Assembly: GCA_964419305.1 (NCBI GenBank)
Contig: CAYQPD010000002.1
Span: forward strand, 1 to 60,862
DNA: 60,862 nucleotides
Direction of reading: 5' to 3'
Source of the DNA: an uncultured Rhodobacter sp.
Lineage (GTDB): Bacteria; Pseudomonadota; Alphaproteobacteria; Rhodobacterales; Rhodobacteraceae
Below the pieces are notes generated by a model. The model was not told where the DNA came from. It did not search any database and saw only the letters and a program-made list of their open reading frames with translations. Shown piece by piece: positions 1 through 60,862 of this stretch; within the stretch, counting starts at the first letter, position 1; every line of letters begins with the position of its first letter. A program made the position numbers and the translations under genes.

Positions 1-879
1 CGGATGCGGCACCGGGTCTTTGGCGGTCAGCAGGTGGCGGCGGAAGATATCAAAGTAGCTGCGGTAGCGGTAGCCTTCGTTGCGGGCCAGGTAATGCGCG
101 CGGTTGGCACGGTAGAGGCGGGGCAGATCATACCACGCCACTTCGGGGTGGCAGTGATGCACCCCATGCAGGTTGTTGTTGAGAAACAGCAGCGCCAGCG
201 GGCCGCGATCCTCGATGATCACGGTGCGGGCGCGCGCCAGACCGTGGGCGCGGTGTTCCAGAAAGGTGCGGATTTTCACCAGCGCCAGCCCGCCCCAGAC
301 CGCCAGCAGGTAAGCAGCGGCCGAAATCGGCGCAGGCCAGACCCAGGCCACCACCAGCGCCACCCCTGCCAGATGCAGCAGCCAGTCGCGCAGCACCCCG
401 CGATCCCCCGCCCGGATCAACGCGAGGTCGGCCAGCGCAAAGCTGACGCAGCTTAGCGGCGGCCCGATTACCATCCGCCCAAGCAGGGTATTGTTGGCCC
501 GCAACAGCCATCGGGCGGCGGCAGGCAGCCGGGCCCAGTGCGCCGGGTCAAGGTAGTTCGACTCGGGGTCGTCATAGGGGTCGGTCAGGATCGGGTCGTG
601 GTGATGGGCAAGGTGGGTGGCCTTGAACCGCCCGTAGGGAATGAACAGCGTCAGCGCCGGAAACACCAGCGCCGCATTCAGCCAGCCCACCCGGCACGGG
701 TGGCCATGCAGCGCCTCGTGTTGCAGCGAGGAAAACTGGGCGATGGTGATCGCCGTCAGCACCACCCCCGCCACCGGCGACCAAGCGAATACCGCCGTGG
801 TGCCCAGCCCCCACAGCCCATAGGTGGCGGCCAGCAGGGCAAGGGTGAGTGTCTCAAAGGCGGGGCGGGCGGCGGGCAT
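1..879 (-). CDS. Fatty acid desaturase family membrane protein (3' end runs off the window)
   Basis: Own translation of the minus strand gives an uninterrupted 293-codon frame from ATG 879-877 down to position 1. It is absent from the ORF track because no stop lies in the window. An AAGGAA RBS sits about 5 nt upstream. Three His boxes are present (HEALH, HLAHHH, HGVHH), followed by PEVAWYDLP. Confidence 0.8.
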   Translation of the reverse strand, partial: MPAARPAFETLTLALLAATYGLWGLGTTAVFAWSPVAGVVLTAITIAQFSSLQHEALHGHPCRVGWLNAALVFPALTLFIPYGRFKATHLAHHHDPILTDPYDDPESNYLDPAHWARLPAAARWLLRANNTLLGRMVIGPPLSCVSFALADLALIRAGDRGVLRDWLLHLAGVALVVAWVWPAPISAAAYLLAVWGGLALVKIRTFLEHRAHGLARARTVIIEDRGPLALLFLNNNLHGVHHCHPEVAWYDLPRLYRANRAHYLARNEGYRYRSYFDIFRRHLLTAKDPVPHP

Positions 880-987
880 GGCGTTCCTTGGGCAATGATG
901 ACAGCAATGTGAATAGCGCTTGCCTTGGGGTGTTGAAATTCGGAATATGCGCAACGAATTGTCAACTTTGGTGAGAATACTGCACGG

Positions 988-1845
988 ATGATCAAACATA
1001 TCGACAAGCGCGACCGCGCCGCGCAGTTCCGCACCCGGCTGGCCGAAGCCATGGCGCAGCGCGGCACCAGCCAAAGCGGGTTGGCGCGGCTGACCGGGGT
1101 GGACCGCTCGACCATCAGCCAGCTTCTGGCCGGGGATACCCGCCTGCCCAATGCGCAACTGGCCGCCGATTGTGCCCAGGCCCTGGGGATCAGCGCCGAC
1201 TGGCTGCTGGGCCTGTCACAGCGGCCCGAACCGCTGGCCGATCTGCTGGCGACCTCGCTGTCGATCACCGAAGCCCCGCGCGCACTGTTTGACGAAACCA
1301 TCTTTGGCTGGCACCGCGAGGCGGCGGGCTACAAGATCCGGCATGTGCCGGCCACTCTGCCCGACATGCTGAAAACCCACGCCATGGCGGAATGGGAATA
1401 CACCCCGCAACTGGGGCGCACCGCCGAGCAGGCGATCGGCGCGTTCGAGGATCAGCTTGAGTGGCTGCGCGGCGCGCGTTCCGATTACGAGATCGCGCTG
1501 CCGCTGCACGAGCTGGCGGCATTCGCCAGCGCCACCGGCTACTACGCCGGGCTGCCCGCCGCCGTGCGGCTGGAGCAGATCGACCGGCTGATCACGCTCA
1601 GCGAGCAGTTCTACCCGGCGCTGCGGATCTACCTGTTCGATGCAAGGCGGGTGTTTTCCGCCCCGGTCACGGTGTTCGGGCCGCTACTGGCGGTGGTCTA
1701 TCTTGGCCGCCACTACATCGCGTTCCGCGATTCCGCACGGGTGGCCAGCATCGCGGCCCATTTCGACTGGCTGGTGCGCGAGGCCGCAGTGGGCGCGCGC
1801 GAGTTCCGCGATCACCTGCGCGGCTTGCGGGCAGAGGTGGGGTGA
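988..1845 (+). CDS. XRE-family helix-turn-helix transcriptional regulator with an unrecognised C-terminal domain
   Basis: ORF track. The N-terminal RGTSQSGLARLTGVDRSTISQLLAG is a Cro/C1-type HTH. The remaining ~200 aa were not recognised. Divergent from the desaturase gene across a 108-nt spacer. Confidence 0.7.
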   Translation: MIKHIDKRDRAAQFRTRLAEAMAQRGTSQSGLARLTGVDRSTISQLLAGDTRLPNAQLAADCAQALGISADWLLGLSQRPEPLADLLATSLSITEAPRALFDETIFGWHREAAGYKIRHVPATLPDMLKTHAMAEWEYTPQLGRTAEQAIGAFEDQLEWLRGARSDYEIALPLHELAAFASATGYYAGLPAAVRLEQIDRLITLSEQFYPALRIYLFDARRVFSAPVTVFGPLLAVVYLGRHYIAFRDSARVASIAAHFDWLVREAAVGAREFRDHLRGLRAEVG

Positions 1846-1863
1846 GGCGGAACGCACCCGGCG

Positions 1864-2379
1864 TCAGTTGAGCAGCCGCAGGCGGCTGGTGTCGTAGCCG
1901 CTCCAGTCCAGAATGTCGCGCGCCGCGATCAGGCGGTCCTGCGGCAGGGTGGCGGTGCGGTTCAGGATGAAGCCGAACCCGCCCGAGGGCGTGCCGATCA
2001 CCAGGGTGCGGTAATCGCTATCGACCCAGATCACCCACCACGGTTGCCCGATGCCCGCCGGATCGGCCCCGGATAGCTGCATCCGCCCGGCGGGGGCAAT
2101 GGCAAGTTGGCCCGAGATGGGCTGGGTCCGGCCCCCGAGGCAAAGCCGCGCCGTCACCGCAAAGCCATCCCCCGCAGGCGTGAAGACGGCGCTGCCGGGG
2201 GTGCAATCAGGCGCGTTGGGGGCGGCAAAGGTGGCAACCTGGGTCCAGTGCCCGGCGATCCGGGAAGGCTCGAACGCGGTGATCGAGTGAAGGCCAAGGA
2301 TCGGATCACGAAAGCCCGGCGGCGACACCGGGGCGCAGGCGGCCAGCACCAGAGCGGCGGCAAGGATCAGTCGAGGCAC
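1864..2379 (-). CDS. Lipocalin-family (Blc-like) lipoprotein
   Basis: ORF track. Signal peptide with lipobox (LVLAAC). GHWTQV and YRTLVIGTPSGGFGFILNR resemble bacterial lipocalin motifs. Codon third positions are GC-rich. Confidence 0.7.
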   Translation of the reverse strand: MPRLILAAALVLAACAPVSPPGFRDPILGLHSITAFEPSRIAGHWTQVATFAAPNAPDCTPGSAVFTPAGDGFAVTARLCLGGRTQPISGQLAIAPAGRMQLSGADPAGIGQPWWVIWVDSDYRTLVIGTPSGGFGFILNRTATLPQDRLIAARDILDWSGYDTSRLRLLN

Positions 2380-2825
2380 AGCGTCACCCGTCGGCCATCA
2401 TCTTGCAGGATGTCGTTGCAGCCGAACATCGGCGTGATCGGGGCGCAGGTCTGCGACCGCGCCAGGCAGGTGCCCTCGCAGTCGCTTTCGCGCCGACATT
2501 GCTTGCCACCGTCGCGGGTGGGGCGGATGCAGGCGCGGGCATCGCCTGCCCCGGCGCGGGCATAGCTGCCGCCCCTGCGCTCGCAGGCGATCTGCTCGGG
2601 CGATTGCGGCTCGGGGGGCACAGGCGCGGCGGCGGGCGGCTCTGGGGGCACAGGTTCGGCAGCGGGCGGGATCGCAGGCGGGGCAGCGTCAAGGCTGGTG
2701 ACGGCAATCGCGTCGCCGGTCAACGGGTTGGCGGGTGCCGCCGCCGTGCCACCGGACGCGCCCGGCAGGCTCAACTGGCAGGCAGCCAGCAGCAGGGCAA
2801 GGGCGGGGAACAACAGGCGGCGCAT
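2367..2825 (-). CDS. Putative lipoprotein with a Pro/Ala-rich linker and an 8-Cys C-terminal domain
   Basis: ORF track. Signal peptide with lipobox (LLLAAC). The linker contains PVPPEP twice. The C-terminal ~75 aa carry 8 Cys. The 3' end overlaps the lipocalin start by 13 nt. No family recognised. Confidence 0.55.
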   Translation of the reverse strand: MRRLLFPALALLLAACQLSLPGASGGTAAAPANPLTGDAIAVTSLDAAPPAIPPAAEPVPPEPPAAAPVPPEPQSPEQIACERRGGSYARAGAGDARACIRPTRDGGKQCRRESDCEGTCLARSQTCAPITPMFGCNDILQDDGRRVTLCLD

Positions 2826-2892
2826 GGCATCTTTCGGGTCGGATCGCGGCCAGAGTTTCCCATCGGGTCAGCAATGGCAAGCACGGGATTGA

Positions 2893-2907
2893 GAACACAT
2901 CAAGAAC
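2893..2907 (+). promoter_or_regulatory. Candidate LexA (SOS) box, alphaproteobacterial direct-repeat type
   Basis: GAACacatcaaGAAC on the + strand, which is GTTC-N7-GTTC on the other strand. It ends 17 nt upstream of the ATG at 2924. Confidence 0.55.
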
Positions 2908-2923
2908 ATGGCAGAGTCGCCCG

Positions 2924-3598
2924 ATGCCGACTCGGTTGCTTGCCCGCCCTGCCCTGCTTGCCCGCCCAACCCAGCCGCTGCCCGGCGGGTTGGCGCTGGT
3001 GCGCGGGCGGGTGCATGAATTCTGCGGCCCGGCCCGGCGCACCCTCGCCGCGATGGTGCTGGGCGAAAGCACCGGCGCGGTGATCTGGATCAGCCCCGGC
3101 TGGCAGGCCGAACGGCTGTTTCCCGACGGCCTGCGCGATTTTGCCGAGCCGGGGCGGCTGATCCTCGCCTCCGTGCGCCACCCCGAAGACCTGCTGTGGG
3201 CGATGGAAGAAGCGCTGCGCTCGGGCGCGGCCGCGCTGGTGGTGGCCGATCTGCCAACCCCGCCGGGCCTGACCCCGGTGCGGCGGCTGCATCTGGCGAC
3301 CGAAGCCGGGGCCGAGGCTGCCCGTCATGCCGCCCGCCTGCCCCCGCTGGGGCTGCTGCTGACCCCCGGTGCGGGCGGCGCGCAGGGGGTGGAAAGCCGC
3401 TGGTCGCTGGCCTGCACCCCTGCGGGCGGCTGGCACCTGACCCGCCTGCGCGCCCGACTCGAGCCGCCCGCCGCGTGGCGGCTGCAGCGCGAGGACCGGG
3501 GGTGGCTTACGCTTGCAACGGCAAGCACCGTCGAAGCCCCCCGGGGGGGGCACGACCATCACCGCAACGTGATCACAGCCGCCCCCAGCTTGGGTTAG
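2924..3598 (+). CDS. ImuA-like (RecA-fold, SOS mutagenesis accessory-like) protein
   Basis: ORF 2735..3598 trimmed to the ATG at 2924; the upstream extension is Arg/Gly-rich and spans the SOS box. Motifs GRVHEF, VIWISP, RLILASVRHPEDLLWAMEEALRSGAAALVVADL and VRRLHLATEAG match my recollection of ImuA proteins. Not verified by search. Confidence 0.5.
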   Translation: MPTRLLARPALLARPTQPLPGGLALVRGRVHEFCGPARRTLAAMVLGESTGAVIWISPGWQAERLFPDGLRDFAEPGRLILASVRHPEDLLWAMEEALRSGAAALVVADLPTPPGLTPVRRLHLATEAGAEAARHAARLPPLGLLLTPGAGGAQGVESRWSLACTPAGGWHLTRLRARLEPPAAWRLQREDRGWLTLATASTVEAPRGGHDHHRNVITAAPSLG

Positions 3599-3620
3599 CC
3601 TGCGGTGCAAAGGTTTTCCC

Positions 3621-4199
3621 ATGTTGTTCAACCGCTCTACTTTGCTGGCAGCGTTGGCGTCTCTGGCGCTGGCTGGGGCTGCCTTGGCCGCCCCCGTGAG
3701 CTATGCGCTGGACGCCACCGCTTCGGTGGTGGGGTTCGAGACCGACTTCGGCCCCGATCGCATCACCGGCCAGATGCCGGTGACCCGCGCCGATCTGACC
3801 CTCGACTTTGCCCATGTCGCGCGCAGCACAGTGACGGTCACCCTGGACGCCTCGGCGGCGGTGGCAAGCTTTCCCTTTGCCGCGCAAGCGATGCGGGGGC
3901 CCAAGGTGCTTGACACCGCGCAGTATCCGCAGATCGGGTTTCAAAGCTCTTCGGTCAGGACCGAAGGCGACGGCGCGCGGGTGGACGGCCAGGTGACAAT
4001 CAGGGGCGCAACCCGACCGATGGTGCTGCACGCCACGATCTGGCGCCAGCAGGGATCGGTCGCGACCGATCTGAGCCACCTGGTGATCCGCCTGACCGGG
4101 GCGGTCAACCGCAGCGACTTTGGTGCCACCGGCTGGGCCGACATGGTGGGCGATGAGGTCCGGCTCGATATTGTGGCCCGGATCATGCAGGTGCCCTAG
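3621..4199 (+). CDS. YceI family periplasmic protein
   Basis: ORF track. Signal peptide (LAGAALA/AP). YceI-like sequence over the full length. Followed immediately by a cytochrome b561 gene, the classic yceI-yceJ pairing. Confidence 0.8.
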   Translation: MLFNRSTLLAALASLALAGAALAAPVSYALDATASVVGFETDFGPDRITGQMPVTRADLTLDFAHVARSTVTVTLDASAAVASFPFAAQAMRGPKVLDTAQYPQIGFQSSSVRTEGDGARVDGQVTIRGATRPMVLHATIWRQQGSVATDLSHLVIRLTGAVNRSDFGATGWADMVGDEVRLDIVARIMQVP

Positions 4200-4748
4200 G
4201 TGGCAGGCTGGCGCAATACCCCCGACAGCTTTGGCCGCACCAGCCGCCTGCTGCACTGGGCCATGGCGATTGGCGTGCTGGGGATGCTGGGCCTTGGCAC
4301 TTGGGTGCACTGGATGCAGCCAAACCTTTCCAACCTCTGGCTTTACGGGCTGCACAAGACGATTGGCCTCAGCCTGCTGGCGCTGGTGCTGATGCGGCTG
4401 GCCTGGCACCGGATCAGCCCGCCCCCGGCCCCGCTCGGTGCCCCCCAGGGATGGGAGGTGCTGGCGGCGCGGCTGGCGCATCGCACCATCTACGTTCTGC
4501 TGCTGGCGATACCGCTTTCGGGCTGGGTCGCCAGCTCGGCCACCGGGCTTGACGTGATGGTGTTCGACACCTGGGTGGTGCCCCGCATCACGCCAGTGTC
4601 AGAGCTGTGGGAAAAGCGCGGCTTTGCGGTGCATGGCGTGCTGACCAAGCTGTTGGCCGCGCTGCTGGTGGTGCATGTCGCGGCGGCGTTGCGGCGCGCC
4701 CGGGCCGGCGACGGCACCCTGCGCCGGATGATCCGGGGCAGGGCCTGA
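4200..4748 (+). CDS. Cytochrome b561 family (CybB-like) membrane protein
   Basis: ORF track. GTG start directly after the yceI TAG. SRLLHWAMAIGVLG and HKTIGLSLLALVLMRLAWH carry the conserved His residues. About 4 TM helices. Confidence 0.75.
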   Translation: MAGWRNTPDSFGRTSRLLHWAMAIGVLGMLGLGTWVHWMQPNLSNLWLYGLHKTIGLSLLALVLMRLAWHRISPPPAPLGAPQGWEVLAARLAHRTIYVLLLAIPLSGWVASSATGLDVMVFDTWVVPRITPVSELWEKRGFAVHGVLTKLLAALLVVHVAAALRRARAGDGTLRRMIRGRA

Positions 4749-4815
4749 CGGATTTACTAAGGCCCCGATCCGGCATAGCCTGCGCCGCACCTTCACCTGT
4801 CTGAGAGCGTGCCCC

Positions 4816-5139
4816 ATGATCCTTTACGGCCTTGCCACCTGCGACACCTGCAAGAAGGCGCTCAAGGCGCTGCACGCGGCGGATCACAGCGTCACTTTCC
4901 GCGACATCCGCGCCGAGCCGCTGACAGCGGCGGAAATCGCCGCCCTGGTGGGCGAGTTCGGCGACCGCATCATCAACCGCAACTCGACCACCTGGCGCGG
5001 GCTCAACGTCTGGATGAAGAACTCGGACCCCGAGGCCCAGCTTGCCGCCTATCCCGCCCTGATGCAGCGCCCGGTGATTTGCCGCGACGGCCACTATACC
5101 ATCGGCTGGGACGCGGCGGTGCAGGCGCGCTACCTCTGA
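4816..5139 (+). CDS. ArsC/Spx-family (YffB-like) thioredoxin-fold protein
   Basis: ORF track. The N-terminus MILYGLATCDTCKKA and the 107-aa length are typical of the ArsC/YffB family. The 3' end overlaps the convergent DoxX gene by 10 nt. Confidence 0.75.
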   Translation: MILYGLATCDTCKKALKALHAADHSVTFRDIRAEPLTAAEIAALVGEFGDRIINRNSTTWRGLNVWMKNSDPEAQLAAYPALMQRPVICRDGHYTIGWDAAVQARYL

Positions 5140-5675
5140 GCGCCGCCGCGCCCGCCAAGCAGCCGATCGAGTGACAACGGCCCCGCCCCTTTGAGCACCA
5201 GCACCGCCAGCAGCACCAGCCACAGCGCCCGCTGATCAAGGATCAGCGACCCCGATGCGCCATCAAACCACGCCCCCAGATCGTCGCCCGCCACCCCATG
5301 CCCGACCACATCGGTCAGGCTTTGCACGGCGATGAAGCCGATCATGCCAAGCGCCGCCAGCCGGGTCAGCAGCCCCAGCACGATCAGCAGCGGCAGGGCG
5401 AACTCGGCCCAGGTTCCGGCCACCACCACGAGGCGGTGATAAAGCCCAAGCTGGCTGAAATCATAGCCCGCAGCCTCGACCACGCGCGGGAAAATCTGGA
5501 TGTAGGCCCCGGCCGAAGGGGTCAGCACCCCGTCGAACTTGGTGCTGGCCGAGGACCAGAAATAGACCAGCAGCACCCCGGCAAACACCAGCCGCGCCAG
5601 CGTCGGCAGCACCACCGGGGCCAGTGCGTCCAGCCCGCACGCCAACGCGCGATAGAGTGAAATCAGCAGATTCAT
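5130..5675 (-). CDS. DoxX family membrane protein (BufD/GigT-like)
   Basis: ORF track. Multi-TM DoxX-like sequence. Its ATG overlaps the stop of the DUF2063 gene (ATGA at 5672-5675). Confidence 0.75.
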   Translation of the reverse strand: MNLLISLYRALACGLDALAPVVLPTLARLVFAGVLLVYFWSSASTKFDGVLTPSAGAYIQIFPRVVEAAGYDFSQLGLYHRLVVVAGTWAEFALPLLIVLGLLTRLAALGMIGFIAVQSLTDVVGHGVAGDDLGAWFDGASGSLILDQRALWLVLLAVLVLKGAGPLSLDRLLGGRGGAQR

Positions 5676-6418
5676 TCCTTGACCCCTTGCAGATCGACAA
5701 TTGCGCCACCGCCCAGCAACAGCGCCAGCGTGGCACTCAGATCGTGCCCTTCACCGGCCTGATCCATCGCCTCGCCCACCGACGCACCCGCCAGCAGCGC
5801 TGCAACGAAATCTCCCGCCCCCGGCCCCAGCAGGTGCGGCGCGGGATCGAACTCGGGGCGCAGCACCACCACGCTTTCGGGCCGGATGACCGGCGGGCGG
5901 GCATCACCGCCACCCGTATTGGCACGCCAGATGGCATGGATCGGCCAGTCCGAGCACACCAGCCGCAGCGCCGGGGCCAACCCCAGCCGGGCGGCAAGAA
6001 AATCCTCGGGCGGAAGATCCGCCAGCCGCGCAGCGGCCACGGCGGGGCGGTCGGCGGCATGATATGATTGGCGCAACGCCAGTTCGAGCCGCGCCACATC
6101 GGGCAGATAGGGCAGACCTGCTACCGGCGCGAATTGCGCCAGAAATTCCGGCATGGCCGCGCCGTAAAGCATCATGATCCGGCTCTGCGGCGGGTGGGCG
6201 CGCAGGAAAACCCCGGCCATCGCGGTAAAGAATTCGGCCCCCACCAAGCGGCGCAGCACCGGAAAACCGGCTTCCAGCGCCTCGGTCAGCCCGACCGCCA
6301 CATTGTTGCGGTAAACCGCAAAGCGCTTGCCCGCCGGGCGACCCTGCGGGTCGATCAGCCCCTCCGGCACGGCGCGGGCGGAATCGAGCAGCGCAGCGCG
6401 GAACTCGGCCTCGCTCAT
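5672..6418 (-). CDS. bufC: DUF2063 protein, MNIO partner (BufC/GigB-like)
   Basis: ORF track. The N-terminal region [48 protein letters not shown] is typical of DUF2063. ATGA overlap with the upstream DUF692 gene (6415-6418). Confidence 0.75.
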
Positions 6419-7269
6419 GCCCCGACCCCGGCCAGAGCCGCCGCCGCGCGCGCGGCTTCGGCGGCCAGCACCGGCCAGTCGGGCACCTCGTTATCCCATT
6501 CGATCAGGGTCGGCTTGACGCCGCCAAGTGCCAAGGTGCGGGCGTAAAGCGCCCAGACCGGATCCACCACCGCGCGGCTGTGACTGTCGATCAGCAGCGG
6601 CGCGCCATGATCGTCGGCCTCGACCACATGCCCGCCAAGATGAATCTCGCCCACCAGATGCAGCGGGAAAGCGGCAATGTAGGCATAGGGATCGAAACCC
6701 TGATTGACAGCCGAGATATGGACGTTGTTGACATCCAGCAGCAGGCCGCAGCCGGTGCGGCGCGCGACCTCGGTCAGAAAATCCACCTCGCCCATCTCGG
6801 CGTCACTGAAGGCCAGATAGGCCGAGGGGTTTTCCAAGAGCATCCGCCGCCCCAGCACATCCTGCACCTGATCAATGTGATCCGCCACCCGCGCCAGCGT
6901 GGCCGCCGTGTAGGGCAGCGGCAGCAGATCGTTGAAATAGGCCCCGTCATGGGTGGACCAGGCCAGATGCTCGGAAAAGCTGGCCGGGCGCAGCCAGTCG
7001 CACAGATGTTTCAGGCGCTGAAGATGGCCTTCGTCAAGCGGCCCCTCGCCGCCGATCGACAGGCCCACCCCATGGGCGGAAATCGCAAAGCGCTCAGCCA
7101 GATGACGCAGTTGCGCCAGCGGGCGGCCACCGTCGCCGAGATAGTTTTCGGCGTGAATCTCGAACCACTCGACCGGCGCGGGATCGGCCAGGATGGAAGC
7201 GAAATGCTGCGGCTTGTAGCCCACCCCGGCACCGGGCGGCAAACCATCAGCGCCGACGGTATCACGCAT
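6415..7269 (-). CDS. bufB: DUF692/UPF0276 multinuclear non-heme iron oxidase (MbnB-like MNIO; BufB/GigA-like)
   Basis: ORF track. GVGYKPQHF...[11 protein letters not shown]... and later HLGGH / DSH motifs are typical of DUF692. GAGGA RBS 7 nt upstream. Confidence 0.85.
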
Positions 7270-7282
7270 CAGTCAGTCCTCG

Positions 7283-7317
7283 AAAAACTGCCCCCCCGGA
7301 CCGAAGTCCGAAGGGGC
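7283..7317 (-). terminator. Intrinsic terminator/attenuator hairpin between the precursor genes and the MNIO gene
   Basis: Minus-strand RNA reads GCCCCUUCGGAC-UUCG-GUCCGGGGGGGC: a 12-bp stem including 2 G.U pairs, with a UUCG tetraloop. It is followed by AGUUUUUC. It starts 10 nt after the precursor stop (7327) and lies upstream of the bufB RBS. Confidence 0.6.
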
Positions 7318-7326
7318 GGTGCAACC

Positions 7327-7623
7327 TCACGCCGGCAGATCGCGGTCAAGTGCTTCAAGCGACCCGGTGCGGGCATCCGGCAGCTCGATCGTGGCGCAGG
7401 TGCCGGCCGGGACCAGCTTCCACGAATTGCCCTGATAGTCAACTTTCGAGGTGCCCGCACAAGTGGTGCCAGCCCCTGCGGCGCAATCGTTCTGCCCGGC
7501 CAGCGCCACGCCGAAGCATTTCTCCATCGGCATATCCTCGGCCGCAGCCGAAGTGATGAAATGGCCCGACAGCGCGGCGGCCAGCGCCCCGGCGACGGCA
7601 AGCGACTTTACGGTGTTGGACAT
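7327..7623 (-). CDS. bufA: DUF2282-type bufferin precursor (BufA1/GigP-like), promoter-distal copy
   Basis: ORF track, 98 aa. Sec signal peptide ending SAAA/ED. Core [49 protein letters not shown] with Cys at 36, 47, 55 and 76. AGGAG RBS. Confidence 0.8.
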
Positions 7624-7663
7624 CGGTTTACTCCTGATTCAAGTTGCTAAGGATTGCAGGCGA

Positions 7664-7960
7664 TCAGCTCTGCGGCAGATCGCGGTCAAGCGCTTCGAGC
7701 GAACCCACACGGCTGTCGGGCAACTCGATGGTGGCGCAGGTTCCAACCGGAACCAGCTTGAACTCGTTGCCCTGATAGTCAACCTTCGAGGTTCCCGCAC
7801 AGGTGGTGCCAGCGCCAGCCGCGCAATCATTCTGACCCGCCAGGGCCACGCCAAAGCATTTTTCCTTGGCATCTTCAGCCGAAGCCGGGGTGATGAAATG
7901 CGCCGACAGCGCGGCGGCGAGCGCCCCGGCGACAGCGAGAGTCTTGACGTGATTTGACAT
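7664..7960 (-). CDS. bufA: DUF2282-type bufferin precursor (BufA1/GigP-like), promoter-proximal copy
   Basis: ORF track, 98 aa. Sec signal peptide ending PASA/ED. Same core with Cys at 35, 46, 54 and 75. AGGGGA RBS. Confidence 0.8.
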
Positions 7961-7988
7961 GAAATTCCCCTGAGTTGGTCGTCGCCGG

Positions 7989-8017
7989 ATGCGACATGGC
8001 CATTCTTACCCGGTCAA
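7989..8017 (-). promoter_or_regulatory. Candidate sigma70-type promoter of the precursor operon (weak)
   Basis: On the minus strand, TTGACC, then 17 nt, then TCGCAT, about 30-55 nt upstream of the ATG at 7960. The -10 is poor, so this is tentative. Confidence 0.2.
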
Positions 8018-8109
8018 TTCGCTTGCATCCACTCACATAACCGTGCGGCACGATGGCGTGACTAACTGAAATAAAACAACTATTTTTGCAAACCAAGTGT
8101 AACGAGATG

Positions 8110-8131
8110 AAAAAGCGCCGAGTAGCGGCAC
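8110..8131 (-). terminator. Probable weak intrinsic terminator after thrS
   Basis: Minus strand reads GUGCCG-CUACU-CGGCGC (6-bp stem with one G.U) followed by UUUUU, about 27 nt after the thrS TAA. A T5 run on the + strand flanks the other side. Confidence 0.4.
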
Positions 8132-8157
8132 TTTTTATTCGGAATCAAGGATTTATC

Positions 8158-10104
8158 TTAGCGCTGGTCGGGGGCACGCGCCTCGGCGGCAAGCTGCACC
8201 AGAATTTCGGCCAGGCTTGCGCTGTCGGTGCGGGTCTCGCCCAGGCGGCGGACCGAGACCGAACGCTCGGCCACCTCGCGTTGCCCGATCGCCAGGATCA
8301 CCGGCACCTTGCCGACCGAATGTTCGCGCACCTTGTAGTTGATCTTCTCGTTGCGCACGTCGGCCTCGGCGCGCAACCCCAAGCCGCGCAAGCCCGCCAC
8401 GATTTCCTGCACGTAAGCGTCGGCGTCCGACACGATCGAGGCCACCACCACCTGCCGCGGGGCCAGCCAGAACGGCAGCTTGCCGGCGTAATGTTCGATC
8501 AAGATGCCGATGAAGCGCTCGAAACTGCCCAGGATGGCGCGGTGCAGCATGTAGGGGCGGTGTTTGGCCCCATCTTCGCCGATGTATTCGGCGTCCAGCC
8601 GGGTCGGCAGGTTGCCGTCAACCTGAAAGGTGCCGCACTGCCACTTGCGCCCGATCGCATCGGTCAGCTTGAAATCAAGCTTGGGCCCGTAGAACGCGCC
8701 CTCGCCGGGATCGACCTCGTAGGCGTTGCCGGTGTGGCGGATCGCCTGCTCCAGCGCCGACTCGAGCATGTCCCAGGTTTCATCCGATCCGATCCGCACC
8801 GCAGGCCGGGTTGACAGCTTGATCTCGAACGTCTCGAACCCAAGGTCGCGGTAGATGCTGGACAGCAGCGTGATGAAATCGGCGCATTCCGACTCGATCT
8901 GGTCGGCGGTGCAGAAGATATGGGCATCGTCCTGGGTAAAGCCGCGCACCCGCATCAGCCCGTGCATCGAGCCCGAGGATTCGTAGCGGTGGCAGGAACC
9001 GAATTCCGCCAGCCGCAGCGGCAGGTCGCGGTAGCTTTTCAGGCCCTGATTATAGACCTGCACATGGCAGGGGCAGTTCATCGGCTTCAGCGCGTTGATG
9101 CGCTTTTCCTTGGCGCCTTCTTCATCGACCTCGACGATGAACATGTTCTCGCGGTAGGCCTCCCAGTGGCCCGACTTTTCCCACAGCACCCGGTCCACCA
9201 CTTGCGGGGTGCGGATTTCCTTGTAGCCCGCCGCGCGCTGACGGCGGCGCATGTAGTCTTCCAGCGTGCGGTAGATCGACCAGCCGTTGGGGTGCCAGAA
9301 CACCATGCCGGGGGCTTCTTCCTGCAAATGGAACAGCTCCATTTCCTTGCCCAGACGGCGGTGGTCGCGCTTGGCGGCCTCTTCCAGCATGGTCAGATGG
9401 GCCTTCAGATCGTCACGGTTGCGGAACGCCACGCCGTAGATGCGCTGCAACATCGGGCGGTTGGAATCGCCGCGCCAATAGGCCCCGGCCACGCTCATCA
9501 GCTTGAAGGCATCGGCGGGCACCTGGCCGGTGTGTTGCAGATGCGGCCCGCGGCAGAGGTCTTGCCAGTGCCCGTGCCAATACATCCGCAGCGGTTCATC
9601 GCCGGGAATGCCGGCGATCAGCTCGACCTTGAACGGCTCGCCCCGTTGTTCGTAATAGGCTATTGCCGCCGGACGCTCCCAGACCTCGGTGTGAACAACG
9701 TCGCGCAAGTTGATGATTTCCTTCATGCGCTTTTCGATGGCACCAAGGTCTTCGGGGGTAAAAGGTTCGATTCTGTCAAAATCGTAATACCAGCCATCCT
9801 TGATCACCGGCCCGATCGTGACCTTGACCTCGGGCCAGATCTCCTGCACCGCCCGCGCCATGATGTGGGCAAGGTCGTGGCGGATCAGTTCCAGCGCCGG
9901 GGCGTCATCGTGCATGGTGTGGATGCTGATGCTGGCGTCGGTGGTGATCGGCCATTGCAGATCGTAATGCGCGCCGTTGACCGTGGCCGAAATCGCCTTC
10001 TTGGCCAGACTGGTCGAGATCAAAGCCGCCACTTCGGCAGCCGTGCTGCCGGCGGCAAAACTGCGGCTGGCACCATCGGGAAAGGTCAGGGAAATCTGGG
10101 CCAT
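8158..10104 (-). CDS. thrS: Threonine--tRNA ligase
   Basis: ORF 8158..10176 trimmed to ATG 10104 ([11 protein letters not shown]...). Full-length ThrS similarity covers the TGS, editing, class II core and anticodon-binding regions. Confidence 0.95.
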
Positions 10105-10249
10105 GGTCTGGCTATCCTCGTCGGTTTGGCGCCCACTGAACGCCCGGTTGCGGGTCAAGTGGCGGTGTTCTGGCAAGCAGGGCCGGGAATGTCAACCGGC
10201 TGGCCTGCCTCAAGGCGATGGTTTATAGCAGGGAAAACCGGATATTTTC

Positions 10250-11008
10250 ATGCCAGAACCGCGCACGCTGATCACCCCCCAGGACCGCCGCATCGCCTAT
10301 CACCAGAACCCGGGCTGCAGCCCCGGCGTGGTGTTTCTGGGCGGCTTTGCCTCGGACATGACCGGCACCAAGGCGCAGCACCTGCACGCCTGGGCCGCGC
10401 GCACCGGCCGCGCCTTCCTGCGCTTCGACTATTCCGGCCACGGCGCATCGGGCGGTGATTTCCGCGACGGCGCGATTGGCGACTGGCTGGCCGACGCTCA
10501 AGCCGTGATCGTGGCCCGCACCACCGGTCGGCAGGTGCTGGTCGGCTCGTCGATGGGGGGCTGGATCGCGCTGTTGCTGGCGCGTTTGCTGCCCGACCGG
10601 CTGGCCGGGCTGGTGGGCATCGCGGCCGCCCCGGATTTCACCGAGGACAGCTTGTGGGCCGGGTTTTCCGATGCGCAGAAGGCCGATCTGGCTCAGGGTC
10701 AGGTGGTGTTGCCTTCGGACTACGGCGCGCCCTACATCATCACCCGCCGCCTGATCGAAGACGGTCGTAAGCATCTGGTGCTGCGCGCCCCGTTGGGGCT
10801 GCCTTTTCCGGTGCGCCTTTTGCAGGGCACCGCCGATCGTGACGTTTCGCCCGAGGTGGCGCTGCGCACCCTGGCCCATGCCAGTGGCCCCGACATCCGC
10901 CTGACCCTGGTCAAGGGCGCGGATCACCGATTTTCCACCCCGCAGTGTCTGGCGCTGATCACCGCGCAGATCGCCGAGGTTCTGACCGCAGGAGGTAATG
11001 ATGCGTAG
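10250..11008 (+). CDS. Alpha/beta hydrolase
   Basis: ORF track. VVFLGGFASDM, the nucleophile elbow GSSMGG, and a C-terminal GADH. Confidence 0.75.
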   Translation: MPEPRTLITPQDRRIAYHQNPGCSPGVVFLGGFASDMTGTKAQHLHAWAARTGRAFLRFDYSGHGASGGDFRDGAIGDWLADAQAVIVARTTGRQVLVGSSMGGWIALLLARLLPDRLAGLVGIAAAPDFTEDSLWAGFSDAQKADLAQGQVVLPSDYGAPYIITRRLIEDGRKHLVLRAPLGLPFPVRLLQGTADRDVSPEVALRTLAHASGPDIRLTLVKGADHRFSTPQCLALITAQIAEVLTAGGNDA

Positions 11009-11981
11009 CTTCGGGCGCTGGCTTGGCCGTGGATTGATTTTCCTTTTTCTGCTGTTTCTTGGCCTCTGGGCGGTTCTGCCGACAGATACCGTCGATCGCG
11101 GGATAGCCTTTGACGCCAGCACCTTGCCCGACGATCTTGAGGCATGGCTAGCGACCGAAGAACAGCAGTTTTCCGACATTACGGCGGGCACCGCCAAGCG
11201 CATCCACTGGGCCGGGGCTTTGGGCGAAAAGACCCCGCTGGCGGTGATCTATCTGCACGGCTTTTCCGCCACCTCGCAGGAAATCCAGCCGGTGCCCGCG
11301 CAAGTGGCGCAGGCGCTTGGGGCCAATGTGTTCTATACCCGCCTCACCGGACACGGGCGCGGCGGGGTTGCGCTGGCGGGGGCTACGGCGGGCGACTGGA
11401 TCGAGGATACCGCCGAGGCGCTGGCGATCGGGCGCAGGCTGGGGGATCGGGTGCTGATCCTTGCCACCTCGACCGGCGGCACCCTGGCGGCGATTGCCGC
11501 CACCGACCCGCAGCTTGCGCAAGACCTTGCCGGAGTGGTGCTGATCTCGCCCAACTTCGGGGTCCGACCGCTGGCCGGGAAGATCCTCGATCTGCCGCTG
11601 GCGCGCTATTGGGGGCCGTGGCTGGCGGGGGCCGAGTTCAGCTTTGCCCCCGCCAATGCCGATCAGGCGCGCTACTGGACCACCAGCTACCCCACCGCCG
11701 CGCTGTTTCCGATGGCGGCCCTGGTGCGCCACGCGCGCGAGCTTGACTTCGGCGCGGCCAAGACCCCGGCGCTGTTCGTGGTTGCCGCAGCGGATCAGGT
11801 GGTTGATCCCGCCCGCACCGAAGCGGTGATCGCGGCCTGGGGCGGGCCGGTGCAGGTCGCCCGTCCGGTGCTGGGACCGGGGGACGACCGTTATTCACAT
11901 GTGATCGCGGGCGACATCCTCAGCCCCGGCCAGACCGCCGCGACGGTGGCGCTGATCGTGGCCTGGGCCAAGGGGCTTTAG
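10998..11981 (+). CDS. Membrane-anchored alpha/beta hydrolase (esterase/lysophospholipase-like)
   Basis: ORF track. N-terminal TM segment. YLHGFSATSQE and ATSTGG nucleophile elbow. Overlaps the previous hydrolase gene by 11 nt. Confidence 0.7.
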   Translation: MMRSFGRWLGRGLIFLFLLFLGLWAVLPTDTVDRGIAFDASTLPDDLEAWLATEEQQFSDITAGTAKRIHWAGALGEKTPLAVIYLHGFSATSQEIQPVPAQVAQALGANVFYTRLTGHGRGGVALAGATAGDWIEDTAEALAIGRRLGDRVLILATSTGGTLAAIAATDPQLAQDLAGVVLISPNFGVRPLAGKILDLPLARYWGPWLAGAEFSFAPANADQARYWTTSYPTAALFPMAALVRHARELDFGAAKTPALFVVAAADQVVDPARTEAVIAAWGGPVQVARPVLGPGDDRYSHVIAGDILSPGQTAATVALIVAWAKGL

Positions 11982-11982
11982 C

Positions 11983-13254
11983 TCAGTTGGTCGCAGCCAG
12001 CCGCACGCTGCCCTTCTGCGGTTCGCCCGAATTGGCGTCGATGAAGCGCAACACCAGCGGGCGGATGTTCATGCGCCAGCTTTTGCCGGCAAAGATGCCG
12101 TAGTGCCCGGCCCCCGGCTCTAGGTGATGCGCCTTCTTGCTGTCGGGCAACCCGGTCAGCAGTTTCAGCGCGGCCACGCACTGACCCGGTGCCGAGATAT
12201 CGTCGTTCGCGCCTTCGACGGTTTTCACCGCCACCTGGGTGATCGCACCGATATCGACCTGCCTGCCGCCCACGTTGAACGCGTTGCGGGCGATTTCGCG
12301 GTTCTTGAAAATCCGCTCGACGGTGGACAGATAGAACTCGGCGGTCATGTCCATCACCGCCAGATATTCGTCATAAAAGCGGTTGTGGGCGTCATAGTCC
12401 GAACCCTCGCCCCGCGCGACGCGCATGATCTGCTCGGAAAAGGCCTTGGTATGGCGATCGGAGTTCATCGAGATGAAGCTTTGCAGTTGCAAAAGCCCCG
12501 GATAGACCAGCCGCCCCGCGCCCTTGTGGCTGTAGCCGACGCGCTGAATGGCGATCTGTTCCAGTTGCCCCATGGTGATGCGGCGGCCAAAGTCGGTGAC
12601 ATCGGTGGCGGCGGCATCGGGATCGACCGGCCCGCCGATCAGGGTCAGGCTGCGCGGTTGTGCGGCGGGGTCTTCGGCGGCAAGGTAAGCGGTGGCGGCC
12701 AGCGCCAGCGGGGCGGGTTGGCACACCGCGATCACATGGGTGTCCGGCCCCATGAAGCGCATGAACTCGACCAGATACAGGGTGTAATCCTCGACATCGA
12801 ACTTGCCCGCCGAGACCGGCACGTCGCGCGCGTTCTGCCAGTCGGTGATATAGACATCGCAATCGGGCAGCAGGCTGAGCACGGTCGAGCGCAACAGCGT
12901 GGCATAGTGGCCCGACATCGGTGCCACCAGCAACACCTTGCGCGCCATCGGGCTGCGGCGGCGCACCGAGAAATGCACGAGGTTGCCGAACGGCTTTTCC
13001 ACCACCGGCAGGATGTCCACCAGATGGTCCTGCCCGCCGGTCCCGACGATCGAACGGATGCCCCAGTCGGGCTTGGCGATCATCCGGCCGAAGGTGCGTT
13101 CGGTCACTTCGCCCCAGGCGGCAGTCAGTTGCACCATCGGGTTCATCGACAGCGCAAAGGCCGGATAGGTGGCCATCGCCCGCGCCGTCGCCCCCAGCCA
13201 CGCATTGGTGTTACGCGCCGTTTCCATCAGATCGTAAGTCGCCATATACTTCAT
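11983..13254 (-). CDS. phaZ: Intracellular polyhydroxyalkanoate depolymerase
   Basis: ORF 11983..13608 trimmed to ATG 13254 (MKYMATYDLMETARN...), which has an AAGGAG RBS 6 nt upstream. Full-length similarity to PhaZ of Paracoccus/Rhodobacter type. Confidence 0.9.
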   Translation of the reverse strand: MKYMATYDLMETARNTNAWLGATARAMATYPAFALSMNPMVQLTAAWGEVTERTFGRMIAKPDWGIRSIVGTGGQDHLVDILPVVEKPFGNLVHFSVRRRSPMARKVLLVAPMSGHYATLLRSTVLSLLPDCDVYITDWQNARDVPVSAGKFDVEDYTLYLVEFMRFMGPDTHVIAVCQPAPLALAATAYLAAEDPAAQPRSLTLIGGPVDPDAAATDVTDFGRRITMGQLEQIAIQRVGYSHKGAGRLVYPGLLQLQSFISMNSDRHTKAFSEQIMRVARGEGSDYDAHNRFYDEYLAVMDMTAEFYLSTVERIFKNREIARNAFNVGGRQVDIGAITQVAVKTVEGANDDISAPGQCVAALKLLTGLPDSKKAHHLEPGAGHYGIFAGKSWRMNIRPLVLRFIDANSGEPQKGSVRLAATN

Positions 13255-13324
13255 GAATGTCTCCTTGCCCGGGTGGGGCTTTGGCCGATAACGTCGCTTC
13301 CCAGCCAAGGCAGGTGACGGTATG

Positions 13325-13335
13325 CTGCATAGCAG
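13325..13335. promoter_or_regulatory. PhaR-type box CTGC-N3-GCAG in the phaZ/phaC divergent spacer
   Basis: CTGCataGCAG, ending 25 nt upstream of the phaC ATG (13360). Confidence 0.5.
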
Positions 13336-13359
13336 CGACGATAAGAGGGAAATGGTAAC

Positions 13360-15153
13360 ATGACAACCAAAGACGTTGATGCAGAGGCCCGGCTGGCCCG
13401 TCTGAACGCCAATCTGGCCAAGGTTGACACCCTCTCGAAGCGGCTTGCAGCCGCCATGACGCAACGTAAATCGGTTGATCAGGCGCTGAATGGCCCCAGT
13501 GACGAGCTTTATCTCAAGGCTGCCACCGCCTATGTGGCAGAAATGATGCAGAACCCGGCAAAGATTCTGGAACACCAGATCGGCTACTGGGGCAAGAGCC
13601 TGAAACACTATGTCGAGGCCCAGCAGGCACTATCTAAAGGCGAGTTGAAAGCCCCGCCCGATCCGACCCCCAAGGACAAGCGATTCGCCAACCCGCTGTG
13701 GGAGACCCACCCCTTCTTCAACTATCTCAAGCAGCAATACCTGCTGAACGCCGAGGCCATCACCGGCGCGGTGGCGGGGCTGGATAACCTTGAGGCCGCC
13801 GACCGCAAGCGGCTTGAATATTTCTCGCGCCAGATCGTGGACATGTTCGCGCCAACCAATTTTCTTGGCACCAACCCCGACGCGCTGGAACGCGCGGTCG
13901 AAACCGATGGCGAAAGCCTGGTGCAGGGGCTGGAAAATCTGGTGCGCGACATCGAGGCCAACAACGGCAATCTGCTGGTGACGCTGGCCGATCAGCACGC
14001 CTTCACGGTGGGTCAGAACCTGGGCACCAGCCCCGGCGCTGTGGTTTACCGCAACAAGATGCTCGAGCTGATCCAGTATGCACCAACCACGCCGACGGTG
14101 CACACGACCCCCCTGCTGATCTTTCCGCCGTGGATCAACAAGTTCTACATTCTCGATCTCAAACCCGAAAACAGCCTGATCAAGTGGATCGTCGATCAGG
14201 GCTACACCCTGTTCGTGGTCAGTTGGGTCAACCCGGATGCCTCTTATGCCGAGGTCGGCATGGATGACTACATCCGCGACGGCTATCTGCGCGCCATGGC
14301 CGAGGTGCGCCGCATCACCGGCGAGGAGCAGATCAACGTGGTTGGTTACTGCATCGCGGGCACCACCCTGGCGCTGACCCTGGCGCACCTGGAACGGGCG
14401 GGCGACACCACGGTCAAATCCGCCACCTTCTTCACCACCCTGACCGATTTTTCCGATCCGGGTGAAGTGGGCGTCTTTCTCGACAATGATTTTGTCGATG
14501 GCATCGAGCGTCAGGCGGCGGTGGACGGGGTGCTGGCCAAGACCTTCATGTCGCGCACCTTCAGCTTTCTGCGCTCGAATGATCTGATCTACCAGCCTGC
14601 GATCAAAAGCTACATGATGGGCGAGGCACCCCCGGCCTTCGATCTGCTTTACTGGAACGGCGACGGCACCAACCTGCCGGCCAGGATGGCGGTCGAATAC
14701 CTGCGCGGCCTGTGCCAGCGCGACGATTTCGCGCAAGGTCGCTTTCCGGTATTCGGCAAGCCGGTCGGCCCGGCCATGATCACCTTGCCGATCTGCGCCA
14801 TCGCCTGCGAGACTGACCATATCGCGGCCTGGAAAAGCTCGTATAACGGCTTCACGCGTTTTGCCTCGACCGACAAGACCTTCATCCTGTCGCAGTCGGG
14901 CCATATCGCGGGCATCGTCAATCCGCCCACCAAGAACAAGTATGGCCACTACACCAGCAAGGCCGCGATGACGACGCCAGACGCGTTCAAGGCCGGGGCG
15001 ACCTTTCATCAGGGCTCGTGGTGGCCACGCTGGGAAAAATGGCTGGCCAGGCGCGCGGGCGCGATGATTCCCGCCCGCATCCCCGGTGATTCGACCAACC
15101 CGGTGCTGGCCCCGGCCCCCGGCACCTACGTTAGTGCAACGCCAACCCCCTGA
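13360..15153 (+). CDS. phaC: Class I poly(R)-hydroxyalkanoate synthase
   Basis: ORF track, 597 aa. Lipase-box-like GYCIAG. AGAGGGA RBS. Full-length PhaC similarity. Confidence 0.95.
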   Translation: MTTKDVDAEARLARLNANLAKVDTLSKRLAAAMTQRKSVDQALNGPSDELYLKAATAYVAEMMQNPAKILEHQIGYWGKSLKHYVEAQQALSKGELKAPPDPTPKDKRFANPLWETHPFFNYLKQQYLLNAEAITGAVAGLDNLEAADRKRLEYFSRQIVDMFAPTNFLGTNPDALERAVETDGESLVQGLENLVRDIEANNGNLLVTLADQHAFTVGQNLGTSPGAVVYRNKMLELIQYAPTTPTVHTTPLLIFPPWINKFYILDLKPENSLIKWIVDQGYTLFVVSWVNPDASYAEVGMDDYIRDGYLRAMAEVRRITGEEQINVVGYCIAGTTLALTLAHLERAGDTTVKSATFFTTLTDFSDPGEVGVFLDNDFVDGIERQAAVDGVLAKTFMSRTFSFLRSNDLIYQPAIKSYMMGEAPPAFDLLYWNGDGTNLPARMAVEYLRGLCQRDDFAQGRFPVFGKPVGPAMITLPICAIACETDHIAAWKSSYNGFTRFASTDKTFILSQSGHIAGIVNPPTKNKYGHYTSKAAMTTPDAFKAGATFHQGSWWPRWEKWLARRAGAMIPARIPGDSTNPVLAPAPGTYVSATPTP

Positions 15154-15199
15154 TCTTTCGTGATGTTCTTGCCCGCCCCCGGCACAACTCAGGGAAATG

Positions 15200-15238
15200 C
15201 TGCACCGCAGAAATTTTACTTGCAATTCTGCAGTGCAG
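15200..15238. promoter_or_regulatory. Two PhaR-type boxes (CTGC-N3-GCAG) upstream of phaP
   Basis: CTGCaccGCAG (15200-15210) and CTGCagtGCAG (15228-15238). They sit inside a larger inverted repeat GCTGCAC(C/T)GCAGAA with 14-nt arms (15199-15212 and 15226-15239). The second box ends 56 nt upstream of the phaP ATG. Confidence 0.6.
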
Positions 15239-15294
15239 CATCTATATAGGGTGCATCAGAACACCGGACCGACCCGGACATATGGAGCAAGCAA

Positions 15295-15747
15295 ATGACC
15301 AAGAACACCGACTTCACCAAAGTCATGCAAGACATGATGGCCTCTTTCCCGGTTGACACCGCGGCCCTGCAAAACGCCTTCAAGACCCAATCGGCGATGG
15401 CCGAGAAGTTCTCGAAAGTGGCGCTGGAAGCCGCCGAGAAATCGACCGAAGTCACCGCCAAGTGGACCAAGGACACCATCGCCAAGCTGGCCGATGCCTC
15501 GAAGGCCAAGGCCGAACCGACCGATTACGCCAAGGCGATCAGCGATTTCACTTCGGCCGCCACCGAAATGACCGCCGAAAATCTGGCCTCCTTCGCCGAA
15601 ATCGCGAAGAAGGTTCAGATGGAAACCGTCGAGCTGATGCTGGCGGCCGGCAAGGACATCTCGGAAGATGCCACCGCTGCGGTCAAGAAGGCCACCGTCG
15701 AAGTCAGCAACGTCGCCAAGAAGGCCGCCGCTGCCGCCGCGAAGTGA
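15295..15747 (+). CDS. phaP: Phasin (PHA granule-associated protein)
   Basis: ORF track. Ala/Lys/Glu-rich helical phasin-like sequence. GGAG RBS. Position between phaC and phaR. Confidence 0.85.
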   Translation: MTKNTDFTKVMQDMMASFPVDTAALQNAFKTQSAMAEKFSKVALEAAEKSTEVTAKWTKDTIAKLADASKAKAEPTDYAKAISDFTSAATEMTAENLASFAEIAKKVQMETVELMLAAGKDISEDATAAVKKATVEVSNVAKKAAAAAAK

Positions 15748-15796
15748 TCTGACGATCAGCCGCGTCCGTCCCATCCTCCCTGGGACAAGATGCGCG

Positions 15797-15826
15797 GGGC
15801 GGGCCTTGTGCCCGCCCTTTCTTTTT
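15797..15826 (+). terminator. Intrinsic terminator after phaP
   Basis: GGGCGGGC-cttgt-GCCCGCCC followed by TTTCTTTTT. Confidence 0.7.
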
Positions 15827-15876
15827 GGAACCACCTGCCCTAGGATTGCTGCACAAGCAAAAAACAGGGGGGCCAG

Positions 15877-16437
15877 ATGGCCAAGACCGCAAAGCCGCTG
15901 CTGATCAAGCGCTATGCCAGCCGCAGGCTTTATAACACCGACACCAGCGACTACGTGACGCTGGAAGACATTGCCGGCTTCATCCGCGCCGGGCGCGAAG
16001 TGCAGATCATCGACCTCAAGACCGGCGACGACCTGACCCGCCAGTATCTCTTGCAGATCGTGGCCGAACACGAGAGCAAGGGCGAAAACGTGTTGCCGGT
16101 GGCGTTGCTGATGGATCTGGTGCGCAGCTATACCACCGAAGTGCAAAGCGTGGTGCCGCAGTTTCTGGCGACCTCGTTCGAGATGTTGCGCAGCGGGCAA
16201 TCGAAAATCATCGAGAACCTGACCGGCCTGCCCAATCCGCTGGCCGCGATGCCGGGCTTTGATGTGATGCGCAAGCAGCAGGCAGCCTTCATGAAAACCA
16301 TGATGGTCGGCGTGCCGGGCTGGACCGCCCCCGATTCCGAGCCCGAAGAAGCCCCTGCCGACCCGACGCCGGCCGACGAGCTGGCCGAGATTCGCAAGGA
16401 ACTGGCGGAGTTGCAGAAAAAACTCGCCAGGCTCTGA
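15877..16437 (+). CDS. phaR: PHA synthesis repressor PhaR
   Basis: ORF track. The N-terminus LLIKRYASRRLYNTDTSDYVTLEDIAGFIRAGREVQIID is characteristic of PhaR. An imperfect box CTGCacaAGCA lies at 15849-15859 upstream. Confidence 0.9.
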   Translation: MAKTAKPLLIKRYASRRLYNTDTSDYVTLEDIAGFIRAGREVQIIDLKTGDDLTRQYLLQIVAEHESKGENVLPVALLMDLVRSYTTEVQSVVPQFLATSFEMLRSGQSKIIENLTGLPNPLAAMPGFDVMRKQQAAFMKTMMVGVPGWTAPDSEPEEAPADPTPADELAEIRKELAELQKKLARL

Positions 16438-16457
16438 TCCGACCAGGGGGCCGCAGC

Positions 16458-17435
16458 ATGCGCGAAGCACAGGGCCGGGTGACACTGTGGGGTATCGAGG
16501 TCTTTCTGGCGGCCGCCGAAGAGGGCGCAATTTCCGCCGCCGCCCGGCGGCTGGGGGTCAGTTCCTCGACCGTCAGCCAGCAGTTGGCGGGGCTTGAGGC
16601 GGCGCTTGGCGCGCCCCTGCTCGATCGCGCCAGCCGCCCGATGCAGACCACCCCCGCCGGGGCGATGTTTCGCCGCCACGCCCAGACCATCCTCAACGCC
16701 GCCTCCGAGGCCCGCGCCGAACTGGCGGTGGCCGAGATGTCGGGGCTGACCACGCTGCGGCTGGGGGTGATCGAGGATCTCGATGCCAATGTGACCCCGC
16801 ACCTGCTGGCGGCGCTGGCCGAAGGTCTGCGCGGCTGCCGGTTTTTGCTGGAAACCGGGGCCAGCCACCGCCTGCTCGATCAGCTTGATGCCCGCGCCCT
16901 TGATCTGGTGGTGGCGGCCGATCTGGGGGCCGCGCCGGGCAATGATGGTGATCTGATCGAGGTCTATCCGGTGCTGGTCGAGCCTTTCGTGGTGGCCTGC
17001 CCGCGCGGCGCGATCCCCGCCGGGGCCGACATCGCCAGCGCCGTGCAGGCGCTGCCGCTGATCCTTTATTCGACCCGCCATCACATGGGGCGCCAGATTG
17101 CGGCGCATCTGGCGCGGCTGAACCTGCATCTTGCGCACCGTTTTGAGCTCGACAGCTATCACGCAATCCTTGCGATGGTCGCCGAGGGGGCGGGCTGGAC
17201 CATTCTCACGCCGCTGGCGCTGCAACATGCGCAGCGCTTTCAGGCCGGGGTGGATGTCTGGCCGCTGCCCTTTGCGCCGCTTGAACGCACGATTGCGCTT
17301 TCGGCCCGCGCCGGGGTGCTGCGCGAAGTGCCGGGACAGGTGGCGGCGCAGTTGCGCGCCCTGTTGCAGGACCAGGTGGTCGCCCCGGCGCTGGCCGCGC
17401 TGCCTTGGCTGCAGGGCAAGCTGCGGGTGCTTTAG
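16458..17435 (+). CDS. LysR family transcriptional regulator
   Basis: ORF track. N-terminal HTH FLAAAEEGAISAAARRLGVSSSTVSQQLAGLE plus a LysR substrate-binding domain. Converges on the DegT-like gene with a 4-nt overlap. Confidence 0.85.
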   Translation: MREAQGRVTLWGIEVFLAAAEEGAISAAARRLGVSSSTVSQQLAGLEAALGAPLLDRASRPMQTTPAGAMFRRHAQTILNAASEARAELAVAEMSGLTTLRLGVIEDLDANVTPHLLAALAEGLRGCRFLLETGASHRLLDQLDARALDLVVAADLGAAPGNDGDLIEVYPVLVEPFVVACPRGAIPAGADIASAVQALPLILYSTRHHMGRQIAAHLARLNLHLAHRFELDSYHAILAMVAEGAGWTILTPLALQHAQRFQAGVDVWPLPFAPLERTIALSARAGVLREVPGQVAAQLRALLQDQVVAPALAALPWLQGKLRVL

Positions 17436-18622
17436 CGCTTTACCTCGGCCGCCGCTTCGATCAGCGCCGCGGCGATGAAATCCAGCTCGGCACGCGTCAG
17501 CCGGGTCGGCAGGCGCACATCGCAGGCCCGCATCAGCATGGCGCGGGTCTGCGGCAGATCGGGAATCTCACCCAGGAACTGCCAGTTCCAGAAGGCGCGG
17601 GCGTTGTCGTCGCTCAGCCCGAACACCTGCACCGCCACCCCGCGCGCCTTCGCCGCCGCCTGGAAGGCGCGCGCTTCGGCATCGGTCTCGAACCCGACCA
17701 GATTGAACTGGATCGAATCCGGGGCGCGGACCTCGGGCGGCAGCGGCGGCGGCACCGAAAGCCACGGCGAGCCATTCAGCCGCTCGGCGACGTGATCGTG
17801 GTTGGCGCGGCCCTGCGCCACCCGCCCTGCCACTAACGGCAGTTGCGGCCGGATCACCGCCGCCGACAGGTTCTGCATCCGCAGATTGTAAAGCGGCAGC
17901 TTGTTTTGCCACAGCATGTAGCTGTTTTGCAGGCCGGGGTGCTTTTTCCAGTTGTGCTCGTAAGCGCCCGACATCAGCACCGCGCGCGCCGCCAGCTCGG
18001 GGTCGTCGGTGATCAGCATCCCGCCTTCACCGGCGTTGACCATCTTGTAGGATTGAAAGCTGAAACAGCCGATCTTGCCGATCGTGCCGATCGTGCGTCC
18101 GCCCCAGGTGGTGCCCAGCGAATGCGCCGCATCTTCGATCACCGGCACCCCGTGCGCGTCGCACAAGGCCATGATCGCGTCCATGTCCGAGGTGTGCCCG
18201 CGCATGTGGCTGATCAGCACAGCGCTGATCGACGCATCCAGCTTGGCCTTGAAATCCGCCATATCAACCCGGAAATTCGCGCCCACCTCGACCAGCACCG
18301 GCACGCAATCGGCATGCACCACCGCCGAAGGCACGGCGGCAAAGGTGAAGGCGGGGATCAGCACCCGCGCCCCGCGCGGCAGCTCCAGCGCCTTGAGCGC
18401 CAGAAACAGCGCCGACGAACAGCTTGAGACCGCCAGCGCGTAATGCGACCCCATCAGCGCGGCAAACTCGGCTTCCAGCAGCGCCACGGGTGACGCACTC
18501 GGCGCGGTATAGCGAAACAGATCGCCGGTTTGCAGCAAGCGGTCGATCTCATGGCGCGCCGATGGTGGGATCGGCTCGGCATCATAGACGTTCGGGGCGA
18601 GGGTTTGGCCGTCGGGTGCCAT
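17432..18622 (-). CDS. DegT/DnrJ/EryC1/StrS family PLP-dependent aminotransferase
   Basis: ORF track. EDAAHSLG, and FSFQSYKMVNAGEGG containing the PLP lysine. Confidence 0.8.
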   Translation of the reverse strand: MAPDGQTLAPNVYDAEPIPPSARHEIDRLLQTGDLFRYTAPSASPVALLEAEFAALMGSHYALAVSSCSSALFLALKALELPRGARVLIPAFTFAAVPSAVVHADCVPVLVEVGANFRVDMADFKAKLDASISAVLISHMRGHTSDMDAIMALCDAHGVPVIEDAAHSLGTTWGGRTIGTIGKIGCFSFQSYKMVNAGEGGMLITDDPELAARAVLMSGAYEHNWKKHPGLQNSYMLWQNKLPLYNLRMQNLSAAVIRPQLPLVAGRVAQGRANHDHVAERLNGSPWLSVPPPLPPEVRAPDSIQFNLVGFETDAEARAFQAAAKARGVAVQVFGLSDDNARAFWNWQFLGEIPDLPQTRAMLMRACDVRLPTRLTRAELDFIAAALIEAAAEVKR

Positions 18623-18769
18623 GTGCGGTTTTCCTGAAACTCTTGTTCAGGAAAGCTTTAATATCCCGCGCTGTGCTGCGCCAGTGAAAATTATATGACC
18701 GGTCATTATCCGCCCGGCAGCGGTGCCTTGCAGAGGCGCCGGATGGATATTTGAACCAGTAAGAAAGGC

Positions 18770-20071
18770 TCAGAGCCCGAGCCGGTCGCGCAGGGCATAC
18801 CAGGTCATCGCCAGCACCAGCAGCGGGGCGCGCAAGGTCGGCCCGCCGGGAAAGCGCGGCTGCGGCAGCGCGGCCATCAGATCAAAATGTTCGGCCTGAC
18901 CGGCAATCGCTTCGGCCATCACCTTGCCCGCCATGGTGGCCAGCGCCACCCCGTGGCCCGAGTAACCCGAAGCCGACAGCACATTGGGCTGCGGGCGGGC
19001 AAAGCACGGCAGCCGGTTCATGGTGATCGCCAGGGTGCCACCCCAGGCATAGTCGATGCGGGTATCAGCAAGTTGGGGATAGACTTGCAGCATCGGCTTG
19101 CGCACGGTGCGGATGATGTCGGGAAAGCGGTAGCCGTAGCTTTCACCGCCGCCGAACAGCAGGCGGTTGTCATCCGACAGCCGCCAATAGTTGACCACGA
19201 ACCGGCTGTCGGCCACCGCCACCGGTTTGGCCAGGATGTCGCGGGCGCGGGTGCCCAGCGGTTCGGTCGCGATGATGAAATTGTTGATCGGCATCACCCG
19301 TGCCGCCACCTTGGGCTCAAGCCCGCCGAGATAGCCGTTGCAGGCCAGGATCACGTGATCCGCCTGCACCCGGCCTTGGTCGCTGTGCACCACCGGCTTT
19401 GCGCCAGGATCAATGCGCTGCACCGGGCTGGCCTCGAAGATCCGCACCCCGGCGCGCGCGGCGGCCTGGGCCAGACCGATCGCAAGGTTCAGCGGGTGGA
19501 CGTGGCTTGCGCCCCAATCGACCTCGCCGCCCTGATAGGCGGTTGATCCGACCAACGCGCGCAGACCGGCGCGGTCGAGCGGCTCGATCTGCTGGTAGTC
19601 GTAGTCGCGGCGCAGTTTCTCGGCGTAGGCATGAATGGCGCGCACTTCGGCGTCGGAGCGGCAGGCGTGGGCCACCCCGGGGTGCAGGGTGCAGGGCATG
19701 GCGTGAGCCTTGATCAGGTCGCAGAGCAGCGCCTTGGCATCTTCGGCCAGTTCCCACAGGCGATGCGCCGACGTAAAGCCCACCATCTTTTCCAGCACGT
19801 CCTGATCCAGCCGCTGGCCCGACCCGACCTGCCCGCCGTTGCGCCCCGAGGCCCCAAAACCCACCCGGTGGGCTTCCAGCAGCACCACGCTGAAGCCGCG
19901 CCCGGCCAGATGCAGCGCCGCCGACAGGCCGGTGTAGCCGCCGCCCACCACGCAGACATCGGCCCGGGTCTCGCCCGCCAGCGGCGCAAACCGGGCCAGC
20001 GGGGCGGCGGTGGCCGCGTAATACGAGGCCGGGTATTCGCCGGCGCGATCATTGGCGTAAAGCAGGTTCAT
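18770..20071 (-). CDS. FAD-dependent (DAO-family) oxidoreductase, gamma-glutamyl-amine oxidase (PuuB)-like
   Basis: ORF 18770..20101 trimmed to ATG 20071, which forms an ATGA overlap with the upstream stop (20068-20071). Dinucleotide fold VCVVGGGYTGLSAALHLAGRG. Confidence 0.8.
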   Translation of the reverse strand: MNLLYANDRAGEYPASYYAATAAPLARFAPLAGETRADVCVVGGGYTGLSAALHLAGRGFSVVLLEAHRVGFGASGRNGGQVGSGQRLDQDVLEKMVGFTSAHRLWELAEDAKALLCDLIKAHAMPCTLHPGVAHACRSDAEVRAIHAYAEKLRRDYDYQQIEPLDRAGLRALVGSTAYQGGEVDWGASHVHPLNLAIGLAQAAARAGVRIFEASPVQRIDPGAKPVVHSDQGRVQADHVILACNGYLGGLEPKVAARVMPINNFIIATEPLGTRARDILAKPVAVADSRFVVNYWRLSDDNRLLFGGGESYGYRFPDIIRTVRKPMLQVYPQLADTRIDYAWGGTLAITMNRLPCFARPQPNVLSASGYSGHGVALATMAGKVMAEAIAGQAEHFDLMAALPQPRFPGGPTLRAPLLVLAMTWYALRDRLGL

Positions 20072-21423
20072 ACGTTCAGCAGCAGATGCTCGCGTTCCCA
20101 CGGGCTGATGACCTGCTGGAACTCTTTGTATTCGTTGCGCTTGACCGAATCGTAAACGGCGCAGAATTCAGCACCCAGCACGTCTTGCAGGGCGTTGTCG
20201 GCAACCAGCAGATCGAGCGCATCGCCGAGATTGTAGGGCAGCTCGGATTGGCTCATGTAGGCGTCGCCCTGACATTCCGGCTTGGGGGCCTTGCCCTCTT
20301 TCAGGCCAAGATAACCACAGGCCAATGACGCGGCAAAGCCGAGGTAGGGGTTGCAATCCATCCCCGCCAGCCGGTTTTCCAGCCGCCGCGCCTCGGGGTC
20401 CGAGATCGGCACGCGCAGGCCGGTGGTGCGGTTGTCGCGACCCCATTCGAGGTTGATCGGGGCCGAGAAATCCGGGACATAGCGGCGATAGCTGTTCACA
20501 TACGGGGCCAGCAGCGCCACCGCCCCCGGCAGGTGGTTCTGCATGCCCGCGATGAAGTGCCCGAACGCCTCGGTTTCGGCCCCCTTGCGGTCGCTGAAGA
20601 TATTGCGGCCGGTTTTCACATCGACCACCGAGTGGTGGATATGCATCGCCGAGCCGGGTTCGTTTTCGATCGGCTTGGCCATGAAGGTGGCAAAGCAGTC
20701 GTGGCGCAGCGCGGCCTCGCGGATCAGGCGCTTGAAGAAGAAAATCTCGTCGGCCAGCCGCACCGGGTCGCCATGGGCAAGGTTGATCTCGACCTGCCCG
20801 GCCCCGCCTTCCTGCAGGATGCCGTCGATCTCGAAGCCCTGCGCCTCGGCGAAATCGTAGATGTCGTCGATCACCTTGCCGTATTCATCGACCGCGCTCA
20901 TCGAATAGGCCTGCTTGCCCGCCGCGCGCCGCCCCGATCGCCCCATCGGCGGGATCACCGGCATGTTGGGGTCAAGGTTGCGGGCAGTCAGAAAAAACTC
21001 CATCTCAGGCGCGACGATCGGTTGCCAGCCTTCCGCCCGGTAAAGCTCGACCACCCGGCGCAGCACGTTGCGCGGCGCGGTCGGCACCGGGTTGCCCTGC
21101 TGGTCCTGGGCATCATGGATGATCTGCACCGTCACATCCGCCGTCCACGGCGAGGCGGTGGCGGTGCTGAAATCGGGGACCAGCAGCATGTCGGGTTCGG
21201 TGAAGGCACCGGACGGATTGTCGGCCCACTCGCCGGTGATGGTCTGCAGGAAAATCGAGTTGGGCAGGAAGAAGAACGCCTGCTTGGCAAATTTCGAGGC
21301 CGGCATGGCCTTGCCGCGCGCCACCCCGGCGATATCGCCAACGATGCACTCGACCTCGTCAAGACGGCGGCCGGCGATGTAGTCGCGGGCGGCTTCGGGC
21401 AGTTTATCGGTCCAGTCGGCCAT
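20068..21423 (-). CDS. Glutamine synthetase family protein (gamma-glutamyl-amine synthetase, PuuA-like)
   Basis: ORF 20068..21447. Start tentatively set at ATG 21423 (MADWTDK). GS catalytic motifs EMEFFL, MHIHHSV, NSYRRY and WGRDNRTTGLRV. Confidence 0.85.
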   Translation of the reverse strand: MADWTDKLPEAARDYIAGRRLDEVECIVGDIAGVARGKAMPASKFAKQAFFFLPNSIFLQTITGEWADNPSGAFTEPDMLLVPDFSTATASPWTADVTVQIIHDAQDQQGNPVPTAPRNVLRRVVELYRAEGWQPIVAPEMEFFLTARNLDPNMPVIPPMGRSGRRAAGKQAYSMSAVDEYGKVIDDIYDFAEAQGFEIDGILQEGGAGQVEINLAHGDPVRLADEIFFFKRLIREAALRHDCFATFMAKPIENEPGSAMHIHHSVVDVKTGRNIFSDRKGAETEAFGHFIAGMQNHLPGAVALLAPYVNSYRRYVPDFSAPINLEWGRDNRTTGLRVPISDPEARRLENRLAGMDCNPYLGFAASLACGYLGLKEGKAPKPECQGDAYMSQSELPYNLGDALDLLVADNALQDVLGAEFCAVYDSVKRNEYKEFQQVISPWEREHLLLNV

Positions 21424-21468
21424 GGGGCACACTTTGGTTTGCACCACTCTCGGGTGCGGGTTTAAGGT

Positions 21469-22149
21469 TCAGCCGCGCGGATGCTGAAAAAAGTCGGCAA
21501 TCCGGCGCGCAATTGCTGCGTCGTCGATCGGGGTATCCAGGCGCGCGCTCGCCGCCGCCATCAGATCGTCGGGCACCACGCCACGCCCGCGGGTCTGGAT
21601 CAGACCATCCACGAATTCGGGTTTGAATTCCGGGTGGGCCTGCACCGTGAAGGCGCGGTCGCCGTAAACCAGGGCGGCGTTCTGGCAAAAATCGTTGCAG
21701 GCCACCACCTGCGCGCTGTCGGGCACCTTTGTGACCTGATCGTGGTGCCAGGCGTTCAGGGTCAGCGTCTCGCCACCAAAATCATACTCGGTCGCGCCGA
21801 CCGCCCAGCCCGCCGGGTAAGGTTCGACCTTGCCGCCCAAGGCCTGCGCGATGATCTGGTGGCCAAAGCAGATGCCGACCAGCGGCACGCGTGCGCCGTA
21901 AACCTTGCGGATGAAATCCTCGAGCGGGGCGATGAACGGCAGGTCTTCGTAGGCGGCGTGTTTTGATCCGGTGATCAGCCAGCCCTCGGCGTCGTGCACA
22001 TCGGCGGGGAACTCCATCTCGACCACCCGCCAGGTGCGGAAGGTGAAGCCGTGGCCGTCGAGCAGCCGGGCGAACATCGCGGGGTAGTCGCCCATCGTGC
22101 CCGCCAGGGTGTCGGGGGCAAGGCCGGTTTGCAGAATGCCGATCAGCAT
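21469..22149 (-). CDS. Class I glutamine amidotransferase-like protein
   Basis: ORF track. Nucleophile elbow GICFGHQ and the His/Glu pair in VQAHPEF. Confidence 0.8.
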   Translation of the reverse strand: MLIGILQTGLAPDTLAGTMGDYPAMFARLLDGHGFTFRTWRVVEMEFPADVHDAEGWLITGSKHAAYEDLPFIAPLEDFIRKVYGARVPLVGICFGHQIIAQALGGKVEPYPAGWAVGATEYDFGGETLTLNAWHHDQVTKVPDSAQVVACNDFCQNAALVYGDRAFTVQAHPEFKPEFVDGLIQTRGRGVVPDDLMAAASARLDTPIDDAAIARRIADFFQHPRG

Positions 22150-22182
22150 GGGGTGTCCTGCGTTGGTTCAAGAAAGTCTAGC

Positions 22183-22215
22183 GCCGCGCCCCCGCATCAG
22201 ACAAGGGGGCGCGGC
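22183..22215 (-). other. GC-rich hairpin between the GS-like and GATase genes
   Basis: GCCGCGCCCCC and GGGGGCGCGGC form a perfect 11-bp stem with an 11-nt loop. No clean U-tract follows. It could be an attenuator or an mRNA-stability element. Confidence 0.35.
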
Positions 22216-22221
22216 ACGGCG

Positions 22222-23562
22222 TCAGACCGCGTCGAGATAAAGCTCAAGCTGCTCTTCCGGGCTAAGCTCGGCAATATAGTGCAGCTCTTGCCGCTTGGTC
22301 AGCACCAGATTGCGGATCAACTCGCGCGGAAAGATGCGCGGCATGATCGGACTCAATTCGAACGCGTCCACCGCCTCGGCCCAGGTTTCGGGGATCTGCG
22401 GCAGATCCTCGATCGCATAGGCGTTGCCGGTGATCGGTGGGGCGGGCTCTGCCTGATCCTCGATCCCGATCAGCGCCGCCCCCAGAATGGCGGCCAGCAT
22501 CAGGTAGGGATTCACATCGCCGCCCGCCACGCGGTGCTCGATGCGCCGGGACGCGGGGTTGCCCGCCGGGATGCGTATCGCGGCGGTGCGGTTCTCGAAG
22601 CCCCAGGAAATCGCGGTGGGCGCGTGCTTGCCCGGCACCAGGCGCTCGTAGCTGTTGGCATGGGGGGCAAAGATCAGCGCTGAATCATGCATCGCGGCCA
22701 GGCAGCCCGCTACCGCATAACGCATGATCGCGGTGCCTTTCGGGCCACCCGAATCGAACACGTTCTCGCCCTCGCCATTGATCAGCGAGAAATGGGTGTG
22801 CAGCCCCGAGCCGGAATATTCCGGGTAGGGCTTGGCCATGAACGACGCGGCAAAGCCGTGCCGCCGCGCCAGCCCCTTGACCAGCATCTTGAACAGCCAG
22901 GCATCGTCGGCGGCGCGCAGCGCGTCGTCAGAGTGCATCATGTTGACCTCGAACTGCCCCAGCCCGGTTTCCGAGGTCGAGGTATCGGCTGGAATGTCCA
23001 TCGCCTCGCAGGCGTCGTAAAGGTCGGTAAAGAAGGTATCGAAAGCATCCAGCGCCCGGATCGACAGGGTTTCGGCGGCCTTGCGGCGCTTGCCCGAACG
23101 CGGCGACAGCGGCACCTGCAATTTCTTGCCCGAATCGTCGATCAGAAAGAATTCGAGTTCCACCGCCACCACCGGGGTCAGCCCGCGCGCCTTGAACCGC
23201 TCCAGCACCGCGCGCAGGGCATGGCGCGGATCGCCTTCATAAGGCTGGCCATTTTCGCGAAACATCCAGATCGGCAGCAGCGCCGTCGGGGCTTCAAGCC
23301 AGGGCATCGGCATGAAGCCGCGCTCGGTCGGGCGCAGCACGCCGTCGGCATCGCCCTGCTCGAACACCAAGGGGCTGTCGTCGATGTCTTCGCCCCAGAT
23401 GTCGAGGTTCAGCACCGAAAACGGAAACCGGGTGCCGTCCTTGACCACCTTGTCGGCAAAGCGCGCGGGCACCCGCTTGCCGCGCGCCTGACCATTGAGG
23501 TCGGCCGCGGCCACCCGGATGGTGTGCACCTCGGGGTGTTTTCTCAGCCAGTCTTTCATCAT
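22222..23562 (-). CDS. Glutamine synthetase family protein (second GS-like paralogue)
   Basis: ORF track. Motifs ELEFFL, GLHTHFS, NSYERL and WGFENRTAAIRI. Confidence 0.85.
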   Translation of the reverse strand: MMKDWLRKHPEVHTIRVAAADLNGQARGKRVPARFADKVVKDGTRFPFSVLNLDIWGEDIDDSPLVFEQGDADGVLRPTERGFMPMPWLEAPTALLPIWMFRENGQPYEGDPRHALRAVLERFKARGLTPVVAVELEFFLIDDSGKKLQVPLSPRSGKRRKAAETLSIRALDAFDTFFTDLYDACEAMDIPADTSTSETGLGQFEVNMMHSDDALRAADDAWLFKMLVKGLARRHGFAASFMAKPYPEYSGSGLHTHFSLINGEGENVFDSGGPKGTAIMRYAVAGCLAAMHDSALIFAPHANSYERLVPGKHAPTAISWGFENRTAAIRIPAGNPASRRIEHRVAGGDVNPYLMLAAILGAALIGIEDQAEPAPPITGNAYAIEDLPQIPETWAEAVDAFELSPIMPRIFPRELIRNLVLTKRQELHYIAELSPEEQLELYLDAV

Positions 23563-23757
23563 CTCACATGAAGGCCGGGGGCTTGGCGTTCCACACCCCC
23601 GCCACGTCAGGCCAAGGGCCTGCTGGCGGGGTGGGGACCATGCCCTTGGTCCTTTCTCCCGTCTTGATCCTTCCTTCCGCGCCCGCCCGACGGGGCAGGG
23701 GATGCCGCAACCGCGACTCCGGGCGACGGCCCGGCGAATTTGATCAAATCCAGCTTA

Positions 23758-24588
23758 CTAGCGGATCACCTGTGGACGCAAGCGAATTCTGCTGCGCTGG
23801 TTCTGCGGCAGGTGGCGGTTGAGGCGGCGGTTGACCCACCCGAACAGCCAGATCACCGCCAGCGTCAGGCAGATGAAATAGAACGCCACGATCGGATAGG
23901 GGATGAAGGGGTTGAAGGTCTTGTCGGCAAAATAGTTGGCATAGTAAAGCGCGTCGCCCTGCTGGCGGAACGCCGGAAAGCCGGAAAAATAGACCAGCGT
24001 CGAGGATTGCAGCAGAAAGATTGCCTCGTTGGTATAGCCGGGCCAGCCCAGCCGCAGCATGGTCGGCCACTCGATGCGACGGAACTTGGCCCAGCCGGTC
24101 AGACCGTAAGCCTCGGCCGCTTCCAGATCGCCCTTGGGGATCGAACGCAGCGCGCCATAGAAAATCTCGGCGCTGTAGGCGGCGGTGTTCAGGAACATCA
24201 CGATCAGCGCCCCGGCCCAGGCCTTGGTCAGCCACGAGGTCTCAACCGTCAGGCCCATGAGGTTGATCCCGCTGCGCGGCAGCAGCACCAGGGTCTCGTA
24301 GGCCAGAAAGAACTGGATGAACAACGGCGAGCCACGGAACACGAACACGAACCACTCGGCCGGTTTGCGCGCCCAAGCGCTGCGGGCGTTGCGCGCCAGC
24401 GCCAGCGCATTGGCCAGGAAAAAGCCGAAGGCCAGCGCCACAAAGCCGAAATAGACGTTCCAGATCATTCCCGACCCGATCAGGGTGAACTGCTGACACA
24501 GGGTAAATTCGCTGCTTGGCAGCAGCTTTTCACCGATCCCGACCGAACGCAGCGCGTAGCCGCCGATGGTTTCCCAGCAGGTGCTCAT
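23758..24588 (-). CDS. ABC transporter permease (polar amino acid/opine family, HisM-like)
   Basis: ORF track. Multi-TM with the EAA-like region EAAEAYGLTGWAKFRRIEWP. ATGA overlap with the upstream permease gene. Confidence 0.85.
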   Translation of the reverse strand: MSTCWETIGGYALRSVGIGEKLLPSSEFTLCQQFTLIGSGMIWNVYFGFVALAFGFFLANALALARNARSAWARKPAEWFVFVFRGSPLFIQFFLAYETLVLLPRSGINLMGLTVETSWLTKAWAGALIVMFLNTAAYSAEIFYGALRSIPKGDLEAAEAYGLTGWAKFRRIEWPTMLRLGWPGYTNEAIFLLQSSTLVYFSGFPAFRQQGDALYYANYFADKTFNPFIPYPIVAFYFICLTLAVIWLFGWVNRRLNRHLPQNQRSRIRLRPQVIR

Positions 24589-25502
24589 GTCGCGGCCTTG
24601 CGCATCGCCTCGCCTGCGGCGGTGGCCTGCCCTTGCGACAGCCGCGCGGTCAACCGACCCAGCACCACCTCCGAGACCTTGGTCATCAAAAGGTAGAACA
24701 CCAGCAGCCCCAGAAAGTAGTAAATCCGCCAGTCGGGGTGCGGGTAATCATAGGCCTGGGTCTTGAAGCCGCCCAATTCGCGCGCGTAATAGACGATGTC
24801 CTTGACCGACAGCAGAAACAGCAGCGGCGTCGCCTTGATCAGGATCATCCACAGATTGGCCAGCCCCGGCAGGGCATAGGTCCACATCTGCGGCACCAGA
24901 ATCCGGCGAAACACCTGGTGGTGCGACATTCCGTAAGCCTCGCCGGTTTCCAGTTGCGCCCGTGGCACCGCCTGCATCGCGCCGTAAAGCACGTTGGTCA
25001 CGAATGCCCCGAACACGATGGCAAAGGTGATCACCGCCAGACTGAAGCCGTAGGCCTGAAAGGCAAAGGGCGAGGCCGTCGCCACCGGCACCTTGGCCGC
25101 CGGGCAGACGTGAAACTCCAGTCCCTGAAAGATCGGCTGATCCCAGCCGGGGCAGACGAACTGCTGCTTGACGATCTCGAAACCCTGATCCAGCGCGATC
25201 ACGAAGAACATGAAATAAACGATGTCGGGCACCCCGCGCACCATCGCGCTGTAACCCTTGCCCAGCCAGCGCAGGGGTGCCACGTGTGATCGTGCCGCCA
25301 CCGCGCCGCCAAAGCCCAGCACCATCGAGGCCGGGGCGGTGACCGCCAGCAACAGCAGAACGGTCACGAACGACATGTAGAAATCAAGGTGCTTGCCCGA
25401 GGTCAGGTAGCAGCCGAGCCACGTCAGGCCCTCGATCGACTTGGGGTCGGCGCAGACAGCAAACATCGGGGTAGCCCTTGGCAAAGTGAGGCCCCCGGCC
25501 AC
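24585..25502 (-). CDS. ABC transporter permease (polar amino acid/opine family, HisQ-like)
   Basis: ORF track (GTG 25502). An alternative ATG at 25466 is equally plausible. EAA-like region ETGEAYGMSHHQVFRRILVPQM. Confidence 0.8.
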   Translation of the reverse strand: MAGGLTLPRATPMFAVCADPKSIEGLTWLGCYLTSGKHLDFYMSFVTVLLLLAVTAPASMVLGFGGAVAARSHVAPLRWLGKGYSAMVRGVPDIVYFMFFVIALDQGFEIVKQQFVCPGWDQPIFQGLEFHVCPAAKVPVATASPFAFQAYGFSLAVITFAIVFGAFVTNVLYGAMQAVPRAQLETGEAYGMSHHQVFRRILVPQMWTYALPGLANLWMILIKATPLLFLLSVKDIVYYARELGGFKTQAYDYPHPDWRIYYFLGLLVFYLLMTKVSEVVLGRLTARLSQGQATAAGEAMRKAAT

Positions 25503-25526
25503 GCGGGCCGGGGAACAGTCGAAAAA

Positions 25527-26249
25527 TCAGAACTTCTGGCCTTCGGCCCCGAAGTATTTCTCGATCAGGACGTTCAGCGACCCGTCCGCCTTCATCGCGG
25601 CGATCGCCTCGTTGAGCTTGCCTTTCAGCTCTTGATCCGATTGGCGCAGGCCCAGACCGACGCCGCCACCGATCGCCACCGGATCGCCCACCACCATCAG
25701 CGCGCCGCCCGATTCCTTGACCAGCGGGTTGAGATAGTCGAAGTCGGCAAACACCGCGTCGGCCTCGCCGTTGCGCACCGCCGCCACGGTTTCATCCGGG
25801 GTCGGGAATTCCAGCAGCGTCGCACCCGAGGCCGCGATATAGGCGGCCTGGATGGTGGAAACCTGCACCGCCACCGTGCCGCTTGCGAAATTGGCGTCGG
25901 CCTTGGCCGCGACATAGACCGACGGCACCGGCGGGTAGTAGTTGTCCGAGAAGTCGATCACCTGCTTGCGCTCGTCGGTGATCGACATGCCGGCGATGAT
26001 CACGTCGTAGTTGCCCGATTGCAGGTTGGGGATGATGCTGTCCCACTCGTTGGTGGACCAGGTGCATTCCAGCGCCGCGCGCTTGCAGATCTCGTCGCCG
26101 AATTCGCGCTCGAACCCGGCGATTTCGCCCGTGTCGTCAACAAAGTTGAAGGGCGGGTAGGCACCCTCGGTGGCCAGCCGCACCACGTCGGCGGCCGCGT
26201 AGCCCGCCGTCAGCGCGATCAGGGTGGTGGCAAGAAGCAGTTTTTTCAT
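25527..26249 (-). CDS. ABC transporter periplasmic substrate-binding protein (family 3; Lys/Arg/Orn/His/opine type)
   Basis: ORF track. Signal peptide MKKLLLATTLIALTAGYAAA. EGAYPPFNF and GMSITDER motifs. Confidence 0.85.
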   Translation of the reverse strand: MKKLLLATTLIALTAGYAAADVVRLATEGAYPPFNFVDDTGEIAGFEREFGDEICKRAALECTWSTNEWDSIIPNLQSGNYDVIIAGMSITDERKQVIDFSDNYYPPVPSVYVAAKADANFASGTVAVQVSTIQAAYIAASGATLLEFPTPDETVAAVRNGEADAVFADFDYLNPLVKESGGALMVVGDPVAIGGGVGLGLRQSDQELKGKLNEAIAAMKADGSLNVLIEKYFGAEGQKF

Positions 26250-26285
26250 TGGACTCTCCCAGTTTTCAGATCAGTCATTGTGGAC

Positions 26286-27077
26286 TCAGGCCGAGGCAGA
26301 AAGAAAGCCCCGCAAACGTTCGGTCCTTGGGGCGCCGAACAAGGCCTCGGGCGGCCCCTCTTCCTCGATCTTGCCAAGATGAAGGAAAATCACGTGATCC
26401 GACACGTCGGCCGCCAGCCGCATGTCGTGGGTGACAAGGATCATGGTGCGGCCCTCGTCGGCCAGTGCCTTGATCACCTTGATCACCTCTTGCTCCAGCT
26501 CGGGGTCAAGCGCCGAGGTCGGCTCGTCGAACAGCAACGCGCGCGGCTCCATGCACAGCGCCCGCGCGATTGCGGCGCGCTGCTGCTGGCCACCCGACAG
26601 CATCGCCGGGTAGGCGTCGGCCTTCTCGGAAATCCCGACCTTGGCCAGATACTTGCGCGCCGCCGCCTCGACCTCGGCGCGGTCGCGCTTCAGCACGGTG
26701 ACCGGCGCTTCCATCACGTTTTGCAGGATCGTGAGATGCGCCCAGAGGTTGAACTGCTGGAACACCATCGACAGGTTGGTGCGGATGCGCGTGACCTGCG
26801 CCCGATCCGCCGGGTGCCGCCCAAGGCCCGTGCCGCGCCAGTGCACCGCTTCGCCTTCAAACACCACCTCGCCCTGCTGGCTGTCTTCCAGCAGGTTGCA
26901 GCAGCGCAGCAGGGTCGATTTGCCCGAGCCTGATGACCCGATCAGCGACACCACGTGGCCGCGCTCGGCCACCAGATCGACGCCCTTCAGCACCTCAAGG
27001 CTGCCATAGCTCTTGTGCAGGTTGTGAATACGGATGACGGGCGGTTCAGGATCCGGATTGGCGGGATGGGCTGTCAC
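26286..27077 (-). CDS. ABC transporter ATP-binding protein (HisP/OccP-like)
   Basis: ORF track (GTG start). Walker A GSSGSGKST, signature LSGGQQQR, Walker B LLFDEPTSALD. Confidence 0.9.
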   Translation of the reverse strand: MTAHPANPDPEPPVIRIHNLHKSYGSLEVLKGVDLVAERGHVVSLIGSSGSGKSTLLRCCNLLEDSQQGEVVFEGEAVHWRGTGLGRHPADRAQVTRIRTNLSMVFQQFNLWAHLTILQNVMEAPVTVLKRDRAEVEAAARKYLAKVGISEKADAYPAMLSGGQQQRAAIARALCMEPRALLFDEPTSALDPELEQEVIKVIKALADEGRTMILVTHDMRLAADVSDHVIFLHLGKIEEEGPPEALFGAPRTERLRGFLSASA

Positions 27078-27208
27078 GGGGTCTCGCCTGCTGTGATCGG
27101 TTGCACTTGAGGGCCAAGTAGGGCCGATATTTCGCCCTTTTGCAACGGTGTTTGTGGCGTTTCAGTCAAGCGACCTGCCACATTGGTCACTACGATTGCG
27201 CAATCTGG

Positions 27209-27970
27209 TCAGGTGGGATGCTCAGGCGGGGGCGGCACCGGCTGCGCCAGATAGGCCGCCGCCGGGATGCTGACCAGCCCGCGCAAACCCAGCGCCTGCC
27301 GGTCATCGTCGGCCATCCCGGCCAGCGCCGCGGCGATCGCGGCGAACAGCACCGCAGGGTCATGGCCCAGGGCGGTGATATAGGGCAGGCCCGGCGTCGG
27401 GGCGGTGCGCGCCACCTCACGCAGCGTCGCCGTCAGGCCGCCGTCATGGCGCTGCATCAGCCGCCAGGTCACGGCATCAATGGCCGCCAGATCGGCGCGC
27501 GCTGAAGCCACCGCCACCGCCGACTGCCGGTGCCCGCCGCTGCGCAGGGTTGGACGCAAGGCCAGCCCAAGCCCCGCCACATGACTGTGCGCCGCCGCCC
27601 AGCCCGATTGCGACAGCGCGTCGTTATAGGCAAACCGGCCAGCCATCAGCCCGGCAAGGTTGCGCGGATCATCCGCCCGCGCCACCAGAACGCTGCAATA
27701 ATAGCCGGGCTTGCAGCCCGCCACCGCGAAATCCGGGGTGCCGACCAGCGTCACCTTGCCATGCAGCCGGGTGCGGTAGGGCAGGCCGCAGGTCTGCGCC
27801 AGCACCAGATCGGGCGCGGTCCAAAGCGGCCAGAGATCATCTGCCCCCCGGCTCAGCGCATCCGGGGCGGCCATGCCCGCCGCGCGCAACTGATCCCGGA
27901 TCGCCCCCCAGTAGCGGTCGTTGGCCGGGGCCAGCGCGGCCCGGTCATACATCGGCAGCGCGGCGATCAT
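27209..27970 (-). CDS. PhnD/SsuA-like substrate-binding-fold protein without an obvious signal peptide
   Basis: ORF 27209..28102 trimmed to ATG 27970 (MIAALPMYD...), which forms an ATGA overlap with the TerB gene stop (27967-27970). Resembles phosphonate-binding-domain family proteins. Confidence 0.6.
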   Translation of the reverse strand: MIAALPMYDRAALAPANDRYWGAIRDQLRAAGMAAPDALSRGADDLWPLWTAPDLVLAQTCGLPYRTRLHGKVTLVGTPDFAVAGCKPGYYCSVLVARADDPRNLAGLMAGRFAYNDALSQSGWAAAHSHVAGLGLALRPTLRSGGHRQSAVAVASARADLAAIDAVTWRLMQRHDGGLTATLREVARTAPTPGLPYITALGHDPAVLFAAIAAALAGMADDDRQALGLRGLVSIPAAAYLAQPVPPPPEHPT

Positions 27971-28410
27971 CGCCCGGCACGCTCGACGGTCTGCCGCGCC
28001 AAGGCACTGTCGCGGTCGGTCAGCCCCAGCAGGTTGGCCACCAGCCGCAGCACCTGCTCTTCTTCCGCCGCGCGCGCGCCGTCGGCCAGTGCCACCGCCC
28101 ACAGCGCCTGCATCAGCCCGGCGCGATCCTCATGCGGCACCGCCGATTTCAGCGCGCGGGTAAAGCGCACCGTGTCGGGAGCCGCGGCCTCAAGCTGCTC
28201 GGCCTCGGCCCGCAGCGCGGCAGCGGCAAACGGCGACAAGCCATAGCGCCCGGCCAGCACCCGGTCGATCCGGGCGGCCTCGGATGGGGTGTAAACATGG
28301 TCGGCCCGCGCCACCCGCACCAGCAGCGCCGCCAGCGCCAGGCGCGCCTCGGGGTCTGGCAGACGGGTGGGGGCGGGGGCCGCAAGGCGGCGGAGCAACG
28401 ACTCGAACAT
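27967..28410 (-). CDS. TerB family (tellurite-resistance-like) protein
   Basis: ORF 27967..28509 trimmed to ATG 28410 (MFESLLRRL...); the upstream part overlaps the palindrome region. LALAALLVRVARAD... and LWAVALADG...EEEQVLRLVANLLG fit the TerB pattern. Confidence 0.7.
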   Translation of the reverse strand: MFESLLRRLAAPAPTRLPDPEARLALAALLVRVARADHVYTPSEAARIDRVLAGRYGLSPFAAAALRAEAEQLEAAAPDTVRFTRALKSAVPHEDRAGLMQALWAVALADGARAAEEEQVLRLVANLLGLTDRDSALARQTVERAGR

Positions 28411-28498
28411 CAGGCGGATATAGGCCGCGCGCGCAACGCTGGCCAGCCCCGCGGCGCGGGAGTGGAAGGTTGACGTTGCTGGGAACCATCGGCACCAG

Positions 28499-28570
28499 CC
28501 GCTCGTCACTCCCTTGCGGTCTTTCCTCGCTGGCGCAAGCGAAGAACGACCGCAAGGGAGTGATGAGCGG
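28499..28570. repeat. 72-nt near-perfect palindrome (23-nt arms, 1 mismatch)
   Basis: CCGCTCGTCACTCCCTTGCGGTC (28499-28521) pairs with GACCGCAAGGGAGTGATGAGCGG (28548-28570). The 26-nt spacer itself contains TCGCT..AGCGA. Both strands therefore encode the mirrored peptide ASEERPQGSDER seen in two ORF-track entries. Confidence 0.85.
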
Positions 28571-28586
28571 GCGAAGGAACCGAAGA

Positions 28587-28880
28587 TCAGCCGTCCCAGC
28601 CCTCGACGATCACCAGATCGGCCACGGATACCGGGTCACGCAACGCCTTTGCCGCCTGATATTCCGGGCTGTCATAGCAGGCCATCGCGGTGGCAAGGCT
28701 GTCGAACTCGATCACCACCACCCGGCTGCGCGCGGCGCCCTCGCGCACCACGCCGGCCCCGCCCCGCACCAGAAACCGCGCGCCATATTTGGCAAAGGCC
28801 GCCGCATTGGCTTGGCGATAAGCCGCGTAGGCGCCTGGGTCGTGAACATCGACCTGCGCCACCCAATAGCCCTTGGTCAT
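28587..28880 (-). CDS. DUF1330 domain protein
   Basis: ORF 28587..28988 trimmed to ATG 28880 (MTKGYWVAQVDVHDP...), which forms an ATGA overlap with the upstream stop (28877-28880). Confidence 0.75.
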   Translation of the reverse strand: MTKGYWVAQVDVHDPGAYAAYRQANAAAFAKYGARFLVRGGAGVVREGAARSRVVVIEFDSLATAMACYDSPEYQAAKALRDPVSVADLVIVEGWDG

Positions 28881-29791
28881 CCTGCCCCCCCTTCCGGCAC
28901 CGCGATCCAGCCCGACGAGACCGCCACCGCCGCGCCCTTGATGCGCACCGCCTCGATCCCGTCGGTGCCGTGCTCGACCGTCAACCACATCGTGCTGGGG
29001 CGGCCCATCTCGACCCCCTGCGCCAGCGCGAATACCTGCGGCCCCGGCGGCAAGGCCCGCGATGCCCGAAGCTGTGCGGCCAGGATCGCGGCGGCCGAGC
29101 CAGTGGCGGGGTCTTCAAATATCCCGCTGCCAAAGCCAAACAGCCGCGCCTGAAAATCGACGCCTGCGCCGGGGGTGTAAAGATAGGCACTGTCCACCCC
29201 GGCGCGGTCCATCAGATCCGACCAATGGGGCTCCAGCGGCCAGGCCCGCGCCAGCGCGTCAAGGCTGGCCACCGGCACGTAGAGAAACCCCACCCCACCC
29301 TGCCACAGCGCGATGCGGTGGTGGCCAAAGCCCAGATCATCAGGCGCAAGGTCCAGCGCTCGCGCCACCAGCGCGGGCGGGGCAGCACCCGGTGCGGCGT
29401 GCGGGATGACGGGTGCGGTGAACTCGGCCTCGGTCACGTCGCCCCGGCGCGACACCGTCACCGGCACCAAGCCCGCCGCTTCCTCCAGCACCAGAGTCGC
29501 GTCGAAATCCCCCGCCCCCTGAGCCGTGCCCGCCAACAGAACAGCACAGCCGATGGTGGGATGACCAGCAAAGGGCAGCTCGGACGCAGGCGTGAAAATC
29601 CGCACCCTGGCCGCGTGGGCCGGGTCATCGGGGCGCGCCACAAAGATCGTCTCCGACAGGGCAAACTCGCGCGCCATCGCCTGCATCTGCCCCGGCGTCA
29701 GCCCCTCGGCCCCCAGCACCACCGCCAGCGGATTACCCGCGAACGGGTGGGTGGTGAACACATCGAAGGTATGAAATTCCAGCGCCGTCAT
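28877..29791 (-). CDS. PhzF family isomerase-like protein
   Basis: ORF 28877..30022 trimmed to ATG 29791 (MTALEFHTFDVFT...FAGNPLAVV...SETIF...FAGHPTIG), which forms an ATGA overlap with the rlmJ stop (29788-29791). Confidence 0.85.
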   Translation of the reverse strand: MTALEFHTFDVFTTHPFAGNPLAVVLGAEGLTPGQMQAMAREFALSETIFVARPDDPAHAARVRIFTPASELPFAGHPTIGCAVLLAGTAQGAGDFDATLVLEEAAGLVPVTVSRRGDVTEAEFTAPVIPHAAPGAAPPALVARALDLAPDDLGFGHHRIALWQGGVGFLYVPVASLDALARAWPLEPHWSDLMDRAGVDSAYLYTPGAGVDFQARLFGFGSGIFEDPATGSAAAILAAQLRASRALPPGPQVFALAQGVEMGRPSTMWLTVEHGTDGIEAVRIKGAAVAVSSGWIAVPEGGAG

Positions 29792-30567
29792 GCCATGCCC
29801 GCAAACAGCGCGGTCAGCGCTTCGGCCTCGGCGGCCAGCCCGTAGGGCGGGTTGATGATGAACATCCCCGAGCCCACCAGCCCGTGCCCGCCCCGCACCG
29901 GGGCAAAGCCCACCTCGTGGTGCAGGGCGCCGGGAAAAGCCCGCACCAGCACCGCCAGCATCGGCTCGTGCGGCGCTGCGGCCAGGATCGGATACCACAG
30001 GCAGATCACGCCCACGTTCCACTTGCGGGCAATCGCGCTGATCACCTTGGGGATGGTGGCGTAATCGTCCTTCACCTCGTAGCTCGGGTCGATCAGCATC
30101 AGCCCGCGGCGCGGGGTGGGCGGGCAGATCGCCTGCGCCAGCGCCAGCCCGTCGCTGTGGTGGATATGCGCGCCCCAGGGCCGCAGCACCGCCTCGAGCG
30201 CGCGAAACTCCTGCGGGTGAAGCTCGGCCAGATGCAGGGTGTCGCCTTCACGCAGCGACAGCGCCGCCAGCAGCGGCGAACCGGGATAGGCGGCCTCGCC
30301 GTAGCGCGCCCGCACCTCGGCCAGGCGCTGGCGGTAGGGGTGATCCGCGGCAAGACCCGCTTCCAGCCGCGCGATCCCCTGCGCCGCCTCGCCGGTCTTC
30401 AGCGCCTCGTCCGCATCCAGCCGGTAAAGCCCGCGCCCGGCGTGGGTCTCGATATAGCTCAGCGGCTTGTCCTTTTGCACCATGTAGTCGAGCGCCCGGC
30501 ACAGCAGGGCGTGCTTGTGCACGTCGGCCAGATTTCCGGCGTGGTAGATGTGTTGGTAGGAAAGCAT
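29788..30567 (-). CDS. rlmJ: 23S rRNA (adenine2030-N6)-methyltransferase
   Basis: ORF track. The N-terminus MLSYQHIYHAGNLADVHKHALL is characteristic of RlmJ. Confidence 0.85.
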   Translation of the reverse strand: MLSYQHIYHAGNLADVHKHALLCRALDYMVQKDKPLSYIETHAGRGLYRLDADEALKTGEAAQGIARLEAGLAADHPYRQRLAEVRARYGEAAYPGSPLLAALSLREGDTLHLAELHPQEFRALEAVLRPWGAHIHHSDGLALAQAICPPTPRRGLMLIDPSYEVKDDYATIPKVISAIARKWNVGVICLWYPILAAAPHEPMLAVLVRAFPGALHHEVGFAPVRGGHGLVGSGMFIINPPYGLAAEAEALTALFAGMA

Positions 30568-30615
30568 GCGCCCGAGGTAACCCGGAACCGCCGCCCTGAC
30601 AATCGCCGTGACATG

Positions 30616-30639
30616 AAAAAGGGCACCCGCAGGTGCCCT
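30616..30639 (-). terminator. Intrinsic terminator after groEL
   Basis: Minus strand reads AGGGCACC-UGCG-GGUGCCCU followed by UUUUC, about 29 nt after the groEL TAA. Confidence 0.75.
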
Positions 30640-30667
30640 TTCCCAAAACGTCCCATTGGTGGTTGGC

Positions 30668-32374
<1,707 letters not shown>

Positions 32375-32399
32375 TCAGCCCGAAGGCGAGCCTGCGATC

Positions 32400-32687
32400 T
32401 CAGGCGATGATGCCCAGAATGTCGCTTTCCTTCATGATCAGCAGGTCTTCGCCGTCAAGCTTGATCTCGGTGCCAGACCATTTGCCGAACAGCACCCGGT
32501 CGCCCTTTTTCACCGACGGGGCGATCAGCTCGCCACTGTCCTTGCGCGCGCCGGGGCCGACGGCCACAACTTCGGCTTCGGCCGGTTTTTCCTTGGCGGT
32601 ATCGGGGATGATCAGCCCACCCTTGGTTTTTTCTTCGCCTTCGATGCGGCGGACCAGCACGCGGTCATGCAGCGGTTTGAATTTCAT
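32400..32687 (-). CDS. groS: Co-chaperonin GroES
   Basis: ORF 32400..32756 trimmed to ATG 32687 ([14 protein letters not shown]...). GGGAG RBS. 95 aa. Confidence 0.95.
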
Positions 32688-32721
32688 CTGAACACACTCC
32701 CTAGGTTTCAGGTTCAATCTA

Positions 32722-32748
32722 TTGGCACTCACCAGGGGCGAGTGCCAG
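32722..32748 (-). promoter_or_regulatory. CIRCE-like HrcA operator
   Basis: + strand reads TTGGCACTC-N9-GAGTGCCAG (consensus TTAGCACTC-N9-GAGTGCTAA), 35-61 nt upstream of the groES ATG. Confidence 0.75.
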
Positions 32749-32755
32749 AGCCGCA

Positions 32756-32784
32756 CAGGTAGGCAGCACGGGCGGCACTGTCAA
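32756..32784 (-). promoter_or_regulatory. Candidate groESL promoter
   Basis: On the minus strand, TTGACA, then 17 nt, then TACCTG, immediately upstream of CIRCE. The -10 is weak, and a sigma32-type reading (..CCTACCT) is also possible. Confidence 0.3.
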
Positions 32785-32928
32785 CCGCCAGATCGGCAAA
32801 AATCGCGGGTTCTGCCGCGCATCTGTTGCTGCAACGCAGCATTGCGCCGGTCGCAACAGTCGGTGGCGTGACAATCGCGCCCGCCCCGCCTATAAGGCGA
32901 CAAATTCACCGCATCAAACGGACAAAGC

Positions 32929-33846
32929 ATGATCAAGGTTTTCGGCCACAAGGCCCCCGACACCGACGCCACCTGCTCGCCCATCATCTGGGCCTGGTAT
33001 CTGACCGAGGTCAAAGCCACCCCGGCCACCCCGCACCTGCTGGGCGAGCCCAACACCGAAGCGGCCTTTGTGCTGAAACGCTGGAATCTGGCAAAACCGA
33101 CCCTCATCGCCGATGTGACGCCGGGCGAAGATGTGGTGATCGTCGATACCAACAACCCCGCCGAATTGCCGCCCTCGATCAACGACGCCAACATCCTTGC
33201 GATCATCGACCACCACATGCTGGCCGGTGGCATCAAGACCCGCACCCCGATCGACATCACGGTGCGTCCGCTGGCCTGCACCGCCACGGTGATGTTTGAT
33301 CTGATGGGCGACGCTGCGGCGCGAATGCCGGAAGCGATCAAATGCGCCATGCTGTCGTGCATCCTGTCGGACACGCTGGAATTTCGCAGCCCCACCACCA
33401 CACCGCATGACCGCGCTGTGGCCGAGGCACTGGCGCATGGCTTGGGCATTTCGATCCCCGATTATGCCGCCGAACTGTTCGCCGCCAAATCCGATGTCTC
33501 GGCCTTTTCCGATGCGGCGCTGCTGCGGATGGACAGCAAGGAATACGAGGTGGCGGGCAAGCAGTTGCGGGTCTCGGTGCTGGAAACCACCGCGCCCAAG
33601 GTGGTGCTGGACCGCAAGGCGGCGCTGATGGCCGCGATGCCCGGCGTGGCGGCCGAGGACGGGGCCGACCAGGTGCTGCTGTTCGTGATCGACATTCTAC
33701 GCGAAGAGGCGACGCTGCTGGTGCCGAACGATCTGGTCAAGGCGTTGGCCGAAGCCTCGTTCGGGGTCAAGGTCACGGGCGACAACGTGGTGATACCCGG
33801 CCTGATGTCGCGCAAGAAACAGATCATCCCGGCGCTGAAATTCTGA
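32929..33846 (+). CDS. ppaC: Family II (Mn-dependent, DHH/DHHA2) inorganic pyrophosphatase
   Basis: ORF track. MIKVFGHKAPDTDATCS, VIVDTNN, IIDHHML and a C-terminal DHHA2-like region. Confidence 0.85.
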   Translation: MIKVFGHKAPDTDATCSPIIWAWYLTEVKATPATPHLLGEPNTEAAFVLKRWNLAKPTLIADVTPGEDVVIVDTNNPAELPPSINDANILAIIDHHMLAGGIKTRTPIDITVRPLACTATVMFDLMGDAAARMPEAIKCAMLSCILSDTLEFRSPTTTPHDRAVAEALAHGLGISIPDYAAELFAAKSDVSAFSDAALLRMDSKEYEVAGKQLRVSVLETTAPKVVLDRKAALMAAMPGVAAEDGADQVLLFVIDILREEATLLVPNDLVKALAEASFGVKVTGDNVVIPGLMSRKKQIIPALKF

Positions 33847-33853
33847 TTTCGGC

Positions 33854-34747
33854 ATGACCCGCATCATCGCATCGCTGTCCGAGGTCGCGGGGCCATACCG
33901 CGCGCTGTTTTGCGATCTCTGGGGCTGCCTGCACGATGGCAACGCCCCCTTTCCCGCCGCCGTTGCCGCCTTGCAGGGCTTTCGCGCGGCAGGCGGGACG
34001 GTCTTGCTGCTGACCAACGCCCCACGCCCGAAACCCAGCGTCATCAAGCAGTTGCAGCACCTTGGCGTGCCTGACGACTGCTATGACGAAGTGGTATCCT
34101 CGGGCGATGCAGCGCAATACGCGCTGATCACCGGCGCGGTCGGGCACCGGGTCTATCATCTGGGTCCGGCCAAGGATCTGCCGTTCTTCACCGATTTTGC
34201 CGATGATCTGCAAGCCACGCGGGCGGCGCAGCCCCCGATCACCCTGGTGCCGTTGACCTCGGCCGAGGGCATCGTCTGCACCGGCCTGTTCGACGACCTG
34301 ACCGAGACCCCCGCCGACTACCGCGCGACCCTGCTTTACGCCAAGACCCGCGGCTTGAAGCTGCTTTGCGCCAACCCCGATATCGTGGTCGATATGGGTG
34401 CTACGCGGGTCTTTTGTGCCGGGGCGCTGGCGCAGGCATATGATCGGATGGGCGGCACCAGCCTATACTTCGGCAAGCCCCACCCGCCGATCTACGATCT
34501 GGCCCGCCGCCGCCTGGCAGCGCTGCGCCCCGAGATCGACGATTCCCGGATACTGTGCATTGGCGACGGTATCGCCACCGACGTGCAGGGTGGCATCGCC
34601 GAAGGGCTGGACACATTGTTCATCACCGGCGGTCTTGCTGCCGATCGGTTCGGGCCGGATTCCGCCAACCCCGACAAGGGCTTGCTCGACAAGTGGTTGG
34701 CCGGACACCAGCTTGGCCCGACCTTTGCCATGGGGAACCTGCGTTAG
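33854..34747 (+). CDS. HAD-superfamily hydrolase, subfamily IIA (TIGR01459-like)
   Basis: ORF track. FCDLWGCLHDG (DxxG variant of motif I), LLTNAPRP, and GDGIATDVQGG. Confidence 0.75.
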   Translation: MTRIIASLSEVAGPYRALFCDLWGCLHDGNAPFPAAVAALQGFRAAGGTVLLLTNAPRPKPSVIKQLQHLGVPDDCYDEVVSSGDAAQYALITGAVGHRVYHLGPAKDLPFFTDFADDLQATRAAQPPITLVPLTSAEGIVCTGLFDDLTETPADYRATLLYAKTRGLKLLCANPDIVVDMGATRVFCAGALAQAYDRMGGTSLYFGKPHPPIYDLARRRLAALRPEIDDSRILCIGDGIATDVQGGIAEGLDTLFITGGLAADRFGPDSANPDKGLLDKWLAGHQLGPTFAMGNLR

Positions 34748-34810
34748 CGCACCGCAATAAAGTTGCTATTCTGGCAACATTTACGACCTTTTATTGCTTT
34801 TATGATTGCG

Positions 34811-34821
34811 CTGCGACGCAG
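34811..34821. promoter_or_regulatory. PhaR-type box CTGC-N3-GCAG upstream of the MaoC-like gene
   Basis: CTGCgacGCAG, within the perfect palindrome GCTGCG-a-CGCAGC. It ends 42 nt upstream of the ATG at 34864, in an AT-rich spacer. Confidence 0.45.
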
Positions 34822-34863
34822 CATTAGCTATGCTGCATGGCAACATCACCAAGGATGCGCCCC

Positions 34864-35307
34864 ATGCTCGACAACCAGCCACGCGGCACGATCTGCATCG
34901 AAGACCTCGAGATCGGCATGACCCGCCACCTTCGCAAGCTGATAACTGACCGGGATATAATGCTTTTTGCCGAAGTTTCGACCGACCATAACCCGGTTCA
35001 TCTGGATGATGCCTATGCTCAGGACACCATCTTCGAGGGCCGCATCGCGCATGGCATGCTGACCGCCGGGCTGATTTCGGCGGTGATCGGCGAGCAGCTT
35101 CCCGGCCATGGCACCGTCTATCTTGGCCAGTCGCTGAAATTCATGGCCCCCGTCCGCCCCGGCGACACCGTGACTGCCTGCGTCAAGGTGATCGCGATCG
35201 ACTATGCCAAGCGCCGGGTGACCCTTGAAACCCACTGCGCGGTAGGCGATACGGTGGTCTTGAAGGGCGAGGCACTGGTGCTGGCACCCAGCCGCAAATT
35301 CGACTGA
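34864..35307 (+). CDS. MaoC-like (R)-specific enoyl-CoA hydratase (PhaJ-like)
   Basis: ORF 34837..35307. Start preferred at ATG 34864 because an AAGGA lies 8 nt upstream; 34837 remains possible. Hot-dog-fold hydratase motif FAEVSTDHNPVHLD...IAHGML. Confidence 0.8.
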   Translation: MLDNQPRGTICIEDLEIGMTRHLRKLITDRDIMLFAEVSTDHNPVHLDDAYAQDTIFEGRIAHGMLTAGLISAVIGEQLPGHGTVYLGQSLKFMAPVRPGDTVTACVKVIAIDYAKRRVTLETHCAVGDTVVLKGEALVLAPSRKFD

Positions 35308-35336
35308 CGGGGCCTGCCCCCGCAATCCGGGGAACG

Positions 35337-36260
35337 ATGCAAATACATCTGCATTGGCAAGGGCTTGACCCGCAGGATCGGGGTGCCTCGATCGCCATGG
35401 GAAATTTCGACGGGGTGCATCTTGGCCACCGCGCGGTGATCGAGCTGGCGCGCGCCTATGGCCCGCTTGGCATCCTGACGTTCGAGCCCCACCCGCGCGA
35501 ATACTTTGCCCCCGACGCGCCGCCCTTCCGCCTGATGAACGCCGAGGCCCGCGCCCACCGGCTGGCAAAGCTGGGCGTGAAGCAGCTTTACCAACTGCCG
35601 TTCGACGCCACCATGGCCGCCTTTTCGCCCGAGGAATTCGCCCGCGCGGTGCTGGTTGGCGCTCTTGGGGTGCGCCATGTCGTGGTCGGCACCGATTTCT
35701 GCTTTGGCCGCGGCCGCACCGGCAAGGCCGCTGATCTGCAGGCGCTTGGCCGCAAACTGGGATTTGGCGTGACGGTGGCCGATCTGATCACCACCGGCGG
35801 GCACGAGATTTCCTCGACCGCAATCCGCGCCGCTTTGGCCGAAGGCCGCCCGCGCGACGCCAAGCTGATGCTGGGCCACTGGCACCGGATCGACGGCGAG
35901 GTGATCCACGGCGCCAAACGCGGCCGGAGCCTGGGCTATCCCACCGCCAACATGGCTGTCACCGGATTGCACCTGCCCCGGATCGGGGTCTATGCGGTCA
36001 AGGTCGATGTGCTGTCGGGGCCGCAGGCTGGCAGCTACGATGGCGCGGCCAGCCTTGGCGTGCGCCCGATGTTCGGGGTGAACCAGCCCAACCTCGAGAC
36101 CCATATTTTCGACTTCGATGGTGATCTTTACGGCCACCACCTGTCGGTCGCCTTCATCGACTACCTGCGAGCCGAGCAGAAATTCGACGGCCTGCCCGCC
36201 CTGATCGCGCAGATGAAAGCCGACTGCGACCGTGCCCAAAGCATCCTTGGCGCGGTCTGA
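35337..36260 (+). CDS. ribF: Bifunctional riboflavin kinase / FMN adenylyltransferase
   Basis: ORF track. GNFDGVHLGH, and a C-terminal kinase region with GYPTAN and E..IFDF.GDLYG. Confidence 0.9.
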   Translation: MQIHLHWQGLDPQDRGASIAMGNFDGVHLGHRAVIELARAYGPLGILTFEPHPREYFAPDAPPFRLMNAEARAHRLAKLGVKQLYQLPFDATMAAFSPEEFARAVLVGALGVRHVVVGTDFCFGRGRTGKAADLQALGRKLGFGVTVADLITTGGHEISSTAIRAALAEGRPRDAKLMLGHWHRIDGEVIHGAKRGRSLGYPTANMAVTGLHLPRIGVYAVKVDVLSGPQAGSYDGAASLGVRPMFGVNQPNLETHIFDFDGDLYGHHLSVAFIDYLRAEQKFDGLPALIAQMKADCDRAQSILGAV

Positions 36261-36264
36261 GCCG

Positions 36265-36720
36265 ATGACCGAAAAACTTCGCCCCCGGTTCTGGGAAACC
36301 ATTCCGCTCGACCGCATGACCACCGCCGAATGGGAGGCCCTGTGCGACGGCTGCGGCAAGTGCTGCCTTAACAAGATCGAGTTCGAGGATGACGGCGAAG
36401 TGGCCTTCACCCGCATCGCCTGCCGCCTGCTGGACGGTGACACCTGCCGCTGCAAGCACTATGAAACGCGGCGTCAGTTCGTGCCGGAATGTATCCAGAT
36501 TTCGCCCGCCAGCCTGCCGAACATTGCCTACTGGCTGCCGCGCACCTGCGCCTATCTGCTGCTCTACCAGGGCAAGCCGCTTTACCACTGGCACCCGCTG
36601 ATTTCGGGCGATGCCAACTCGGTGCATGATGCCGGGGTTTCGGTGCAGGGCTGGACGGTGCCGGAAACCGAGGTCGAAGAAGCAGACTGGGAAGACCACA
36701 TCATCGAGGAGAAACCGTGA
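36265..36720 (+). CDS. YcgN-family (UPF0260) cysteine-cluster protein
   Basis: ORF 36232..36720 trimmed to ATG 36265 (MTEKLRPRFWE...). CDGCGKCCLNK and CRLLD..TCRC motifs. Confidence 0.8.
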   Translation: MTEKLRPRFWETIPLDRMTTAEWEALCDGCGKCCLNKIEFEDDGEVAFTRIACRLLDGDTCRCKHYETRRQFVPECIQISPASLPNIAYWLPRTCAYLLLYQGKPLYHWHPLISGDANSVHDAGVSVQGWTVPETEVEEADWEDHIIEEKP

Positions 36721-37769
36721 TGTTCTTTGCCTCCGACAATGGCGCGCCGGTGCCGCCGCAGGTGATGGCGGCGCTGACAGCGGCCAATGCGGGCTACGCC
36801 ATGCCCTACGGGGCTGACCCGATCACCGCCGAGCTGCGCGACCGGGTCCGGCACCTGTTCGAGGCACCTCAGGCGGCGGTTCATCTGGTGGCCACCGGCA
36901 CCGCCGCCAATGCGCTGGCGCTGGCCACCATCTGCCCGCCCTGGGGCGCAGTATTCTGCCACCGCCACGCCCATATCGAGGAAGACGAATGCGGCGCGCC
37001 CGAGTTTTTCAGCGCCGGTGCCAAACTTGCGCTGGTGGATGGCGCGGATGGCAAGATGACGCCCGAGTGCCTGGCCGAAGTCTTCGCGCGCACCGGCACC
37101 GGCGGGGTGCACGGGGTGCAGCGCGGCGCGCTGTCGGTGAGCAATGTCACCGAGGCGGGCACGGTTTACACCCCCGCCGAGGTGGCGGCGCTGACCGCCC
37201 GGGCCCGCACCCACGGCCTGCCCTGCCACATGGACGGCGCGCGCCTGGCCAATGCGCTGGTGGCAACCGGGGCCAGCCCGGCGGCGCTGACCTGGCAGGC
37301 GGGCATCGACATCCTGTCGTTCGGTGGCACCAAGAACGGCCTACTCGGGGTCGAGGCGGTGGTGATCTTCGATCCCGCCCGCGGCTGGGAGTTCGAGCTG
37401 CGGCGCAAGCGTTCGGGGCACCTGGTCTCGAAACACCGCTACCTTGCGGCCCAGATCGCGGCCTACCTTGAGGATGGGCTGTGGCTGCACCTTGCCGCCG
37501 ACGCCAACGCCATGGCGGCGCGCCTGGCCGCCGGTCTTGCCGCCCTGCCCGGCGTCACCCTGACCCACCCGACGCAGGCCAACATCGTTTTCGCCGAATG
37601 GCCCGCAGGCGGGCACGATCGGCTCAGGGCGGCGGGGGCGGTCTATTACCCGGTGCCCGCCGCGCCGGGGCGCGAGGCGGCGCGGCTGGTCTGTTCGTGG
37701 TGCACCACCGCGCTCGAGGTCGATGCATTTCTGACGGCTCTGGCAGGCGGCGGCGTTCTTCGGCCGTGA
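36717..37769 (+). CDS. ltaE: Low-specificity threonine aldolase / beta-eliminating lyase family
   Basis: ORF track. The GTG at 36717 overlaps the previous stop; the ATG at 36720 is equally possible. FASDN...GTAANALAL...FGGTKNG contains the PLP lysine. Confidence 0.8.
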
Positions 37770-37773
37770 CCGG

Positions 37774-37806
37774 CCTCATCGCTGGTTGCGGGTGACAGCG
37801 ATGAGG
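37774..37806 (+). other. Stem-loop after ltaE
   Basis: CCTCATCGCT and AGCGATGAGG form a perfect 10-bp stem with a 13-nt loop, starting 5 nt after the stop. No T-tract follows. Confidence 0.35.
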
Positions 37807-37926
37807 GGCGGCCCGGCCCGAAGAGCGGCGGCCACCCCGCCCCATCAGCGGTTTTCAACCCCGGTGCAGAGTGCTAAGCCCTGCGGCATAAATCGATTCC
37901 GTCCAGAAGCCCCCAAGGATACCCAC

Positions 37927-38949
37927 ATGGCCGCCATTTCCGAGCCGAAGCTGATTTCCGGCAACGCCAACCTGCCGCTGGCCCAGTCGATCGCGCGCCG
38001 GATGTCGGTGCATCGCGGCATGTCGGTCAATCTGGTCGATGCCAGGATCGAGCGCTTCAACGATCAGGAGATTTTCGTCGAGGTCTATGAGAACGTGCGC
38101 GGCGAGGACATGTATGTGATCCAGCCCACCTCGAACCCGGCCAACGACAACCTGATGGAGCTGCTGATCATCGCCGACACCCTGCGGCGGTCCTCGGCCA
38201 ACCGCATCACCGCCGTGATCCCCTATTTCGGCTATGCCCGCCAGGATCGCCGATCAAAGGCCCGCACCCCGATCTCGGCCAAGCTGGTGGCCAACCTGAT
38301 CACCGAGGCCGGCTTTGACCGGGTGCTGACGCTCGATCTGCACGCGGCCCAAATTCAGGGCTTTTTCGACATTCCGGTGGACAACCTCTACAGCTCGCCG
38401 ATCTTCGCGCTGGATATCGCTCACCACTTCAAGGACCAGATGGCTGATCTGATGGTCGTCTCGCCCGATGTCGGCGGGGTGGCGCGCGCGCGCGAGCTGG
38501 CCAAGCGCATCAACGCGCCGCTGGCGATCGTGGACAAGCGCCGCGAGAAGCCGGGCGAGGTGGCCGAGATGATCGTGATCGGCAACGTGACGGGCAAGAA
38601 ATGCATCATCGTCGATGACATCTGCGATACTGCGGGCACCCTGTGCAAGGCGTCCGAGGTTCTGCTGGAACATGGCGCAACCGAGGTTCACAGCTACATC
38701 ACCCACGGTGTGCTGTCGGGCCCGGCGGTCGAGCGCGTGGCCAATTCGGTGATGAAAAGCCTGGTGATCACCGATTCGATTGCGCCCACCGCCGCCGTTC
38801 TGGCCGCGCCCAATATCCGCATCGTATCCACCGCCCCGATGTTCGCGCAGGCGATCCTGAACACCTGGAACGGCACCTCGGTGTCGTCGCTGTTCGAGAC
38901 CGAAACCCTGGTGCCGATCTACGAGGGCATGTATGCCACGCTCTTGTGA
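37927..38949 (+). CDS. prs: Ribose-phosphate pyrophosphokinase
   Basis: ORF 37786..38949 trimmed to ATG 37927 ([15 protein letters not shown]...). AAGGA RBS. Full-length Prs similarity. Confidence 0.95.
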
Positions 38950-38964
38950 CGGCACCGCACCGGC

Positions 38965-39321
38965 TCAGTAAAGCTGCCAGCCCTCGTCGTCCTCGGGTTC
39001 GAGCGGGCCAATCGCGGTCCAGTCGGCACGGATGCGGGCGACACGGGTATCGCCCCAGGTCTTGAACACCAGATCGAACCCGGTGGTGGTCACGTTCTCG
39101 GACGAAATGTCGGCGCGCGCATTGGTCTGCTGATCGAGATCCCACATCGAGATGGCAACCAGCACCGTCGGGGGCGCAAGAAAAGCCTGCTCGAAGACCA
39201 CGCCATGGCGACGTTCGCGCGGACCGTGGCCGGTCCACATCACGCCGCCATCGGCGAAATCGGAAAACAGCACCCGACTGCCCTGTGCGATTCCGATGCT
39301 GCCACTGGTGATCCGTTTCAC
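38965..39321 (-). CDS. Small H-type lectin domain-like protein
   Basis: ORF 38965..39414 trimmed to GTG 39321, which has a GAGGGA RBS 6 nt upstream; the longer form would include the atpC terminator. The pattern ...FEQAFLAPPTVLVAISMWD...NVTTTGFDLVFKTWGDTRVARIRADWTAIG resembles H-type lectin domains. Recalled from memory, not searched. Confidence 0.55.
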   Translation of the reverse strand: MKRITSGSIGIAQGSRVLFSDFADGGVMWTGHGPRERRHGVVFEQAFLAPPTVLVAISMWDLDQQTNARADISSENVTTTGFDLVFKTWGDTRVARIRADWTAIGPLEPEDDEGWQLY

Positions 39322-39383
39322 GCCCGTTCCCTCAAGCTGACGCAAGAATACCTGCCAAACACGGCAATAATTCGGCCAGATAG

Positions 39384-39410
39384 CAAAAAGGCCCCGAACC
39401 ATCGGGGCCT
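39384..39410 (-). terminator. Intrinsic terminator after atpC
   Basis: Minus strand reads AGGCCCCGA-UGGU-UCGGGGCCU followed by UUUUUGC, 23 nt after the atpC stop. Confidence 0.8.
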
Positions 39411-39432
39411 TCACGACACAATCCTAGCAAAT

Positions 39433-39828
39433 TCAGTGCCCGGTTGCCACACGCAGAGCGAGAAAATCGCTGACCAGCTTGTCGGCGGCGTCGCGCCGCG
39501 CGCCCACCGCCCTGGCGGCGCTGTCGCGCGCCGCGGCCAGCAGGGTGTCAAGCTCGGCGCTGGTGATATCCTCAAGCCTGATCGCACGTTCGGCCAGCAC
39601 CGAGACGCTGGCGGCGGTGATCTCGGCAAAACCCTCGGTCACGACATAGGCACTGGCCCCGGTCGGCCCGTTGGCGCGCAGGATGCCCGGCCGCAGGGTG
39701 GTGATGGTGGGGGCGTGCCCCTCCATCGCCGTCAGGTCGCCCTCGGCCCCGGGGATCTGCACCTCGGTGGCCTGAACCGAGGCCAGCCTCTGCTCGGGCG
39801 ATACCAGATCGAATTGCAGCGTGGCCAT
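39433..39828 (-). CDS. atpC: F1 ATP synthase epsilon subunit
   Basis: ORF track. Last position in the atpHAGDC order. AtpC-like sequence. Confidence 0.9.
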
Positions 39829-39838
39829 CGCTTCCCCC

Positions 39839-42162
<2,324 letters not shown>

Positions 42163-42185
42163 CTACCTGGTTCCCTCCCCCGCCG

Positions 42186-43724
<1,539 letters not shown>

Positions 43725-44285
43725 TTATCCGACCTCTTTCATTGAATTCTGGAGCGCGGCAAGCTTTGCCTTGATCGAGGTGTCGATCATGATCGAGCCC
43801 AGCTTGACAACAAGGCCACCGATCAGCGAGCCATCGACGGCGGTTTTCAGTTTCACATCCTTGCCGAAACGCGCTTTCAGCGTGGCGGCCAGTTGCTTTG
43901 ACTGGGCGGCAGTCAGCTTCGTGGCCGCCGTCACTTCGGCAGTCATTTCGCCTTTTTCCTCGGCAATCCGCGCCCGCACATCGGCAATCATCTGCGGCAG
44001 CACGAACAGGCGGCGTTTTTGCGCCATCAGCGCCAGGGTATTGCTGGCAATCAGCGAAAGCCCCATCGCTTTGGCCACCGCGACAATCGCGCGCTGCTGA
44101 TCGGCGCGCGACAACAGCGGTGATGCCACCACCCCGCGCAGATCGGCACTGGCGGCCAAAGCCGCCTCAAGCGCGTCAATGTCCGCTGCAAGCGCGGTCA
44201 GCGCGCCCGCTTCCCGGGCCAGATCGAAAATGGCGGTGGCATAACGCGCGGCAATGCCGGATGAGATCGAAGCTGGTTCCGACAC
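43725..44285 (-). CDS. atpH: F1 ATP synthase delta (OSCP) subunit
   Basis: ORF 43725..44372 trimmed to GTG 44285 ([23 protein letters not shown]...), which has a GGAAGGG RBS 5 nt upstream. 186 aa. The stop abuts the atpA start. Confidence 0.85.
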
Positions 44286-44526
44286 GTCAACCCTTCCGAT
44301 GTCATGGACCCGTTCCCGCACAGTGGCGCACCGGTCCGAGAAACAATCTTGCGCATACCGGCGCGCGTGCACCCCGATTGAGCGGCGGTGTAGCAGAGGC
44401 GTTTTCGCGCTGCAACCTCGAACCTTTCCAAAAACACCCCCCTGCGGGGCCCAAATTCTGCGACGTTTTGACCGTTTGCGCTAGAATCCGGCCCCTTGTG
44501 CGGGTTGCCCCCTGATCGGCGCGCCG

Positions 44527-45831
44527 TTAGCGGCCAACCCCGACATAGGTCTCGAATCCCGCCGCCAGCACCTCGGCCTCGGCATAAATGTTGCGCAGAT
44601 CGGCCATCCGCGGCACCGCCATCTTGCGCCCCAGCTTGGCCAGATCAAGGGCGCGGAATTCATTCCACTCAGTCAGAATCACCACCAGATCGGCCCCCTG
44701 CACCGCCTGATAGGGGTTCTCGACCCATTTCGCCCCCGGCAGCAGCGCCTCGCCCTCGCGCCGCCCCTCGGGGTCCACCAGCCGCACCCGCGCCCCCGCC
44801 CCCACCAGCGCGGGCACGATGGTCAGGCTGGGCGCCTCGCGCATGTCGTCGGTGTTGGGCTTGAACGTCACCCCGAGCACCGCGATGATCTTGCCGCTGA
44901 CCGCGCCATCGCAAAGATCAACAATCTTGTCGATCATCCGGCGCTTGATTTCGTCGTTGACCTTGATCACCGTCTCGGTGATCTGCATCGGCACCGCATG
45001 TTCCTGCCCCATCCGCGCCAGCGCCTTGGTATCTTTCGGAAAACATGATCCGCCATAGCCCGGCCCGGCATGCAGGAACTTGTTGCCGATGCGGCCATCC
45101 AGCCCCATGCCTTTCGCCACCGCCTTGATGTCGGCCCCGACCCGCTCACACAAGGAGGCGATCTCGTTGATGAAGGTGATCTTGGTGGCAAGAAAGGCAT
45201 TGGCCGCGTATTTGATCATCTCGGCCGATTCAAGCCCGGTGAACACCACCGGAAACTCGCGCAGGAACAGCGGGCGATAGATCTCCGCCATCACCTTCTG
45301 CGCGCGCTCGGATTCTACCCCCACCACGACCCGGTCAGGGCGCATGAAGTCATCAATCGCCGCCCCCTCGCGCAGAAACTCGGGATTCGAGGCGACATCG
45401 AACTCGGCACCCGGATGCGCCGCCGCCACCACCTCGGCCACCCGGCGGTTGGTGCCGACCGGCACCGTCGATTTGGTCACCACCACGCCGTAGCCGGTCA
45501 GCGCGCGCCCGATCTCGTCCGCCGCCGCCATCACATAGCTCAGATCGGCATGGCCATCGCCGCGCCGGGTGGGGGTGCCGACCGCGATGAACACCGCATC
45601 CGCCCCCGCCACCGCTGCGGCCAGATCAACGCTGAACGCCAGCCGCCCCGAGGCGACGTTCCTGGCCAGCAGATCCTCCAGCCCCGGTTCGAAAATCGGC
45701 ACCTCGCCCGCCTGCAAGCGCGCGATCTTGGCCGCGTCCTTGTCAACGCAAACCACATCATGCCCGAAATCCGAAAAACACACCCCCGACACCAACCCGA
45801 CATAGCCGGTTCCGATCATCGCAATCTTCAT
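44527..45831 (-). CDS. ugd: UDP-glucose 6-dehydrogenase
   Basis: ORF track. MKIAMIGTGYVGLVSG Rossmann start and the catalytic region GGSCFPKD. Confidence 0.92.
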   Translation of the reverse strand: MKIAMIGTGYVGLVSGVCFSDFGHDVVCVDKDAAKIARLQAGEVPIFEPGLEDLLARNVASGRLAFSVDLAAAVAGADAVFIAVGTPTRRGDGHADLSYVMAAADEIGRALTGYGVVVTKSTVPVGTNRRVAEVVAAAHPGAEFDVASNPEFLREGAAIDDFMRPDRVVVGVESERAQKVMAEIYRPLFLREFPVVFTGLESAEMIKYAANAFLATKITFINEIASLCERVGADIKAVAKGMGLDGRIGNKFLHAGPGYGGSCFPKDTKALARMGQEHAVPMQITETVIKVNDEIKRRMIDKIVDLCDGAVSGKIIAVLGVTFKPNTDDMREAPSLTIVPALVGAGARVRLVDPEGRREGEALLPGAKWVENPYQAVQGADLVVILTEWNEFRALDLAKLGRKMAVPRMADLRNIYAEAEVLAAGFETYVGVGR

Positions 45832-45885
45832 CTGCCCCTACCCGAAAACGCCTCGCTTCCGCATAGCGCAGGCGCGCAGCCTCGG

Positions 45886-46815
45886 CTAGCCCCTGGTCGC
45901 CGCGACCGCCGGGGTCACCAGCCGCCGCTTCACCATCGCCTCGCGCCAGGTGATGTAGCTGATCGCGGCGATGATGGTGCCGCCACCGACCAGCACGAAA
46001 GGGTCCACCCCCTCGCCGAACACCAGCGCTCCCAAAAGCGTCGCCCACACCAGTTGCAGAAACGTCACCGGCTGCGTCACCGCCAGTGGTGCCGCCCCGA
46101 ACGCCCGTGTCATGCAGTAATGCCCCAGGGTGGCAAACCCCGCCACCAGCGCCAGCCACCCCAGTTGCACCATGGATACCGGCACCCAGACCCACAGCGC
46201 GAACGGGGCCAGCCCCAGCGTGACCGAGACCGACATCATCGCCACCACCCGCGTGGCACTTTCCGATCTGCTCAGCCGCTTCGCGAACAGATACGATCCG
46301 GCAAAGAAGAACGCCGCCGCCAGTTGCGCGAAATGGCCCGAGGTCACCTCGCGCAGCCCCGGCCGCAGCACGATCAGCGCGCCCACCACCGCGACCCCGA
46401 TCGCCACCAGCCGCCGCAGCGCCAGCACCTCGCCAAAGAACAGCGCCGCCCCCAGCGTCACCAGCACCGGGTTGAGATACCCGATCGCCGTCACCTCGGC
46501 CACCGGGATGCGCGCCATGGCATAGAACCAGCAGATCACCGCCGCAGTATGCGCCGCCCCGCGCCAGCCAAACAGCGCCAGCGCGCCCGGCGCAAACCCG
46601 TCGCGCCAGATCGCCCGCAATGCGGGCAGCAGAAACACCACGCCAAAGCCGAACCTGATGAAAGCTGCTTCGGCGGCCGGCAAGGCGGTGCCGAGATAGC
46701 GCACGATCCCGGTCACCGCGACAAAACTCAGCCCCGACGCCAGCATCCAGGCCATCCCCGCCACAGGATGCCCCAGATCGACCGGCCTGGCAGACGGATC
46801 ACTCATCCTGCTCAC
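45886..46815 (-). CDS. DMT superfamily (EamA-like) transporter
   Basis: ORF track. About 10 TM segments and a two-EamA-repeat organisation. Confidence 0.8.
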   Translation of the reverse strand: MSRMSDPSARPVDLGHPVAGMAWMLASGLSFVAVTGIVRYLGTALPAAEAAFIRFGFGVVFLLPALRAIWRDGFAPGALALFGWRGAAHTAAVICWFYAMARIPVAEVTAIGYLNPVLVTLGAALFFGEVLALRRLVAIGVAVVGALIVLRPGLREVTSGHFAQLAAAFFFAGSYLFAKRLSRSESATRVVAMMSVSVTLGLAPFALWVWVPVSMVQLGWLALVAGFATLGHYCMTRAFGAAPLAVTQPVTFLQLVWATLLGALVFGEGVDPFVLVGGGTIIAAISYITWREAMVKRRLVTPAVAATRG

Positions 46816-46886
46816 TGATCCGATCCACCGCCGATTGACAAGCCCACCCGCCTTCTTCTTTGCTCAAATACTCGCCTGGCAGCGCC

Positions 46887-47534
46887 TCAGCCCAGCATCA
46901 GCCCGGCGGCGATCGCCCACATGGTGCAGCCCACCACCACCTCCAGCACCACCCAGGCCCCCGGTCGCGCGAACAGCGGGGCCAGCAGCCGCGCGCCAAA
47001 CCCCAGTGCGGCAAAGAAACTGAACGACCCCGCCGCTGCCCCGATCCCGAACCACAGCCCGTGCGGCGCGTATTGCGCGGCAATCGAGCCCAGCAGCACC
47101 AGCGTGTCGAGATAGACATGCGGGTTGGCCCAGGTCAGCACCAGACAGGTCGCCAGCACCCGCCCCAGCGGCACCGCGCCCCCCGCCCCCGCCACCAGCG
47201 CCTCACCACCCCGCCAGGCAGCCTGAAACCGCAGTGCCCCGTAAACCGCCAGAAACCCCGCGCCGCCCCAACGCATCGCCTGACCCAGCCACGGCACCAG
47301 CGCCGACACCGCGCCGAAGCCTGCGACCCCCATTGCGATCAGCACCGCGTCCGACCCGGCACAGACCAGCACCACCGCCAGCACATGCTCGCGCCGCAAG
47401 CCCTGGCGCAGCACAAAGGCATTCTGCGCCCCGATCGCCGCAATCAACGACAGCGACACCAGATAACCCGAAATCAGCGCCTGCCCCATGTGCCACCCCT
47501 GCAACTGTGCGTGCCATGCCAAACTCCACAGCAT
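46887..47534 (-). CDS. LysE/ArgO family amino acid exporter
   Basis: ORF track; an alternative start at ATG 47489 (MGQALISGY) is possible. IGAQNAFVLRQG motif. Confidence 0.8.
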   Translation of the reverse strand: MLWSLAWHAQLQGWHMGQALISGYLVSLSLIAAIGAQNAFVLRQGLRREHVLAVVLVCAGSDAVLIAMGVAGFGAVSALVPWLGQAMRWGGAGFLAVYGALRFQAAWRGGEALVAGAGGAVPLGRVLATCLVLTWANPHVYLDTLVLLGSIAAQYAPHGLWFGIGAAAGSFSFFAALGFGARLLAPLFARPGAWVVLEVVVGCTMWAIAAGLMLG

Positions 47535-47669
47535 CCTTCCAGTTGATCTTTCGGGGCTGGATGAAGAATCGCCTTGGCCCCGGTGATCACCCGCGACCGC
47601 GCGCCCCCATTGGCACCGCGACCAGCGATGACCGACCGCCAGGAAGGGAAGAGCGCCCCGGTGCCCGGA

Positions 47670-48416
47670 TCAGGCCTCGATCAGCGCCGCGACATCCTCG
47701 GGAATGTCGAAATTGCCGGTGACATCCTGCACGTCGTCGTCGTCTTCCAGCAACTCGACCAGCTTCAACACCTTGGTCGCGGTCTCAAGGTCAAGCACGG
47801 TCGGGGCCTGCGGTTTCCAGATCAGCTTGGACTCGGTCGATTCGCCCAGCGCCTTTTCCAGCGCGTCCGAAACCGCGTTCAGCGCCTCGACCGCGCAATA
47901 GATCCAGTGGCCGTCCTCGTCGGATTCGACATCATCCGCCCCGGCATCCAGCGCCGCCATCATCACGTCATCGGCCGATCCGGCGCTGACGGGATACGAG
48001 ATCTCGCCGACCCGGTCGAACGAATGCGCCACCGAGCCGGTGGTGCCCAGATTGCCGCCCGACTTGGTGAAATAGCTGCGCACATTGCTGGCGGTGCGGT
48101 TCAGGTTGTCGGTCAGCGCCTCGACGATGATCGCGATGCCGTTCGGGGCATAACCCTCGTAGCGGATCTCGGTGTAATCGGCGGCGTCGCCCAGTTGCGA
48201 CTTCTTGATCGCGCGGTCGATCACGTCCTTGGGCATCGACACCGACTTTGCCGCCTTCACCGCCAGCCGCAAGCGCGGGTTCTTGTCGGGATCAGGCTCG
48301 CCCATCTTGGCGGCCACGGTGATTTCCTTGGACAGCTTGGAAAACATCTTGGCACGAATCTTGTCCTGCTTGCCCTTGCGGTGCTGGATGTTCGCCCATT
48401 TCGAATGGCCCGACAT
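47670..48416 (-). CDS. YebC/PmpR family DNA-binding transcriptional regulator
   Basis: ORF track. [18 protein letters not shown]... is diagnostic of the family. Confidence 0.92.
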
Positions 48417-48489
48417 GACCCTCTCCGATCCTCAGATTGCGGTTTCATGCGCATATACGCCGCCCGCCGGGTAAATCGCAACCCCGACC

Positions 48490-50271
48490 TCAGAACGGAA
48501 AGAAAAGCGGGATCAGGGTGCTCATCACCAGCATCATCAGAATGTTCATCGGCACCCCGATGCGCAGGAAATCGCTGAAGCGATAGCCGCCCGGGCCGTA
48601 AACCAGGGTGTTGGTCTGATAGCCGATCGGGGTGGCAAAACTGGCCGAGGCCCCGAACATCACCGCCACCACGAAGGGCCGCGGATCAACCCCAAGCGCC
48701 GCCGCCAGCCCGATTGCAATCGGTGTAAGGATCACCGCCACCGCGTTGTTGCTGACCATTTCGGTCAGCAGCGATGTCAGGGCATAAACCACAAAGATCG
48801 TGGCAAACGGTGGCAGGCCCTGCATCAGCGGGGCCACCCGATCGACCAGCAGTTGCACCGCGCCCGAATGGTCCAGCCCCGCCCCGACCGCCAGCATGGC
48901 GAAGATCATCGCCAGCAAACGGCCATCGATAAACTCGAAAGCCTCGTCGGCGTCGATGCAGCCGGTCACCAGCACCACGGCCACCCCGATCATCGCCAGA
49001 ATCAGGATCGGGGCCACGTTCAGCGCCGCCAGACCCACCACCGCCGCCAGCGCCGCAATCACGATCGGGGCATGGCGGCGGCGATAGGCGCGCTCGGACG
49101 GGGTCGAGATATCGACCAGTTCCATGTCGGCGGCGAGGCGCTGGATATCGTCCGCCGCCCCTTCCAGCAGCAGGGTGTCGCCGACCTGCACCACCAGATC
49201 GTCAAGCTGCCGCCCGATGTTCTGGTTGCGCCGGTGCGCGGCCAGCGGATAGACGCCATAACGCCTGCGCAGCCGCATCGAGCCCAGCGTCTGGCCCACC
49301 ATCCGGCAACCCGGCGTGATCAGCACCTCGACCGTGGTGGTCTGCACCGAGCTGAGCTTGTCCACCAGCCGCAGTTCCTTGCTGGCTTGCAGCCCCAGCA
49401 CCTCGGACATCGGGGTGCGCAGCACCACCCGGTCGCCCGCTTCCAGCACGACCTCGGCCAGATTTCGCCGCAAGCTGGCATCCCCGCGCAGCACATCGAC
49501 CACCCGCAGATTGTCGCGCTTGAAAAGCTGCACCGCCTCGACCTTGCAGCCGATCAGGCCGCTGCCATCGGGCACCGCCACTTCGGTGAAGAACTTCATC
49601 GGCGAGCGCCCGGCCAGCAGCAGGCTCATGCTGGCGCGATCCGGCAGCAGCCGGGGTGCCGCCACCGCCAGATAGGTCAGTGTCACCACCGCCATGCACA
49701 GCCCCAGCGGGGTGATCTCGAAGATCGTGAACGGGGCCAGCCCGTGCTCGGTCGCGACGCCATCGACCAGAATGTTGGTCGAGGTGCCGATCAGCGTGAT
49801 CGTGCCCCCGACAATCGAAAGATAGCTGAGCGGAATCATCAGCTTGGACGGAGAAAGCTGCATCTCCCTGGCCAGTTGCATGAAGATCGGAATCATCACC
49901 ACCACGATCGGGGTGTTGTTCATGAAGGCCGACATCGCGATGATCGTCACCGCCAGCCAGGCCAGCGTCGCCTTGGGTCGCGCCTTGGCGTGGCGCACCG
50001 CGAACTGCGTCACCCAGTCCAGCGCGCCGGTGCGCACCAGCCCGCCCACGATGATGAACATCGCCGCAATCGTCCACGGTGCCGGGTTCGACAGCGCGCT
50101 GACCGCATCCGCCTGCGGCAGAATGCCCAGCACCAGCATCAGCGCGGCCCCGGCAATCGCCGTGACCTCGACCGGAAAGACCTCACGCACGAACAGCACC
50201 AGCATCCCCAGCACGATGGCAATGGCAAGCCAGGCCGAAACGGTGGGGTCCAGATCAATTCCGAGCATCAT
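48490..50271 (-). CDS. SLC13/DASS family permease with central TrkA-C (RCK_C) domains
   Basis: ORF track, 593 aa. TM blocks flank two soluble RCK_C-like segments. Confidence 0.8.
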   Translation of the reverse strand: MMLGIDLDPTVSAWLAIAIVLGMLVLFVREVFPVEVTAIAGAALMLVLGILPQADAVSALSNPAPWTIAAMFIIVGGLVRTGALDWVTQFAVRHAKARPKATLAWLAVTIIAMSAFMNNTPIVVVMIPIFMQLAREMQLSPSKLMIPLSYLSIVGGTITLIGTSTNILVDGVATEHGLAPFTIFEITPLGLCMAVVTLTYLAVAAPRLLPDRASMSLLLAGRSPMKFFTEVAVPDGSGLIGCKVEAVQLFKRDNLRVVDVLRGDASLRRNLAEVVLEAGDRVVLRTPMSEVLGLQASKELRLVDKLSSVQTTTVEVLITPGCRMVGQTLGSMRLRRRYGVYPLAAHRRNQNIGRQLDDLVVQVGDTLLLEGAADDIQRLAADMELVDISTPSERAYRRRHAPIVIAALAAVVGLAALNVAPILILAMIGVAVVLVTGCIDADEAFEFIDGRLLAMIFAMLAVGAGLDHSGAVQLLVDRVAPLMQGLPPFATIFVVYALTSLLTEMVSNNAVAVILTPIAIGLAAALGVDPRPFVVAVMFGASASFATPIGYQTNTLVYGPGGYRFSDFLRIGVPMNILMMLVMSTLIPLFFPF

Positions 50272-50360
50272 CTCTCCAGCTCACGCAGGATATGGCGGCA
50301 GAACCTGCCTCGGGGTCAAGCGGGTTGTTGTCTGGCCGCAAGATGCGCAGTGCCATCCGC

Positions 50361-51173
50361 TCAAGGTCGCGCCTCGGCCAGCCGTCCACCGATCCGGACC
50401 GGGGCGATCTTTTGCGCCCGCCCGGTCCGATCATCGGTCTCGACATAAACCCCGGCGAGGGTCGCGGCTCCATTGGCGGGCTCGAACCGGGTCTTGGCCA
50501 TGCCGGTGACAAAGCGCCGCATTGGCTCGAGCTTTTCCATCCCGATCACCGAGTTGTAGTCGCCACACATCCCGGCATCGGACAGATAGCCGCAGCCGCC
50601 CGGCAGGATCATCGCATCGGCGGTCGGCACATGGGTGTGGGTGCCCACCACCAGACTGGCGCGGCCGTCGCACCAATGCCCCATCGCCATCTTTTCCGAG
50701 GTCGCCTCGCAGTGCATGTCCACCACCACCGCCTGCGCCATGCCGCCAAGGGGATGCGCGTTCAGCACCGCCTCGACCGCACTGAAGGGGTCATCGAACG
50801 GGCGTTTCATGAACACCTGCCCCAGCGCCTGCACCACCAGCACCTTGCGCCCGTCGCTGGCGGTAAACAGCCGCGCCCCCTTGCCCGGTGCGGCGCGGGC
50901 AAAATTCAGCGGCCGCAGCACCCGCGGCTCGGTCTCGATGAATTGCAGCATGTCCTTTTGATCGAAAGCGTGATCGCCCAGGGTCACGCAATCGGCCCCC
51001 GCATCCAGCAGGCCCTTGGCGTGGCTGGCCGTCAGCCCCATGCCGGAACTGGCGTTCTCGCCATTGACCACGACAAAATCGAGGCCCCATTCGGCGCGCA
51101 GCCCCGGCAGCCGCTCGGCCACCGCGCTGCGCCCCGCGCGCCCCATCACATCGCCCAGAAACAGTATTTTCAT
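50361..51173 (-). CDS. YmdB-family metallophosphoesterase (TIGR00282-like)
   Basis: ORF track. MKILFLGDVMGRAGR and VVNGENASSGMG motifs. Confidence 0.85.
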   Translation of the reverse strand: MKILFLGDVMGRAGRSAVAERLPGLRAEWGLDFVVVNGENASSGMGLTASHAKGLLDAGADCVTLGDHAFDQKDMLQFIETEPRVLRPLNFARAAPGKGARLFTASDGRKVLVVQALGQVFMKRPFDDPFSAVEAVLNAHPLGGMAQAVVVDMHCEATSEKMAMGHWCDGRASLVVGTHTHVPTADAMILPGGCGYLSDAGMCGDYNSVIGMEKLEPMRRFVTGMAKTRFEPANGAATLAGVYVETDDRTGRAQKIAPVRIGGRLAEARP

Positions 51174-51231
51174 GGCGTCTGGATAGGGGCGGCGGGTCTG
51201 ATCCGCAAGCTGATTATGGGATCGCCTGACC

Positions 51232-52122
51232 TCAGGCGGTCAGCCCTTCGGGCTCGGGCAGCCCCTTGGCACGACAGAAGGCGGTCAGGGTATTGGCCAG
51301 AAGACAAGCGATGGTCATCGGCCCCACCCCACCCGGCACCGGCGTGATCGCCCCGGCCACCGCGCTGGCGGAGGCAAATTCGACATCGCCCACCAGCCGC
51401 GACTTGCCGTCGCGCTGAATCCGATTGATGCCGACATCAATCACCGTGGCCCCCGGTTTCACATAGTCGCCGGTGATCATCTCGGGCCGCCCCACCGCCG
51501 CCACCAGAATGTCGGCACCCCGGCACACCGCCGGCAGATCGCGGGTGCGCGAGTGGGCGATGGTCACGGTGCAACTGTCGCCCAGCAGCAGTTGCGCCAT
51601 CGGCTTGCCGACGATGTTGCTGCGCCCGACCACCACCGCATTCAGCCCCGACAACTTGCCAAGATGATCGCGCAGCATCATCAGGCAGCCCAGCGGGGTG
51701 CAGGGCACCATGCTTTTCTGCCCGGTGCCCAACAGCCCGACGTTCGAGATGTGAAAGCCGTCCACGTCCTTGGCCGGATCAATGCTGTTGATCACCAGAT
51801 CGGAATTCAGATGAGGTGGCAGCGGCAACTGCACGATTATGCCGTGAATTTCCGGATCGGCGTTCAGGCGCGCGATCAGCGCCAGCAGATCGGCCTCGGA
51901 GGTGTCGACAGCCATCTTGTGTTCGATAGAGACCATTCCGACCTCGACCGTGTGCTTGCCCTTGGCGCCCACATAAACCTGGCTGGCCGGGTCTTCGCCC
52001 ACCAGCACCACCGCCAGCCCTGGCACCAGCCCGTGCTCGGCCTTCAGCCGCGCGACGTGATCCGCCACCTGCCCGCGCACCCGCGCCGCAAACGCCTTGC
52101 CGTCAATGATCTTCACCGTCAT
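51232..52122 (-). CDS. folD: Bifunctional methylenetetrahydrofolate dehydrogenase/cyclohydrolase
   Basis: ORF 51232..52158 trimmed to ATG 52122 ([12 protein letters not shown]...). GGGAGG RBS. Confidence 0.93.
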
Positions 52123-52435
52123 CGTGCCTCCCTGGCGGGGCACCCGGCCCCAGAACAACTTCTTCGCGCGCGATCGACCAGTCGATCAGACGCCGCCACA
52201 GGGCCTCGACCAGATCGGGGTCGAGCCCCACGGCCAGCGCCCGCGCCCGCACCCTGGCCACCACATCTTCCACCCGCTCGTCGATCCGGGCGGGCAGCCC
52301 CTCGCCCGGCTTGAGGTCAATCGCGCGGTCGATGTAGGTCGCGCGGCGGGCCATCAGCGCCACGAGTTCGGCGTCGAGCGCGTCGATCTGGGCGCGCAGA
52401 TCCTGCATCGTGCGGCAATCCTTCGGGGCTTTCAC
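52103..52435 (-). CDS. Chorismate mutase type II-like protein
   Basis: ORF 52103..52492 trimmed to GTG 52435, which has a [43 protein letters not shown] fits the AroQ helix-1 pattern. The 3' end overlaps the folD start by 20 nt. Confidence 0.6.
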
Positions 52436-52510
52436 GCCGCTCTCCCATGATCGGTCCCGCCACCTTCTGGGCGGCGGGATCGCCAAGGTCAAGATGCCGC
52501 GACGCCCCGG

Positions 52511-54187
52511 CTAGAACAGCCCCTCGACATTGCCATCGGCATTGAGCCGGATGGTCTCGGCCGCAGGCACCCGCGGCAGACCGGGCATGGTCATGATCTC
52601 GCCGCAGATCGCCACGATGAACCCCGCCCCGGCCGAAAGCCGCACTTCGCGGATCGGCATCGCGTAGCCATCGGGCGCGCCCTTGATCGCCGGGTCGCTG
52701 GTAAAGCTGTATTGAGTCTTGGCCATGCAGATCGGCAGATTGCCGTAACCGGCCACCTCCCACGCCTTCAACTGGTCGCGGATCGACTTGTCGGCCAGCA
52801 CCTCGTCGGCGCGGTAGATGCGCTTGGCGATGGTCTCGATCTTGTGGAACAGTGGCATCGCGTCGGGGTAGAGCGGCGCGAAATTGGCAGCACCACTTTC
52901 CGCCAGCGCCACCACCTTGTGCGACAGATCCTCGATCCCGGCCGAGCCAAGCGCCCAGTGCTTGCACAGAATGCCCTCGGCCCCCTGCCCGGCGACGTAA
53001 TCTTTTACCGCCGTGATTTCGGCATCGGTGTCGCTGAAGAAGTGGTTGATCGCCACCACCACCGGCACGCCGAAGCTTTTGACGTTGGCGATGTGCCGGC
53101 CAAGGTTCGGGCAACCCTTGGTCACCGCGGCCACGTTTTCGGCACCCAGATCGGCCTTCAGCACGCCGCCGTGCATCTTCAACGCCCGCACAGTGGCCAC
53201 GATCACCACCGCCGCAGGCGCAAGGCCGGCCTTGCGGCACTTGATGTCGAAGAACTTCTCGGCGCCAAGATCAGCCCCGAACCCGGCTTCGGTCACCACA
53301 TATTCGCCCAACCGCAGCGCGGTCCGGGTGGCAATCACCGAGTTGCAGCCGTGCGCGATATTGGCAAACGGCCCGCCGTGCACGAAAGCCGGGTTGTTTT
53401 CCAGCGTCTGCACCAGGTTCGGTTGCATCGCGTCCTTCAAGAGCACCGTCATCGCACCGTCGGCCTTGAGATCGCGGCAGGTGATCGGATGCTTGTCGCG
53501 GGTATAGGCCACCACGATGTCGCCCAGCCGTTTTTCGAGATCGGCCAGATCGTTCGACAGGCACAGGATCGCCATGACCTCGGACGCCACCGTGATGTCA
53601 AACCCGGTCTGACGCGGAAAGCCGTTGGCGACGCCGCCCAGGTTGACCACGATGTCGCGCAGGGCGCGGTCGTTCATGTCCATCACCCGGCGCCAGACGA
53701 TGCGGCGCTCGTCGATCGCCAGGCCATTGCCCCAGTAGATATGGTTGTCGATCATCGCCGCCAGCAGGTTGTGGGCGCTGGTGATGGCGTGGAAATCGCC
53801 GGTGAAGTGCAGGTTCATCTCTTCCATCGGCACGACCTGGCTCAGGCCGCCCCCCGCCGCCCCGCCCTTCATGCCGAAGTTCGGGCCGAGACTGGCCTCG
53901 CGGATGCAGACCACGGCCCGTTTGCCGATCCGGTTCAGGCCATCGACCAGACCCACCGTGGTGGTGGTCTTGCCTTCGCCCGCCGGGGTCGGGGTCATCG
54001 CCGTCACCAGCACCAGCTTGCCCATCGGACGGTGCTCAAGCGAGCGGATGAAGTCCTGCCCGACCTTGGCCTTGTCGTGGCCATAGGGCAGCAGGTGTTC
54101 TTCCGGAATGCCAAGCTTGGCCCCGATCTGCATGATCGGCAACTTCTTCGCTTCGCGTGCGATTTCGATATCGGTCTTGAAAGCCAT
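52511..54187 (-). CDS. fhs: Formate--tetrahydrofolate ligase
   Basis: ORF 52511..54256 trimmed to ATG 54187 ([14 protein letters not shown]...). GGGAG RBS. P-loop TPAGEGKTT. Confidence 0.95.
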
Positions 54188-54313
54188 GTAGTTCTCCCTG
54201 TGGGCACCCGCCCGCGCGCCGTTTGGTCTGACATAACGGCACCGGGCGCAAGCCACAGGAATGATTGCGACCTCTCAGGTCGCAAATTCGCCAAGCCGAT
54301 CGGGCTGCGCCCC

Positions 54314-54358
54314 AAAACGCAAGCGCTGGCACCGAAGGCATCGGTGCCAGCGCTTGCG
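54314..54358 (-). terminator. Strong intrinsic terminator after ftsH
   Basis: CGCAAGCGCTGGCACCGA and TCGGTGCCAGCGCTTGCG form a perfect 18-bp stem with a 5-nt loop. It is followed on the minus strand by UUUUGGGG, 19 nt after the ftsH stop. Confidence 0.85.
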
Positions 54359-54376
54359 GTTCGGCTTAGGGCTGCC

Positions 54377-56293
<1,917 letters not shown>

Positions 56294-56369
56294 GAACAGT
56301 CTCCTTGCGGTGCCGCCTTGCCCATGGCTTGCAGCTTTGTCTCTTAAGATAGAGATAACTCGCGGCGGT

Positions 56370-57602
56370 TCAATGCGATAAAACGGAAAGATGAAAAGCC
56401 TGCCCGCCGCCGACGGTTTCGGCCTGCCAACCGTCGGGACGCCCGGCCAGCGGTGCCGCCACCAGATCGCCCCCCCGCCACAGCGCGGGCGAGGCCAGCA
56501 GGCTGGCCCGAGGCAGGCCAGTGGTGCGCCACAACGGACAGTGCGCTAGCCCCGCTTCGCCCAGCGCCCGCACCTGCAAGCCCTTGGCCTGCGGCCCGCT
56601 CACCTGCCAGCGCCGATCCCACAGCGCCCCCGGCTCGGCCACCACATCGCGCACCGCCTGCCATTCCCGCGTCACCCGAACCACGCCGCGCCCGACCAGT
56701 ACCCGGCACCCCAGCAAGGTCGCCGTCTGTCCGGCCTGCACCGCCGCGATCAGTCGCGCCAGCGCCGCGCCGCGCGGGCCATATTCGCTTGAGGCCACCC
56801 AGATCAGCGCCGCGCGCAGCAACCGGCGCAGAATTTCGGGCGGCAGCTCGGTCAGGCACGCCGCATCCAGCACCACGTCGCCCGCCAGGGTGCGGGAAAA
56901 CTGCCGAACTGCGGCCATCACCTGCACATCCAGCGCCGCGCGCACCTGCGCCAGATGCCCGGCCACATGCGCCAGCGTCGGCGCGTCGATCCCCACCGCC
57001 GCCAGAGTGCCCAGCGCCTTGCGCACCCGCACCCGGTGGTAGTGCGCGTCGTCGTTGCTCGGGTCCTCGACCCAAGGCAAACCCTGCCCGGTCAGCCAGG
57101 CGCGCAACTCGGCCCGCCCGACCGTCAGCAAGGGGCGCAGCCAAGTGATCCCCTGGCTCAGGCGCCGCACCGGCATGGCGGCCAGACCATCGACCCCCGC
57201 CCCGCGCGCCAGCCGCATCACGAAGGTCTCGGCCTGATCGTCGCATGTATGGGCCAGCACCACCGCGCCCAGCCCGCAGCCCCGCGCCCAATCCGCCAGC
57301 AGCCGGTAGCGCGCGCGGCGCGCCTGATCCTGCAAGTTGCCGCGCCGATCCCAGCCCTGCCAGCGCAGCACCGTGTGCGGCACCTTGAGACCGGCACAGA
57401 TGCGCGCCACCTGATCCGCCTCGGCGGCGGACTCAAGGCGCAGGCCGTGGTCCACCGTGGCCACCCGCACCGCAAGCCCGGCCTGCACCGCAAGATGCAG
57501 CAGGGCGATCGAATCGCCCCCCCCGGAAACCGCAAGGCCCAGAGGTTGCGCCACCGCATCCCCCAGGCCTTGCAGAAACCGCTGCCGCACCGCAGCGATC
57601 AC
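56370..57602 (-). CDS. tilS: tRNA(Ile)-lysidine synthase
   Basis: ORF track (GTG start, GTGA overlap with the cpoB stop). PP-loop SGGGDS. Confidence 0.88.
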
Positions 57603-58411
57603 AAACAGCCCAACCCCTGCATTGCCACCCCGGCGTCAAGCGCCGCCTGACTGCCGGGGAACCGGGTGCCGACCTCGGTCAGCGTCACGCAAGCCTCGGG
57701 CACCTGCCCCAGCTTGCCCAGCGCCTGCCCCAGCCTGACCAGCGCCTCGCCCGCCCGCGGCCCGTTTGGCGCGCCGGAAAAGCTGTCGAGATAGGCCCGC
57801 GCCGCGTTGGCGGTTTCGCCCAACTGGCTTAACGCCTCGCCGCGCAGAAAATGCGCCTCGAACGTCAGGGGGCCCCCGGTATAGGTCTGGGCAAAGGTCG
57901 CAAACTGGTCCGCGGCGGCGCGAAAGTCACCGGCATCGAGCACCGCCCGGGCCCGGTCGAAATCTGCCTGTTCCTGATCGGCCAGTTCGACCGCGCCGGT
58001 CCCCGCCACCGGGGCCAGCGGCGACGGCACGGTGCCCGCATCGCCCCCCAGCGTTGGCGTCGGTCCAAGGGCGGCCACATCGCCACCCTCAAGCTCGGTC
58101 AGGCGGAACTCAAGATCACCGACCCGGTTGGTGCCGTCAACCACCACCTTGTTCAGGCGCAGATCGACCACCTCGGTCTTGGCCGTCAGCGCGACCAGCG
58201 CCGCCTCGATCGCGTCCAGCCGCAGCAAGGGGTCGCCCCCGGCCGCCCCCGATTGCGCCGCCCCGGTGGTGACCAGTTCCTGCTTCAGGGCGTTGAACTC
58301 GGCACTCAGCGCCGCCAGTTCGGCCCGGATGTCGGCCAGCGTCTGCGCCTGACCTTCGGCCTGCGCCAAGCCGGGCAGCAGCACCAATACCAGCGTCAGA
58401 ACCCGCCACAT
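57599..58411 (-). CDS. cpoB: Tol-Pal system protein CpoB/YbgF
   Basis: ORF track. Signal peptide, coiled-coil N-terminal part and a TPR-like C-terminal part. Position downstream of pal. Confidence 0.85.
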   Translation of the reverse strand: MWRVLTLVLVLLPGLAQAEGQAQTLADIRAELAALSAEFNALKQELVTTGAAQSGAAGGDPLLRLDAIEAALVALTAKTEVVDLRLNKVVVDGTNRVGDLEFRLTELEGGDVAALGPTPTLGGDAGTVPSPLAPVAGTGAVELADQEQADFDRARAVLDAGDFRAAADQFATFAQTYTGGPLTFEAHFLRGEALSQLGETANAARAYLDSFSGAPNGPRAGEALVRLGQALGKLGQVPEACVTLTEVGTRFPGSQAALDAGVAMQGLGCL

Positions 58412-58415
58412 GACC

Positions 58416-58922
58416 TCAGGCCCCCGCGCCCTGGCTCAGCACCGTGACCGCACGGCGGTTCTTCGAATAGCAGGCCTCAACCGAGCAGACCTCGATCGGG
58501 CGCTCCTTGCCATAGCTTACGGTCCGCATCCGGCTGGCGGCGACCCCTTGCGAAATCAGAAAGTCCTGCACCGCCGAGGCGCGCCGCGCGCCAAGGGCGA
58601 GGTTGTATTCGCGGGTGCCCTGCTCGTCGGCATGGCCTTCGATGATGACGGCGTAATCGCCGTTGGTCATCAGCCAGCGCGCCTGCCCCGCCAGGGTGGC
58701 GCGGGCGGCATCATCAAGGCTGCTTTGATCAACCGCGAACAGCACCCGGTCACCGACGGTCTGGTTGAAATAGGCCACCGATGTGGGGTCGTTCGCCCCG
58801 CCAAGGCCGGTGCTGTCGATCCCCCCGGCACCGGCTCCGCCAGTGCCGTAGCGGTCGGGGTTGTTGCAGGCAGCAAGCGCCAGCGCCGCCACCAGAAGCA
58901 CGGCTGTTGAAACATGAGACAT
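58416..58922 (-). CDS. pal: Peptidoglycan-associated lipoprotein Pal
   Basis: ORF 58416..59027 trimmed to ATG 58922 (MSHVSTAVLLVAALALAAC, containing the lipobox). OmpA-like C-terminus (GHADEQGTREYNLALGARRA). Confidence 0.92.
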   Translation of the reverse strand: MSHVSTAVLLVAALALAACNNPDRYGTGGAGAGGIDSTGLGGANDPTSVAYFNQTVGDRVLFAVDQSSLDDAARATLAGQARWLMTNGDYAVIIEGHADEQGTREYNLALGARRASAVQDFLISQGVAASRMRTVSYGKERPIEVCSVEACYSKNRRAVTVLSQGAGA

Positions 58923-59005
58923 CGGGGATTCCTTCCTGAAAGAGGATCGTTGGCGCAAACATAGCAGGTCTCGGCAGCCTTGGGAATCACGGTGCAGCGG
59001 CATAT

Positions 59006-60343
59006 TCACGGCAGCAGCGGCGACCATGCCGGGTCCGACGCCGGGGTCTCGGTCGCCACCTGCCGCAGGTTGCGCCCGCTGATATCGACCGAGTAAAGCG
59101 CGGGCTGTCCGCCTTCGCCCGCCGTTTCGCGGGTGAACATGATCACCCGGCCATTCGGGGCCCAGGTCGGGCCTTCGTCAAGGAACGAGGCCGTCAGCAG
59201 GCGCTCTTCCTGACCGTTGAGCAGCATCACCCCAATATGAAACCGGCCCTCGTTCTGCTTGGTGAAGGCAATGTAATCGCCGCGCGGCGACCACACCGGG
59301 GTGCCATAGCGCCCCGCCCCGTTTGAGATGCGCTGCGCCTCGCCGCCGCCTGCCGCCATGATGTAAAGCTGCTGGGTGCCGCTGCGATCAGACTCGAACA
59401 CGATCCGGCTGCCATCGGGTGAAAAGCTGGGCGCAGTTTCGATGCTGGGCGCATTGGTCAACTGGTTCAGCGCCCCGGTCTCGGTATCGACGGTGTAGAT
59501 GTCGGTATTGCCGCCGCGTTCAAGGCTGAACACCACGGTGCGGCCATCGGGGGCAAAGCGCGGGGCAAAGGTCATGGTGCCGGGCTGCTCGTCGAGGCTG
59601 CGGGTTTGCAGGCTGGCCGCATCCATCAGGTAGATCTGCGGAAAGCCGCTGGCGTAGCTGGTGAACAGGATGCGGTCGCCGGTCGGCGAAAAGCGCGGGG
59701 CCAGCACGATCGAGGCGGAATCGGTGAGGTAAGACACGTTGGCCCCGTCGTAATCCATCACCCCCAGCCGCTTGGCGCGCTGATTTTTCGGCCCGCTTTC
59801 CGCGACAAACACCACCCGGCTGTCGAAATAGCCGCCCTCGCCGGTGATCCGGCTGTAGGCGGCATCGGCCACCTTGTGCGCCATCCGCCGCCAGCTTTGC
59901 GCGGTGCCCGCGAATTGCAACCCCTCGCCCAGTTGCTGGCCGGAAAACACGTCGAACAGGCGGAACTTCACCACGATCTGGTCGCCCGCAACCGATACCG
60001 CCCCGGTGATCAGCGCCTGGGCGTTGATCGCTTTCCAGTCGGGGTAGGACACCGGCGCGTCGAAACTGGTGACCTTGCTGATATGCGCCGCAGCGGGAAT
60101 TTCGGCAAACAGCCCGGTGCCCGAAAGATCCGACGCGATCACCCGGGCGATGTTGGCGGCATGCTCGGCTGCCGCGGCGTTTTCGGCCACGAAATCGGGC
60201 ACCGCAAACGGCAGCGGGTCGATCACGCCATCGGTGATCACGATATGCAGCGGGCCGCTTTGCGCCAGCGCGGTCAAAGGCGCACCTGCCAGCCCGGCAA
60301 GGGTCAGCGCAAATGCGCTCGCGAGGTTTCTGAACCGGGTCAT
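59006..60343 (-). CDS. tolB: Tol-Pal system beta-propeller protein TolB
   Basis: ORF 59006..60391 trimmed to ATG 60343 ([11 protein letters not shown]...), which forms an ATGA overlap with the upstream stop (60340-60343). Confidence 0.93.
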
Positions 60344-60861
60344 TTGATCCTCATTTTGCTCGGGTTGAATTCCATCTCGATCTCGCGCCACTGGTCGTAT
60401 TTTTCGGGTGGCAACTGAAAGCCCTTGGCCCCGCAGCGCAAAATCGCCCGCCGCGCGGCCTCATAGGCTTGCAATGCCGCCGCTTCGGTGCCGCCCTGAA
60501 AACCGATCATATGCACCGATCCGGCATCCGGCACGCCACTTTGCGCCACCGTGACGCCGACCGTCACCGTCACCTGCAACGCGTCCGACGACAGCGCGCC
60601 GACGTTCCAGCATTGCTGCACCGCCAGCCGCAGGGCGTCCTTTTCGCCCGCCGTCATCGGTGGGCCAGCGGGCGCGGTAACGGCGGCCGGGGTGGCGTCA
60701 GCGGTCGCATCAGCCAAGGCCGCCGCCACCGCCGCGTCGGTCGCGCTGACATCAGGGGCGGCCGCAGCAACGACCGGGGCCGGGCGCGGCTTCGGGCGCG
60801 CCGAGGCGGTGGGTGCAAGCTGCGGCGCATCAGGCTGGGTCGGGGTGGCCTCGGTCACGAT
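60340..60861 (-). CDS. tolA: TolA-like cell envelope integrity protein (5' end runs off the window)
   Basis: ORF 60340..60858. The frame stays open to the window edge. Ala/Pro-rich linker and a TolA/TonB-like C-terminal domain. Position upstream of tolB. Confidence 0.65.
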
Positions 60862-60862
60862 C

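Follow-up and report, generated by a model that had tools for sequence, protein, structure and literature searches.

ORF inspection places five co-directional genes on the minus strand at positions 7960-5130 of the window, by which we mean the whole 60,862-nucleotide stretch of DNA from an uncultured Rhodobacter species that was analysed. These genes encode two DUF2282 precursors, an MNIO (DUF692) enzyme, a DUF2063 partner and a DoxX protein, and are here called bufA-a (7664-7960), bufA-b (7327-7623), bufB (6415-7269), bufC (5672-6418) and bufD (5130-5675). ATGA start/stop overlaps can be read in the sequence at 6415-6418 (bufB/bufC) and 5672-5675 (bufC/bufD), with translational coupling of bufC to bufB and of bufD to bufC. 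A first-pass annotation, made from the sequence without database searches, had already reported all five ORFs and both overlaps at these positions. It had proposed profile-HMM searches as a check, and the four families (DUF2282, MNIO, DUF2063 and DoxX) are all found above their curated thresholds and far beyond chance.

Precursors and processing enzymes

Both precursors are Buf1-type DUF2282 (PF10048) bufferin precursors of 98 aa, and both far exceed the profile cut-off of 22.4 bits, with scores of 88.5 and 92.2 bits (E = 2.7e-25 for bufA-a and 1.9e-26 for bufA-b). Signal peptides were called from inspection and hydropathy (a Lys-containing N-region, a hydrophobic core and A-x-A before ED). 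In bufA-a, a predicted Sec signal at residues 1-28 (PASA/ED) is followed by a 70-aa core with Cys at 7, 18, 26 and 47. In bufA-b, the signal at 1-28 (SAAA/ED) precedes a 70-aa core with Cys at 8, 19, 27 and 48, which differs from copy a by the N-terminus EDMPMEK and by Trp in place of Phe. The Sec-type signals with their A-x-A sites and the near-identical core with four Cys in both copies are as first described. The Cys spacing of 11/8/21 in both precursors is that of Caulobacter vibrioides BufA1 (Cys12/23/31/52), and we infer that the outer pair would form a disulfide while the inner pair would be the targets of modification. Predicted mature monoisotopic masses with the modification are 7176.35 and 7147.25 Da. 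The bufA-a protein is identical to OIQ05009.1 and NCO17264.1, and a PDB sequence search with BufA gave no meaningful match.

The two copies share 84 of 99 aligned residues and 80% of their DNA sequence, and they differ by 13 substitutions and two terminal single-residue indels. Codon differences are 32 synonymous versus 13 non-synonymous, hardly any change falls between the first Cys and the last, and bufA-b has an AGGAG ribosome-binding site of its own. To judge from the excess of synonymous differences, purifying selection acts on both precursors. A tandem arrangement is rare within the clade, with 3 of 76 loci. Copies within one genome are usually each other's closest relatives, by a margin of 1-4 percentage points, which makes both independent duplication and gene conversion compatible with the data.

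The first-pass annotation had staked its reading on the small proteins belonging to DUF2282 and on 6415-7269 encoding a DUF692/MNIO enzyme, and both proved to be so. The 284-aa bufB product scores 350.7 bits against the Pfam MbnB_TglH_ChrH profile (cut-off 25; E = 5.8e-105) and 374.2 bits against the NCBIfam MNIO_BufB equivalog NF050167, 'MNIO family bufferin maturase' (cut-off 310), while all other MNIO equivalog models fall below their cut-offs. The WFEIHAENY motif singled out earlier is present. The closest solved structure is 3BWW (E = 3e-41), and in alignments to 3BWW and 8HCI_D the enzyme keeps H66, H101, E146, D179, N182, H210, D228, H230 and E257, among which the ligands of sites 1 and 2 are assigned after the MbnB structures. 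N182, D228 and H230 align with the site-3 residues N175, D242 and H244 of HvfB (N-x and D-x-H; 10.64898/2026.07.17.739211).

The bufC product (248 aa) matches Pfam DUF2063 over residues 4-93 with 89.5 bits (cut-off 27.2; E = 1.8e-25), and its homologues carry the RefSeq name 'HvfC/BufC N-terminal domain-containing protein'. A PDB search with the single BufC sequence gave no match, its sequence profile matched TglI weakly (E = 0.075), and a single-sequence AlphaFold2 model (pLDDT 43.5) was unusable. An AlphaFold2 model with a pLDDT of 94.8 matched, in Foldseek, TglI (8HCI_A; E = 5.6e-6, TM 0.60, probability 1.00) and NGO1945 (3DEE; E = 2.3e-3, TM 0.52/0.62, probability 1.00), and nothing else below E = 0.1. 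On this predicted structure, BufC carries the MNIO-partner (PME1/TglI) fold. The 181-aa bufD product matches Pfam DoxX (30.8 bits, cut-off 23.6), has about four hydrophobic segments by hydropathy and resembles HvfX weakly, below the cut-off. A DoxX gene is a frequent core component of Buf1-type clusters, though dispensable for membership.

Conservation and candidate control elements

The order thrS, bufA, bufB, bufC, bufD is kept in all 80 of the 80 best-matching Rhodobacterales loci. The operon is a conserved core chromosomal locus beside the housekeeping gene thrS and outside any metal-resistance island, and it is near-universal in Rhodobacterales. In relatives, a gap of about 450 nt between bufD and an arsC-like gene holds a cspA-type or small membrane-protein gene; we judged these to be unrelated and not parts of the system. 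The literature consulted contains no publication on a Rhodobacterales bufferin member, in keeping with the first-pass annotation. Marine and freshwater communities are rich in Rhodobacterales, so a core, order-wide periplasmic copper-buffering system would matter for copper tolerance there.

Upstream of bufA-a lies a 29-bp dyad, TCACGCCATCGTGCCGCACGGTTATGTGA in the minus-strand reading (8033-8061), which agrees with 17 of the 18 specified positions of the consensus TCACG-N4-CGTG-N3-CACG-N4-CGTGA. It consists of two tandem TCAC-N6-GTGA palindromes and flanking half-sites. This putative operator is the sole match in the 60.8-kb window (0.04 expected). Matches at 15 or more of the 18 positions occur in 60 of the 81 related loci; each lies upstream of bufA, and about 0.9 Mb of sequence contains none away from that position. 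We interpret the dyad as the operator belonging to the buf promoter, to which a protein would bind. The putative promoter itself (8004-8032, minus strand) adjoins the dyad and consists of a -35-like GTGGAT (8032-8027), a 17-nt spacer and a -10-like GTAAGA (8009-8004). In relatives, TTGGCC-N17-GCTAnnnT stands equally far from the dyad. Since a scan for E. coli-type sigma-70 promoters found none, the call rests on position and on conservation of an alphaproteobacterial type.

In another alphaproteobacterial lineage, this dyad stands upstream of an MrpX-like gene, in three genomic contexts that are unrelated to one another. The encoded proteins have a signal peptide and consist of 20% Met and 41% charged residues. 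The two targets, bufA and the MrpX-like gene, are found in different lineages and so far never together in one genome, and their common dyad suggests a shared stress regulon under a putative regulator. Of 73 exact matches to the dyad in metagenomes, about 45 fall inside plausible coding ORFs or tandem repeats and were dismissed as coincidental. The neighbourhoods of the MrpX-like genes differ (DsbA, LysE, GST) and have no regulator in common. Within the window, an XRE-type HTH gene (988-1845) and a LysR regulator (16458-17435) were considered as linked regulators and rejected, since both lie far from the operon and relatives do not keep them in synteny with it.

In Caulobacter, buf operons are controlled by SigF/NrsF. 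A SigF-type promoter (GTAACC-N16-CGAA) is absent from 7961-8157, and its 33 matches in the whole window compare with 28 expected by chance. No sigma or NrsF gene lies beside the operon, either in the window, where about half of the ORFs were Pfam-scanned, or in 80 relatives. We infer that the dyad stands in place of the Caulobacter SigF promoter and that a putative regulator fills the role of SigF/NrsF.

Two RNA elements were considered in addition. A small hairpin in the 5′ leader (7981-7995, minus strand; GTCGC-N5-GCGAC) is followed by a GGGGA ribosome-binding site at 7970-7966, and the aligned relatives have a conserved ATCGC-N6-GCGAT element. The function of the leader hairpin is uncertain, because the leader folds no better than shuffled sequence (z = +0.67); for the same reason, a structured leader beyond this hairpin was dropped. 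An Rfam scan of 5000-8300 at a permissive threshold returned one sub-threshold sRNA match (20.7 bits versus 270), and thus no known riboswitch or leader in that region. The second element, found by a terminator scan and folding, is a stem-loop between bufA-b and bufB (7284-7317, minus strand) of 12 bp, including 9 G-C pairs, with a UUCG loop and a subsequent U-run. A stem of at least 9 bp within 70 nt of the bufA stop is present in 63 of 70 relatives (90%), versus 4.3% of coding controls, and the stems of relatives are unrelated in sequence. The whole 74-nt segment folds no better than GC-matched shuffles (z = -1.49), and a U-tract follows the stem in merely about 27% of relatives. The stem-loop is probably a partial terminator or 3′ stabiliser.

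Proposed function and alternatives

We assign the locus, with a probability of roughly 0.85, to the Buf1-type bufferin (captophorin-class) RiPP gene clusters, with two substrates, and with a chemistry and copper role that follow by homology to Caulobacter. The assignment to Buf1 is based on all five proteins passing their family cut-offs and BufB also passing the equivalog cut-off, on the BufA1-like Cys spacing, the retained MNIO site residues and a BufC model that matches only MNIO partners, and on purifying selection in both precursors together with the gene order kept in relatives. Metal specificity, inducing signal and product structures would be those extrapolated from Caulobacter, which belongs to a different order and has a different regulator.

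By this homology, the iron enzyme BufB together with BufC would modify both 98-aa precursors in the cytoplasm, converting the two central Cys of each core (Cys18 and Cys26 in copy a, Cys19 and Cys27 in copy b) into 5-thiooxazoles by a four-electron oxidation each. The peptides would then be exported via Sec and lose the 28-residue signal, and a disulfide would join their first Cys to their last. The two products of about 7.15-7.18 kDa would bind periplasmic copper through thiooxazole thiols and nitrogen atoms, and so lessen its toxicity. The DoxX protein is probably accessory, as in Caulobacter. Transcription would start from the promoter adjoining the dyad, the presumed site of the putative regulator, and the strong stem-loop that follows bufA-b probably holds precursor mRNA above enzyme mRNA.

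Taken jointly, these elements allow a broader proposal, which we advance tentatively and rate at a little under even odds. The dyad could be the operator of an undescribed transcription factor that replaces SigF/NrsF as a periplasmic copper/oxidant stress switch in at least two alphaproteobacterial orders, with a regulon of bufferin operons in Rhodobacterales and of MrpX-like Met-rich peptides elsewhere, while the post-precursor stem-loop would set the ratio of precursor to enzyme. The dyad offers a concrete DNA bait for finding the regulator of buf operons outside the SigF/NrsF paradigm, and its link to MrpX-like genes is relevant to the question of the physiological signal, which may be copper, reactive chlorine or both.

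The MrpX link also introduces the strongest competing explanation, namely that the same modified peptides serve mainly in defence against periplasmic oxidants, reactive chlorine or general envelope redox stress, and not against copper. The role of sacrificial reductants would then fall to the thiol heterocycles and to copy b's Met-containing N-terminus, and the same regulator would also control an MrpX-like scavenger. Besides the dyad in front of the MrpX-like genes, with their 20% Met, 41% charged residues and signal peptide in three genomic contexts, it would accommodate the association of DoxX homologues with oxidative or sulphur stress, the presence of both the buf operons and an msrP/yedY homologue in the Caulobacter SigF regulon, and the position of the operon at a core chromosomal locus outside a metal island. 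However, Met-rich periplasmic proteins are classic Cu(I) binders too, so co-regulation with MrpX-like genes fits copper equally well. The published MrpX, of Azospira, scavenges hypochlorite and belongs to a SigF/NrsF regulon induced by hypochlorite and not by H2O2 (PMC4436054). Since it responds to hypochlorite and not to copper, and since the dyad is common to bufA and MrpX-like genes, the primary stress could differ from copper. Against this, Cu2+ activates the Caulobacter buf reporters, whereas Fe, Zn and Mn do not, and CC3255 is not induced by H2O2, tBOOH, paraquat or diamide. Purified Buf1 binds copper through its thiooxazoles (PMC11626156). We consider a mainly oxidant-directed role unlikely.

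Less likely again is that the peptides are housekeeping carriers that supply or hold copper (or another metal) for periplasmic and membrane cuproenzymes, comparable to methanobactin for methane monooxygenase. Cuproenzymes, for example cbb3 oxidase and N2O reductase, are something that many of these bacteria rely on, and near-universal vertical conservation at one chromosomal position is more typical of housekeeping than of accessory resistance. However, a dedicated importer or TonB-dependent receptor was not found in the locus, and the conserved operator implies conditional, not constitutive, expression. The authors of the bufferin study speculated on storage or transport roles, but the peptides of their model system stay in the periplasm and are not secreted (PMC11626156).

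That the second precursor is redundant, or a duplicate in decay, with a single peptide made and modified, is very improbable: although the rarity of tandem precursors (3 of 76 loci) indicates that one copy is clearly enough, both are full length with an intact signal peptide, four Cys and their own ribosome-binding site, their differences are mostly synonymous (32 versus 13) with an almost invariant first-to-last-Cys core, and the stem-loop lies downstream of both.

Relation to known systems

The first-pass annotation had rated this locus the most likely novel-system content of the window. That was too generous, since thousands of clusters are catalogued, tandem precursors have been reported (PMC12452194), there are curated models, and the operon is almost universal in its order. 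The characterisation of bufferins dates from 2024; thousands of clusters were surveyed in 2025, and the family was merged into the "captophorin" class in 2026. The locus is a standard member of this described family, and its unusual features are the two precursor genes and the conserved 29-bp putative control site. As a bufferin operon it adds little, given that family, chemistry and distribution are published and that annotation models already name the enzyme. The rarity of the tandem in the clade, the post-precursor stem-loop and the dyad in place of a SigF promoter go beyond the bufferin literature that we found. The value of the locus lies in questions which that literature leaves open, namely regulation and two-substrate processing; the tandem precursors are a simple natural test of whether one MNIO/partner pair processes two natural substrates.

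The earlier comparison to gig of Cupriavidus and buf1 of Caulobacter, and the proposed chemistry of MNIO and DUF2063 proteins converting Cys into 5-thiooxazole, with Sec export and copper binding, agree with the published work (PMC11626156). The C. vibrioides operon buf1ABCD (CCNA_03363-03366, bufferin 1; PMC11626156) has the same families and gene order as our locus, and the likeness extends to a Sec signal peptide, four Cys at 11/8/21, a core of about 70 aa and a BufB equivalog model that is passed here. However, buf1 has one precursor and SigF/NrsF control through a GTAACC-N16-CGAA promoter, whereas the Rhodobacter locus has two tandem precursors and a 29-bp dyad, with neither SigF nor NrsF adjacent. 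Moreover, the Rhodobacter-type locus, unlike buf1, is fixed beside thrS (80/80 best-matching Rhodobacterales loci). Copper binding and protection from copper stress by a bufferin are known from C. vibrioides alone (PMC11626156).

The gig operon of Cupriavidus metallidurans and its Legionella and Bordetella counterparts have the same four-gene architecture and are now counted as Buf1-type, but gig-type operons are under metal-responsive ECF sigma systems or BvgAS. Legionella has up to five Buf1 precursor genes over several loci, compared with a tandem pair at one locus here. The Cupriavidus gig/buf operon gives minor protection only (PMC11626156). Buf2 (BUF_6/12Cys) bufferins share the enzyme subfamily, partner and modification, but their precursors have 6 or 12 Cys and lack the DUF2282 signature, and Caulobacter Buf2 clusters lack DoxX; bufA-b scores 16.6 bits against the BufA2 model, far below its cut-off of 60.

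The oxazolin/fontiphorin/gonophorin systems (HvfABC-type; PMC13097082) likewise combine an MNIO with a DUF2063 (PME1) protein, often with DoxX, and have 5-thiooxazoles and a link to copper. Their precursors, for which stochastic copper binding is proposed (PMC13097082), contain EGKCG repeats; neither bufA-a nor bufA-b has such repeats, and our proteins miss the equivalog models for HvfB (236 versus 360 bits), HvfC (37 versus 142) and HvfX (34 versus 80). Methanobactin (MbnABC) is similar in its MNIO chemistry on Cys and in copper binding, but it is a secreted copper scavenger with oxazolone-thioamide groups and has MbnC as partner in place of a DUF2063 protein; bufB scores 52 bits against the MbnB model (cut-off 325). 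Finally, the SigF/NrsF regulon of Azospira suillum (PMC4436054) places the Met-rich periplasmic MrpX under the stress system that drives the Caulobacter buf operons. The dyad joins bufA with MrpX-like genes just as SigF/NrsF does, but the element is a putative palindromic operator and not an ECF sigma promoter.

The buf operon and its inheritance in Rhodobacterales

Five minus-strand open reading frames lie exactly where the first-pass annotation had placed them: bufA-a (7960-7664, 98 aa), bufA-b (7623-7327, 98 aa), bufB (7269-6415, 284 aa), bufC (6418-5672, 248 aa) and bufD (5675-5130, 181 aa). The claimed ATGA overlaps at 6415-6418 and 5672-5675 are legible straight from the sequence, and each of the three genes that do not overlap an upstream gene has a Shine-Dalgarno sequence at normal spacing. 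Both 98-aa proteins do carry the Sec-type N-terminus, the A-x-A site ahead of Glu-Asp and the four Cys that had been described. Against Pfam, the assignments to DUF2282 (bufA-a, 88.5 bits; bufA-b, 92.2 bits; cut-off 22.4) and to DUF692/MNIO (bufB at 6415-7269, MbnB_TglH_ChrH, 350.7 bits; cut-off 25) were positive, and bufC and bufD matched DUF2063 (89.5 bits; cut-off 27.2) and DoxX (30.8 bits; cut-off 23.6). The bufB product also scores above the NCBIfam equivalog NF050167, "MNIO family bufferin maturase" (374.2 bits, cut-off 310), and below the HvfB, ApyH, MbnB and ChrH equivalogs; this pattern of scores indicates an enzyme that is specifically BufB-type. Aligned with the solved MNIOs 3BWW and 8HCI_D, the enzyme retains H66, H101, E146, D179, N182, H210, D228, H230 and E257, of which N182, D228 and H230 are the counterparts of HvfB site-3 residues N175, D242 and H244, whose mutation abolished activity (10.64898/2026.07.17.739211).

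The curated model covers only the first 93 residues of the bufC product, and a profile built from 26 homologues reached TglI alone, weakly (E = 0.075). A single-sequence AlphaFold2 model of BufC was useless; an alignment of 68 sequences yielded one with a pLDDT of 94.8 and a pTM of 0.90. Searched against the PDB with Foldseek, this model matched TglI (8HCI_A, E = 5.6e-6, TM 0.60), which is the partner of the MNIO TglH, and NGO1945 (3DEE, E = 2.3e-3, TM 0.52/0.62), to which PMC13097082 refers for the structure of the DUF2063 "PME1" partner, with no further match at E < 0.1.

Identical copies of both precursors, OIQ05009.1 and OIQ05008.1, come from the metagenome-assembled genome "Rhodobacteraceae bacterium CG2_30_10_405", where they are annotated with generic DUF names only; their close relatives are labelled Pseudorhodobacter. 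BufC homologues in RefSeq (64-66% identical, from Rhodobacter ferrooxidans and Defluviimonas) are named "HvfC/BufC N-terminal domain-containing protein", and current models in automated annotation would label both the bufB enzyme and its BufC partner. Scanning one genome per species confirmed 273 relatives of BufB. Of these, the best 80, at 69-80% identity, come nearly all from named Rhodobacterales (Pseudorhodobacter, Roseovarius, Nioella, Albidovulum, Actibacterium, Marivita and others), and a few carry only a generic Alphaproteobacteria or Pseudomonadota label. All of these best 80 loci keep the order thrS, bufA, bufB, bufC, bufD, usually followed by a convergent arsC/Spx-like gene. The operon therefore belongs to the vertically inherited core of Rhodobacterales rather than to an island.

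In the window, the ArsC/Spx-family gene (4816-5139, plus strand) is convergent with bufD, sharing 10 nt with the 3′ end of that gene, and its thioredoxin-fold product carries a CDTC motif in the N-terminal part. Most relatives keep the gene in synteny with buf, often with a cspA-type or small membrane-protein gene between. Just past it, genes for a YceI-like periplasmic protein and a cytochrome b561 lie back to back (3621-4748, plus strand, meeting at 4199/4200), a common pairing. Among the Pfam-scanned reading frames, about half of those in the window, the only other stress-related content noticed was an adjacent pair of TerB (tellurite-resistance family) and DUF1330 genes (27967-28988, minus strand). 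A polyhydroxyalkanoate cluster of phaC (PHA synthase), an unassigned 150-aa reading frame and a PhaR regulator gene (13360-16437, plus strand) looks ordinary. Beside the ATP synthase epsilon subunit gene, a gene at 38965-39414 (minus strand) encodes a product of 149 aa that contains an H-type lectin domain (E = 3e-22), a domain unusual in a bacterial housekeeping neighbourhood.

A conserved dyad upstream of bufA and of MrpX-like genes

No ECF sigma or NrsF gene was found near the operon in the window or in the 80 relatives, and the 197-nt thrS-bufA interval contains no match to GTAACC-N16-CGAA, the Caulobacter SigF motif (PMC3511200). The relatives' bufA upstream regions have in common a 29-bp perfect dyad, TCACG-N4-CGTG-N3-CACG-N4-CGTGA. 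It consists of a tandem pair of 14-bp TCAC-N6-GTGA palindromes, 15 bp apart, with conserved T.ACA and GTGA half-sites on either flank. At 8033-8061 in the window, the dyad agrees with the consensus at 17 of 18 specified positions; this copy is the sole match with three or fewer mismatches in 60.8 kb, where 0.04 would be expected. A match of at least 15/18 is present in 60 of 81 loci, and within about 0.9 Mb of related sequence every match of at least 16/18 lies upstream of bufA. Directly adjoining the dyad is the element TTGGCC-N17-GCTA, which we take to resemble alphaproteobacterial sigma-70 promoters.

A scan of metagenome contigs found the exact consensus at 73 loci. Eleven of these have the thrS-bufA context; about 45 lie within plausible coding frames or repeats and were dismissed as chance matches; 11 are at other intergenic sites; and six are upstream of a gene for an 80-aa signal-peptide protein, with the 3′ end of the dyad 96-98 nt from the gene. 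The mature part of this protein consists of 20% Met and 41% charged residues, which fits the published description of Azospira MrpX (20% Met, 44% charged, signal peptide), a hypochlorite scavenger in the SigF/NrsF regulon of that organism (PMC4436054).

Homologues of the 80-aa protein were gathered by protein similarity alone (19 clusters), and their contigs were then fetched. In three distinct neighbourhoods, beside genes for DsbA, LysE or GST, the dyad is present at 18/18, 18/18 and 17/18 positions; it starts 95-125 nt upstream of the start codon, nowhere else in the locus, and is followed downstream by a third TCAC-N6-GTGA unit. The nearest named relatives of the PolA proteins on these contigs are Rhodospirillales, Dongiaceae and Tagaea at 62-65% identity, which places the contigs in an uncultured alphaproteobacterial lineage that is not Rhodobacterales. 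The putative targets of the dyad were seen in separate lineages, bufA in Rhodobacterales and MrpX-like genes in a Rhodospirillales-like one.

Besides the window copy, the dyad loci lie among L001-L080 (the relatives' loci, upstream of bufA) and the further loci L085, L092, L134, L135, L144, L153 and L154-L161, with MrpX-like genes at L144:6725-6967 (minus), L157:8001-8243 (plus), L154:1339-1590 (plus) and L160:7907-8179 (plus). The MrpX-like family comprises secreted proteins of 80-90 aa with two Cys, from metagenomes and unnamed assemblies only, and belongs to no Pfam family. These proteins are similar to MrpX, which scavenges hypochlorite; a role in binding Cu(I) would be equally possible. 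One of the other intergenic sites, L145:1654-1682, is a single case of an exact dyad about 150 nt upstream of a likely GTG start; the reading frame, ending at 1107 (minus), encodes a secreted protein of about 139 aa with two RTQGNNSH...QQSGGP repeats. It may belong to the regulon as well, or the match may be coincidental.

In Caulobacter, SigF/NrsF drives buf1, buf2 and a yedY/msrP homologue. We infer that the dyad is the putative operator of a regulator doing the job of SigF/NrsF in these lineages. The main rival to a copper-centred reading is that the primary stress at this locus is an oxidant or reactive chlorine. The link to MrpX-like genes leaves room for this rival, but the Caulobacter expression data and the binding of copper by Buf1 both argue against it. 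It is less likely that the peptides are housekeeping metal carriers.

Tandem precursors and the stem-loop that follows them

A tandem bufA pair occurs in only three of 76 assessable relatives (L014, L050 and L075). In the window, copies a and b are identical at 84 of 99 aligned residues and 80% of nucleotides, and their codon differences are 32 synonymous and 13 non-synonymous, which indicates that the duplication is not recent and that purifying selection has acted on both; that the second precursor is a decaying copy is the less likely reading. The differences are mainly in the signal peptide, the mature N-terminus (EDAKEK versus EDMPMEK), a Glu-Phe versus Ser-Trp exchange and the C-terminal tail, and the stretch surrounding the two central Cys does not differ. 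Three of the four genomes with a pair hold paralogues that are each other's closest relatives, by only 1-4 percentage points (L014: 85% to its own paralogue, 84% to another genome's copy), a margin that would fit independent duplication or gene conversion alike.

Between bufA-b and bufB lies a stem-loop (7317-7284) with a 12-bp stem, nine of whose pairs are G-C, a UUCG loop and a following run of U-nucleotides; the fold energy of the whole 74-nt segment is no better than that of GC-matched shuffles (z = -1.49). A stem of at least 9 bp starting within 70 nt of the bufA stop is found in 63 of 70 related loci, compared with 4.3% of coding-sequence controls. The stem is kept while its sequences are unrelated between loci, which points to selection on structure. 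As a U-tract accompanies the stem in only 19 of the 70 loci, the element probably acts as a partial terminator in this and some other genomes and as a 3′-end stabiliser elsewhere. Either would raise precursor mRNA above enzyme mRNA, as is well known for other RiPP operons. Neither "terminator" nor "stem-loop" occurs in the main bufferin paper (PMC11626156).

Comparison with published bufferin systems

The evidence best supports the bufferin pathway as published, which here would be applied to two substrates, the bufA-a and bufA-b products, with dyad-linked regulation and a precursor-to-enzyme ratio set by the stem-loop as putative additions. The value of the locus lies mainly in the dyad regulon and the conserved stem-loop, as leads rather than results. 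The first-pass annotation had regarded the operon as probable novel-system content, which does not hold: it is a member of a known and well-populated family. Antoine et al. 2025 catalogued thousands of Buf1 clusters, defined their core as precursor, MNIO, DUF2063 and DoxX, recorded sigma and NrsF genes in some of them, and explicitly mentioned tandem precursor genes (PMC12452194); Gadgil et al. 2026 united such systems as "captophorins" (PMC13097082). Our literature search found no paper on a Rhodobacterales bufferin member, in agreement with that annotation.

Its bufferin/gig-type interpretation is backed by the family tests and by the operon characterised by Leprevost et al. 2024, buf1ABCD of Caulobacter vibrioides, which consists of these four families in an identical order and has been equated with the gold-induced gig operons (PMC11626156). 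The biochemistry it proposed also agrees with that study: the Caulobacter precursor is exported by Sec, a disulfide joins its first and last Cys, the two central Cys become 5-thiooxazoles (-4.03 Da each, the mature product being at -10 Da), DoxX is not essential, and the Buf1 peptide binds both Cu(I) and Cu(II) (PMC11626156). The core Cys of the window precursors, at 7/18/26/47 in copy a and 8/19/27/48 in copy b, have the same 11/8/21 spacing as Cys12/23/31/52 of Caulobacter BufA1.
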